A stretch of 61,631 nucleotides of DNA, filler included, from Squatina squatina (lineage: Eukaryota): the NCBI GenBank assembly GCA_031763465.1. It is 4 parts of 4 records of this genome, joined end to end, with 100 filler letters (N's around TTAATTAATTAA, not from the genome) between each part and the next. Parts side by side here need not be neighbours in the genome. Positions count along the whole stretch, not along the records: positions 47,718 to 61,631 come from JARFOE010774625.1; 3 more parts are not named here. One strand, given 5' to 3'. Positions within the stretch are counted from its first letter, which is position 1, and each line of letters opens with the position of its first letter. Below the pieces are notes generated by a model that made no database searches, was not told the origin of the DNA, and worked only from the letters and a program-made list of their open reading frames with translations. Positions 1 through 61,631 of this stretch are shown here, in pieces. A program made the position numbers and the translations under genes.

Positions 1-619
1 GTCAGGAAATCCCGGCTGGGGGGGTGGAGCCAGCAAATAACCAGCACTCATTCTCGGCCTTACCTCAGGATCGTTGGAGGGAAACACCTGGCTGTCATGG
101 TTCGGAAGCGAAGAATGGCCACTTAGGGAAGGAACCCGCGAGGCGTCGAGTCTACAGAACTGAACTCTGGCCAGGAGTCAGCACTTTGAGAGGAAACAGA
201 GATAACGGAAGGTCAAAAAATAAAGTAAAATAAATTCTGCAATGAAAACTGGTAGCTTTGTGTTACCAGGTTATAACTTGCAGAAGATGCAGGGCTACAA
301 ACACCTTTCAGAAAATTACTTCTACTCAATGACAGTACATTGAAATAAGTCTCCACCTCGGATACACATTACGAGCATGTCTCAATTTCTTGCCCATATC
401 TCTGCAAAGGTAAATGTCATGGTAAAATACAGCGATTGTAGACATGTGAGCACTGTACAACACGATGCGAGTGAGGCCCTTAACACAAAGATTACAATTT
501 TACTGAAGCCCAATGCGAAAAGTCAATGGGTGACGTTTTACTATGAAACTGAAAAATGCTCAAGGGTCAAGGTCATTAACGTAGGACAAGACTGAAAAAA
601 GCCTTATGCTCCAACTTAC

Positions 620-720
620 CCATTGGGTCCGACCAGACCGTATCTCCTCCCAGCCACAATGTACAGGTCAGCATTGATGAAGAGCTCCTTCCCATGAGCT
701 GAGATGCTGAACCTCTCCAG
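620..720 (-). CDS. ABCF1: ABCF1 internal exon (start of first ABC domain, up to Walker A)
   Basis: ttttcag|[34 protein letters not shown]|gtaagt; nearly identical to recalled human ABCF1 [34 protein letters not shown](KGKT); not in the ORF track because it is a 101-bp exon. Confidence 0.95.
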
Positions 721-1171
721 CTGAAAATAAGAAATGCAGTTCCATTAGAAAGCACAGCTCCCAACAGAAACAAATAGCGTAAAATGGCAACAATGTTAGC
801 ATCATGATACTTGGAGTGAAGTATGAATATTTTATACAAGATTNNNNNNNNNNNNNNNNNNNNNNNNNNNNNNNNNNNNNNNNNNNNNNNNNNNNNNNNN
901 NNNNNNNNNNNNNNNNNNNNNNNNNNNNNNNNNNNNNNNNNNNAGCAAAGCTGCATATTTACAGTGCTGACAAGGACCTTGAAGGAAAGCTCTACCTCAA
1001 AAATACATGGCACAACCAGAAGCACCAGGCAGGTATTATGTGAACTAGATGAGGCTGATCTACACAAGATGAACCTTTGGCGCAGAGGTCAAGATGTCAA
1101 TTCATTCAATCGAGCAGCGCAAACACACAGTTCTTCATATTCAGACTCCTCTCCCCAAATTCGACACTGAC

Positions 1172-1288
1172 CTTATTTTTCTGATTTTTGTCTACTTTGG
1201 ATGGCTGCCTCTCTCCTTCGTCATGGTCTTCTTCACTGTCTTCATCTTCACTCTGTTCAAGGCTAAGAGCTGCAAAAACATTTCCACC
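1172..1288 (-). CDS. ABCF1: ABCF1 internal exon (acidic N-terminal region)
   Basis: tttgaag|[39 protein letters not shown]|gtcagt, phase 0-0; resembles human ABCF1 [20 protein letters not shown]...KNRINK; same strand as and upstream of the 620-720 exon. Confidence 0.85.
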
Positions 1289-1839
1289 CTTCAAACAAAA
1301 AATAAAATGGAAAAATCAACGTACAAAACCACATGGGCCCAACAAAGATAAAAAGCCTGAGTATTTTAAACAGAACTTACATTGGATGTACAGTATCTCA
1401 ATTATAATCAATTATAAATTATATTTCCAATAAACAACGATTCAATCAGTAACCTGGCACAGTGAATATTATCAAACATCAAAGACGCAAAGTATCCATT
1501 AGCAGCTGGTTCTAAAACAAAGTGGAATCATTAACCCATATTACACTGAAGGGGAAGGAAAGTCAATTGGCACTTTTTGTTTCAAGTTTATTGGATGAAA
1601 TAGTCTTACTAGAATTTAGTCCGACATCGTGATTGCAAAAAGAATTCTTTGACGTGAAGCCCTTCAAGTTGGGCTTCCATCACTGTTGGGCTTCAGTGGC
1701 AGCAGGGCAGCTCAGACTTCAGACTGGACAGCTGTTCTGNNNNNNNNNNNNNNNNNNNNNNNNNNNNNNNNNNNNNNNNNNNNNNNNNNNNNNNNNNNNN
1801 NNNNNNNNNNNNNNNNNNNNNNNNNNNNNNNNNNNNNNN

Positions 1840-2330
1840 CTCACACACACTCACACTCACACACACACACACTCACACACACACACACTCTCACACACAC
1901 TCTCTCACACTCACACTCACTCTCACACTCACTCTCTCACACTCACCTTCACACACACTCTCTCACACTCACCTTCACACACACTCTCTCACACACTCAC
2001 TCTCACTCTCACACTCACAATCACTCTCACACACTCACACTCTCTCNNNNNNNNNNNNNNNNNNNNNNNNNNNNNNNNNNNNNNNNNNNNNNNNNNNNNN
2101 NNNNNNNNNNNNNNNNNNNNNNNNNNNNNNNNNNNNNNNNNNNNNNNNNNNNNNNNNNNNNNNNNNNNNNNNNNNNNNNNNNNNNNACTCACTCTCTCAC
2201 ACTCACAATCACTCTCACACACACTCTCTCACACTCCCTCTCACACTCACTCTCTCACACTCCCTCTCACACACACTCTCTCACACTCCCTCTCACAATC
2301 ACTCTCACACACTCACTCTCACACTCACAC
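1840..2330. repeat. Compound (CA)n/(CT)n microsatellite, interrupted by a gap
   Basis: ctcacacacactcacactc... low-complexity run; explains the His/Thr/Ser-rich spurious ORFs. Confidence 0.95.
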
Positions 2331-2334
2331 ATAC

Positions 2335-2583
2335 CGAGACCCCATCGAAGGAGGAGGAATTCATGGCTTTGTAAAGCTCATCAGTGATGTCCCTGTTCTG
2401 GCTGCGGTAGTTGAACTGCTCCAAACGCATCTGCTTCTTCTCCAGTTCCTGGGCTGTTTTGTTGAGGGCCAGAGCCAGTGCCCAGATGGCATCATAGGCC
2501 AATGGCGCCTCTTGGTACCCGCCGGTCTCCTCGGGTGACTTTTTGATTACAGTCTGCAGTTTCTCCAAGAACTCTTGGGAGGT
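2335..2583 (-). CDS. GABBR1: GABA-B receptor subunit 1 internal exon (Venus flytrap domain)
   Basis: cag|TSQEFLEKL...[26 protein letters not shown]...[11 protein letters not shown]|gtatgt; 249 bp, phase 0-0; GABBR1 signature [19 protein letters not shown]. Confidence 0.96.
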
Positions 2584-3134
2584 CTGAGGGTGGAGTCGCA
2601 GCAGAAAAGGGAAACGGGTTAGTTCGCACTGCGCCACTTTTAGTCCAATGCGTTCCTTTCGTGCATTACTCTGTCAACCAACAGTCACTCCTCCCCACTC
2701 AACCACCAGTCCCACCCTTCGATCTCCTCCTTTCCAGCCTCTCACACTGGCCAAACCCTCTCTTAGTCCACCCTTTCGAGCCCCTGTGCACACATCAGAG
2801 TGGGGAATCTGTGCTCACGCAAGAGGGTAAGATCTAATACAGATCAGCCATGACGTAATTAAATGGTCGAACAGACTCGAGGGGCTGAATGGCTTAGTCC
2901 TGTTCCTATGTTCTGTTCCGAATCAATATTCCAGAGATGCTGCTGGAAAGGGCTAAAGAGAAAAGCACCGGGCTCGAATGTAAAGCCTCACGTGGCGGAA
3001 GAGGCCTCGGTGCCAGTCGCGGCGCAGCGAGACAGGAAGGATTGGCACTGGGGTGGGATATCAGGTGGGAACCAGACCAACCGTCCTCTCCACTCCCGAA
3101 GCCCAGTCTGCAGCTGCAGCGACACAGAGGGAAA

Positions 3135-3575
3135 CAAAGTTCCGCTGAATACGAAATGAGCTCGACTCCACCCAGGGCAAGGCAGCCCGGCGGATCAGCA
3201 GCCCACTCACCACTGGTGCTCCGTGGCTGCAGTGGGCACCATCCACATGAGGCGCTGGAGCAACTCGCCGAGGCTTCTTCGGCAGCACCTCCCTAAACCC
3301 TGACACTCCACCACCGAGAAGGACAAGGGCAGCAGGCGCACCTCCACCACCTCCAAGTTCCCCTCCAAGTGACACACCATCCTGATTTGGAAACACGTCG
3401 GCCATTCCTTCATCGTTGCTGGGTCAGAATCCTGCAATTCCCCCCTTATCAGCACCGTGGGAGCACCTTCAACACCTGGACTGCAGTGCTTCAAGAAGGT
3501 GGTTCACCAGCACCTTCTGCAAGGCAATTAGGCATGGGAAATAAATGCCTCCCTTGCCGGTGATGCCCACATCCC
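3135..3575 (+). mobile_element. Decayed 3' fragment of a non-LTR retrotransposon
   Basis: Translates to remnants such as SVAAVGTIHMRRWSNSPRLLRQHLP and GLQCFKKVVHQHLL, typical of the C-terminus of shark LINE ORF2. Confidence 0.6.
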
Positions 3576-3620
3576 GAAAACACCTTTTTTAATAACTAGC
3601 CCCGGTCAAACTCTCCTCAC

Positions 3621-3812
3621 CATTTTGGAGATGCCCCTGCTGTTGGTGGGGTTCACCATGAGGATCTCAGTGGTGAGGTGACCCTCCACAGCTTCGGTCA
3701 TGTTCTGCACTGTGCAGTTGATATTGTTGTCCTGGATCTTGAACCAGTTGTCGGCATACCACCCGATCAGGAACCAGACGTACTTCTTACCGTAAAGCTT
3801 CTCCTTGAATAC
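3621..3812 (-). CDS. GABBR1: GABA-B receptor subunit 1 internal exon
   Basis: ctgcag|[28 protein letters not shown]...[25 protein letters not shown]|gtgagg; 192 bp; splices in frame to the 2335-2583 exon. Confidence 0.96.
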
Positions 3813-3901
3813 CTGCAGCAGAAGGAGGGAGACACACACAGAGCCATTGTAGGGAAGGCACTGCAGAACTAACCAGGAGAGTCATTAGAAGAATATGCCA
3901 G

Positions 3902-4695
3902 CGTGTTACAGTGAGGAGTGTCTTAAATCAGAGTGCTACTGTGAGCGGTGTGTTATATCAGTGTTACAGTGAGGAGTGTCTTAAATCAGAGTGCTACTTT
4001 GAGCGGAGTGTTATATCGAAGTGTTAGAGTGAGCGGTGTATTATATCAGTGTGTTACCATGATTGGTGTGTTATATCAGAGTGTTACAGTGAGGGGTGTG
4101 TTATATTAGAGTGTTTCAGTGAATGGTGTGTTATATCAGTGTCACAGTGAGGGGTGTGTTATATCACAGTGTTACAGTGAGGGGTTTGTTATATCAGACT
4201 GTTACAGTGAGCGGTGTATTATATCAGAGTGTTACAGTAAGCGGTGTGTTATATCAGAGTCTTACAGTGAGCGGTGTGTTATATCAGGGTGTTACAGTGA
4301 GGGGTGTATTATATCAGAGTCTTACAGTGAGCGGTGTGTTATATCAGACTGTAACAGTGAGGATGTGTTCTATCAGTGCTACAGTGAGGGGTGTGTTATA
4401 TCAAAGTATTAGAGTGCGGGGATGTGTTGTATTAGAGGGTTTCAGTGAGTGACATGTTATATCAGTGTATTACAGTGAGGGGTGTGAAACATCAGCGTGT
4501 TACAGTAAGAGGTGTATTCTATCAGAGTGTTTCAGTGAGTGGTGTGTTATATCAGTGTTACAGTGAGCGGTGTATTATATCAGTGTGTTACAGTGAGGGT
4601 GTGTTATATCAGTGTTACAGTGAGCGGTGTGTTATATCAGAGTGTCACAGTGAGGGGTGTGTTATATCACAGTTTTACAGTGAGGCGTGTTTTAT
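3902..4695. repeat. Minisatellite, ~28-30 bp unit (gttacagtgagcggtgtgttatatcagagt), ~25 copies
   Basis: Periodicity is directly visible, e.g. unit starts at 4201, 4231, 4261, 4291, 4321. Confidence 0.95.
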
Positions 4696-4872
4696 ATAGA
4701 AACATAGAAACATGGAAAATAGGTGCAGGAGTAGGCCATTAGGCCCTTCGAGCCTGCACCGCCATTCAATATNNNNNNNNNNNNNNNNNNNNNNNNNNNN
4801 NNNNNNNNNNNNNNNNNNNNNNNNNNNNNNNNNNNNNNNNNNNNNNNNNNNNNNNNNNNNNNNNNNNNNNNN

Positions 4873-5070
4873 CGCCTGGAGCCCCCTCTTAAAGCGACAG
4901 TCCGCCTGGAGCCCCCTCTTAAAGCGACAGTCCGCCTGGAGCCCCCTCTTAAAAGGAACAGGCCATGCAGAGGGCATCTTAAAGGGACAGTCCACAGCGC
5001 AGGGCCTCTTAAAGTGAAAGTCCTCGTAGGAACTATTTAAAGGAACAGTCTACCTGGAACCATCAAAGGC
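4873..5070. repeat. 30-bp tandem repeat (cgcctggagccccctcttaaagcgacagtc), decaying rightwards
   Basis: Near-perfect copies start at 4873, 4903 and 4933, followed by degenerate copies; abuts a gap. Confidence 0.85.
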
Positions 5071-5323
5071 AACAGTCCGTGGCGGAAGAAAAGGAGAGTG
5101 CACACAGAACCCCTCAAAGTGACTGACTCTCTTGCCCATCCACTTGGTGCCAACTCCATCGATCGGTCTTTGCTCGTCCCCACTGGCCCTATCCGACATT
5201 TTAATTCTACAGTTGTTCAGTTCATGTTGGTGTTTTGAGGCGGGAGTCTCGCCCTCTTCGGGATTGTATATACAGAGCTTGAAGGAAAGTCCTCTCTCCC
5301 TTCACCAGGAGCACTGGCCAAGG

Positions 5324-6004
5324 ATGACTGATCTGAACCGGCAGCTGCGGGAGTACCTGTCGCAGTCGCGAGGCGGTCGCAATGGGGACGGCGGCAACAG
5401 CGAGCCACTCCTCACTCCGGATCCCGACTCCCCGCCGCCCGGGCCTGTGTCTGGCTGGGCGAGCCGGATGAACCCGTTCTCCTCCAGGCCAGGCAGCACC
5501 ACGGCGCAGGTCCAGGCCTCCGGGCCCACGTCGGTGGGGTTCTGGCCGACGGAGCCGGACACCTTCCTGTCCCGCCGGCAGCGGCTGACGGCCTTCGGCC
5601 TGTGCTTGGCGATGGGGCTGCTGTGCTTCAGCCTGTCAGCCGTGTACGCCCCCTTCATACTGCTGAAGGCCCGCAAGTTCGCCCTGCTCTTCACCCTGGG
5701 CAGCCTCTTCCTGCTGGGCAGCCTGGCCCTGCTGCGCGGGCCCTGGAACCAGCTGCGCCAGCTCTCCTCCCGCGACCACCTGCCCTTCACCGCGGCCTAC
5801 CTGGGCTCGCTCCTCGCCACCCTGTACAGCGCCCTGGCGCTGCAGAGCACCGTCCTGACCGCCGTGGCCGCCACCTTCCAGCTCCTCACCCTCGCCGGCT
5901 ACATTATCAGCTCCGTCCCTGGGGGCGCAACCGGCCTGCGCTTCATCGGTGGCCTCTTCACCTCGGCCTTCAAGCGCACTGTCAGCAAGACCCTGCCCGT
6001 ATGA
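5324..6004 (+). CDS. SFT2D3: Vesicle transport protein SFT2C, complete single-exon CDS (226 aa)
   Basis: Starts MTDLNRQLREYLSQS; Got1/Sft2 motifs LSRRQRLTAFGLCL, LLKARKFALLFTLGS, ISSVPGGATGLRF; ends VSKTLPV; four hydrophobic segments, GC-rich codons; candidate splice acceptor ttttaattctacag at 5198-5211 in the 5' UTR. Confidence 0.92.
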   Translation: MTDLNRQLREYLSQSRGGRNGDGGNSEPLLTPDPDSPPPGPVSGWASRMNPFSSRPGSTTAQVQASGPTSVGFWPTEPDTFLSRRQRLTAFGLCLAMGLLCFSLSAVYAPFILLKARKFALLFTLGSLFLLGSLALLRGPWNQLRQLSSRDHLPFTAAYLGSLLATLYSALALQSTVLTAVAATFQLLTLAGYIISSVPGGATGLRFIGGLFTSAFKRTVSKTLPV

Positions 6005-6065
6005 GGGAGGGAGTTGGGGTGGGTGGGGGCGCGTCAGGGGAGGAATCTCTGACAGAAAGACACGT

Positions 6066-6470
6066 TGGCCGTGGCTCAGTGGAGAGCACCCACTTGAGTC
6101 AGTAGGTTTGTGGGTTCAACTCCCACTCCAGAGACTTGAGCACAAAATCTAGGCCGACGCTCCAATGGAGCACTGCATTGTCGGGGATGTTAAGCCAAGG
6201 CTCTCTCAGGTGGACATAAAAGATCCCGCGGCTACTATTTGAAAAAGAGCAGGAGAGTTCTCCCCGGTGTCCTGGGCCAATATTAAACCCTCAACCAACA
6301 CCACTTTAAAAGACAAACAAATTATCTGGCCATTATTGCGATTTGTGCACAAATTGGCTGCCACGTTTCCTGCATTACAACTGTGACTTCACGTCAGAAA
6401 AAGTACTGTCGGCGGTAAAGCACTTTGGGACGTCCGGTGGTCGCGAACAGCGCTACATAAATGCAAGTCT
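6066..6470 (+). mobile_element. tRNA-derived Deu-domain SINE (SacSINE1-like)
   Basis: A box tggctcagtgg, B box ggttcaactcc, central ggacataaaagatccc...ccccggtgtcctgggccaata core, L2-type tail gcgctacataaatgcaagt; several related copies in the window. Confidence 0.8.
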
Positions 6471-7952
6471 TCCTTTTATGATTAAGGCAATGAAATAGAA
6501 TTTCCAATGCTAACATAAAAACGGGAACTATCTGGGAGTGAATTAAATAGTGTAATTAAACTTTAGATAAGATATTTTAGCTTCACTTTGACAATTTTTG
6601 TGTGCCCCAAAATTGGATCATATCCTTCAATTAACTACCAGGAATATTTACCACTTTGGTCGAACTGCAAGAGCCACAGTTTGCGCACTGCATTTAAAAT
6701 GTCAGTCTGAGCAGCTTAGATGAATTATGATTAAGTGTTCTATGAAGCACATAGCATGATTAGTGGCATGATACGGGTGACTCATGAATTAACCCTTTGG
6801 TGTCATTTACACTTGTAATGAGCACAGCTCTGATAGCGTGCTCCAAGCTCCAAGGATTTTTTTTTTTTAAACTCTGCTTTCACATTCTCAGAAGGTAGGG
6901 TTCAAGGAGCAAGTAAAAGACACTTATATAATGCAAGAATACAATAAAACTTAGAACACAAGATCATGAGACAAATGGGTTTTCTGGACAACAACTTGTA
7001 TTTATATAGCGCCTTGAACGTAGTAAACCGTTCCAAGGCACTTCACAGGAGTGTTATCAAACACAATTTGATACCGAGCCACATCAGATGATGTTAGGGC
7101 AGATGACCAAAAACTTGGACAGAACTGATTATTTTTGGTGTTGATAGAAAAAGATATTAACCTTTATTCTGGAGTAAAGCAATTGTACCTGCCATTATAC
7201 TCAATCTGTTGGCCTTATTCTCTCCATATTGTTCACTACTTTCTAGTTCATATAATCTAGAGGCCTTGAGTCAACTGAGCAAAATATAGTGAGACACGGT
7301 ATCAGGTGCCACACCTATATTCTACAATAATGTCAGCACATTTGCTAAGTGAAGCAAAATCACCAAACATATTCCTGCACATTACCTACACGGAGGTAAA
7401 CTTGTGTTTTATTTTAAAATATCCAAATTATTTTATACCATTACAAAAACAGATGTATGGTGAGTATTCGGGTCTGAAAGCGAACAAGTCAGCACAAACC
7501 TCAGGAATAAAGCTGCAACTCATGGGATCAGGGGATTTTCAGACAGGTGCAGGTCGGGCAACAACCAACAGAATTTGTTTTTCTTTTTAAAAAAAAAAGA
7601 CAGCCTGCTCCTAAAATTCCACTTCAGGGACAACAGTAAAAGTTTGCGCTGCAGCAAAAAAGAAGTGACTTTTGGCAAGATTATTGCAAATAAAACCTTA
7701 TCACAAAAAAAACCAGGGGAAAGTGTTTTCGCCGCGAATATCTGACGCCAATGTCCACCAAGCACCAAATGAAATGCAACACGCCCCCACACAAATGAGC
7801 TTGCACAACCTCCCCCTCCAAATGAATTGTAAACGACTCCAAAATAAAATGCNNNNNNNNNNNNNNNNNNNNNNNNNNNNNNNNNNNNNNNNNNNNNNNN
7901 NNNNNNNNNNNNNNNNNNNNNNNNNNNNNNNNNNNNNNNNNNNNNNNNNNNN

Positions 7953-8215
7953 TTTCCTGCCTGTTAGCCAATCCTCTATCCATGCCAATAAATTACCTCC
8001 AACACCATGGGCTTTTATCTTGCAGCTTAGCCTTTTGTGAGGTACCTTGTCGAATGCCTTCTGGAAATCCAAATAGAATATATCTATTGGTTCCCCTCTA
8101 TCCGATCTAGCTGAGACTTCCTCAACAAACTCTAATAAATTCGTTGCACTCCCTCTCTAGCAAGAATATTCTTCCTTAAGTAAGGAGACCAAAACTGTGC
8201 ACAATACTCCAGGTA
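7953..8215 (-). mobile_element. CR1 LINE reverse-transcriptase fragments
   Basis: DFQKAFDKVPHKRLSCKIKAHGVGGNLLAWIEDWL. Confidence 0.9.
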
Positions 8216-9334
8216 TAAATGCAAGTTTTTAAAAATTACATCCTGTATAATACAGCGCAGGATCAGTGAGCAGTGTAAGTGGCAACTTGGGGGCAATCTC
8301 TCGCCCATAAAGGAAATTGCCTAGCCCCCACCACCCAAGTACACAAAACAGGTGGGGGGGGGGGGTGGTTTACACAATTCCAATCAGGAAAACCAGGATG
8401 GACCAGGACCAGCAACTTAAACTGGCTCATTGCTTTGCAAAAACGACATCAACAATGACGCTCACCTCAGTCAACTTTTCATTCTCTTGAGTTTTAACAG
8501 GAGCAAATTATTCTTCACAGAGAATGAAGGAGCGCCGGGGGAAGGGGAGAGAGCTGCTGTGTCAGCAGTGTTCCAGGCAACATGTGCCAGCTCTGCCCCA
8601 TCAGTGAGTTCAGCTCCATCTCGCTGCAAGGCGCCAGCATAATGAGGTATCTGAAAATAATTGCTCCCTCTTGAGTTCGGCGCACGTCATCAAAAGACTG
8701 CACTCTGTGAAACATGGAATATATTAGATGCACAGTCTTGTCACAAAGTCCTCTCAGTGAAGCTCCTGGTGAGCACAGACCCACAATTAGAACTGTTGTG
8801 GTAAAGAAAGGGAGAATACTCACTTACTTTCGACTCTCCGCATGGAGAGTTCTCAGATGTGGTCAGTTCAGACAGAGAAGGTACAAGAGAGGTCAGCCAC
8901 CTCTTCACAGCCAGGTAATAATTCGAAGCCAAATCAACTCTCAGCAGCCAACAACTTATTTACGGCATGGGAGGGAAGAGGAGAACTCAGACAGTGGCCA
9001 TGAAAATCTTACAAAATGAGAAATTGGTTTACACAAACTGAAGCAAAACAAACAGGACCCCTGCATCCCTTTTGTGTGGCCACTTACCCATCAACAGGTA
9101 GATTGAAATTAGTCGCACACTGTGCAGAAGGCAATGCATTCAGAATATAACAGAAAAAGCATAAAACTACTTTGTACGTACTTTGAGTCATCTTGAACAA
9201 GGCCCATGTAGTTTGAGCACAAGTACACAGTCCTCATGCACTTTGGGGAGAAGGGGTTCTTTATGAAGTTAGCAGTCACCCAGTCATTCCCTTTCACTCA
9301 GCCACCCAGAATTTTTTTTTAAAACCCCAAACAC

Positions 9335-9663
9335 ACGTTTTGATTTGCAGAGCTGGAAGTTGTTAGAGACAGGCAGGGGTGACGCCACAAAAGGATTTAA
9401 GCACAAGAATAAAAAGATTAAATGAGGCATTGAGGGAACCAGGATCCAATGTAGGTCAGCAAGGAGCAGGGTGATTGATAAGATATGAGCAGCAGAGTTT
9501 TGGAAGAGCTGAAGTTTACAGTGAGTGGAATATCGAAGGCCGGCCAAGAGAGCATCGGAATAGTCAAGTCTAGTGTTGTCAAAGACATGGATGAGGGTTT
9601 CAGTAACAAATGGATAAAGGCAGTGGAGGAGGTGGGCCATGTTAGATGTGGAGTAGACAGTCT
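9335..9663 (-). mobile_element. L2-clade LINE fragment
   Basis: ETLIHVFDNTRLDYSDALLAGL...KLQLFQNSAAHIL...LADLHW, the typical L2 ORF2 C-terminal motif. Confidence 0.8.
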
Positions 9664-10184
9664 NNNNNNNNNNNNNNNNNNNNNNNNNNNNNNNNNNNNN
9701 NNNNNNNNNNNNNNNNNNNNNNNNNNNNNNNNNNNNNNNNNNNNNNNNNNNNNNNNNNNNNNNGACCAGCAGGGGCTCAGAGTGAGGCTTTAAAGTGCAG
9801 AGTCATGTGATGCATGCATCATGGAGCCGCTGAGCAAAGATAAAATGGAGCGTAATCTGACTGCTTTCACTTGCGCTGGATCCTCTGAGCTGAGGCCTGA
9901 GTCACCGCTGAAAAATACAGGCGTTGTCACCGCTGGATTTAGCGCACACTGACACTGTGCAATTTTGGACGAGTGGCCATTTTGGGCGCCGTGCCCACTT
10001 ATGACAACATAGCGCCACGATTACGCTTCATCCAGCGCTGCAAGCATTATGGGACTTGCACCTATTTTGCGCCGACGCGAATGGGATCCGAATTTTGTGC
10101 TCACGTTTTCACGCCCAAAGTGCTCATTTCGTGCTGATTTCGCGCCAAAAGCTTATCCACGAATTGGGCGCCCTTAGACTTTGG

Positions 10185-10355
10185 ACATAAAAACAGAAAT
10201 TCTAAATTTGCGAATGACACCAAATTTGGGGCGATAGTCAATACTGAGGAGGACAGCAAAAAATACAGGAGGACATTAATAAACTTGTAGAGTGGGCATA
10301 CAATTGGCAAATGAAGTTCAACAGAAATAAATTTGAGGTATTACATTTTGGAAGG
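10185..10355 (+). mobile_element. CR1 LINE RT fragment
   Basis: SKFANDTKFG...WQMKFNRNKFEVLHFGR. Confidence 0.85.
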
Positions 10356-11914
10356 NNNNNNNNNNNNNNNNNNNNNNNNNNNNNNNNNNNNNNNNNNNNN
10401 NNNNNNNNNNNNNNNNNNNNNNNNNNNNNNNNNNNNNNNNNNNNNNNNNNNNNNNAGGAGTGGCACAGCAGAATGAGGTTAAATGTGGCTTTGTAGTAAT
10501 GTTTCATGATCTACTGAGTTTATTGAACAGTTTGTGCCACTCAGCCAGTTCCTCCTGATGACATCCCTGCACGTGCCCTCCTGTGCAATGAGCAACCAGG
10601 CTGCATTGGTGTCCTGGGAGGTCTCTCCCACCCATTGCAAGGGAAGAGGACCTCCCTGTGCGCTGTGACTCCCTCCGTAAGCATCTGGAGAGCCTGGTGC
10701 AGATATTCACCTTTGTGTAGTTCTTATCAGTGTTTACAGCTTCTGAATGCTGCAGAACACTGACAGAAGAACTGTCAAAAAGGAATGACAATGGTCCTTT
10801 AAAGAAAACCGGCTGATGACACCATATCAAATAACGTCATAAGACCAACTTCCAGTTAACTGGCTGGGAAGGCCTCACGGCAGAATTAACAAGGCCAATC
10901 AAGGGAAGATCCTGTTGGGAGGGCGGGCTGAACTGGAAGCGTGGTCTGTCCACCAATGCCAGTAGCTCCGATCTCACCTCTGTTGGCAAAATTGTAGCCC
11001 ATTTATCTAAACTGAAGTTCACTTCAGAACATCTGACAATTCCAGGGACATCTTCAGAGGAAGTCTCTGACTAAAGTCCTTCAGGAGTGAAGGAATCTCT
11101 GGTGAATGGTAAGGCTGCTGCTATGGAGGCAGCAGGCTCCAATCTTCAAAAGCATCTCCTTTACGACTTCAAACGGCTGGGGGTTGGGGCCGCATTGGTA
11201 TCCAAAAACCTGCTCCCACATAGATTATTCGACATTCTGAGGGAGTGTTTCATAACAGTGGCATTGCTGGAATAGGCATAAAGCTGCCCTCTCTCAGGAT
11301 ATCATCACATCCTGACCAGCTGGCCCTCCCACCATCTCAGTTGATAGTATATGTGCCAGAAAGTGGGCAGAAACAGACAGCCACTGGAGCAGCAGACATG
11401 GCAGAGCCATCTCATGACCGAGTGCAATGAGACACAAGGCCACCACAATCCCAAGAGCTCCCGTAGAGGCAGAGCAGCCAGACGCTTCACTGAATCCATC
11501 CATTTAGAAAGGATCTAGAAGGAGCACAAGAATAAGAAATACAACACACATCATATACACTATCGCCATGGTAATTAACAACTGAGCACACATGCACTAA
11601 ACACTTTTCCAGAGAGTTTACTTCTGGTGGTCCAGAATAACAGTAGCAGCAAATGCAAGGGAGGAATTCCATGGTAGTTGCGTTATTACAGAGGACAACA
11701 TTTGGAATAACTTATCCATCTGCATTGTGCATAAATCAACAGGTCTGTTGGCAAAATGTGCTGTTTATAAAAGTGCTGTTTGTGTCTCCTCTACAATAGT
11801 CTTCCATATGATTTTTTTCTAGTTGCAAAGATGTTTCTACAGCAACAATCTCAGTGCTATTGTGAGCATGGTCTTCGACCCTTGCCTCTGGATAGGCCTC
11901 CTCCATGATTACAC

Positions 11915-12150
11915 ATCTTTTGATGCAAAGTTGTGGAGGATGCAGTAGACAACAATGATCATGGAAGGGCTGTACTGGAAGACACCGCATCAGTAGCACT
12001 GCTTTAAAATGCCAATAGTACGTTCTATGATTAATTTGGTAGATGCATAGGCATTGTGGAACCAGCTGCCAGCTTCTGACCATTGGCCTTGAAATGGAAT
12101 CATTAGGTAGGTTTTAAAAGGATTGCATTAGCCTTGGTTTCCGAGAAGGA
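11915..12150 (-). mobile_element. PIF/Harbinger transposase relic (C-terminal DDE region)
   Basis: Manual translation: LLGNQG* ... LMIPFQGQWSEAGSWFHNAYASTKLIIERTIGILKQ ... FQYSPSMIIVVYCILHNF, matching HARBI1-type LLGDxGY / IERTIGILK / CILHN motifs; contains stops. Confidence 0.75.
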
Positions 12151-12399
12151 ATTCTTGAAAGAAAGATAGAAAAAAACACCTTGCATTTATATATCCTCTT
12201 CTCATGCCCTCAGTGCTTTATATCCCATACATTATTTTGAGGTACAATCTCTGTTATTTAGGGAAATGCAGCAGCCAATTTGCGAAAAGGCAAGTCCCAC
12301 AAAATGAAAATTAATGGGAAATCTTTATGGTAGTGATTCAGAGATAAATGCTAAGCAGGATATTGGGAAGAACTCAATGCTCTTTCTTACTCTTCAAGG

Positions 12400-13651
12400 C
12401 AATAGTGACCATAAAATAATAGGTTTTAAGATGATAATTGAGAAGGACATAAGTATGACAAAAGCCAGGGTAATAGATTGGAGAAAAGCTGATTTTGAGG
12501 GGCTGGGAATAGAACTTGGGAAAATAAAATGGACAATATTGGAAAAAAAACAATGTAGAACAGCAATGGGAAACATTTAAAACTGTGTTCAACAGAGCAC
12601 AGGAACAATATATTCGGCTAAAAGGAACGAACAAACTAAACACTAATATGACTCCATGGATGAATAATGCCAATTGAGGGTAAGGAAAAAGGCATAAATT
12701 AAATACATAGGCAGCAGGGGAGTGCATGATAAGGGAGTATACAAAAAGATTCGGAGAGAAGTCAATAAAACAATGAGGAAGGCAAAGAGGAGCTATGAAA
12801 TTAAATTATCAAGGAGCATAAATCAAAATAGTAAAATATTTTACAGGCATATCAATTAAAAAAGGTTGGGATGGGAATAGGGCCATTGAGCGATAGACAG
12901 GATGATACCACAGGTAACGATAGAGAGATGGCAGAAACATTAAATAATTATTTCACTTCAGTATTTACCAGAGAGGTAGAACAGGTGGGTATGACATTGG
13001 TCTAGTAATGATATAAGTGCATTTAAAATAAAAAGAGGGGATATATTAAATAGACGAAGCAAACTCAAAGACGATAAGACCCCTTGTCCAGATGGATTGC
13101 ATCCATGCATTTTAAAAGAACCTAGGGAAGAAATAGCAGAGGTATTATGACACATATTTAATAATTCATTAGGAAAAGGTATAGTGCCAGAGGACTGGTG
13201 GATAGCTAACATAATACCTATATTTAAGATGAGAGATAGAACATGTCCATGGAACTATAGACCAGTCAGCTTAACATCGGTGGTAGGAAAATTCATGGAA
13301 TCCCCAATAATGAGAAAATAGAAGAACATCTAGAGTGCCAATTGGTCAGTGTGGCACTGGCTCTTTAATTTCTCCAGGGCACGGACTTTTTAGCACCAAC
13401 CCCAGAGCAACAGCCTCTGACCCGGAGTTCGGGTATTTGTAATTTTTGGGGGTCAATGCGATGTTGTTGTGCTAACCCGATGCTTCGGACATAGTGCCAG
13501 CAACATGGTGCTGATATCATCAATGCCACATTGCCGAGGCCAAAATACTGGTGAATAGCTAACATAATACCTATATTTAAGATGGGAGATAGAACATGCC
13601 CAGAGAACTATAGACCAGTCAGCTTAAAATTGGAGGCAGGAAAAATAATGG
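12400..13651 (+). mobile_element. Decayed CR1 LINE ORF2 (endonuclease-RT linker)
   Basis: SDHKIIGF, DWRKADFEG, PDGLHPCILKE, NYRPVSLTSVVGK motifs with stops and frameshifts. Confidence 0.9.
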
Positions 13652-14450
13652 NNNNNNNNNNNNNNNNNNNNNNNNNNNNNNNNNNNNNNNNNNNNNNNNN
13701 NNNNNNNNNNNNNNNNNNNNNNNNNNNNNNNNNNNNNNNNNNNNNNNNNNNNNNNNNNNNNNNNNNNNNNNNNNNNNNNNNNNNNNNNNNNNNNNNNNNN
13801 NNNNNNNNNNNNNNNNNNNNNNNNNNNNNNNNNNNNNNNNNNNNNNNNNNNNNNNNNNNNNNNNNNNNNNNNNNNNNNNNNNNNNNNNNNNNNNNNNNNN
13901 NNNNNNNNNNNNNNNNNNNNNNNNNNNNNNNNNNNNNNNNNNNNNNNNNNNNNNNNNNNNNNNNNNNNNNNNNNNNNNNNNNNNNNNNNNNNNNNNNNNN
14001 NNNNNNNNNNNNNNNNNNNNNNNNNNNNNNNNNNNNNNNNNNNNNNNNNNNNNNNNNNNNNNNNNNNNNNNNNNNNNNNNNNNNNNNNNNNNNNNNNNNN
14101 NNNNNNNNNNNNNNNNNNNNNNNNNNNNNNNNNNNNNNNNNNNNNNNNNNNNNNNNNNNNNNNNNNNNNNNNNNNNNNNNNNNNNNNNNNNNNNNNNNNN
14201 NNNNNNNNNNNNNNNNNNNNNNNNNNNNNNNNNNNNNNNNNNNNNNNNNNNNNNNNNNNNNNNNNNNNNNNNNNNNNNNNNNNNNNNNNNNNNNNNNNNN
14301 NNNNNNNNNNNNNNNNNNNNNNNNNNNNNNNNNNNNNNNNNNNNNNNNNNNNNNNNNNNNNNNNNNNNNNNNNNNNNNNNNNNNNNNNNNNNNNNNNNNN
14401 NNNNNNNNNNNNNNNNNNNNNNNNNNNNNNNNNNNNNNNNNNNNNNNNNN

Positions 14451-14752
14451 CAGCCAATTTGCACACGGCAAGACCCCACAAACAGCATTGACATAAATGA
14501 TTGGGTCATCTGTTTTTAGTGATGTTGGTTGAGGGATAAATGTTGGCCAGGACACCAGAGAGAATAGAGGCCGTGGGATCTTTTACGTCCACCTGAGAGA
14601 GCAGTCGGAGCCTCGGTTTAATGTCCCATCCGAAAGACGGCACCTCTGACAATGCAACACCGGGAATGTCGGCCTTCATTCTGCTGCTCAAGAGCGGGAC
14701 TCGAACCCACGACCTTCTGACTCTCGAGGCGAGATGTGCTGCTCACCGAGCC
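14451..14752 (-). mobile_element. Deu-domain SINE copy
   Basis: Reverse complement of the 6066-6470 element, including B box (gggactcgaacc) and core (gggatcttttacgtccacctgagag). Confidence 0.8.
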
Positions 14753-15871
14753 AGGTCTGAAATCAAAGCCTCGTGGATGTCACAGGCCTGGATACTCTCT
14801 GATACTGAGGCGATGAACACTTGCGTTCTGTAGGAGTTAAGCATGGTAATGAGATAACAGAAGCAAATGCCAGAAGATGACATGGTTTTTGATCAGCCTG
14901 TAGCCCACTTCTAAATCTCAGCGTTCATCTGTTTCCCCAGCTGTCGCGTTTCAAGTTAAAATAAACCTTAAATATTAACCTTCTCCCTCTCTAATGCTGA
15001 AAAGACTTTTTTTTTTCACAAGATGTGACAATAAAATGTTCCAGAATCAGATGACACTGGATTCCTTACGTAAAAGGATCTCCCTGACAACCTCTCTTCC
15101 CCAATTAGATTCGCCAACACTCCAAGATTGTCCGTCGCCTCCAGGAATCAAAGATTAATTGCCAGGGCAGTGCGGTAAGTAATCGAGGAGGAAAATCAAA
15201 GAGGCATTTGAAAAAAAGGTGCCTGTTTATTTCATTTCCTTTCAACACTCTCGTTTCTTAGTCATCAAACTATTGGCAATGGGGAAAAATGGAGGTTTGA
15301 CTGACAGCCAAGATTCGTCCAATCAGGTAACAAATCAGCGCTTCCGACATGTCTTCCTTTTCCCTCAGCCGAAGATTCCCTATGGTGGACATGGCCCTCG
15401 ACCGTGTCCGTTCCATTTCCCACACCTCTGCCCTCACCCCTTCTCCTCCCTCCCAGAACCATGATAGGGTTCCCCTTGTCCTCACCTNNNNNNNNNNNNN
15501 NNNNNNNNNNNNNNNNNNNNNNNNNNNNNNNNNNNNNNNNNNNNNNNNNNNNNNNNNNNNNNNNNNNNNNNNNNNNNNNNNNNNNNNGGGGGTGGGGTGG
15601 GGGGTGGATAAGTAACCAGTGAAGTCTTCATTTCTACAACCCCGTGCGTGACAACGAAACCCTCCCGTCACGACCCTAAACCACGGACCACATCTCTGGG
15701 GATCGTGCGTCACAGGGCCACGGCTATGATACGAAGTCAGGCAGCACCGGGAGGGGTGGTCCTCTCTGTGTGCGACGGGCTATATGTATAACCGTGTGTG
15801 GTGGGGAGGGTAGGTGGGCGGGGGCGATGTAGAGTAGTAGCCGCCTCGCCTCCAGTCAGCTGCCCACAGCC

Positions 15872-16294
15872 CTACAAGCTGATGCTGCGGTGGTGTTTGA
15901 AGAGGAAGGAGGGCCGCCTGGGCCGGTCAGCCTCTTGGTTCATGTCATCGCTGTCCAGGCTCACGGCGTCCGACAGTTCCTCCAGGTGCTCCACCGAGTC
16001 AAACTTCTGCAGGTCCGAGGCGATGGTCTGAAAGCTGAGCACGGACAAGGTGTCGGAGGGCGGCCCCTCCGCCCCCAGGGGGGTGCGGGCCGAGGCTCGT
16101 TCCACCTCTGTCTCCTCCGGGTAGGCCGGACAGGCCTCGGCCCCCACCGGGGAGGCCCGGCGGCACCCCAGCCGCTGCAACCGGCGGGCGTGGATCTGCT
16201 CGCTGATCTGCTCCAGGTTCCGCAGGGCGACTGAGTACTTGGTCTTGGCCTGGGACACCTGCTTCTCCAGGGCCGTCACTCTGGCCTTGTGCTC
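15872..16294 (-). CDS. SH3BP5L: SH3 domain-binding protein 5-like, terminal coding exon
   Basis: ccacag|EHKARVTALEKQVSQAKTKYSVALRNLEQISEQIHARR...RRASPVGAEA...SDLQKFDSVEHL...HHRSISL*; matches the recalled human SH3BP5L C-terminus. Confidence 0.95.
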   Translation of the reverse strand, partial: EHKARVTALEKQVSQAKTKYSVALRNLEQISEQIHARRLQRLGCRRASPVGAEACPAYPEETEVERASARTPLGAEGPPSDTLSVLSFQTIASDLQKFDSVEHLEELSDAVSLDSDDMNQEADRPRRPSFLFKHHRSISL

Positions 16295-16315
16295 CTGTGG
16301 GTAGGACGGGTGAGA

Positions 16316-16415
16316 NNNNNNNNNNNNNNNNNNNNNNNNNNNNNNNNNNNNNNNNNNNNTTAATTAATTAANNNNNNNNNNNNNNNNNNNNNNNNNNNNN
16401 NNNNNNNNNNNNNNN
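16316..16415. other. Artificial scaffold-joining linker (N44-TTAATTAATTAA-N44)
   Basis: Palindromic six-frame stop 12-mer at 16360-16371 inside Ns; identical construct occurs three times. Confidence 0.97.
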
Positions 16416-16823
16416 CCTACTCCTGCTCCTAATTCTTATGCTCTTTAAAACGATCAGTAAATAGTTACTTGGCACTACCAGAGATCAGATGGCCTGGTTT
16501 CTGCTTCTCCCTGTCAGGCAGTAATCTTTGTATGTTCTATCCCATAAATGATATTTTAGCTGCCCTGCCAGCAGAAGCTAATAATCTAATACTTCCTGAG
16601 GAGACTCTCAGCTACATTAGTTGCAGATGTCTGATTGATTTTAAGCAAAGAGCCTGACCATCAGATCTCCCCAGACAGCCTCCTGGCCTGTCACTTACTT
16701 GAAGGATTATCTTGGAACTGAAAAAGTGCTCCAGAGTGCATTGAGATTACTAATGGAGATAATTCCACAGCCACTACCCAAAGCTACTAGAGGTAACATA
16801 CATGGCTGCAAAAGAAGGAACGA

Positions 16824-17067
16824 ACTTGCATTTTTATTGCGCCTTTCATGACCTCAGGACGTCCCAAAGAGCTTTGCTGCCAATTATATACTTTTTGAAG
16901 TGTAGTCACTGTCGTAATGTAGGAAACGTGGCACCCAATTTGTGGACAGCAAGCTCCCACAAACAGCAATGTGATAATGACCAGATAATGTGTTTCAGGT
17001 GTTGTTTGAGGGATAAATATTGGCCAGGTTACCAAGGATAACTCCCCTGCTCTTCTATCAAAGTAGT
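16824..17067 (-). mobile_element. Deu-domain SINE, 3' half
   Basis: acttgcatttttattgcgcc...gggataaatattggccagg is the reverse complement of the SINE tail and core. Confidence 0.8.
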
Positions 17068-17167
17068 NNNNNNNNNNNNNNNNNNNNNNNNNNNNNNNNN
17101 NNNNNNNNNNNNNNNNNNNNNNNNNNNNNNNNNNNNNNNNNNNNNNNNNNNNNNNNNNNNNNNNNNN

Positions 17168-17372
17168 ATTGAGTGAGAATGAAGGGAATCTGCAGCCCAT
17201 TGAGTGAGAATGAAGGGAATCTGCAGCCCATTGAGTGAGAATGAGGGGAATCTGCAGCCCATTGAGAGAGAATGAGGGGAATCTGCAGCCCACTGAGTGA
17301 GAATGAAGGGAATCTGCAGCCCACTGAGTGAGAATGAATGGAATCTGCGGTCCATTGAGTGAGAATGAGGGG
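17168..17372. repeat. 31-bp minisatellite (attgagtgagaatgaagggaatctgcagccc), 6-7 copies visible
   Basis: Direct periodicity; runs into a gap. Confidence 0.95.
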
Positions 17373-17595
17373 ATATCTATAGTCCATATCTTGGTGGCAG
17401 TAACCTGTTAGCTGATTAGTGGTAATCATGAGCAGAAAAGAGAGATCAAACAAGAAATTGTTAGTTAAACTTTTGGAGTGGTGGCGTTATCTGGAAACTT
17501 GTGATTTATCTAAACTACTTGCTCAAACCCTCCACATTTGCCTTTTCCTGCTAATTCTTCAAACCTGTTATTTGTACAAAATGTTTTCTACCTAC

Positions 17596-17968
17596 CTTTG
17601 TGGGTATTTAATTGTGTAAGATGCAGCCAAATAGCCTCCAAGGTTATGTCCCAATAAAATCATTCTCTCCATTCCCACCTTAGCCCTCCACTCCTCTATA
17701 GACTCCACAAACTGTGCTTCTGCCATTTCTGAATCACTGCTGAAATGTGGCCTACTACTTTGACCAAATCCCACAAGGTCAAAAGCATACACAGTGCGTT
17801 GTAGGCTAAGTGCATCAAAGTTCAAAGTCCAAAGTCCAACTCCCCCTCCAAATCCATGAATCAGAACAAGTGGAGTTTTGTTAGGCGTATCCTGATTGAA
17901 TATTAGCGTCCATATCTTGTTGCCACTTGGTACCAAAACATACTCTTTTGTAAATTTACTTCTGACAC
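17596..17968 (-). CDS. ABHD5: ABHD5/CGI-58 internal exon (alpha/beta hydrolase)
   Basis: ttgcag|..[62 protein letters not shown]|gtaggt; 373 bp; GHNLG (Asn instead of Ser) distinguishes it from ABHD4; syntenic with ANO10 and SNRK. Confidence 0.95.
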
Positions 17969-18294
17969 CTGCAAAATATAAAGTAGTTAAAATCAATTTG
18001 ATTTGCTTTTCTCAACACTTTCTGAACTTAGCACACTAGCCAAACAATAGGATGATGAATCAGCAATTCGACTTGGATTTAGAGATTCAGCTCAATCTAA
18101 TTTAGTCCGTTCAAAACCCATTAAGCATAAAGCTCTTTTACAGCCTGGATTGTTTGGACAATTGAGCCCACTCTGCCATTCAATAAGATCATGGNNNNNN
18201 NNNNNNNNNNNNNNNNNNNNNNNNNNNNNNNNNNNNNNNNNNNNNNNNNNNNNNNNNNNNNNNNNNNNNNNNNNNNNNNNNNNNNNNNNNNNNN

Positions 18295-18470
18295 CAAGTC
18301 ATTAAATATATTCAAGAGGGAGATGGATATATTTCTTATTGCTATAGGGATATGAGGAGAAAGCGGGAACAGAGTACTGAAGTAGATGATCAGCCATGAT
18401 CATATTGAATGGCAGAGCAGGCCCGAAGGGCAGAATGGCCTACTCCTGCTCCTATTTTCTATGTTTCTAA
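18295..18470 (+). mobile_element. CR1 LINE 3' end
   Basis: gatcagccatgatcatattgaatggcagagcagg...tggcctactcctgctcctattttctatgtttct tail. Confidence 0.8.
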
Positions 18471-18619
18471 TTCGGAATACTTCAGGAGCTAAAAGTCCTA
18501 ACTTTAATAATATTAACAAAAACTCAATGTGGATTTTAAGCGGAGAACACTGCTTTATACTTGTGCTAAATTTTTTCACTGAAAGGAAAGACAGTAATTT
18601 CACCCTCCAGGTGTTAGGA

Positions 18620-20247
18620 AAATAGGAACAGAGGCACAAGAGTAGGCCATTCAGCCCCTCAAGCCTGTTCGGCCATTCAGTGAGATCATGGCTGACCTGT
18701 TACCTAAGCCTATTTACCCACCTTTGCTCCATATTCCTTAATATCCTTGGCTAGCAAAACTCTATGATCTCAGATTCAAAATTACTGCTTTTTTGGCGAA
18801 AGAGCTCCACACTTCTACCACCCTTTGTGTGAAGAAGTGTTTCCTAATTTCTCTCCTGGCTCTGATTTTAAGGTGATGTCCCACCAATTCGTTTCAACAT
18901 CCTCAAAACATCAGTCAAATCACCCCTTAACCTTCTATATTCCAGGGAATACAAGTTTATGTAATCTCTCCATATGATTTAACCCTTGGAGCCCTGGTAA
19001 CATTCTGGTGAATCTGCACAGCACTCCTTTCAAGACCAATATATCCTTTCTAAGGTGTGGTGCCCAGAACTGTACACAGTATTCCAGATGTGGTTTAACC
19101 AGGGCATTGTATCGTATTAGCAAAATTTCTTCCCCTTTATATTCTAGCCCTCTAGATATAAAGGCTAACATTCCATTAGCCTTTTGGATTAATTTTTGTA
19201 CCTGACGACTACATTTTAGTGATCTGTGTACATGGACCCCTAAATCTCCTTGGACCTCCACTGTTCACAGCTTTTCATCATTTAAAGTATACTCGGAACT
19301 ATCCTTTTCTGGTCCAAAATGGATGACCTCACACTTACCCGCCTTGAAATCCATCTGCCACAGTTTTGTCCACTCACTTAATCTATCAATGTCTATGTGT
19401 AATTTTATGTTCCTGCCTGGAATACTTACTCTTCCACCTATCTTTGTGTAATCGGCAAACTTGGATATATGGCTCTTTATTGTAGTAGCTAAGTCATTAA
19501 TAAATATAATAAATGGTTGAGACCCCAGCACAGATCCTTGTAGGACACCACTAGTCAATTACGTCCAATTCGAGTACATACCCATTATCCCTTCTCTCTG
19601 CCTTCTACCGCCTAAACTATCTCCTAAGCAAGTCAATAATTTGCCTTCAATTCCATGAGCTTTAACTTTAGTTAACAGTCTCCTATGTAGACCCTTACTG
19701 AACCCCTTCTGTCGGGCCAAATAAACTGCATCCATAGACATTCCTCTTTCTACTACTTCAGCTACTTCCTCAAAAAATTCAAATAGGTTCATTAGTCATG
19801 ACCTTCCCTTTACAAATCTAAGTTGGTTCTCTCTAATCAGCTCAAATTTCTCTCAGTGCTCAGTCACTCTGTTCTTAATTATAGATTCCAGTAACTTCCC
19901 CACAACAGATGTTAGACTAACAGGTCTATAATCTCCTGGTTTCTCTCTTTCACCTTTCTTAAATAATGGAATTACGTTTGCAATTTTCCCAATCTAAAGG
20001 GACAGTTTCTGAATCAAGAGAGCTTTGGAAGATCATGGCTAAAGCATCTGCAATTTCCTCATCTATTTCCATTAAACCTTCGCGTGGAAACCATCAGGCC
20101 CTGGGAATTTGTCAGTTTTTACTGCCATTATTTTTCCAATACTGTTTTCTAGCTCAGTCAGTTAACTTTAGTGAGTTCCAGTCCTTGGTTCATTATTAGT
20201 TCCCCTGGAATGTCAGGTGTATTATCCCCTTCCTCTACTGTGAAGAA
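18620..20247 (-). mobile_element. CR1 LINE, 5'-truncated, RT to 3' end
   Basis: SGVLQGSVLG, SKFADYTKIGG, WQMDFKAGKCEVIHFG, LVKPHLEYCVQFWAPHLRKDI. Confidence 0.93.
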
Positions 20248-21518
20248 ATGATCCCTCCTTGCACTGTAAAAAATGAATTTTGCAAGCTAATTGACAATAC
20301 TGAGCCTATCTTGCATTGCAAGGCAAAATTTGTAATATCAACTGCACTTGCAAACAAGTCACTTTTGATGCTCAGCCACAATCCAACATTTATGTGTCTG
20401 GTATCTTCTCTCACTCACCTCCATTATAATCTNNNNNNNNNNGCTGTTGGTTCTCTCTTTTCGTTTTCTTTTTCTCATAAAAATTTTGTTGAGGCGCAGG
20501 GTGTTAATACATTAAATAAATGTGTTGCTGATTGCAGTGAGAATGCATGCTACAGTTGGCGAAGTAAAGAGGAAAGGGATCTCAGAAAACGTTAATTAAC
20601 AATCTATTAATCCTTTTCCACTGCTTAATCAACTTCAGGGTTGTGGAAAATCAATGGGAACTCCTGGTACAGGTTATCAGTTAAGGCAGCACAGAATTAC
20701 CCTAAATGTAACTGCTTAATGTCCCCTGGGTCATATATATGTTAATTGAATCTGGTGTGTACTGCATATAATGAATTCTGTTACTAAAAGCAAATTAGAA
20801 TTCCATCCAGATGGCAGCAAAACAACTATTCAGTCATTGAATGAATAATATGTACCTATTTATTAAAAATTGAATTTGAAAAGCCACATTCTTTAAAAGT
20901 ACTGTCACTGATTTCAGGCGTTTACTATAGGAATCCCAGACACTAGTTGTTTCAGCAACCATTAATACACAAGTACATTTTAATACACTTACATAATTGT
21001 TTTAAGCTCTTGTATATGCTGTGCTTAAGCTATTTAATAANNNNNNNNNNNNNNNNNNNNNNNNNNNNNNNNNNNNNNNNNNNNNNNNNNNNNNNNNNNN
21101 NNNNNNNNNNNNNNNNNNNNNNNNNNNNNNNNNNNNNNNNCAGCAAAGCATTACATCATACAACTAGACCCAGTGTTTTGTGTCAAAGGGTTTTGCTTCT
21201 TGTTGTTCGACTTGTGAACGACTTCGTGCAAAATTGGTGATTTTGTTTCAGCTCCTGCATGACCTTCAAACTCTAGGTTTTACGTACGTACTTGTATGTA
21301 GAAATGCACGGAGCAGAGATCTTTTGCAAGTAACTTCATTTGTTGCCCTTGGGGTTATGACTACAGTAAGTCAGAACTGTTTGTTTTTGCTTTAATCAAC
21401 CTGAACGTTCCTCATCAATGTTTTATGTATTTGCACCATTTTTGCACATTGAGTCTTTTGGGTGACAACCTGTGAAAGAAATAATAATCTATTAAGAGCA
21501 ATGTGTATTTTCATCTAG

Positions 21519-21638
21519 TTCGCCGTTTGCAAACCAGTGGACTTTTGGTTCAGCTTTATCCAGTACATGACTCGGCAGAACTGAAAAAGCTCAGCTTCCT
21601 CTGGTATAGACGGATAAAATTTGCCTTTCAGCCTCTTG
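21519..21638 (+). CDS. ANO10: Anoctamin-10 internal exon
   Basis: catctag|(V)RRLQTSGLLVQLYPVHDSAELKKLSFLWYRRIKFAFQPL|gtaagt; 120 bp, phase 1-1; similar to recalled human [30 protein letters not shown]..KYQPI. Confidence 0.85.
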
Positions 21639-22544
21639 GTAAGTCAATAAATGAGGTAGGCCATCAAAGCCTTATTTGCATATGTCGTAATAACTCCGTC
21701 CAATACAATCAGCATTGCAGCCAGATACATGTTAAGTGGATGCACGGTATTTGTTCCCTGGGGCAGTGAGTCAGCCATCACACCTTTGTGCTGCAACAGC
21801 TGGCCAGGAATTACTGTGCTCTGTTCACTGACATTCTATTTCACTGCTGGGATTGATTTCATGCACCTCATTTGTATGTAACTATCCTCCACTCACTGCA
21901 TTTTTCTGGAGAATTTGTCCTGTTTTTATCTGGAGATGTTGCTGTACTTTTGGTCATGAGTTATGTTTGCTGTAGTTAGAATAACAGAATGATACAGCAC
22001 AAAAGGGGGCCATTCGGTCCATTGTGTCTGTGCAGACTCTTTGAAAGAGCTATGCAATTAATCTCACTCCCCTACTCTTTCCCCATAGCCCTGCAAATTT
22101 TTCCCTTTCAATTATTTATCCAATTCCCTTTGTAAAGTTATTATTGAATCTGCTTCCACCACCCTTTCAGCATTGCATTCCAGATCACCACAACTCACTG
22201 CTTTTATATTTGGGGAAAAAAGCACCTCTTCCCAGTACCTGGAATGGTTGCCCAGAGCCCACTTCTCAGCTGCTGAGCATTATCAAGGGGCCTCCTTACT
22301 AGTTATTTCAACACCAAAAGGAATAAGTTTGTAGCGACTCGGTTTTAAATAGACGCAGTTTGCTGAGTAAATAGACATTGGGTGCTGTAAAGTAGACTGC
22401 TGAGAGTCCTGTCATAAGTCCTGTCCATCTACAATGCATTGGCTGATGCAGTGATGTCAATACGGAGTTCCTGCTTTATTTGGGACTGGGCTGCCACTGG
22501 AGAGTCTTGGTCTCGTCCTCAGGAATTCCTGCTCTTAGCGCATT

Positions 22545-24372
22545 CAGTTTGAGGGTGAGAAACTTGGGTCTGAAACTAGTGTCTTAAACTTAAAGGCAAT
22601 TACAAAGGCATAAAGTGGACTCTGAAAATAGATTAAAAGGTAAGACGCTAGATAAGCAGTGGCAGACATGTAAGGACTCTCAAAGATATATTCCAGTGAG
22701 AAAGAAAGACTGAGAAGGATGAACCATCCGTAGCTAACTAAGGAAGTTAAGGGTAGTATCAAATGGAAATAAAAAGCATACAATGTTGCAAAGATTTGTG
22801 GTAGACCAGAAGATTGGGAACATTTTAGAAACCAGCAAAGGATGACTTTTATAAAAAAAAAAGGGAAAAGTAGATTGAGAGTAAACTAGCAAGAAATATA
22901 AAAATAGACAGTAAGAGCTTCTACAAGGAAATAAAAACTGAGAGTAGCTAAAGTTAACCCTTTGAGGATGAGACTGGGGAAAATAATAATGGGAAATGGC
23001 AGAGACATTGAACAAATATATTTTGTATCTGTCTTCGCGGTAGAAGACACTAAAAACAGTCCAATAATAGTAGAAAATCAAGCGGCAAAAGGGAGGGAGG
23101 AACTTAAAACAATCACTATCACTAGAGAAAAATAAATAGGCAAGCTAATGGGTCTAAAGGCTGACCAGTCCCCTGGACCTGATGGCCTGCATCCTAGGGT
23201 CTTAAAAGAAGTGGCTACAGAGATAGTGAATGCATTGGTTGTAATCTTCCAAAATTCCCTAGATTCTGGAAAAGCCCCAGAGGATTGGAAAACTGCAAAT
23301 GTAACGCCCTTATTCAAAAAAGGAGGGAGACAGAAAGCAGGTAACTATAGGCCAGTTAGCCTAATATCTGTCATTGGGAAAATGCTAGAATCCATTATTA
23401 AGGAAGTAGTAGCAGGACATTTGGAAACTCAAAATACAATCAAGCAGAGTCAACATGGTTTTATGAAAGGAAAATTGTGTTTGACAAATTTATTAGAGTT
23501 GTTTGAGGATGTAACAAGCAAGGTAAAAGGGAACCAGCGGATGTAGTATATTTGGATTTCCAAAAGGCACTCGATAATGTGCCACATAAAAAATTATAAC
23601 ACAAGATAGGGGCTCATGGTATTGGAGGTAATGTATTAGCGTGGATAGAGGATTGGTTAATGGGCAGAAAACAGAGAATCGGGATAAATGAGTATTTTTT
23701 AGGTTGGTAGGCTGTAACGAATGGGGTACCGCAAGGATCAGTGCTTGGACCTCAGCTATTCACAACCTATATTAATGACCTAGATGAAGGGACCGAATGT
23801 AATGTTTCCAAGTTTGCTGATGATACAAAGCTAGATGGAACAGTAAGCAGTGAGGAGAACACAAAGAGCCTTCAAAGGAATATAGATAGACTAAGTGAGT
23901 GGGCAATAAGGTGGTAGATGGAGTATAATATAGGGAAATGTGAGGTTATTCATTTCGGTAGGAAGAATAGAAAAACAGAATATTTTCTAAATGGTGAGAA
24001 ACTTTCAAATTCAGCAAGAAATACAGAAAGTTAGCATGCCGGTACAGCAAGCAATAGGAAGTCAATGGCATGTTGTCCTCTATTTCAAGGGGGTTTGTGT
24101 ATAAGAGAAAGGAAGTCTTGCTACAGTTGTACAGGGCCTTGGTGAGACCACACCTGGAGCACTGTGCACAGTTTTGGTCTCTTTATCTAAGGAAGGATAT
24201 ACCTGCCTTGGAGGCAGTGCAATGAAGGTTCACTAGATTGATCCCTGGGATGTGAGGGCTGTCTTATGATGAGAGATTGGTAGAATGGTCCTATGCTCTC
24301 TGGAGTTTAGAAGAATGAGAGGTGATCTCATTGAAACATACAAGATTCTGAAGGGGATCGACAGGGTAGATG
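22545..24372 (+). mobile_element. CR1 LINE ORF2, decayed
   Basis: [56 protein letters not shown]; stops and frameshifts. Confidence 0.95.
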
Positions 24373-24519
24373 NNNNNNNNNNNNNNNNNNNNNNNNNNNN
24401 NNNNNNNNNNNNNNNNNNNNNNNNNNNNNNNNNNNNNNNNNNNNNNNNNNNNNNNNNNNNNNNNNNNNNNNNAGTTTAATATTTAAAAAAAAAATAAATG
24501 TCCTCCTTGTGTCTCACAG

Positions 24520-24711
24520 GGAACCTTTGATGATTACTTGGAATTATTTCAGCAGTTTGGCTATGTCAGTCTTTTCTCATGTGTCTACCCACTGGCAGCT
24601 ATAATGGCAGTTTTGAACAATCTCACAGAATTCTTCGCTGATGCCCTGAAAATGTGTTATGTCTTCAAAAGGCCGTTCTCCGAGCCTGCAGCTGACATGG
24701 GAGTCTGGTTG
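24520..24711 (+). CDS. ANO10: Anoctamin-10 internal exon (transmembrane region)
   Basis: ctcacag|[64 protein letters not shown]|gtaagc; 192 bp. Confidence 0.95.
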
Positions 24712-27700
24712 GTAAGCAGAGTTCGTACCTGTTCTGTTTTCATTTCAACTTGTGAGTACCTTGCTACCGAAATGAGAGATAGTTTAATCATCATATCTCA
24801 TTTTTTCTTTTTGTTCAATCTCCACACATAAGGAGATCTCGAGCATTTCCCTTCATTATAGCTTGGGTGATTTTCCCCGTAAATCTGTCTTCTGTCACAG
24901 ACTCACTTCATATTTTATTGTTCCTTTTCATCTCCTGTTATCAGCATTCTCTGATATCTGAGAGCTTTTCTCCATTATGTTTATAAATGATCTGTGTTTC
25001 TATTGCAGTATTGGAGTCTTTTCATAAAATGATCCAATATTTCCAGCATGGAAACAGGCCACTCGACCCATCGACTCTGAGCTGGTGTTTGTCTTCAAAT
25101 GAACCACCCAATATAATCCCACTCTCTTGCTTGCTCCTCATATCCTTTTAATAGTCCTCTATTTCAAGCAACAGTTCCCTTTTTAAAAGAATTTCTGNNN
25201 NNNNNNNNNNNNNNNNNNNNNNNNNNNNNNNNNNNNNNNNNNNNNNNNNNNNNNNNNNNNNNNNNNNNNNNNNNNNNNNNNNNNNNNNNNNNNNNNNCCT
25301 CAAGACAGTCTTACCAGGATCATGGGGCTGGAGTACACAATCTAATCATATACAATATTAGCAGCCTGTTTCTTCATGCAGTTGAGAAATTCATTTCAAA
25401 GCCTTATGAAAATAGTAGGTGGTCCCAAGTATTGACTTCCTGGTTGAGGATCCAGATAAAGCCACAGCCCATGCATTTATTAGAACAGAAACCTTCATTA
25501 ACAAATTTGCCTCTACTGTGTCACCTCGCTAATGATGGGGCAGCAATATTCAAGACAAATTCCCCAAAACAGGGTAGAGATTGGGCAGTGCTTAGCAACA
25601 GTACCAGGCACCCATAATAGAATAAAACTCCCAGTATGACAGTTGGACAGACACTAAAATGCTGATTTGGTCACATGAACATCCGTTCTCAACCTGGAAA
25701 TAGGAGGCATTGGGGTCAATGCAATAGTACTACAGGGGTGCATCACACTCCACTCCAGTTGGTTGTTTCAGCCCTGTGCATAGGTTCCAGAATCCCCCTA
25801 CAGTATTTTGTTGGTGTCAAATTTAACCACAAGCAGCAATGGTAGGGGGAACCTGTGACTTTCATACCAGGTGGGCGTGAGCTACCGCAAAACAGGCAAA
25901 CAAGATCTGTTTTGTTGGTTTTTTTTTGCCAAAGCAGCATGTGTACATGTGCAAATGTCAACCCCTAGCCTGACTCTCTTCATACCCCAAATAAAAGTTT
26001 ACATGCTCTTGTGGTTTGAAAGACACAATTAATTACAAGTCAGCCACAATATTTTATTCAGATGTGAATATACCAATTTGAAGACAGGTTGGGCATGGGA
26101 TGCCACATTTTAAGACTATGACAATATTTGGTCCAATAACATTCATAAGTAGTGGTTACTCTTTCCATTCTTTGCACCAGTCGATGCATCACAACACATG
26201 CACAATCATTTACTTGGGACAACTCCATACAGAACACAAAGTTTAACATTGGGCGTTTCCACCTACATTNNNNNNNNNNNNNNNNNNNNNNNNNNNNNNN
26301 NNNNNNNNNNNNNNNNNNNNNNNNNNNNNNNNNNNNNNNNNNNNNNNNNNNNNNNNNNNNNNNNNNNNNGGTAGGAGTTCTAAAAGGTGCCATCACAAGG
26401 CTGTACATAAAATATAAACAAAACTATTTACAATAATCCAAAAACTTAACTACACAATTGCTGTGAATTCCCTTCACTTTATTTCTCCACAATTAAAATC
26501 AGGTTATTAAAAACTGGAATGCCAATATACTTTTAAGTGTAAATTACTAACCCAGCCCAGTATTTGGTTTGGAAAATACTTCCATCACCAAGTAATTGAC
26601 TGGAAGGCTTTTCCCCAGAGCCCCGCAGATCTACATTTCAGGGAGACAGAAGCAGCGTTCTCCCATGTTAGGGAGGGCAACCCTTAGCAGAATAAATCTG
26701 ACACCCACTACTAATTGAAACACAGCTGATTTACCAATGGATTAGGAAGGATTTAGAAAGCTAATCCCCACTGAGTTTAACAGGAAACATTCCATGGACT
26801 ATTTCTATAAATGATTGAAGTTCTGATTACAGATCAATCATTTATTCAGATACAGTCAGCACTGACCATCCCTTCTACTCATCATCACAAATGTGTGGCT
26901 GGTGCCATGAAATGTGAATCTGCAGGTGTCTGTGGATCATCCCCTACTACAGCAGGAAGGGAGTGGGAAGCATTTCAAACCTTACACTGCAGGACATAAG
27001 CAGCAAGTACTTCACATTTAAATCACAACTACACTGACATTGTCCTTCCAACAAATCACATCTTATTGGCCTGCAAGAGTCAACACAACTTTATTTATTT
27101 CCAGTCACTATACCATATGGCTTACCCCGCAGAACTGACAGAACAAGTAAATGCAAACATGTACATAGACTAAGACAGGCTAGNNNNNNNNNNNNNNNNN
27201 NNNNNNNNNNNNNNNNNNNNNNNNNNNNNNNNNNNNNNNNNNNNNNNNNNNNNNNNNNNNNNNNNNNNNNNNNNNNNNNNNNNNNNNNNNNNNNNNNNNN
27301 NNNNNNNNNNNNNNNNNNNNNNNNNNNNNNNNNNNNNNNNNNNNNNNNNNNNNNNNNNNNNNNNNNNNNNNNNNNNNNNNNNNNNNNNNNNNNNNNNNNN
27401 NNNNNNNNNNNNNNNNNNNNNNNNNNNNNNNNNNNNNNNNNNNNNNNNNNNNNNNNNNNNNNNNNNNNNNNNNNNNNNNNNNNNNNNNNNNNNNNNNNNN
27501 NNNNNNNNNNNNNNNNNNNNNNNNNNNNNNNNNNNNNNNNNNNNNNNNNNNNNNNNNNNNNNNNNNNNGCTACATGTAGAGCTACAAAGTGTTCCATTGA
27601 CTTAAACTGCATTTAGCTCCATTAATAACATACAACAGGTTGATGTTAAACCCCTAAGTTAATACAGATATTAAAATTCTGCCCTGCTTACGTTTTTCTT

Positions 27701-27896
27701 GTTGGGAAATTAAAGCAGTAGCAAGCAGCATGCACAAAGACCATGCGTTGTCAAGATATCGAGCAAACAAATTCAAACATAGCAATAAATAACTCTCAAA
27801 GCCCATTTAAAAGCTTAAGACTGAAAAAAGATTTCACTGTGTCAAGAAAGTCACAAACTGTAACTAGCAAGAATAGTTAGATCAGGTTGAAACTAT

Positions 27897-28157
27897 TTAA
27901 ATAACTTGACAGCAGCTGGTCTGACTGGAGGTACACAGCAGCCCATCCTTGGGGCTCCGCTGAATATTCACAGAAATCGTTTTCTCGCAGAGAGGTAGCT
28001 GTAGAACATTGTTCTTCAAGTTCATGTTGTTCTCTTTTGACATTTCAAGCTCATTCAACAGGTCAGCCATTTGGTCAGAATAGGACTTGCTGCTGCCGGA
28101 GGGGGAGGTTCGCTCTACAATATTGCTCGAGGTGATGCACATTTTCCAGGCTGATTT
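27897..28157 (-). CDS. SNRK: SNF-related kinase, C-terminal part of last exon (5' side in gap)
   Basis: LKNNVLQLPLCEKTISVNIQRSPKDGLLCTSSQTSCCQVI* matches the recalled SNRK C-terminus; convergent with ANO10 as in human. Confidence 0.93.
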   Translation of the reverse strand, partial: KSAWKMCITSSNIVERTSPSGSSKSYSDQMADLLNELEMSKENNMNLKNNVLQLPLCEKTISVNIQRSPKDGLLCTSSQTSCCQVI

Positions 28158-28479
28158 NNNNNNNNNNNNNNNNNNNNNNNNNNNNNNNNNNNNNNNNNNN
28201 NNNNNNNNNNNNNNNNNNNNNNNNNNNNNNNNNNNNNNNNNNNNNNNNNNNNNNNNNGTTAACGTTCGCAACTTCCAAGACCTAGCTTCTACGATCAGCC
28301 AGATTACTCTAGAGAGCGAATGACGTTGATATTCTCAGCATCACTTTCCCCACCAGAAAGGAGGTAATCGCAGGGCTGTTAGACAGCTACTGACAGAGTC
28401 TTGGCACAGACTGCTTAGAACTTTTACATCTACGGTATGCGTCAGCAAAAGGAATTGGCACTGAAAGACTCAACATGAA

Positions 28480-28720
28480 CAATGCATTACTACATAGCGC
28501 CTTTCACGACCGCAGGATGTCCCAAAGTGCTTTAGTCAATTAAAAGCTTTTTTGCAAGTGTCGTCACTGCACACAGCAAGCTCCCACGAACAGCAACACA
28601 TTTAGGTTTCAAAATAGTGCTGTGGGAACTTTTACGCCCACCAAGAGCAGACAGGGCCTCAGTTTAACGCCTCAACCGAAAAACGGCACCTCAGACAGTG
28701 CAGCACTCTCACTACGACAC
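28480..28720 (-). mobile_element. Deu-domain SINE, internally deleted copy
   Basis: Tail (atagcgcctttcacgacc...ggatgtcccaaagtgcttt) and core (gggcctcagtttaacg...ggcacctcagacagtgcagcact). Confidence 0.7.
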
Positions 28721-28739
28721 TGGGTGCCCCATAGTTCGA

Positions 28740-29330
28740 CATTTCCCCCATGAGGGTAAACATCCCCTCAGCATCGACCCTGCCAAGCCCCCTCAGAATC
28801 TTCTGTTTCAATAAGATCAGCTCTCATTCTTCTAAACTCCAATGAGTAAAGGCCCAACCTACTCAGCCTTTCCTCATAAGACAACCCTTCCATCTCTCAA
28901 CTGCCTCTAATACAAGGATATCCCTCCTTAAATAAGGGGACCAAAACTATACACAGTACCCTTGGTGTGGTCTCACCAATGCCCCGTACAGTTGTAGCAA
29001 GACTCCCATATGTTGATACTCCATCCCTTTTGCAATAAAGGCCAACACTCCATTTGCCTTCCTAATTACTTGCTGTACCTCCATGCTCATTTTTTTGTGT
29101 TTCATGTCCAAGGACACCCAGATCCCTCTGTACCACAGTGTCTCTCATTTAAATAATATTTTGCCACATTATACTTCATCTGCCAAATTTTTGCCCACTG
29201 GCTTAACCGATCTATATCCCTTTGCAGACTCTTTGTGCCCGCCTCACAGCTTACTGTCCCACCTATCTTTGTATCCTCAGCAAACCTGGATGCATTACAC
29301 TTGGTCCCTTCATTTAAATCCTTAATATAG
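28740..29330 (-). mobile_element. CR1 LINE fragment
   Basis: DLNEGTKCNASRFAEDTKIGGTV...LQRDIDRLSQWAKIWQMKYN. Confidence 0.9.
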
Positions 29331-30215
29331 CAGCCTCTCTGCTGCTTATGGATGAGAGATTTTTGGGTGGAGGGGAGACTTGGTTTGGGCTTGGCCAAGA
29401 CAGCTATCCTGTTGTGTCGCCGGGTGAAACAAGAGAACCTGTTGAGGGAGGGAGGAACAGGGAGAAGATCCCGTTAACACAATGTGGTAGAAACAGTGAG
29501 ATCAACCTGTTATACAGTGAGAAGAGGAGATTTGGGGAGAAACCCAGTGGGGGTGAGGAGCTATCTTGGGCTCTCTTCAGAAGGTTGTCATTAGGGTTTA
29601 GTGTGACCACACTATAAAACATTGACTCATCATGAACAGCATCACAGGAAACCTGTGTGAGTGTGCGTGACAGATAGCGAGACAGTGGATGCTTAAACAT
29701 TCGTTGCTGTATTCTGAACACAGACAGCCAAACAGTATTTGACACAAATAGCATTCATGACTAAATCTTTTGCTGTACTTGAGAAAACCGTTTTTGCACT
29801 ATTTTATTCATACTGCGCACAAGGCTGGTTTGCAGCTCTTTTCTGCATTAATATCAGCTGGTTGGCTGTGGAAAAAGTTGATCTTGTGTTTATTTCCATC
29901 CTTGTTCCTGACTCTTGGGGAGTTGCAGGAGTACTGCATGTGACCAACCTTTGGGATGCTGGCAAATTGTAGGAAGCCAGCCATGGAAGCAACAGAACAG
30001 GGGAGTAACTTGGATACAGCTGGGAGGATAGCATCAATCAGATAGCTATTAAAGAACCGTCAACACTTCCAACTCAATATTGATCCAGGCAGAATTGGCT
30101 GAAGGTGGGCAGACCCAAAAGTTGGGATCTTGTTGCTGTTTAATCCTTGACAAAAGAAATGTTTGATTTAATGTATTGGTGTCGGAGGGCTGTAGAATAT
30201 ATCTGTAAAATACGC

Positions 30216-30315
30216 NNNNNNNNNNNNNNNNNNNNNNNNNNNNNNNNNNNNNNNNNNNNTTAATTAATTAANNNNNNNNNNNNNNNNNNNNNNNNNNNNN
30301 NNNNNNNNNNNNNNN
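30216..30315. other. Artificial scaffold-joining linker
   Basis: N44-TTAATTAATTAA(30260-30271)-N44. Confidence 0.97.
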
Positions 30316-33294
30316 TTTGACTTTGTGTAATTGAGTAGGCTAAGGAGGGGACAGTTCTGTTCAGAGCTGAAGGTTAAAAAAGGTAGAGAGCCTGATAACA
30401 CCCCATAGAGCCTCACACAGTATATCAGTGCAAAAGCAAACATGGGTCTCCAAACTCTGCTCTTTCAAGGAAAGAGGATTATTTGTCTCTGTCATCTGGC
30501 CTTTATGGCTCATTTAACATCTTAAACAGGCTGCATAAATTAAAACTGTTCATTGGGCACACAATTCCCATATTAAACACAGTTTCCCCAATTAACAAGG
30601 GAGGTTTTGTTTGGTTCTTTAGCAGTCGGGTCTTTAAGCGATTGAATGTCTTTGGATTACGTTTTAGCTACAAAGTCACAAGAAGAAGTTATCATAGCTC
30701 AAATGATAATGTTTGATATAAGCATAACAATTATAAGTTTATAAATTTATGAGAATGAAGCCCTATAATCTTGGTGTCCATAGAGTGATATTGTTGTGCA
30801 AATTGTCCTCTCATGTACTCAACAATCGTATTGTGACTAAAAGAGGCATCATATAGATGTTGGGACTATTTCCCTTGTAACGGAACTAATATATCACTCG
30901 AGTAGTATATAAACATATATGTTCAGTTGTGAGTACATGATAACGCAGCCATATGCCCTCTAGTTTTTACAATAGGAAGTGAAGGTTTACTGAAAGAGCT
31001 GTCTGTCTCCAGTGAAACTATGCACCTATATAATGACAGACCATAGCAAATTTTAAATCCCCTTATTGTAGCCGAATACAGAAAAGCACATCATTGAAAT
31101 AGAATGGCAATGAACTGCACTTGAATGGTCGCTGCAGAATTTGAACCTCACTCTGAATGCACACAGCCTAAGGCTGCAGCCAGATTATTTGGATGGCAAA
31201 GTAGTAATGTTGAATTTTTCTTTTTTTCCGGTAGCCTTGTGAAAGACCCTGATTGACTGTAAGCCAATAAGAGTGCGGCGGATGCATAAGCAGACATTGT
31301 TTTCCCTATAATAAAGACTTTACTGCCTTGAGCCAAGCTGTTTATGACATTGGGAATGTGTGGTCCCAGTAAACCTGGTCAGAAATGTTACACAGAAAAC
31401 GTAGTGGACAATGATCCTCATTCAGAAGTGGATTCAAACTCTTTCCTCTTTACACAGGCAGTGTGTATCGGAGGAGTGGTGGGGGGGGGGGGTGCGGCGC
31501 GGGAGGGGAATTCATCTTAAGGCACNNNNNNNNNNNNNNNNNNNNNNNNNNNNNNNNNNNNNNNNNNNNNNNNNNNNNNNNNNNNNNNNNNNNNNNATCA
31601 ACCCTCAGCAGCATCCACACCCCAAAATAGGAAATCTCACCCAAGCCCATAATCGTGTGTTGATAGGTGGAATTAGTTTCAGAATTCTAATGAGGCTCAG
31701 CAGCTGGGAGACGGACAGTTCATTTAAAGATTAAATGAGAAAAATTACCGCTTTTGCCGGTTCCTTTAGAAACTCATTTACATTCTGTCAGCTTCTATTA
31801 GGAATGAGGACAGTGAATTTTGAAGGAAATATGCATGAATACGGCACCGAGGAAGCCAATCAGAGGAGCCACCTTCCTGCTTACAGGGCTGCCAGAAGAT
31901 TTTTACGGTGCTGAGCTCGCTGGAAGCAGCAGGCAGTAAGTAATCTGCTCTCCACAAATCCTATAGTGTCAGTAAAATAAAATTCAATTTAACTTCAGTA
32001 TCTGTGCGGAATCACTGAGGGATAAATTTGCTAAACCCTGAGTTTTGAGTAAGCTGGTTAAATGCTTCTCTATGTACTAACAGGCTGAGGTTATTAAACA
32101 AAAGCACAGCACTATATTATGCCCCTGCTATTTGTGATGTAGATTTTAAGAACGAAGAGCTGGTTAACCCTATGCATTCAACAGGATCCTTTGAAAAACA
32201 TTCTATACTTCACGTAAAATATGAGCACATCATTGAAAATGCACTAAGTTCACTCTTTATACATTTTTTCATCTTCTCCCATCCCCCCCCCAGTTGAGAG
32301 GGAAACCTATTCCTTGCTGATGCTATTCTTGAGCAGGCGACTATGAAGCATGCAAGAGTAGTCGTGGGTTGCCTGCTGCTCCCCACCTCTGATGTAATCT
32401 CTTCCTTGTAGGCTCAAGTGCTGAGAGTGTCGTGCCAAATTTATTTTGCGACTCCGCCGCTCTGGGTAGAAATGTTTGTTTACTGACAGTGGCCATTTTG
32501 GATAATGTTTGGAAATGGTAGAAGTGTGAAACAAAATGGTTGGATAAAGTGTGATTCACACTTGAAAATCAGACCATTGAAACTGTCCCAGAGCATCTTA
32601 TTCTACACCTAATAACAAATGTGCAATTCTGACTTTGCATTTGAACTTACTGTGATGACGCTACTAGTATAGCACTAAGCTATTACTAGAATCCTTATGG
32701 TTTGGTATGATACTCTGTTCCCCGAGCTGGATTTCAGCTTGGGTTTGTACAGGCATAATCAGTGCCCAGAAACCTCTTTTGGTAAGGAAGCAAAACTGGA
32801 TCCTACTCCTGGTGTAGCATTGTGCGAATATATAAATATTTATTTCAACGAATATACAACATGTTTGGGTGCCAGAGGTAGTATATTTGGTCAGGAATGC
32901 CCTAGGAATGGTTGCATACATCCNNNNNNNNNNNNNNNNNNNNNNNNNNNNNNNNNNNNNNNNNNNNNNNNNNNNNNNNNNNNNNNNNNNNNNNNNNNNN
33001 NNNNNNNNNNNNNNNNNNNNNNNCCCTAACTAATTTCCATACTTTGATGTAGAGGTTTCATGGATTTTCTTGCATTTATCCAAAGCCCAGCAACTCAGAA
33101 CAACTGTCTTCAGCACCTGAAAGAACAGAACTGAATTTCTACACCTTACTTGCATTCCAGCTATTGCAACTACAATACTTAACATGCTGGTATGAAATTG
33201 TTTTGCCTACAATATGAACAGAGGCTTTAATCATTTCTTTTAAAGAACTCGGTCGATCAAAATATTCAAAATGATTTTTTTTTTGGAACTATAG

Positions 33295-35328
33295 GGGGTG
33301 AAATTGGACTCGGTAGCACCCATTTTGGGGGCGCTGCAAAGCCCCTTAGGTTCCAAAATGGCATTCGTGGCACTCTCGTACACATCTGATGTGAAGTGCG
33401 CTGAATGCCATACTGGTAAAGGGGTTAACGCACACACTCCTAACGTCCACTGGATGCATGCAGATCATAACATCAATCAGCGTGCAACACTGATTTGAGG
33501 CCATGCTGCCATTTTGGACCTCCACGCTCCAGCCTACACCCTCCGCTAAGCTTGCACAGCTGTACACAACATTAAGCAGCATGAAGGATCCCCCCACCAG
33601 TGTAATTTACGGGGATCATCAACTACGTACAGTTTAGTTTTGGGTTTATTTCTTCTGAATGTTGCTGCAATTCTACATATTTTGGGTGCTTTTTATAGTT
33701 GGTTAAAGTTTCAAGGGCCTGAAATTCGGTGGGGTGCACAATTCGCTTAACACCTACATAAGGCGTTAATGGGGCGCTAAACAATCTTAAGGTGTTAAAT
33801 CTTCATTTAACGCCACCAGCAAAATTCGCTAGGTCAAAAATTTAGGTGCTAAAGTTTTGTGCCTCAGCGGCCAGGCGAGATCATCTTTGCGCCTCCGATG
33901 GCGCGCAGCTCCTCGTTGGCGCTCACAATGACATTCCCCAAACTTTTTACCTAAACAGTCCTCCCAAATGCAACCCCTAGAAACGTTGGCGCTACACCTC
34001 TGATGGATCCGGCCACCATCTTGGTGGAGGCGCAAAACATAGGGGACTGAGCTTTGACTCCTAGCGGCTGCAGGGTAACTTCTCAGAGGCCAATCTGGCA
34101 CCTGAGGGTTCTTCACCAGACCCTTTACAATAACCTGACCTGATGTGGCCCCTGCAATGGGCACCCATCAGCCACTGCTCTGCCCCTGCAGCTGCCCCCA
34201 ATCGGCCTGACTTCTGCCTGCCATCGGCCTGACTTCAACCTGACTTCGGCCTGCCATCGGACCCTGATTTCACTCCGTTCGTGCCCCCTTTTGTGCTCTG
34301 ATTGGCCCCTGCGACTGCCCAAGTCCGAGGAACAGAAACTGCCCAAGTCAGAGGTGCAAAATCTGCCCAAGTCCAAGTTGCCGAATCTGCACAAGTCACC
34401 ACTTCACCTACCTGTCCGATGATCTCTGCCGTCTTCAGCCGAAACCTCCGTGCTCCTTGGACGACTCAGCCTTCTCTTTCTTCTCCGATCGTTCGCCAAC
34501 TCTTGACCAGCGGTATTCCGATATGGAAAAAAATTCTGCCCGACTACTTGCCTCTGACTTCCCTGAGCTACAACATCTGCAAAGGTAGGTTTGTGCCACA
34601 CCTCCGGGACCCGCGGGGACTCTAACCTACCTGCTCCTAAAGTGGCTGCTTTCCGACTGCCGATCTCGCCTTCATTAAAAAAGTGCCAAAATTTCCAACA
34701 TTGTTGCGTCCGAATGGAGGCGCTACTGACCTGAAATCTTTAAGCGTTAGGCCTCCGCGGAGGCATCCGGGAATTTCACCCCATAAGTGTTTTTCCCTCC
34801 ACACCAAATAAGGTAAGACAACTGAACAAGTCTTGATTACTTTCAGTTTCACTTTAACAAGCCTTGTTTACTTTTACATTTTGTTTCCGTTTCCATTCTC
34901 AACACACCCAGGCCTTTACTGACAGTCAGATAACATTACTTTAAAATACAGAACTCACATTATCTTTTAAACACTGTTAGAAACTTTGATAATACATAGA
35001 ACATTTGAGAAATGAATAAACCTAACATTTGCTGCTGTTGAATGCATGTGCAGCTGCACGAGGTTAACACAAGGCGTTAGCTCCAGTGTTGATGACAAAA
35101 ATGGCAGAGCTGGTATCAAATCAATGTTGCACACTGATTGACGTCACAATCTGTCCATTCTACATGCTTCTGGCGCATGGTCCCAACGCCGACGCGAACG
35201 CCCTCACCAAGATGGTGTTCAGCGCGGCACACACTAGAAGTCTGTGTGCATGGAATGGATGCTGTTTTCTTCACAACAGCACCTGTAATGCCAAAAAATC
35301 AGGTGTCACGGAGCCGAATTTTTCACCC
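33295..35328. mobile_element. Non-autonomous DNA element with long (~300 bp) imperfect terminal inverted repeats, containing a nested element
   Basis: Ends ggggtgaaattggactc / gagccgaatttttcaccc; internal inverted match catcaatcagcgtgcaacactgatttga (~33471) vs tcaaatcaatgttgcacactgattgacg (~35117). Confidence 0.7.
33715..34782. mobile_element. Nested MITE-like element with short TIRs and internal 22- and 24-bp tandem repeats
   Basis: Ends gggcctgaaattc / gaatttcacccc; GC/CpG-rich relative to flanks; repeats atcggcctgacttc (34201-34262) and ctgcccaagtc (34315-34397). Confidence 0.6.
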
Positions 35329-36850
35329 TTAATATTTTACATTTTTTTAAATCTTCAACAACAATTATAAGCTAAAGGAATGAAACTCCACATTTGTAAT
35401 AGGAGATTTTCAGCACCAGAAAGGTTGATTGGCAGTAATTAACAATTAGCACATTGTTAAAAGAATCTCTGACAGCTAATCCAGGCTTAATTACATATGC
35501 ACAGACTTTAACTGGCTCCAAGACAGGCTCCTTGTGTCACTTCAGACCAGCCCTACCTTTCTGTGGCAAGTTTAGTTCATGCCGATTGCACCATCTAGTT
35601 TACAATTCTTTTAATTCTCTAGACAAACAGTATGTACTTGCTCAATTTATTTTTGTTTTGTTTAACCAGTATCATTATGGTAATTATCTGAACACTATCA
35701 GTACAAATGTTCTAAAACTATGAAGCAAGATTAGAATATTTGTGGCTTGTACACAGAGAGTACTGGAAATTTGTAATTATTCTGAATTGGAATAGATTTT
35801 TCACATGCAATTTAATATAATTAAATGTGGTTAATTATTAATATCTGGGAGAAAGTGCATCATAGAAAAGGACTCATTCCTATTCCGTGCAAGTCTACAG
35901 CAAGGAAAGTATTTACGCAAGTTGATGTATTTTCAACATGAAGTAGCTATATATTGAATTATGCTATTATGGAGGATCAATTTGTTGAATATTTTTCCAT
36001 TATGAGTGTACGCCACAGGTAAATTTGTGCCACATTGTCTTTTATAAAAACTAAAAAGCACTGACAGGTGCATGATTACCTGAGGCACAGGAAACGTCAC
36101 CCAGACAATACATTTATTAAATTTCCATTCTTTAAATCATGATAGCGCCAATGTGCTTTAAGGTAATTTTTCATGTCATAAGCATGCAATTACACCTGAG
36201 AGGACTAAAAGCTTATTTAGAAAAAATATTACTTCAAATCATACTGTAAGCTTCAATTCATCAACTATTATTTATATTAATGGAGAATTGGAATGAATAG
36301 TATAACCTACGCATTCTGATGGCTAATATTTTAGACTTTGCAGCAGACGTGTTAGTTTGAGTTTAAATTATGATACTTGATAGAATGTTGGGGACAGGGT
36401 TTTGCTGCTATCTTGAGGTGAAACTTGTTTATTAATTCTGCACTTGATGTGAAAGTTTTCTGCAGCTGAATCAAATTGGTATGCAAGATGCATTACATCC
36501 TGTTTGCTCATAGGCAGTCATGGGTGTATTTCCTCCTTTTTGAAATCAGAGAGTTGATGTTGCCATTTTAAGAATTTTAATAGGAACTTTGCAAAACATG
36601 TCTTCATAGTCAATGCTGTTATACAACGTTGGAATACAGCTCCTGCAATTTGCTGCAATGGTATAAAGCAGCACAAGTTGTGAAAGCAATGCAATGACTC
36701 TTAAGCCAGGAAGCTATTCCAAGCATTCATTTTATAGAAAATATAAATGAGACTCAGGGCTAGAAATTCATCTCCTGTTGCACCCCATTAGCGTCTGCAA
36801 GGGGTGCTAATGGGGCATACAGGAAAAAATAGCGCCNNNNNNNNNNNNNN

Positions 36851-37072
36851 CCCAGAGCCCTCCAAATTTTTCCTTTACAAGTTTATTTCTAATTTCTTTT
36901 TGAAAAGTCACCATTGAATCTGCTTCCACCACCCTTTCGGGCAGTGCATTCCAGAGCATAACAACTGGCTGCATAAAAAAAAACTCCTCATCTACCCTTG
37001 ATTTTTTTGCCAAGTATCTTAAATCTGTATCCTCTGGTTGCCGACCCTCCTGCCAGTGGAAACAGTTCTTCA
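36851..37072 (-). mobile_element. CR1 LINE 3' fragment
   Basis: FFMQPVVMLWNALPERVVEADSMVTF. Confidence 0.85.
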
Positions 37073-40000
37073 CAGTTACAGATTAATGGCAATACCTAAG
37101 TAATATAATATTGGACTCAGATCTTTCTAATGAGCTCAGATGCTGATTCTAATGTGCTATGTATAAATAAATTCCCCAAAGAAAAAAGCCTTTGTGAGGG
37201 TCGTTGTACTTTTCTTTCAGGAGAACGAAGACAAAGTTCAGTTTTTGCAAAGTCTGTGAAAAAGAATAAAATCAATTTATTATTTCATCAGCGTTTTGTA
37301 TATTTAATAAGTAGATGCTTCATTTTACCAGCAGGGTTCTTTGTGTTTTCTGATCTGATAATGAGATATTTCATGTTAAATACATCAACTTTCAAGCTAT
37401 GACAGATCTAATATATGCACATTAACGACTACTAAGATGTTACATTTCTGCCCTTAAACTATTTAGAACAATATTAATATAGCTATTATTTCCTGTCATA
37501 TGAAAATTAGAAACAAAACAGAGGTAGTCTTTCAATCACACGGACATGAGTCCCATGATTCATACTGTCTGGGTGGAATGTTTCCCTTGTTTAGAGTGTA
37601 TGGGAACACATCTTTGATAAATTACAGTTTGTGTGANNNNNNNNNNNNNNNNNNNNNNNNNNNNNNNNNNNNNNNNNNNNNNNNNNNNNNNNNNNNNNNN
37701 NNNNNNNNNNNNNNNNNNNNNNNNNNNNNNNNNNNNGAATCAATTCACGTAAGAACATAAAAATTAGGAGCAGTAGTAGGCCATATGGCCCTTCTCATTG
37801 AAACTGTAGATTAATCAGGCATTTATGTGTATTGTCCACCTGATCACTTTAATAACATCAGAGGAAAAACTGTTGCATCTTGCCCTGAAAGCTCATTAAC
37901 AAAGCCTTAACAAGCAACAGTGGATTTTTCAAAACAATTTTTTTTACCAATTTTACTCTCCCTTTTTGGGACAGAAAACATGGGACAGAATTTTTTTTAA
38001 AAATCCACCCGTTCCAGCTAATCTCCCAGGTTTCTGCCAGTTTTAATGTCCACCGCTACAATTGTTGCAGAAAACACACCCCTATAATCCTGGGCACTCG
38101 TTCAGTAACTAGCATGAAGGTTACTTCATTCAACATAAAAAGGAAAAAGAGCAAATGTTAGAAATCCAACGTAAAAACAAAAGGTGCTGAAAGTACACGG
38201 CAGACAATATTTGAGAAAAGAGGCAGGGTAATATATTTGGCAGAGACTGTTTGTCAGTACTGGTAAAGTAGTTCTAGCTATGTTATTTTTTCCTTTTCAT
38301 TTGCTGAGGGACCTATTATGTACTTCCAGCATTTTCTGCAGTTATTTGATTTGAGCTGTGCTACCTAATTATGTATAGAGTGAAACCTGCTAATTATGTG
38401 CATCAAAATTACTTCCAGCATGACATGTGGCTTTACTGTACTGCGCTGATTGATAACCTGCTTTTCTGTAAACTGCTTTTGTTTTTTCCACCAGCGCTCA
38501 ACATTTGGTAATGAAAAGGGGGCGGGTCTCGCTGTCTGCCATAAGACATTTGGGCTGATCACCGCTGGAACTGCCATGTCTGAATGACCTCAGCTAATAC
38601 TGGAACTGCAGTACCGAACAAGATGGGAGAATGGATAACTGTCTAATTCCATGGTTGATTGAAAAGGTGGATAAGATCATATATCCGTTATGAAATATGG
38701 CCTTAGGATTATGACAGGCTGCATGTTGATTAGATGAACCCAGTGCCAAATGCAAGTTCCTTGAGGGTATAACATAAATATTCCCATTCTACCCTATCAA
38801 ATATTTTTTTTAGCCTTTGAAGAGAATGGTGCTGGCACGAGATTTAATCATTCTTTGCCTTGTCAATAAATCTCTGCACCATAATGCCTTTAATGAATCC
38901 CAGTTAGTCAGAACTATCAATCCATTGCGAACAATTTCAAATTGATCCATTCGAACTGTTGAGAATATCTTGCATTTAGCTGTCGTTGAGGGAGCTGTGT
39001 TTGCAGCCTGGAGGGTACCTTTCTCAGGTTTCGAAATGGCCGAGATTACAATCAGGTAAGATTGGTCAGCAGTAATTCTGTGCTTCACTAAAATTTTGTA
39101 GGAGCAGTCAACCAAGATAAGCTCAAAATGTTCAAAAAACCAACTCAGTATCCATCTACTCCTGGTGTTTATTTGGAGTAAAGGATTTTACAACTTTATA
39201 AACAAAAGCTATGACCAATTGGAATGTCCATTATTTTGTTGTTACACTCGAGACCATGACGGCTATTTGTGACTGAATAGGTCAGATTCTGATTTCCGTA
39301 CATGGATTCTGGGATTTGCGTGGTGTTTTTAGGATCTCCTTCTACAATTGTGTCCAAACCAGTCATCATTTAAAAGAACTGAAACAGTTCCTTCAGCTCA
39401 TTTTAATTCTCAAAGTCTTGGATTTCTCAGCTTTGCTGNNNNNNNNNNNNNNNNNNNNNNNNNNNNNNNNNNNNNNNNNNNNNNNNNNNNNNNNNNNNNN
39501 NNNNNNNNNNNNNNNNNNNNNNNNNNNNNNNNNNNNNNTCAGTCGTGCATCAAAGCAAGGGTCACCCTCAGCTGGAAGCCAATATTTCAGGGTCCTGTGT
39601 GATTGATTCTGCATTTTACTGGAAACCATACTTGTTTTAATTTGAACATTTTTGTTATAAAAGGTCAGAATTGAATTTATTATTTCTATTTCTGGTCCAT
39701 GTATTTGCACAATTCTCTATTTATGTGATAAAACATTTTTTTCCCTTTTTCAGTGTGGGATTACATATGCAGAACTGAAGTTATTAATAAGCTGAGTTCT
39801 GATGAACAGGAATCAAAGTCTGTCCATATTGGCTGCAAATGAATGTGCTGGATGACACATTGATGTTTTTGGAAATGAGCTCGTATATGATATGCATACA
39901 CAAATCTCATGGTTTGTTGGCTTAAAGTAATGAACTAAAATGTAATTTGTCTTTATTTTCTTTTACTTTTCAGCTGCAGGGTTGGGATGAATTCATCATC

Positions 40001-41707
40001 ATTTCAGGAAACATGAAATGTCAATTTTCATCTGTCTTTGCTATATTAATCCGACAATTCCATTTCATAAACCTATTTGCTGAAGCACATTCTGCATTTA
40101 AAAAAAAATCCACTTCCCCAACAGTGTCAGTAAAATTGAAGAGATATATTTACTGTAGGTGGAATTGTGAAATTAGATAATAGGATAGATTTTCCGTTTT
40201 TGGGCACAACTGGTGATCCAGGAGCAAATTGCCCCCAAAATTGCTCTAGTTTTGAGATGTGTTTTTTTTCCTCAACGTTCCACTGAACTTCATTTGCATA
40301 TTGCTGAACATAAAATCTGTCATGAACTAGCGTTTTAGATCGTAATTTTTTTTTAAACGTTCTTGCTTTCAAAAATATTCTCCGATAGATTTAAGAGTGA
40401 TAACCTGGGACAGTTTGATTAATACAGCTAAAAATGGGTTTATCACAAAAAATAAGCATTTTTATTCAAAGTTTCTAGTTTACCTTCACCACCTGTAAAT
40501 AACTGAAAATTACTTTTAAAAAAAACAATACAATAGCATTTACTAGTTTCTTAGCAAATTAAAAAATATATATTCAAAAGCTTTTGGAATGTGCCTATTA
40601 GTGTCCTTGCACCTGAAAAAAAAGGCTTGATTTTAAGAACCTTTGCGGAGACCCGCAAACAGGTACAATTGGCGGAAACTCGCAATGGTGATTAATTTGA
40701 TCTGAGGGCGTGGCCAGTTTTGTGGGCAGGGCCTGCTTCGAGGGCAATTTTTTAAAAAACTAGTGCAAAAGATCATGGAAACTCGATTTGCGCTGGACAT
40801 AATTAGCACTTTAAATTCCGTGATCTTTCGCGCTGGTTTGGCCGATTTTGGGCAAATTGCTCTGAAAAGAACAGTCTAGTAGAAACTCGAGGCCAATGAC
40901 TCAGAAATTTCAACCAAGTGCAGATGCTGGTTAACCAAGTCTGATTATGAAAATTGCTCTTCACAAACCTGGCAGTGTAACTTTGGATGCATTCACTGGT
41001 TGTGTGTTTTGTGTTGTGATATAGAATTATATTTTAACCTGCTTCCAATATTTTAGTATGAGATTTATCAGCTCTTTTTGGACTGATAGGTGGGTTGAAC
41101 TAAATGAAGATTTTATAGCATCAGTTTTTGATTCAAACATGCATCTCTGGCATTGAAATGGAGCTTGCTTATGGCTTGCATGCTAACATAATGCATATTG
41201 CAATTGTTACCCAAAAGCATGTGTTATGCATGTGGCTGCTATGGCAACCTTCTTAGGTTCAATGGTGTCACTCACTTCTTCACATGGTCTGAGCATCTCA
41301 TTTTGATGGGAGTTGACTGGCACTGCCCTGTATCTACTTCTACAATAGCATAACCTAGGGATGTAACAATAGCATCCCCTCATGAACTGGACTGGACACT
41401 TGTGCCCTTCCCATTTTTAATTCTTCAGTCACGCTAAAAATGGACCAAGCAAACACTCGGGTGAGATGAGATTAGATTAAAGTCAATAAACTGTTATATT
41501 TCCCATCAGCACAACAGTTATGATCGGATTCAGGTACAGCAGGCAGTGAAGAAAGCGAATGGTATGTTGGCATTCATAGCAAGAGGATTCGAGTATAGGA
41601 GCAGGGANNNNNNNNNNNNNNNNNNNNNNNNNNNNNNNNNNNNNNNNNNNNNNNNNNNNNNNNNNNNNNNNNNNNNNNNNNNNNNNNNNNNNNNNNNNNN
41701 NNNNNNN

Positions 41708-41830
41708 CGGTCTGCCAGGAGCTGCAGCTGGACACATTTCCTGCACACGTAGTCATCAGGGACACCATCAGTATCCCTGATTTCACACATGTTGCAGGAG
41801 GAGCATACCACGGGGCCGATCTCAACTGAC
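41708..41830 (-). mobile_element. CR1 ORF1 N-terminal Cys-rich fragment
   Basis: VCSSCNMCEIRDTDGVPDDYVCRKCVQLQLLAD, with CxxC...CxxC typical of CR1 ORF1. Confidence 0.7.
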
Positions 41831-44800
41831 AGGACTTACCCTTAAATTAAATTAAATCAAATCACTCCCACTTTAAAAATCCTAATCTTTTAAGCTGTAC
41901 CTTCAACTAAAAAGTACCGTACCCTTTAAGGGAGGACTGGCTGTTTTGCTGACATCAGCGCGCTGGGCACTGACGCGGCTTTTCGGACGCCGGTGACATG
42001 GTGCTGAAGCCACGCCACTGGTGTCTGGCCCCGGCTGCCCCAGGAGCATCCGGGAGCGTTCTGCATCCCACAGGCGCCCCAGAGCACCGAATACCGGGAG
42101 TGCCAGGGTGGGGTGGGCACCGGCGAGAGAAGTACTGGGTCGCATCCCATACGTGTTTTAAACGCAGCACCAGGGAATTTCCGCCCCTAAGTCTGCGTTG
42201 CATGCCGATTTATGTCACAATACCACCATCTTGTTCTGTGGCTCTGCTCGTTACTGGCAGCGCAAAGATAGGGACAAACCTGGCGGCTGCCACGGCACTA
42301 ACCAGTAGCTGTTGAAAGAGCAGCGGCGTCTTACTCCACTGGTCTTCCTTGCCTGCATCTTCCTTTCACTTGTTCCTCAGCGGATACAATTGGCATCAAA
42401 AGGACTTTTCTTGCAATATATTTCTGGGTCCTTTCACACCTGCGGTATTAATTAGAGCCTGGTTCCAGTGTGACTTTTAACTCAAGATAAGCATGCCACA
42501 TTAATTCTGGAATTGCAACATGGCAAAAGTTAATTGCATATGCTCTCCCCCTCCAACAATTGGCAAAATGTAGTCTTTCTTTCCATCAGCATTAAAACTT
42601 TACCACCTTATAAACCTTTGCCGTGAAATGTGAACTGACAGTACTGCAGGGCAACTGCACATTCATGCTTAGGTGAAAATAATTTGCATAGTGTTAGTGG
42701 GTTAGTGGGATAAAGACTATCATTATGCAAAATATCCCTCCATTTAGATCTCCCAAATCTATTAATATTTGCATCATTCAAAATTAATCAATTAAGCTCG
42801 GATCATTAGATACCAAACAGTAATGCTATTTTACAAAGGTGATGTTGCTTTTTTAACACNNNNNNNNNNNNNNNNNNNNNNNNNNNNNNNNNNNNNNNNN
42901 NNNNNNNNNNNNNNNNNNNNNNNNNNNNNNNNNNNNNNNNNNNNNNNNNNNNNNNNNNNTACTTTCAATATTGCAGTGACTGTCAAACTGATAACTTATT
43001 CTGCTGAACTGGTGCTTCATTTGAAACAATCAAACTGATTTTTTTTCTGGAATCTTGGAGGTCAAACACCAATCTCCTTCAAACTTCCAGTTTAAATACT
43101 TTCAATCTCTTTTCTGAGATTTGTATTCATAGTCGTACATGCAGCTATGCAAAAATCTTAACTTCAAGCCCACCACGAATGGCATGAGGTTAAAAACCAC
43201 TGTGTTCATCATGCACTTAATGCATTTAAATACAAAGTGCTATCACTTTTTCATCAGATTTAAATGCAAAGATTGCGCAGGGACATGATTGAACAGGTAT
43301 CTGTGTGAGTAAGCATCCCAGATCTCAGCAGGACATTGTACTGAACACACAGGGCACAACAGGGATCCTTGTTGCAAAGCAGCGTGCACTAAATGATGTT
43401 TGAAAATGCTTTCATCTAATCGTACCACTTTCATCCACTTAACAATGTACCACTAGGGTTTCGACTCAGCAGTGGAAGATCGGACGATCCCTCAGGGAAA
43501 TATCCTGATGAAGTTACCAGCAACTACTAGGGGCATTATTTCTGTCACTGGGATCCTATTCATCTAAACTGGCCTCATGTGAAGATCTGTCGAGCCCTGT
43601 TCATCCTTTTCAGTTATAGGAACAATTATTTAACATAGTTAATGTTTTAATTTATATGATATAGATAATTCAAATGGAGGCAATATTTTACTCCACCAGA
43701 CTATTTTTGGGCTCTAAATATCTTCTCCAAGGTACAACCTGCAGTGACGATTATCATTTAAGATAGCCGAAGGGCTGCACACTGCTTTCCTGGTGGCATG
43801 AGTCGTTCTTCATTTGCCTCGAACATGTTTAGGATTCCATTTAAAAAACATTTGTGAAATGAAAAGCTCTCTTGCTGTTATACAGAAACTGCTCCATTAA
43901 TAACTTTACCAATTATCCAGTCATAGTCTTTTTGGCCACAAGAACCCTGTGATGTCTCTGTTCTGTCTGCTTAAAATGCACGAAGGGAATGTTCTCAACA
44001 GTTCCTCCTTTTTAATGGTTTTACCACTTGTCTATTACTGTTCTCTGAGATTTTTTCCCCCTCTCCATTCATGCCATATGTAGATTGAATTACTTTTTTC
44101 TATTGCTTTAATTTTCTATCGCTTAAGAATACCTGCAACTNNNNNNNNNNNNNNNNNNNNNNNNNNNNNNNNNNNNNNNNNNNNNNNNNNNNNNNNNNNN
44201 NNNNNNNNNNNNNNNNNNNNNNNNNNNNNNNNNNNNNNNNGATGTGACATAGATCTTCATAATAGATAATTCTCTCATTCAATATTCTCAGCTCTCAGAG
44301 GTTAGGATTTGCTGTAAAAGCAACCAAAATGTAGTTAGCTGCGCAACACCCAGTGACTCCGGAACGGAGAAGTAAAGGTTCAAATGCAAAGGGGAATAAA
44401 CAAGGAATAAACAATCTAATCTATGAAACCCTGACCAGTTATATCACAGAGATAACTTATCCATCACCTCAGTAATGGAGGAATCATCATGTTCTGTACC
44501 TTTGACAAGCTATATTCATCTTTATTTTAAGAACCATCAATCCCATTCACAAGATTTTATCCAATTTGTCTTTGTAAATGAATCAAGCAATATTGATTAC
44601 ATAGTTTTGTCTGTTCCAGATAGGCACTATTGTATGGAGTTAATTTTCATCTCTCACCTTGCATGAGATGTATTACTTTCACTCATGTCCGTTAGCTTTA
44701 TGATCAAAGTTCAAGGCAAGTAATTTGCTTAAATCCACCTTACTCATTCTTTTCATCGTTTTAACGAGCTGGATAATAAACCCCTTTGACCTTTTTACTG

Positions 44801-45945
44801 CATTGCAAATGAATCCAGTTCCATGAGTCCCTCGACATAACTTGTAGCCTCAACTTAGGCTGTTNNNNNNNNNNNNNNNNNNNNNNNNNNNNNNNNNNNN
44901 NNNNNNNNNNNNNNNNNNNNNNNNNNNNNNNNNNNNNNNNNNNNNNNNNNNNNNNNNNNNNNNNNNNNNNNNNNNNNNNNNNNNNNNNNNNNNNNNNNNN
45001 NNNNNNNNNNNNNNNNNNNNNNNNNNNNNNNNNNNNNNNNNAAGTTTAATTTCATTTTGGAATCTTTCTTGTCACTCCCATTTCGAATACCTTGAAACTG
45101 CTGTGCTCAGAATATTCTGCATCTTTGCTAATGAGTCCGAAGAGGTTAAGATTATCCATTTTGAGTTATAATCAAATATTCTGAAGACATAGCTCGGGAA
45201 TTGATTGGACTTCTTAATAACACTTTCATGTCGAAGGCAAACTTGCAGTGAATGATGAATAATCACATCTGAATCATTTCTATCTCATCCAATGAGCACC
45301 ATTTATTATGTGCTAATGGTTCTTGTTCCCTGCTTAAACACCCATTACCTTTCATTTATCCTTTAAAGATGTATCTTGGTTGGTGATAAGTTGCTCATTT
45401 TTTATTTTCAGCTCTGCTGATGAAGAAGTACTTTATAATGAAAGTATTTCTGCTGTATTTTCTGTCTCCTTTATATGGATATGGACGTAATTCTATAGGA
45501 AGTTTGGTTCAAGAAGCAAAATCAAAAATGGCAATTAACCCTTGCTGTATCATCGAAGTGTTATTACATTGTGATGCCATCCTGATGCCAGGTCCACTGA
45601 TGAGACACTCGTTCAAAGGCAGCAACTCTATTTGATACTGAAAAATCACAGCAACGATTGACACAATATGGTTGATGTTCCACTCTGATGTATCCAGGGA
45701 ATACTCATTGCCAGGCAGAACATAGAGGGGGAAATGTAGGTTGCCACAGAAGGTCTTTGGGCCTGGAGACTTTCTGGCTGCTGAGGTTGCTAGGGTTTTT
45801 GTAGGCTATACCTGGCAACCATCAGCACATAATGGCTAATGTGGANNNNNNNNNNNNNNNNNNNNNNNNNNNNNNNNNNNNNNNNNNNNNNNNNNNNNNN
45901 NNNNNNNNNNNNNNNNNNNNNNNNNNNNNNNNNNNNNNNNNNNNN

Positions 45946-46620
45946 ATGTGAGAAGGTGGATAACATACCAGCATTTTGTATTCTTTCAGCCCTGTCACTG
46001 GCCATGGGCTCAGTGATGCCCCTCCCAAGAATGACCAGCACTGATTCCTCCATGGGGGTGAGGTTATGCAGGCGAGCCTGTGCCCTGCCAGTTAGGTGCT
46101 GCTGCCTCCAGTTGTGCACCACCTTTCCCTGCAAGAGAAAAGCAAGTATGCCAGTCAGTGCGGTGCAATTTGTTCGGGTGATGTGCCTGTCATGGTTGAC
46201 TAGCTGGCAGTGTGTGCAAGCTGTGAGATGTGGGTGGGAGACTTGTCGCAGTGGTAAGTGTGTGAGGGTGAGGTGAAGCTATTAATGTGAGATATGAGTC
46301 ATGTATGGTAGAGATTTTTGGTGGGTGAGGGATGAGTGTTGTGGTGCAGATGGTGAAATATTGCATTTGAAGATGAATTCACTGACACTTGTGTGAGGTC
46401 ATTAAACATCTTCCTGCACTGCGTCCAGGTCCTCAGGGGCTACAATGCTGGCATACACTAAAGCGCCTAAATGCTCCCACTGCACTTTGCTCTGTTGCCT
46501 GGAGGGCCTCCTAGCTCCCTGTAGAGAAAAGACCTGTTTTCCTATTGACCAAGGCCTCTCGTGTTGCATCAGAGAAGTTAGTGCACGCTCTCTCCCCTGT
46601 TGTGCCATCATCCATCATTA
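45946..46620 (-). mobile_element. Harbinger-type Myb/SANT DNA-binding ORF relic (two exon-like pieces)
   Basis: MAQQGRERA... W ...RTWTQCRKMFNDLTQV (after a frameshift), then ttgcag|GKVVHNWRQQHLTGRAQARLHNLTPMEESVLVILG; NAIF1/MSANTD-like pattern. Confidence 0.65.
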
Positions 46621-47617
46621 GTTCTTTTATGCTGTCTTCCCCAACCTGGTCAATGATTTGCTGCAGGCAGAATTCACCTCCCCTTTAAGTGGTGCAGATT
46701 GCCTTTAAGAAGTGCAGGTTAGCTTTAGTTGGTGCTCGTCTTCCATAAACTTGGGCCTCCCTGCTGAGCATTCAGCCACTCAGCAGCACATTCAGCGCTG
46801 GGCCGAATGCTGCAATCATGGAAATGAGCAGGCAGAACAGATTTTGCGCACTGCCTGCAGTCACACATTGTGATCCCCGCACCCGTTTTCGGGGCAAACA
46901 CATTTCTAGGTCATAGTTTCTCCAATATTTTACTGCAGTATTAAAAATTTAATTTACCATCAACAATGAATATACGGCTCTGCTGCATTTTTTATGAAAG
47001 TTGCATATAAAATGGCTTCTTCAGACATTCTTAACTTGTCAGCCCAATTTCTTTCCAGCTTGCACGGAAGTGAATAAATAAATAATTGCATTTTTGCATT
47101 TCCAAAGTCAGAGTGAAAGGCTGACATCCTGTTCTATGAAGTAGTTGCACATACCACAAATATCTAATGTCACTAATTAAATATTAACTGTGGTCCAGTA
47201 TCCCAACTTGTGAGGTCAATATAAATACTGGCACTGAAGTGCGTCATGTTTTGCCAAATGTGTTAAGTCTTATACCTGTAACACATAGTGAAATGATGGA
47301 TACTTTAAAAAAATGGAAAGCAGATGTGCACTTTTAATATTGCTTCTGAGTATTTCTAAAAATGATTCATGACACAAATTGTTTCCTTCAAACGTTTCTC
47401 CTATCCCACATCATCACGGAGAGTTGTTTGTACTAATAAAATAGTTAAGGACCATGACCCAAATTAGAGTTACCACCAAGGTTGAAAAGAGCACATTCGG
47501 CCCATTGTATCTGTGCCAGCTATTTGGTAGAGCTATTCACCAAAATCAGTCCCACTCCCCTGTTCTGAAGAATTAAATCAGGAAGTACAGGTTAATTTAC
47601 ATCACAATCATGAACGG

Positions 47618-47717
47618 NNNNNNNNNNNNNNNNNNNNNNNNNNNNNNNNNNNNNNNNNNNNTTAATTAATTAANNNNNNNNNNNNNNNNNNNNNNNNNNN
47701 NNNNNNNNNNNNNNNNN
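47618..47717. other. Artificial scaffold-joining linker
   Basis: N44-TTAATTAATTAA(47662-47673)-N44. Confidence 0.97.
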
Positions 47718-48460
47718 CATTTTGGGGCAAAAACAGGAATGCAGATTATTATCTGAATGGCGGTAGATGAGGAAATGGAGAGGTGCAACGAGATCTGGGT
47801 GTCCTTGTGCACCAGTCGCTGAAAGTAAGCATGCAGTTGCAGCAGGCAGTGAAGAAGACAAATGGTATGTTGGCCTTCATAGCGAGAGGATTTGAGTACA
47901 GGAGCAAGAATGTCTTGCTGCAGCTTTTCAGGCCTTGGTGAGACCACACCTGGAGTATTGTATGCAGTTTTGGTCTCCTTATCTGAGGAAGGATGTTCTT
48001 GCTGTGAAGGGAGTGCAGCAAAAGTTCACCAGAATGATTCCTGGGATGGCAGGACTGACGGATGAAGTGAGATTGGGACGATTAGGCTTCTCTTCACGAG
48101 TGTTTGGAAGAATGAGAAGGGAACTCATTGAAGCTTATAAAATTTTGACAGAACTGGACAGACGAGATGCAGGAAAGATGTTCCTGATGTTGGGGTAAGC
48201 CATTTAGAACTGAGATGAGGAGACATTTCTTCATGCAGGGAGTGGTGAACCTGTGGAATTCTCTACCACACAAGCAGTTGAGGCCAAATCATTAAATATA
48301 TTCAAGAAGGAGGTCGATATAGTTCTTATGGCTAAAGAGATCAAGGGATATGTGGAAAAAGCTTGGATGATCAGTCAGGATCCCATTGAATGGTGGAGCA
48401 GGCTCGAAGGTCGGAAGTGCCTACGTCTGCTCCTATTTTCTATGTTTCTGTGGTTCTACA
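47718..48460 (+). mobile_element. CR1 LINE 3' portion
   Basis: LVRPHLEYCMQFWSPYLRKDV...; CR1 tail ctgctcctattttctatgtttct. Confidence 0.92.
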
Positions 48461-48467
48461 TGGGTCT

Positions 48468-48720
48468 CGTGTAATATAAACAGTGACAGCATCTACTGCA
48501 GTAATAACTGAGACAGGGCTTAATGCCGTATAAACTCAGCGAAGGTATCATCTAATATAAATACAGGCATGGTCCAGTGCATTAATAATTGAGACAGGGC
48601 CGAGTGCAATATAAACTGAGCCAGTGTCTGCTGTGATAAAACAGAGACAGGGCCGTAATAACTGACACAGCGCCCAGTGTAATATAAACAGAGACATGGA
48701 CTAGTGCAGTCATAACTAAG
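48468..48720. repeat. Degenerate short-period tandem repeat
   Basis: Recurrent gtaatataaac / taataactgagacagggc / agtgca motifs. Confidence 0.65.
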
Positions 48721-49151
48721 AAATCTGTGACTGTGGTTACTGACCCTCCGCATGCTGGAAACAGTTTTTTCCTAATTACACGAACAAAGCCCTTTATAAT
48801 TTTGAACAACTCGAAGAAATCTCCCCTGGACATTCTCGGCTCCAATGAGAAAAATCCCAGCTCCCAGCTCCCAGCTCTCTACTGGTGCACCTCACACAGT
48901 ATAAGCCTCAATTCTCTTGAGTCATTTTGCCTGAGCCACTTCCAGATTTTCCCTTGTGGAGCTGCTGACACTTTTCTGTGGAAGCAGTGGAAATACCCTG
49001 TGAGAACAATGTTGGCATAGCTTCCCAGGCAAGATAAGTGGACCAGTCCCATGAATTAAACGGATCCTTTTAATACTGGGCTCTGGGCCTGAACTTGAGA
49101 TATACTGAGTTAACGGGCAACGTTGTGTAATACATGTTATGTGACTTTACA

Positions 49152-49650
49152 GCCTCGGTCATTGGGTTCACTCTCGCCTCTGAGTCAGAATGTCATAGGT
49201 TGAAGTCTCACTTCAGAGACTTGAGCCCATGATCTAGACCAGCACTCCCACTGCCAGTGCTGAAAAGTTGCTGCACGGTCAGAGAAGCCATATTTCCGAT
49301 GAGACGTTGAACCAAACCCCATCTCCTCTCTCAGGTGGATTTCCTGCTTCTGTGGACAGTTTATTAAAGAACAGGCTTCCCGTGCCCATGGCAAATATTT
49401 ACCCCTCAACAAACATCTAAAAAACTTATTGCTTCTTCTGGATTCCAGCATCCGCAGTATTTCGCTTCTGCAAAAATCCTATTCCCTGGACATGATCTCA
49501 TTGCTGTTTGTGGGATCTTGCTTTGTGCAAATTGGCTGCTGTGTTTAATACGTTACAAGAGAGACTGCCGTTCATATAGTACATCATTGGCTGACAAGCG
49601 CTTTGGGACATCATGATGTCATGAATGGCGCTATGTAATCATAAGTTCTT
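49152..49650 (+). mobile_element. Deu-domain SINE, near full length, diverged
   Basis: tRNA-like head (ctcgcctctgagtcagaa...), core gatgagacgttgaacc...ctctcaggtgga, tail gcgctttgggacatc...ggcgctatgtaa. Confidence 0.75.
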
Positions 49651-50529
49651 TCCAAATGTCAAGATTTAAAGTTACAAGTTGCGAAATGTGAAAACCTCAG
49701 CCATAAAAGCGAGTGGAGAACACTCCCCTGCTCACTGGTTTAACCTCTTTAGCTACAACGGGTTAAAGCCACCACAAAATGGACACCCAGTGTAATACCA
49801 ACCTGAGCTTTCATTGAATTCAGCAGCAGAATTCTCAAAACTGAATTATTAATTTTATTATGTTTGCCCTTGATATGAATCACATCTCTTCCAATTGCCG
49901 TTCCTGAAACTGACGTCAAAGTTCAAGATATTTCTATAAATGTTGTACCGACTGTCAATATTCCTAAAATAAACCATTGTTGCCAGTTAAAATGGAACGA
50001 TAAATGACTTTTTAGAACTGGTTTTTCAGCCATGAATAACTCACGGAAACCAATGAGATGTTTTTGTAAATAAACAGAAATAGAATTGCCAGATTAGAGT
50101 ATTGAGCGACAGAAACACAATAAGTGTTTCTCCACTAACACAGCACAGAAATAAAGAGTAAGAGAGAAATGCAAATATCTCAACGGGTGCCAGCAACAAT
50201 TGTTGTTTTGGAGCATTCCTCTAAGTTATAGGAGAATAAAGTAAAGATAATATCTACAGTCAGAATGGGAAACATTTCCTATAATCACCGAATATATGAC
50301 ATCACAAATGTGTTTGTGAAGATTTCCTGCAGCTTCTACCTCCCTGCCTCTCTCAAATTTCCATCTCTGTCTCTGCCACACTGTTTTTTCCGCAAAACTA
50401 CATGTCAACGTCTTACAAAAGTTATGCCTTTGCCCTTTCCACAAGCCTTGGACCAAATTGATTGGTCTGGACGGCAGGCGATTTAACCTAAAATATGACA
50501 TGTGCATTAGATGATTTGGGATGGCCGAA

Positions 50530-50992
50530 TAAGGCAGTGCAGAGGGAGCTTTGCTCTCTGTCGAACCTGTGCAATACCTCTCCTGGGAATATTTGATGGG
50601 ACAGTTTAGAGGGAGCTTTACTCAGTATATAACCTGTGCTGTGCCATCACTGACAGTGTTTGATGGGACAGTGCAGAGGGAAATTTGCCCTGCATCTAAT
50701 CGGTGCTGTACATGTCCTGAGAGTGTTTTATCGGACAGTGTAGAAGAAACTTAACTCTGTATCTAACCCGTGCTATCCCTGCCCAGCAAATGTATGATGC
50801 GACAGTGTAGAAGAAACCTGACTCTGAACCAAACCATTGCTGTACCTGTCCTGGGATTGTCTGATGGGACAGTGTCGAGGGAGCTATACAGTGTATCAAA
50901 CCCGTGCTATTCCTGCCCTCAGAGTGTTTGATAAGACAGGATAGAGCGGAATTTATTCTCTATCTAACTGTCCTGTACCTTCCCTGAGCGTA
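50530..50992. repeat. ~67-bp degenerate satellite (gatgggacagtgtagagggagctttactctgtatctaacccgtgctgtacctg...), ~7 copies
   Basis: ggacag anchors near 50599, 50666, 50733, 50800, 50867, 50934. Confidence 0.85.
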
Positions 50993-51223
50993 TTGGTTTG
51001 CACAGTACGACTCCACTACCCCAGCAACATCATCTATATTGCATTACGGTTTTCCCAGTTTGTCTTCTTCGCATCAGCAATATATACTACCGTTTGACGT
51101 CATCATCAATCAATGCAGCATTATCAGTGTCACTTGGTCGCCAGTGCAACATCATTCTGACTTATGACCCACAGCCACGCAGGGTTCTCAATGTGACCTC
51201 ATCAGAATGGCCTGAATTTGTAC

Positions 51224-51511
51224 CTGGTGTTGGGTGGCCGGGGATGCTGAACAGGTGGTGAGGCACCAACCAGCCATTGTACTGCTGCCCAACACTGCAC
51301 TCCATGAATTGTAGTAGAACTGAATATTGGGTATGCTGGATGCTCGGAGATTCCACTGGTTTCACATATGGTCCCCACATCCTTGTCCAATTTAATATCT
51401 TTCATGTAAGTAAACCCCTTTAACGCGATAAACACATTGCGCGTTCCCTGTGGTACTGAAGTAAAAACACATCACCACGTTCAAAGGTAAAAGCACTGAA
51501 TATGGGGGAAT
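51224..51511 (-). pseudogene. Possible decayed Ig-superfamily constant (C1)-domain exon
   Basis: cctgcag|at...ccag|gtac bound a 288-bp phase 1-1 segment; Cys...Trp 15 residues apart (AMCL...ILNWTR), then ESPSIQ..QYSVLLQ and, in shifted frames, QWLVGAS/TC/QHP; stops and frameshifts; judged by eye only. Confidence 0.4.
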
Positions 51512-52977
51512 CTGCAGGATATGGTAGAACGTGTACAATAATACTGGGAGAGATTGTGGAGGAAACAGTGAATGTAATAGTCAAGAAGTACAACATTGTG
51601 GAATCAGAAAAATGCGAAATTCGCAATTAGGAAATGATTCATTCCTTTCCAAACGAAGGACATAATAAGGAAGATAATTGCAGATGTATTGACCTCACGT
51701 CAGGTATAGGTACTGTTTCAGTTTTACCATCACTTACACTAATCGTCACGCACTGGAGGTAAATATCAGCTCTTTCTGTGTGATGATGAGGCGATGACTT
51801 GGGTATAATGGTGGATAGCTGCTTATTAATTTTGGTGGGATTCAATCACCGTTCTACTGAATATAGGCTTGACTTGGTAATGGAATGGTCAGTGTTGCAC
51901 CGCTTTCTAAATATTAGCACTCAAGAGATTGGGTTATCAACAAATATTAAAGATATTGAACGATCTGGAATGAGATGCTGAATGAATCATAAAATGCTCA
52001 AAAATAATTGGTGAAAATAATAATTTATCTTTGTAGCATGCAGTTGCTCACATTAAAGATGATTTGTTTTGTGCGCACACGACCGAACACATACACCTGC
52101 GAACACACACACAAACACACATATATTAATATACATATATACAGCAAACACGTTGTGTGTGCTCTTTTCAGTTGTTCATCTTAACCAGATGAGATTTGGT
52201 GAGCCCGGCAGACATTAAAACCCTGCAAAGCAACATCTGGCGATGCTGTGAGGTCACGGTTCCAGACTCTGACGACCAGAATTACTGGGCGATGTAGAAA
52301 CTCAGTAGAAAATACTGCAGGAAAAGGAATGCTTAAAATTAAAAAACTGGGACCTTCTGCAGAAAGCATTGGGACAATTAGCCGACAACGTTTATGTGAC
52401 GATTAGCTTGCTATCTTATTAGGACTCCCAATCGACCATGTTTGTATGACACATAGTAGGCCATGTTCGTGTGAGTTACAGTCAGCCATGTATATGTGAT
52501 GATTAGTCAGCCATGTTTACGTTAGGTACATATAGTTTGTCATTTGAAGCCCATTCCGTTGCTGTCAAGAATATTGAGCTGCCACCTCCTCTGTCAATTT
52601 CCCTGACCCTTTGCTCGCAGCCTGTAAATATGGATCACTTCAACAGAGTCCCTTATTCGGTTAGAGACAGTTCATACACAACGAATAGATTTCACAAGTT
52701 CGTGATTGTGCTCTTTCAAACATGCCCCAAGCACAGAGTTCTCTCAATATCCATTCCCCTTCTGAGTGTCACTTCAGTTTTTTGTCACTGCATCTCCTAA
52801 CTTAGATCATTAGATAAATTAAAATGAATTATTACTGAATTCAAATATAACTTTAATTGCAAAGAATGGGACGGTGCTGGAAGCAATTGTTTAAATTACA
52901 GAGAGAGTTTTTCCTTTGATAATATTGTGTTTATCTGTCGTTATATTAAAAATGGCACTGGACTGCCTCATATTTTA

Positions 52978-53165
52978 ACCTGACACTCAGTTGCTGGACT
53001 GAGAGAGTGCTGCATGGTCTGAGGCGCCGTCCTTCAAATCAGAGGTTTAACTGAGGTCCAGTCAGTCCGTTCAGGGAGATGTTAAAGAATCCCCAACACT
53101 ATTGGAATTAGAGCGACAGATTCTCCCGGTGTCCTGGGACAACATTCCACGCTAAACAAACAACA
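52978..53165 (+). mobile_element. Partial Deu-domain SINE upstream of the V leader
   Basis: ctgacactcag...actgagagagtgctgc...gaggcgccgtccttc...ttctcccggtgtcctgggacaacatt. Confidence 0.65.
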
Positions 53166-53529
53166 CCGAATAAAACAAAAGAACCGAACTTCTGACTCTT
53201 TACTGCAGGGCAAAGGCAGTGACAGCCCTGCTGACAGAACAATACCCGCCTGTACATCAGGCTGATGTGGGTGGGGCTTTCACATCGGGCTCAGAGACCC
53301 AATGAACCGCAGGTTATTCTTTAAACCTGTCGCTTATTGACCCAGCACACAGCCAGAATTCACGCAACCAAACAGCTCATTGCTGATATCCGGTACACTG
53401 CCCTGAGCAATTCAACTTGATCATCAAAAGTACTTCAGTCCATCTCTGAGCTCCAGTCCCCCAGAACAGTCCAGGGCTGCGGTCTCCAGCTCCCCGCCAT
53501 ATCAACCTTCAGGTCCAGGCAGAAGAAAG

Positions 53530-53572
53530 ATGGGAATCCTCCTTGTTTTAACCCTGTGCGTCTGTTTACCCC
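53530..53572 (+). CDS. Leader (signal peptide) exon of the NAR-TCR V gene
   Basis: ATG...MGILLVLTLCVCLP c|gtaagt, phase 1; 123-bp intron to the V exon acceptor tttccag at 53695. Confidence 0.92.
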
Positions 53573-53695
53573 GTAAGTACCGTTCCTACAAACCGATGTT
53601 GTGTGAATTTAATATAAAGCGGTCTGGGTTCATCTCAGCCCCGTTGTGTGGTTCGGCTCTGATGGCCCGTTAAATTCTCTCTGTTGCATTTCCAG

Positions 53696-53986
53696 GCTCT
53701 TTCAGTCAGTCGGTGGTACAGACCCCGCCAGCGGTGACCAGGCAGGAGTGTCAGTCTCTCACCATCAACTGCGTTTTCTATGGTGGCTTTTATGCTCGTC
53801 CTTTAACGAATGGGGAATTCTTCAGGCAAGCACAAGCCGGGACAGAGTGGGAGGGAATCGCGAGTGGAGAGCGATTTGTTGTGAGGATGAATCGGGCAGA
53901 AAAGACATTTTCGCTGGAAATTCGGGATGTGCGAGTTGAAGACAGCGCCACCTATTACTGTAAAGCTCAGTACAAGTATTATACCG
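53696..53986 (+). CDS. IgNAR-like variable segment (NAR-TCR V), germline, open frame
   Basis: (R)SFSQSVVQTPPAVTRQECQSLTINC...FFRQ...SGERFVVRMNRAEKTFSLEIRDVRVEDSATYYCKA; SLTINC, GRF/KTFSL.I.D..VEDSATYYCKA and the short FR2-CDR2 (47 aa from the Trp41 position to the second Cys) are VNAR hallmarks; followed directly by an RSS. Confidence 0.93.
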
Positions 53987-54024
53987 CACAGTGATGGGCC
54001 TCGGCTTCCCGCCGGACAAAAACT
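53987..54024 (+). other. V(D)J recombination signal, 22-bp spacer
   Basis: cacagtg (53987-53993) + 22 nt + acaaaaact (54016-54024). Confidence 0.95.
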
Positions 54025-54349
54025 CTCACTGCAGATTGTCGCAGAAACAAGTGAAAAAGCAGAGTTAATCTGCCGCTAAATGCCACAGTTCCGCCCCGCC
54101 CATCCTACCCCACAATCGAGTTTATAATCAGATTGGGTTATTGCAGTTCACACCTTGAGTTTTGTAAATGCTGAGTGTGCGCGGGCGGTGATGCCTTTCC
54201 CGGGATTGGTGTTGGTGAATGCCGATTGGGAATGACCAATCTCAGTTACAAGTCCCGAACACCAGATGGGATCCTGTTCGAACAACTTGAGTCGGGAAGC
54301 GCAGTCATCCTTGTGTAACTAATGCCCCGCCATCTCTTCCAGTCCCAAG

Positions 54350-54422
54350 GGATTTGATACTGACTTGAAACACTGTGTTATTTTGGGAGGATATCACAGT
54401 GAAACAGGCCTGACCAAATTCC
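54350..54422 (+). other. Diversity (D) segment ttattttgggaggatat (54378-54394) flanked by 12-RSS on both sides
   Basis: ggatttgat-12nt-cactgtg [D] cacagtg-12nt-ccaaattcc; perfect heptamers, imperfect nonamers; all three frames open (LFWED/YFGRI/ILGGY). Confidence 0.88.
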
Positions 54423-54735
54423 TCTGTACAATTAAAACATAAATTCCCTAGGCCCGGGCCCTGGATTGTCGGATTGCTGTTATTATCGCCGTACCTGCTT
54501 TAATTTATTTGCAACTTCCTGCGTTCAGTTTTCTTCCTTTGATTTTTTTCAGTATATATGAAGCGCCCATCTCTGGCCCGTGTCCCAGGGCCATTTTACT
54601 AAAGCTCACAGACTCACAAAGTACAGTTTGAACCGACTGGGACTGTGAAACACTGAATATTATTTATTGATCGCTGGAATAATTGGGCAGCACCGGCTGT
54701 CTGGTGATGTGCGGCCGGCAGATTGAGATGTCGGG

Positions 54736-54774
54736 AGTTTTTGTAACAGGGTGACTGAGAGCAGTGTCACTGTG
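54736..54774 (-). other. 23-RSS upstream of J
   Basis: agtttttgt (54736-54744) + 23 nt + cactgtg (54768-54774). Confidence 0.95.
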
Positions 54775-54831
54775 GCCAGTGGTATTATGCTACTGCGGAC
54801 GGATCCGGGACAGTGGTGACTGTCACAGCCG
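54775..54831 (+). CDS. Joining (J) segment of the NAR-TCR cassette
   Basis: QWYYATADGSGTVVTVTA g|gtaagt; GxGT-V-TV motif; phase-1 donor; preceded by a 23-RSS. Confidence 0.93.
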
Positions 54832-55669
54832 GTAAGTGACTCCCAAACCCTCTGCGTCACAGACTGTCCCTGTTAATGTTCACTGACACTTTATTATTTT
54901 GATCAGCATTACTTCAGTCCCCTTCACAGTAAAACAGAGCTGCTTTCTAATGGAGCTTTCCCATTGTCATTTTAGATTCGGGAGCAGAATATGAACCGGG
55001 ATTGAGTCTGGGTGTGAGTCCGGAGAGTGGAGGTGTGAGACCCCCGCGGGAAGGCACTCTGCGGGTGTTTGATCCCAGCTGGACCACCATTGGTTTGACT
55101 GGGACCTCGGGGCTCCCATGGACGTCCCGGGCTCTCAGATCCTGAGTTAGTTTTAAATGAGCGCAGATTGGTGATGCTCCGGGCTCAGCTCTCGGAGTTC
55201 ACTGTGACTGAGAGAGCTCTGTCTGTCCCTGTGAGCCGGAGAGGGGGTCAGAGAGCTCCAGCCTGGGCAAGAGATTGCAGTCAGGATCGGGCAGTGTGGA
55301 TGAGGTGAAGGACTGGTGAACCCAATACTGCAGCAACCCATCCGATAGTTGCCGCGATCCATCCGATACCTGCAGCAGCCCATCTGATATCTGTAGCAGC
55401 AGGAAAAACGGGAGCACAGTGGGTTTCTAATACAAGAGATCCGTTTGAAGGTCTAGAAAGCGTTTCATCATTGGGCACTCAGTAATGGCAATTAGTTGTA
55501 TCGTATCAGATGTTTCCCTGATATTTACTCTAATTCCCTTCATACAAACAACCATGTTCTCTCCATATTCTCGTTTAAGTCGAAATGTAAAAGCTCTGAA
55601 CATTTCTTTATTATTTACATTGATAAATATATTTCCAAATCAATCAAATCGGGGATTGAGGAGGAACTT

Positions 55670-55890
55670 GAGGAGTGGTGAGAATGTGAAATTTGCAGCC
55701 AAAAGGAGCAGTTGAGACGAATAGCATAGATGCATTGAAGGGGATTCCAGATAAGTCCATGAGGGAGATGGGAATATGAGGTTCTGTTGATTGGGTTGGA
55801 TGAAACCGGAGTGAGAGAAGGCTCTTGTGGAGCAGTAACACAGGCAGGGACCAGTTGCGATGAAGAACCTGTTTCTGTGCGCTACTTTCG
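55670..55890 (+). mobile_element. CR1 3'-end fragment in the J-to-V intron
   Basis: gagtggtgagaatgtg...gaatagcatagatgcatt...ggctcttgtggagcagtaacacaggcagggaccagttg. Confidence 0.7.
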
Positions 55891-56299
55891 GTGTTATTCT
55901 ATGTAATACGTAATGTTGCTGTTCGAGAGATCGGATTGCAGTAATTTATCTCTATCCCTGGTTACTGTTAATGGAAACAACACAGGGCAATGAGCGAGTG
56001 AGGGCGTGGTTCTAATGTTCTTATAAAGTAGAACAGCAACACCTGGGGGAACAAGGATAGATTGAAGAAAAGTCCATTTACAACCAGAAAGAAATAATTC
56101 ATTGAAAGGCAGAGGAATATTGGACTTCACCGGTCAGGCGGGGTTGTGGATATACGGATCTCTGGGCCATTCAAATCACATTTCGTCACTGGTGCAGTGA
56201 GATTTACTGGAGGGATGGGCTGTGATTGGGTTCCGGCCCTTTTCTTAGCTTTGCCTTCTTTACACTCCCGAGCAAAGAAAGCAGCAGCGATCCACAACT

Positions 56300-56730
56300 T
56301 CCTGGAAAGATTGAACAGGCTGGATCTCTTTTCTTTGTTAATGGCAAGTTGATGAAGAGACATGATGGAAGTCATTAAAATTATGAAGCGGTTTGATAGG
56401 CTGCAGGTGGGGAAACTGTTTCCATTTGTCGCCGAGTCCATAACAAGAGGCCACAAATATAAGGTAGTCACTAACAGAATAAATAAAGACATGCGGAAAA
56501 ATGTATTTATGCAGAGAGGCATCAGAATGTGGAACTCGCTGCCACTTGGAATGGATGAAGCAGATAGCGTTGATGCATTTAAGGGAGGCTTGAAAATTAC
56601 CGGAGGGAGAATGGAATGGGGGGACACAGGGGTCAGGATGGAAAGAGATTGTTGGAGTGGCGGGGGGAGGTTCGTGTGGAGTATACACACCGGTACAGGC
56701 CCCTGGGGCCGAATCGCTTGTTCCTGTTCA
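56300..56730 (+). mobile_element. CR1 3'-end fragment in the J-to-V intron
   Basis: LERLNRLDLFSL, EVIKIMKRFDR, TRGHKYK, RKNVFMQRGIRMWNSLP. Confidence 0.85.
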
Positions 56731-57582
56731 CCAGAGAAACCTCCACCCGACGAACACGGGAGAGAATCAGGCAATGGACTGAATGAATTGACATTGTCAG
56801 AGAGCGGGAAGAGCCAGTTCCCAGTGAGTAACAATTAAACCACTGCGGAAACTACACAGACTGAACCCAACCGACAACTGAGAGACTTTGGTGCAGGTTC
56901 TCAGGCTGGCAAAAAACCGCAAACAGATGTAGAAATAAAGTGGAGAAATAATTCAAGTGCTGGTAAAATTGAGGAAAATGGGCCCCATAGAGGCAAACAG
57001 AGCGGGAGGCAGGCAGCAGCTCCATTAATGTGTTAAACTGCAGTAAATATTCACCTTTGACCAATAGATTTGCAATTTCAGCTTGGCTCAATCGGGGCTC
57101 ATGGATTTCACTGCTTTATGTTAGATCTTGCTGTGTAAGCTGATTGTCTCAGTGAGGAGGAGAATGGACTATTGAAATGTTTCCTCTGGTTTACATTGTG
57201 GCAAGAATATTAGAAACAGAAATGTAACAGGGATGGTAGCATCACACAGCACAGGAAGAGGTCCCAGCCCCTTGCTCTTCCCACACCCCGGCTAATGATT
57301 CCTTTTCCAGCAATGATACAATTTCCCTTTAAACATTGCGATTGAATCTGCTTTCAACACATTTTCAGGCAGCGCTTTCCAGCTCATAACAACTCGCCAC
57401 ATAGGAGAAATCTCCTCATCTCCCCCAAACCCCACCCCCGCGGTTCTTTTCGCAATTACATTGAAGAAATTATAAAATTATGTACAGCATGAGCGCGGGA
57501 GGCAGAACTATCCCTGTGATTGGCAAGTGTCAGTGGGTAAATAGCAGCTGACAAAATAAAACTGTCTAATTTAATCCTGCAG

Positions 57583-57888
57583 ATTCCAGTTTCTCAATGT
57601 CTCAGAGATCACCACTACAAACCTCTGCTGCCGGTGACACCATTACATTAAGCTGCGAATATTCAGGGTTTTGTCAGTACACAATACACTGGTACCGTCA
57701 GTCCCCAGGGAAGGCTCCGAAACACCTGCTTCAAAGACACACTTCAGGAGCGGGGAATGAAGAAAACACTGCCGGGGTCCGAATTTCTGCTTCTATCGAT
57801 CCGGCTGAGAAAATCAGCCAGTTAAATATCACAAAACTGCAGCTGAGTGACGCTGCTGTGTATTACTGTGCACTGAGTCCACACACAA
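57583..57888 (+). CDS. Leaderless TCR-delta-like 'supporting' V segment, germline, open frame
   Basis: cctgcag|(D)SSFSMSQRSPLQTSAAGDTITLSCEYSGFCQYTIHWYRQSPGKAPKHLL...SQLNITKLQLSDAAVYYCALS; WYRQ and L.LSD.AVYYCAL are TCR alpha/delta V motifs; phase-1 acceptor compatible with the J donor; no hydrophobic leader exon seen upstream. Confidence 0.92.
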
Positions 57889-57927
57889 CACAGTGATACA
57901 GAGCACGGAGAGAGCTGTACAAAAACC
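57889..57927 (+). other. Consensus 23-RSS of the supporting V
   Basis: cacagtg + atacagagcacggagagagctgt (23) + acaaaaacc. Confidence 0.97.
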
Positions 57928-57951
57928 TGCACATGCTGGGGATTGCAGACA

Positions 57952-57990
57952 CACAGTGATACCGAGCACACAGAGAACAGTTCAAAAACC
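57952..57990 (+). other. Second, tandem 23-RSS
   Basis: cacagtg + ataccgagcacacagagaacagt (23) + tcaaaaacc, 24 bp after the first nonamer. Confidence 0.9.
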
Positions 57991-58004
57991 TTAACGTGGT
58001 ATAA

Positions 58005-61000
58005 TGAGGGATAAAGTGCAGCAGGCGTATTTTATAGAGCTGGAGAAGAGATTTAAAAGCAGGACCTCAAAGGTTATACTCTCCATAGTACTCGCAGTGC
58101 CACGAGCTAGTTAGCACAGCAGCAGCAGGATAGAGAAAGGAATGCGTGGCTGGAGATATGGTGCAGGAGGGTGGGCTTTAGATTCCTGGGACATTGAGAC
58201 CGGTTCTGCGGCAGGAAGGACCTGTTCAGGCCGGACGGGTTGCTCCTCAATGGAGACAGGGAACAATATTCTCATGGTAGGGGTTGTGGGCGGACTGGGG
58301 TTGGGTGCTGTTGTTGGTGGGGTGGGAGATTGCACAAGCTATGGTGGTGGGTTTAAACTAATTTGCTTCGTGACGGGCACCAAATGCACAATTCAAAATG
58401 AGAAACAAACTGCACAAAGGGTTGGGAGTCAGAGATAGCACCAGAGTAAGGAATAGAAAGGTCTTCGATGTGGTCAGACTGATAAAGAGCGGAAGAACAT
58501 CTAATGAAGGTTTAGCCTGCATGTGTTTCAATGCACAAAGAATGGTAAATAATGTTAGTGATCTTCAGGTGCAAACAGCCACATTGGCATATGATATCAT
58601 GGCGATAATGGAGACTTGGCTCACAAAAGGCCAGCGTTGTGCATTACATTTTCCTGGATATAAGGTGTTCGGGAAAGATAGGGAAAGAAAGAAAGGGTGA
58701 GGTGTAATAGTATTGGTTAAGGAGAATGGTACAGTGCTGGACAGAGAAGATGTCCTGAATTTGTCAAGGACAGAAACTATTTGTTTTGAATTAAGGAATA
58801 ATAGTGTTGCCATTGCACGACTCGGTGTATTTTGTCGGCTGTCAACAAGTGGGAAGAATGTAGAGGGGCACAATAGCAGGGAAATTACACAAAGGTGCAC
58901 GAACGATAAAGTTCGAATAATGGGGGCATTGAACTGATTAAGTAGAGACTGGGATAGTAATAGAGTAAAGGGCCAAGTGGGGGGAGAATTTCTCAAGTGT
59001 GTACAGGGGAATTTCTTGATCAGTGTGTTTCCGGCTCAATAAGGAAGGAGACATTGCTGGATCAGAATCTCGAGAATGAGCTGGGGCAATTGGAGGAAGT
59101 GTCAGCAGTGGAACATTTAAGGAACAATGATCCTAGTATCATAAGATATAGATTAGCTGTGGAAACAGACAGGGAGCAATCTGGAGCAAAATTATTTAAT
59201 TGGGGGAATGACAATTTCAGTGGGTTCAGACTTCATCTGGCTCAGGTAAATTGGAATCAAACGTAGGCAGGCAAAATTGTAAACGAGAAACAGGCTGCCT
59301 TTAAAGAGGAGATGGTTCCCGCACAGTCGAGATACATTCACACGAGGGCGAAAGGTGGGGCAATTAAGGCAGCACTGGATGATTAAAGAGATAGAACGTA
59401 AGCTGAAGCAGAAGAAGACTGTGTATGACAGATGTCAGGTTGAGAATACCGATAAGAAACAGCCTGAATATAGAAAGTTCAGAGGAGATGTGAAAAAGAA
59501 AATAAGAGGGGCAAATGGAGATTATGAGAATGGATTTGCAGCTAAACTAAAATGTATTTCTCAAGGCATCTGTAAGCATCTAAATAGTAAATGGATAGTA
59601 AGAGGAGGGGTAGATCCGGTTAGGAACCGAAAGGAAGATCTAAGCATGGAGGCAGAGGGCACACATGAGTAAGTAAATGAGTACTTTGCATCTGGCTTTC
59701 CCAAGGAAGAAGATGCTGCCAATGTTATCGTGAAAGAGGAGGTAGTTTGGTTACTGGATGAGATAAAAATTGATAAAGCGGAGGTACAAAAAATGCAAGC
59801 TGTCCTTAAATTATATAAGAGCCCACCATAGGATATGATGCATCCGAGGATCCTGATGGAAGTAAAATTGGAAATTCTGGTGGTTCCGACCATGATCCTC
59901 CAATCCTTCTTGGATACGTTTGTGGTGCCGGAGGACTGGAAAGTTACAACTGTTACGTCCTTGTTCAGAGAATTGTGTGAGATTAAACCCAGCAGTTTAA
60001 CCTCGGTAGTGCAGAAGACTTTAGAAATGATGATCAGGGAAAACATTAACAGCCACTTTGACAAGTGTGTACGAGTTAAGGAAAGCAAGCATGGATTTGT
60101 TAAAGCCAAATCATATTTAACTAACTTGATTGATTTTTTTGATGAGAGTAATCTCATCGGTGTGGTGTACCTGGACTTGCAAAAGCCGTTTGATAAAGTG
60201 CCACATAAAAGGCTTACCTGCACAGTTGAAGCGCATGGAACAGTTGGGACAGGGGCAAAATGTATACGAAATTGGGTAAGTGACAGTAGACAGAATAATG
60301 GTGAATTGTTGTTCGTCGGACTGAAGGAAGGTACACAGTGGGGTTCCCCAGCAGTCAGTACTGGGACCACAGTTTTTCCTGATATTTATCAATGACTTGG
60401 ACCTGGGTGCACAGCGGAATTTTTCACAATTTGCAGGAAATTTAACGCAGGCAAATGCGACGTAATGCATTTTGGTAGGAATAACTCGAGGCTATATAAA
60501 CTAAGTAGTATAATTCTAAAGGGGCTGGTTGAACAGAGAGACCGGGGGTAAATGTGGATAACTTGATGAATTTGGGAGGGCAGGTTGAGAACGCATTTAA
60601 AATAGCATACGGATATCCGGAGCTTCATAAATAGAGGCATAGAATACAAAAGCAAGGACATTACGATGAACCTGTTTAAAACACTGGTCTGACCTCAACT
60701 GGAGTTTTGTGTCAAATTCCTGGGACCACACTTTAGGAAGGATGTGGAGGCTTTAGCGAGGGTGCAGAGAAGACTTCCAAGAATGGTTCAAGGAATGAAG
60801 GATTCAGGTCCGTTGAAACAGAGTGGAGAAGTTGGGTCGCTCTCCTTAAAGCAGCAAGGGTTGAGAGGAGATTTGATTGAACTGGGCAAAAACTTGAGGG
60901 TTCTAGACATTGTCGATAGAGAGAAACTGTTCCCTTTGGCGAAAAAATAGTGAAGGCAGGACGACTGTAAGGGTATTTGAGGCAAATTCAAACGTGCATT

Positions 61001-61160
61001 TCAAAACAAAATGGGACAAGTACCTGAAGGTAAAAATTGCAGGGCTACGGGGAAAGCTCAAAGGATTGAGACTAGCCAGAGTTCTCCTGCAGAGACTCAG
61101 CATGGACTCGACGGGCCCAGTGGCCACCTTGAGTGCTGCAACATTCCTATGATTCTACGA
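58005..61160 (+). mobile_element. Long decayed CR1 LINE (ORF1 esterase remnant, APE endonuclease, RT, 3' tail)
   Basis: CFNAQRM, YDIMAIMETWL, FPGYKVFGKDR, HPRILMEV, SKHGFVK, YLDLQKPFDKVPHKRL; tail cattcctatgattctacgatt; many stops. Confidence 0.92.
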
Positions 61161-61189
61161 TTTCCCAGCGAGGCAGGACCAGTGAACAT

Positions 61190-61522
61190 GACATTGGAAG
61201 CTGAGATTAGAAATTAGATAACTGCAATTGAAATAGAAAGAGGAGAAATAATATTATATAAACTAATAAAACTTAAAGAGGATAAAACCCCTCACCCCTC
61301 TGGATGACGTACCTTTATTTGATAAGGCAGATAGAACATGTCCAGTGAATTATAGGCCAGTCTGCTTAACATCGGCGGCAGGAAAAATATAATGCGATCT
61401 TCGCTCAAGGTGTAAATAGAACACTATCTATAAACCAGCAAGATAATAATGAATAGTCAACATGGATTTCGCAAGCAATATTCTTCCTTCACACACCTCA
61501 TTGAACTTGTGAAGAGGTAACA
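61190..61522 (+). mobile_element. Additional CR1 fragment
   Basis: aaacttaaagaggataaaacccct, aattataggccagtctgcttaacatcgg (NYRPVCLTS), agtcaacatggattt (SQHGF). Confidence 0.75.
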
Positions 61523-61631
61523 ATGGACCTGAAATTGCAATGTCCCCAGATGGGAACCCGGGGAGACATCGCAAAAGCCGGTTATCGGGCTGTCAATCGA
61601 AGCCCGCATAACCGGCATTTGCGATCTGTCC

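Follow-up and report, generated by a model that had tools for sequence, protein, structure and literature searches.

Antigen-receptor loci follow the rule of one RSS per segment end. In cartilaginous fish, the NAR-TCR cassette was reportedly described by Criscitiello in 2006. It joins a NAR V-D-J unit with a leaderless supporting TCR-delta V (PMC1845163, PMC12227049, PMC6795676, PMC3457774). The shark locus considered here agrees with these accounts, as far as their available text goes, in gene order, in a NAR V without the Trp and with a Cys in the a-b loop, and in a leaderless supporting V with a CDR1 Cys and a 23-RSS behind it; it departs from them in that the RSS behind the supporting V is repeated, an arrangement which the accessible parts of these four sources do not mention. 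The available portions of the same papers and of PMC10322711 contain no mention of a tandem RSS, and the supplement file of PMC3964593, as far as it was accessible, contained neither NAR-TCR nor RSS. A full-text literature search, covering its sources in part, did not turn up any account of RSSs arrayed in tandem behind a V, and the primary papers on NAR-TCR and shark TCR-delta may bear on its novelty.

The delta-Rec and kappa-deleting RS elements, in the available descriptions, are likewise RSSs that lack a coding segment and, when used, delete DNA in a non-productive join; they stand alone and inactivate their locus, whereas the shark spare is joined to a functional V whose own RSS stays usable. 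Like the shark signals, delta-Rec has a 23-spacer. Alternative or cryptic RSSs have been found beside mouse TRBJ1-2, TRBJ1-7 and TRBJ2-6 and human TRGVB, with retention of germline DNA, and the RIC score was not always predictive of RSS use (available text of PMC6857471). Here too a second signal lies tens of bases from the segment end, and when it is used, the coding joint retains germline DNA together with the first RSS, in part or whole. As portrayed in the same text, however, these are chance, dissimilar and low-scoring signals, whereas the extra signal of the sharks is a whole, near-consensus tandem copy that occurs across orders.

The window, that is the whole stretch of 61,631 nt from Squatina squatina (GCA_031763465.1) analysed here, contains a NAR-TCR cassette whose frames and splice phases are all intact (Table 1). 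In the NAR V, F-F-R-Q replaces the canonical Trp motif and the a-b loop has an extra Cys; the absence of the WYRK tryptophan from the NAR V and the extra CDR1 cysteine of the supporting V agree with the criteria given in the available part of PMC1845163. The supporting V sits downstream of this IgNAR-like V and of the D and J that belong to it, the arrangement by which a NAR-TCR is recognized. Its closest proteins are elasmobranch NAR-TCR gene models, with 56-77% identity (60 matches of 145 candidates); the near-length protein search gave 1 match. J-to-V splicing is in phase (phase-1 donor at 54832, acceptor ending at 57582, frame open, supporting V without leader), and homologous models splice J straight to the supporting V. 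D-delta, J-delta and C-delta lie outside the window. A 4-nt duplication that would have damaged the NAR J was considered and rejected, since D-G-S-G-T is the normal motif in homologues. Judged by its sequence, the supporting V is unremarkable for a NAR-TCR on every feature checked here. The RSS spacer of the NAR V is 22 nt long, as compared with 23 nt in the RSSs of the J and the supporting V.

Table 1. Features of the NAR-TCR cassette, the RSS repeat and the adjoining DNA (positions of the window).
Feature	Position	Strand	Description
NAR-TCR V gene	53530..53986	+	leader exon 53530-53572, V exon 53696-53986; open frame; Pfam V-set 6e-9
NAR V RSS	53987..54024	+	single, 22-nt spacer
NAR D	54350..54422 (D = 54378-54394)		between two 12-RSS; consensus heptamers, nonamers with 3 mismatches each
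NAR J	54736..54831 (J = 54775-54831)	+	ends ..DGSGTVVTVTA, phase-1 donor; J motif also in homologues
NAR J 23-RSS	54736-54774	-	single copy
Supporting TCR-delta V exon	57583..57888	+	leaderless, open, CDR1 cysteine; Pfam V-set 1e-17
RSS1	57889..57927	+	consensus heptamer, 23-nt spacer, consensus nonamer; in-frame TGA 57894-57896
Linker of repeat unit	57928..57951	+	24 nt; like the linkers between RSS copies in relatives
RSS2	57952..57990	+	heptamer 7/7, spacer 18/23 alike to RSS1, nonamer 8/9
Further linker copy, start only	57991..58000	+	broken off; self-alignment extends 8 nt beyond nonamer 2
Decayed LINE	58004..61163	+	from ~14 bp past nonamer 2; six-frame read; Pfam RVT_1 6e-7 at 59832-60392

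The supporting V is followed by two 23-RSSs in head-to-tail order, and the double signal is real, as first described. The CACAGTG heptamers at 57889 and 57952 lie 63 bp apart, both spacers have 23 nt with 5/23 positions unlike, and the nonamers agree with the consensus in 9/9 bases in RSS1 and 8/9 in RSS2 (first base A>T), so that the original observation of a second heptamer-23-nonamer with a diverged spacer and one nonamer mismatch was borne out. Its placement of a stop codon at the first heptamer also held: the frame of the supporting V ends with P-H-T-T-Q-stop, the TGA lying within heptamer 1, and a join through the distal signal would thus be non-productive and leave RSS1 intact. By sequence criteria, RSS2 conforms to the pattern of a functional 23-RSS (CAC-led heptamer, 23-nt spacer, A-rich nonamer), and the chance of meeting a 23-RSS with at most one mismatch in 100 bp is ~1e-6, as calculated from base composition. 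A strict RSS scan of the window returned four sites only, namely those of the NAR V, the J, RSS1 and RSS2. A reading of an embedded RSS with an 11-nt spacer at 57952 was dropped, its nonamer having 3 mismatches. The assembly stretch contains 34 N runs, none of them between 47718 and 61631.

The repeated unit comprises heptamer, spacer, nonamer and linker. When unit 1 was aligned to the downstream DNA, the match spanned RSS2 and 8 nt past it, and because the alignment extends beyond RSS2, the 24-nt insert between the signals is the linker of the repeat, duplicated from the sequence 3' of the nonamer. A contig of run X10, which jumps from 58000 to the linker end at 57942, supports a linker start after RSS2; to count this joint as a third unit would be too strong, since it gives two consecutive units and the beginning of a linker. 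TCR-delta D segments carry both signal types, in the order 12-RSS, D, 23-RSS (available text of PMC3457774). Compared with them, the shark insert is likewise a short G-rich stretch followed by a 23-RSS; it differs in having no 5' 12-RSS, in copying the 3' flank of the nonamer and in restarting after RSS2. A D segment was ruled out here, since nonamer 1 abuts the insert and leaves no room for a 5' 12-RSS, and a relaxed scan found no minus-strand RSS at the insert. Of what had been proposed for this stretch, the missing 5' RSS therefore stands and the D-like nature does not.

Homologous gene models were used to follow the repeat in other species; their tails were scored for compatibility with RSS1 at a threshold of 28/39, the maximum of 540 shuffles being 28. 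A second unit was detected in P0014 (Pristiophorus japonicus), with the same 63-nt period as in the window, in P0031, P0032 and P0037 (Hemiscyllium ocellatum) and in P0044 (Rhincodon typus), and P0053 has five units with a 61-nt period. The unit measures about 60-63 bp, and copy number ranges from 2 to 5 across models. The tail end of P0059 is compatible with a second heptamer and is too short for scoring, the tails of P0046, P0052, P0056 and P0057 end before any second unit could appear, and skate tails are shorter still. In P0001, an elephant-shark supporting V, the tail is long yet shows no second unit, possibly through splicing in the model. Sawsharks and carpet sharks represent the two main shark branches, and since the array occurs in both, it must be old, in support of the old tandem duplication that had been proposed.

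Termination of the V frame varies among these models: 29/60 end no more than 9 residues from the last YYC, which is the place of heptamer 1. Reading on through heptamer 1 is seen in the supporting Vs of P0014, P0031, P0032, P0037, P0044, P0052, P0056, P0057 and P0059, that is in carpet sharks and in one sawshark copy, and most other sharks stop there. In such read-through copies a distal join could be in frame, were the distal heptamer intact.

The ladder is apparently specific to the class of supporting Vs, as far as the sequences compared indicate. Of the conventional V tails whose length would have revealed a second unit, 0/6 had one; this is a weak control, five of the six being from elephant shark and gene models being liable to splice. 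The comparison of supporting with conventional Vs gave 7/7 versus 0/6 (p=0.0006) or 6/6 versus 0/6 (p=0.002), both without the P0001 supporting V. Within the window, the NAR V and the J have a single RSS each, and no second copy was found within 300 bp behind the NAR V.

Sequencing runs of relatives were aligned at 80% likeness, covering 8 of 24 candidate runs from 8 studies (organisms A-E and a shark metagenome). The contigs are those of relatives, the reads of the window individual being absent from the runs (best share 0.06), and none is recorded as RNA or thymus. RSS-linker-RSS contigs in head-to-tail order were present in 8/8 runs examined. In X10, X3 and X22, 9 joints that go back were listed, 3 of them with intervening letters unknown, X19 contributed one two-piece record, and a further 8 back-jump joints were listed for X9 (2/2 contigs), X2, X1 and X14. 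In X10, X3 and X1 (9, 14 and 11 records), loose ends before 57888 gave a consensus of nonamer plus linker. Linkers were 11 to 24 nt long. The contigs covered the RSS at several times the depth of the V body, consistent with several units per V, although this depth gives no copy number. A pattern scan for the double RSS in the metagenome contigs returned 0 matches and was uninformative. The search for the double signal in other shark genomes was thus successful in all eight runs and in gene models of several species, and the arrangement is neither private to this copy nor confined to one assembly. In RSS1 (57889-57927), the entire 23-nt spacer is near-invariant across shark runs, with 0-1 differences in X2, X9 and X19, a higher constancy than is usual for a spacer.

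Whether the spare signal is under selection can be judged from the distribution of its changes. RSS2 differs from RSS1 at 1/16 signal positions and 5/23 spacer positions (Fisher p=0.37), and at the neutral rates observed, a count of one or fewer changes among 16 signal bases has a probability of 0.11-0.36. Since RSS1 is near-identical to that of relatives, the six differences must mostly have arisen in RSS2. The overall divergence of 6/39 (15%) equals that of the linker from the majority of relatives (3/23, or 13%, plus one indel; p=1.0), so that a constraint specific to the signals does not show in the window copy. Among the distal linker joints listed, 17/23 resume at or before the first C of the heptamer and 6/23 have a broken CAC, these 23 joints having been counted by eye among those listed, with organism A entering twice via two runs and the alignment favouring intact copies. 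The second heptamer is without its third C in 4/4 orectolobiform models that reach it (P0031, P0032, P0037 and P0044), and in P0053 4/4 distal heptamers are consensus-compatible. Listed variants, from a limited table, fall on 4/9 nonamer and 2/23 spacer positions, a distribution which would fit homogenisation of whole units better than selection on the signals only. The proposal that the signal elements are selectively kept is hence not supported, in view of these comparisons and of the CAC losses in relatives; on the sequences at hand, the pattern is that of a repeat in birth-and-death turnover.

The repeat, its spread, its variation in copy number, its decay in part and the termination of the V frame in heptamer 1 are established. 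Our preferred reading, held tentatively and somewhat short of probable, is that the two RSSs are the remnant of an old tandem repeat whose intact spares may act as extra RAG targets in a two-step joining of the V. Unequal crossing-over or slippage would keep regenerating spares from the selected first RSS, and an intact distal 23-RSS would be a legal partner for the 12-RSSs of D-delta or J-delta. In mouse Tcrd, disordered V-D, D-D and D-J intermediates occur and RAG tracks directionally from the D-J centre (available text of PMC4995090). If this behaviour can be carried over to sharks, the distal copy would be the first that RAG reaches from the D-J region. Its joining to a 12-RSS of D-delta or J-delta would delete the intervening DNA and yield a non-productive product, here and in most homologues, because of the stop in or at heptamer 1; the V with its RSS1 would then lie a few dozen bases from the next 12-RSS, and productive joining might follow. 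Overall, a chain that depends on two successful rearrangements would gain a larger target and pay for it with one D or J.

Nearly as likely, and close behind the reading as extra targets, is that a single ancient duplication gave rise to a minisatellite that is copied with each cassette, is renewed by slippage and conversion and has no net effect on the repertoire; spares would then look good because they are recopied from a selected RSS1 and shark DNA changes slowly. The signal bases of RSS2 without excess conservation, the frequent dead distal heptamers, the range of linker lengths and the LINE that starts right behind unit 2 in the window copy are all consistent with this. However, the array persists in squalomorph and galeomorph sharks and has not collapsed to one unit, the distal heptamers of P0053 are all consensus-compatible, and RAG is unlikely to ignore an intact 23-RSS beside an accessible V. 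An assembly artefact, which the gap-rich draft might suggest, we regard as practically excluded: the units differ from each other and have no gap nearby, and the layout with its 63-nt period recurs in the sawshark model, with like joins in the eight runs. Very improbable, too, is that distal joins extend the receptor loop by 21 germline codons per 63-bp unit. The unit is indeed a whole number of codons, P0014 reads via heptamer 1 into unit 2 and orectolobiform V ends continue in open frame, but the window has its TGA, 29/60 models end at the same place, most periods are 61 nt and would shift the frame, and heptamer 2 is dead wherever orectolobiform models read through.

Two further functional alternatives turn on what a distal join consumes. 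Each such join might burn a D-delta, after which RSS1 would join the last D or J and produce a short CDR3 of low diversity, a sharper form of the two-step reading. The geometry permits such a ratchet, the ladder seems linked to supporting Vs, and in the convergent TCR-mu of mammals, D loss or germline joining leaves the supporting V with a CDR3 that is short or fixed (available text of PMC3457774); the protein search, however, yielded genome-based models and no expressed NAR-TCR CDR3, and dead distal copies are common; we consider the ratchet improbable. More doubtful again is a brake or decoy, by which distal joins consume 12-RSSs and so keep NAR-TCR frequency low or postpone it until the NAR V-D-J join is complete. 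The distal join would be non-productive in the window copy and, by the position of the stop, in most homologues, and the logic resembles that of the delta-deleting element as far as the available descriptions go; yet RSS1 survives every distal join, and the loss of a cassette would be a simpler way to lower usage. Beyond the use of spares as extra targets, the 23-RSS ladder might walk the supporting V through the D-delta cluster by non-productive joins before a short productive join, and RSS copy number might tune V-class usage and loop design in elasmobranchs by raising usage and skipping Ds, a broader proposal which we think unlikely. To our knowledge, no vertebrate locus uses such cis-encoded tuning by RSS copy number.

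The one-RSS rule is broken in distant shark orders, where near-consensus 23-RSSs are stacked behind a single class of V. A NAR-TCR chain needs two rearrangements, and its rise to a useful frequency would be explained by a mechanism that either promotes joining of the supporting V or restricts the CDR3 of that V. Copy number varies between cassettes, which therefore offer a natural dose series for how RAG selects among neighbouring signals. In repertoire analysis, distal joins would be mistaken by the software for long N regions. Should the stack prove neutral, it amounts to a curiosity and an annotation note.

The LINE behind unit 2, presumably CR1-like and with a 5' border placed provisionally, may have cut a longer RSS ladder; a search past it found neither the rest of a ladder nor a target-site duplication (best score 24 versus a shuffle mean of 22.7). 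A second LINE fragment seems to lie at ~61200-61500. In Mustelus asterias, NAR V, supporting V and constant domain are joined in P0021, P0028, P0034, P0035 and P0045 on five contigs, hinting at several separate NAR-TCR-J-C clusters or at haplotype fragments. The repeat unit begins at the heptamer, where RAG cuts, or no more than a few bases away from it (57889 and 57952), and a germline RAG-related origin of the repeat is conceivable.
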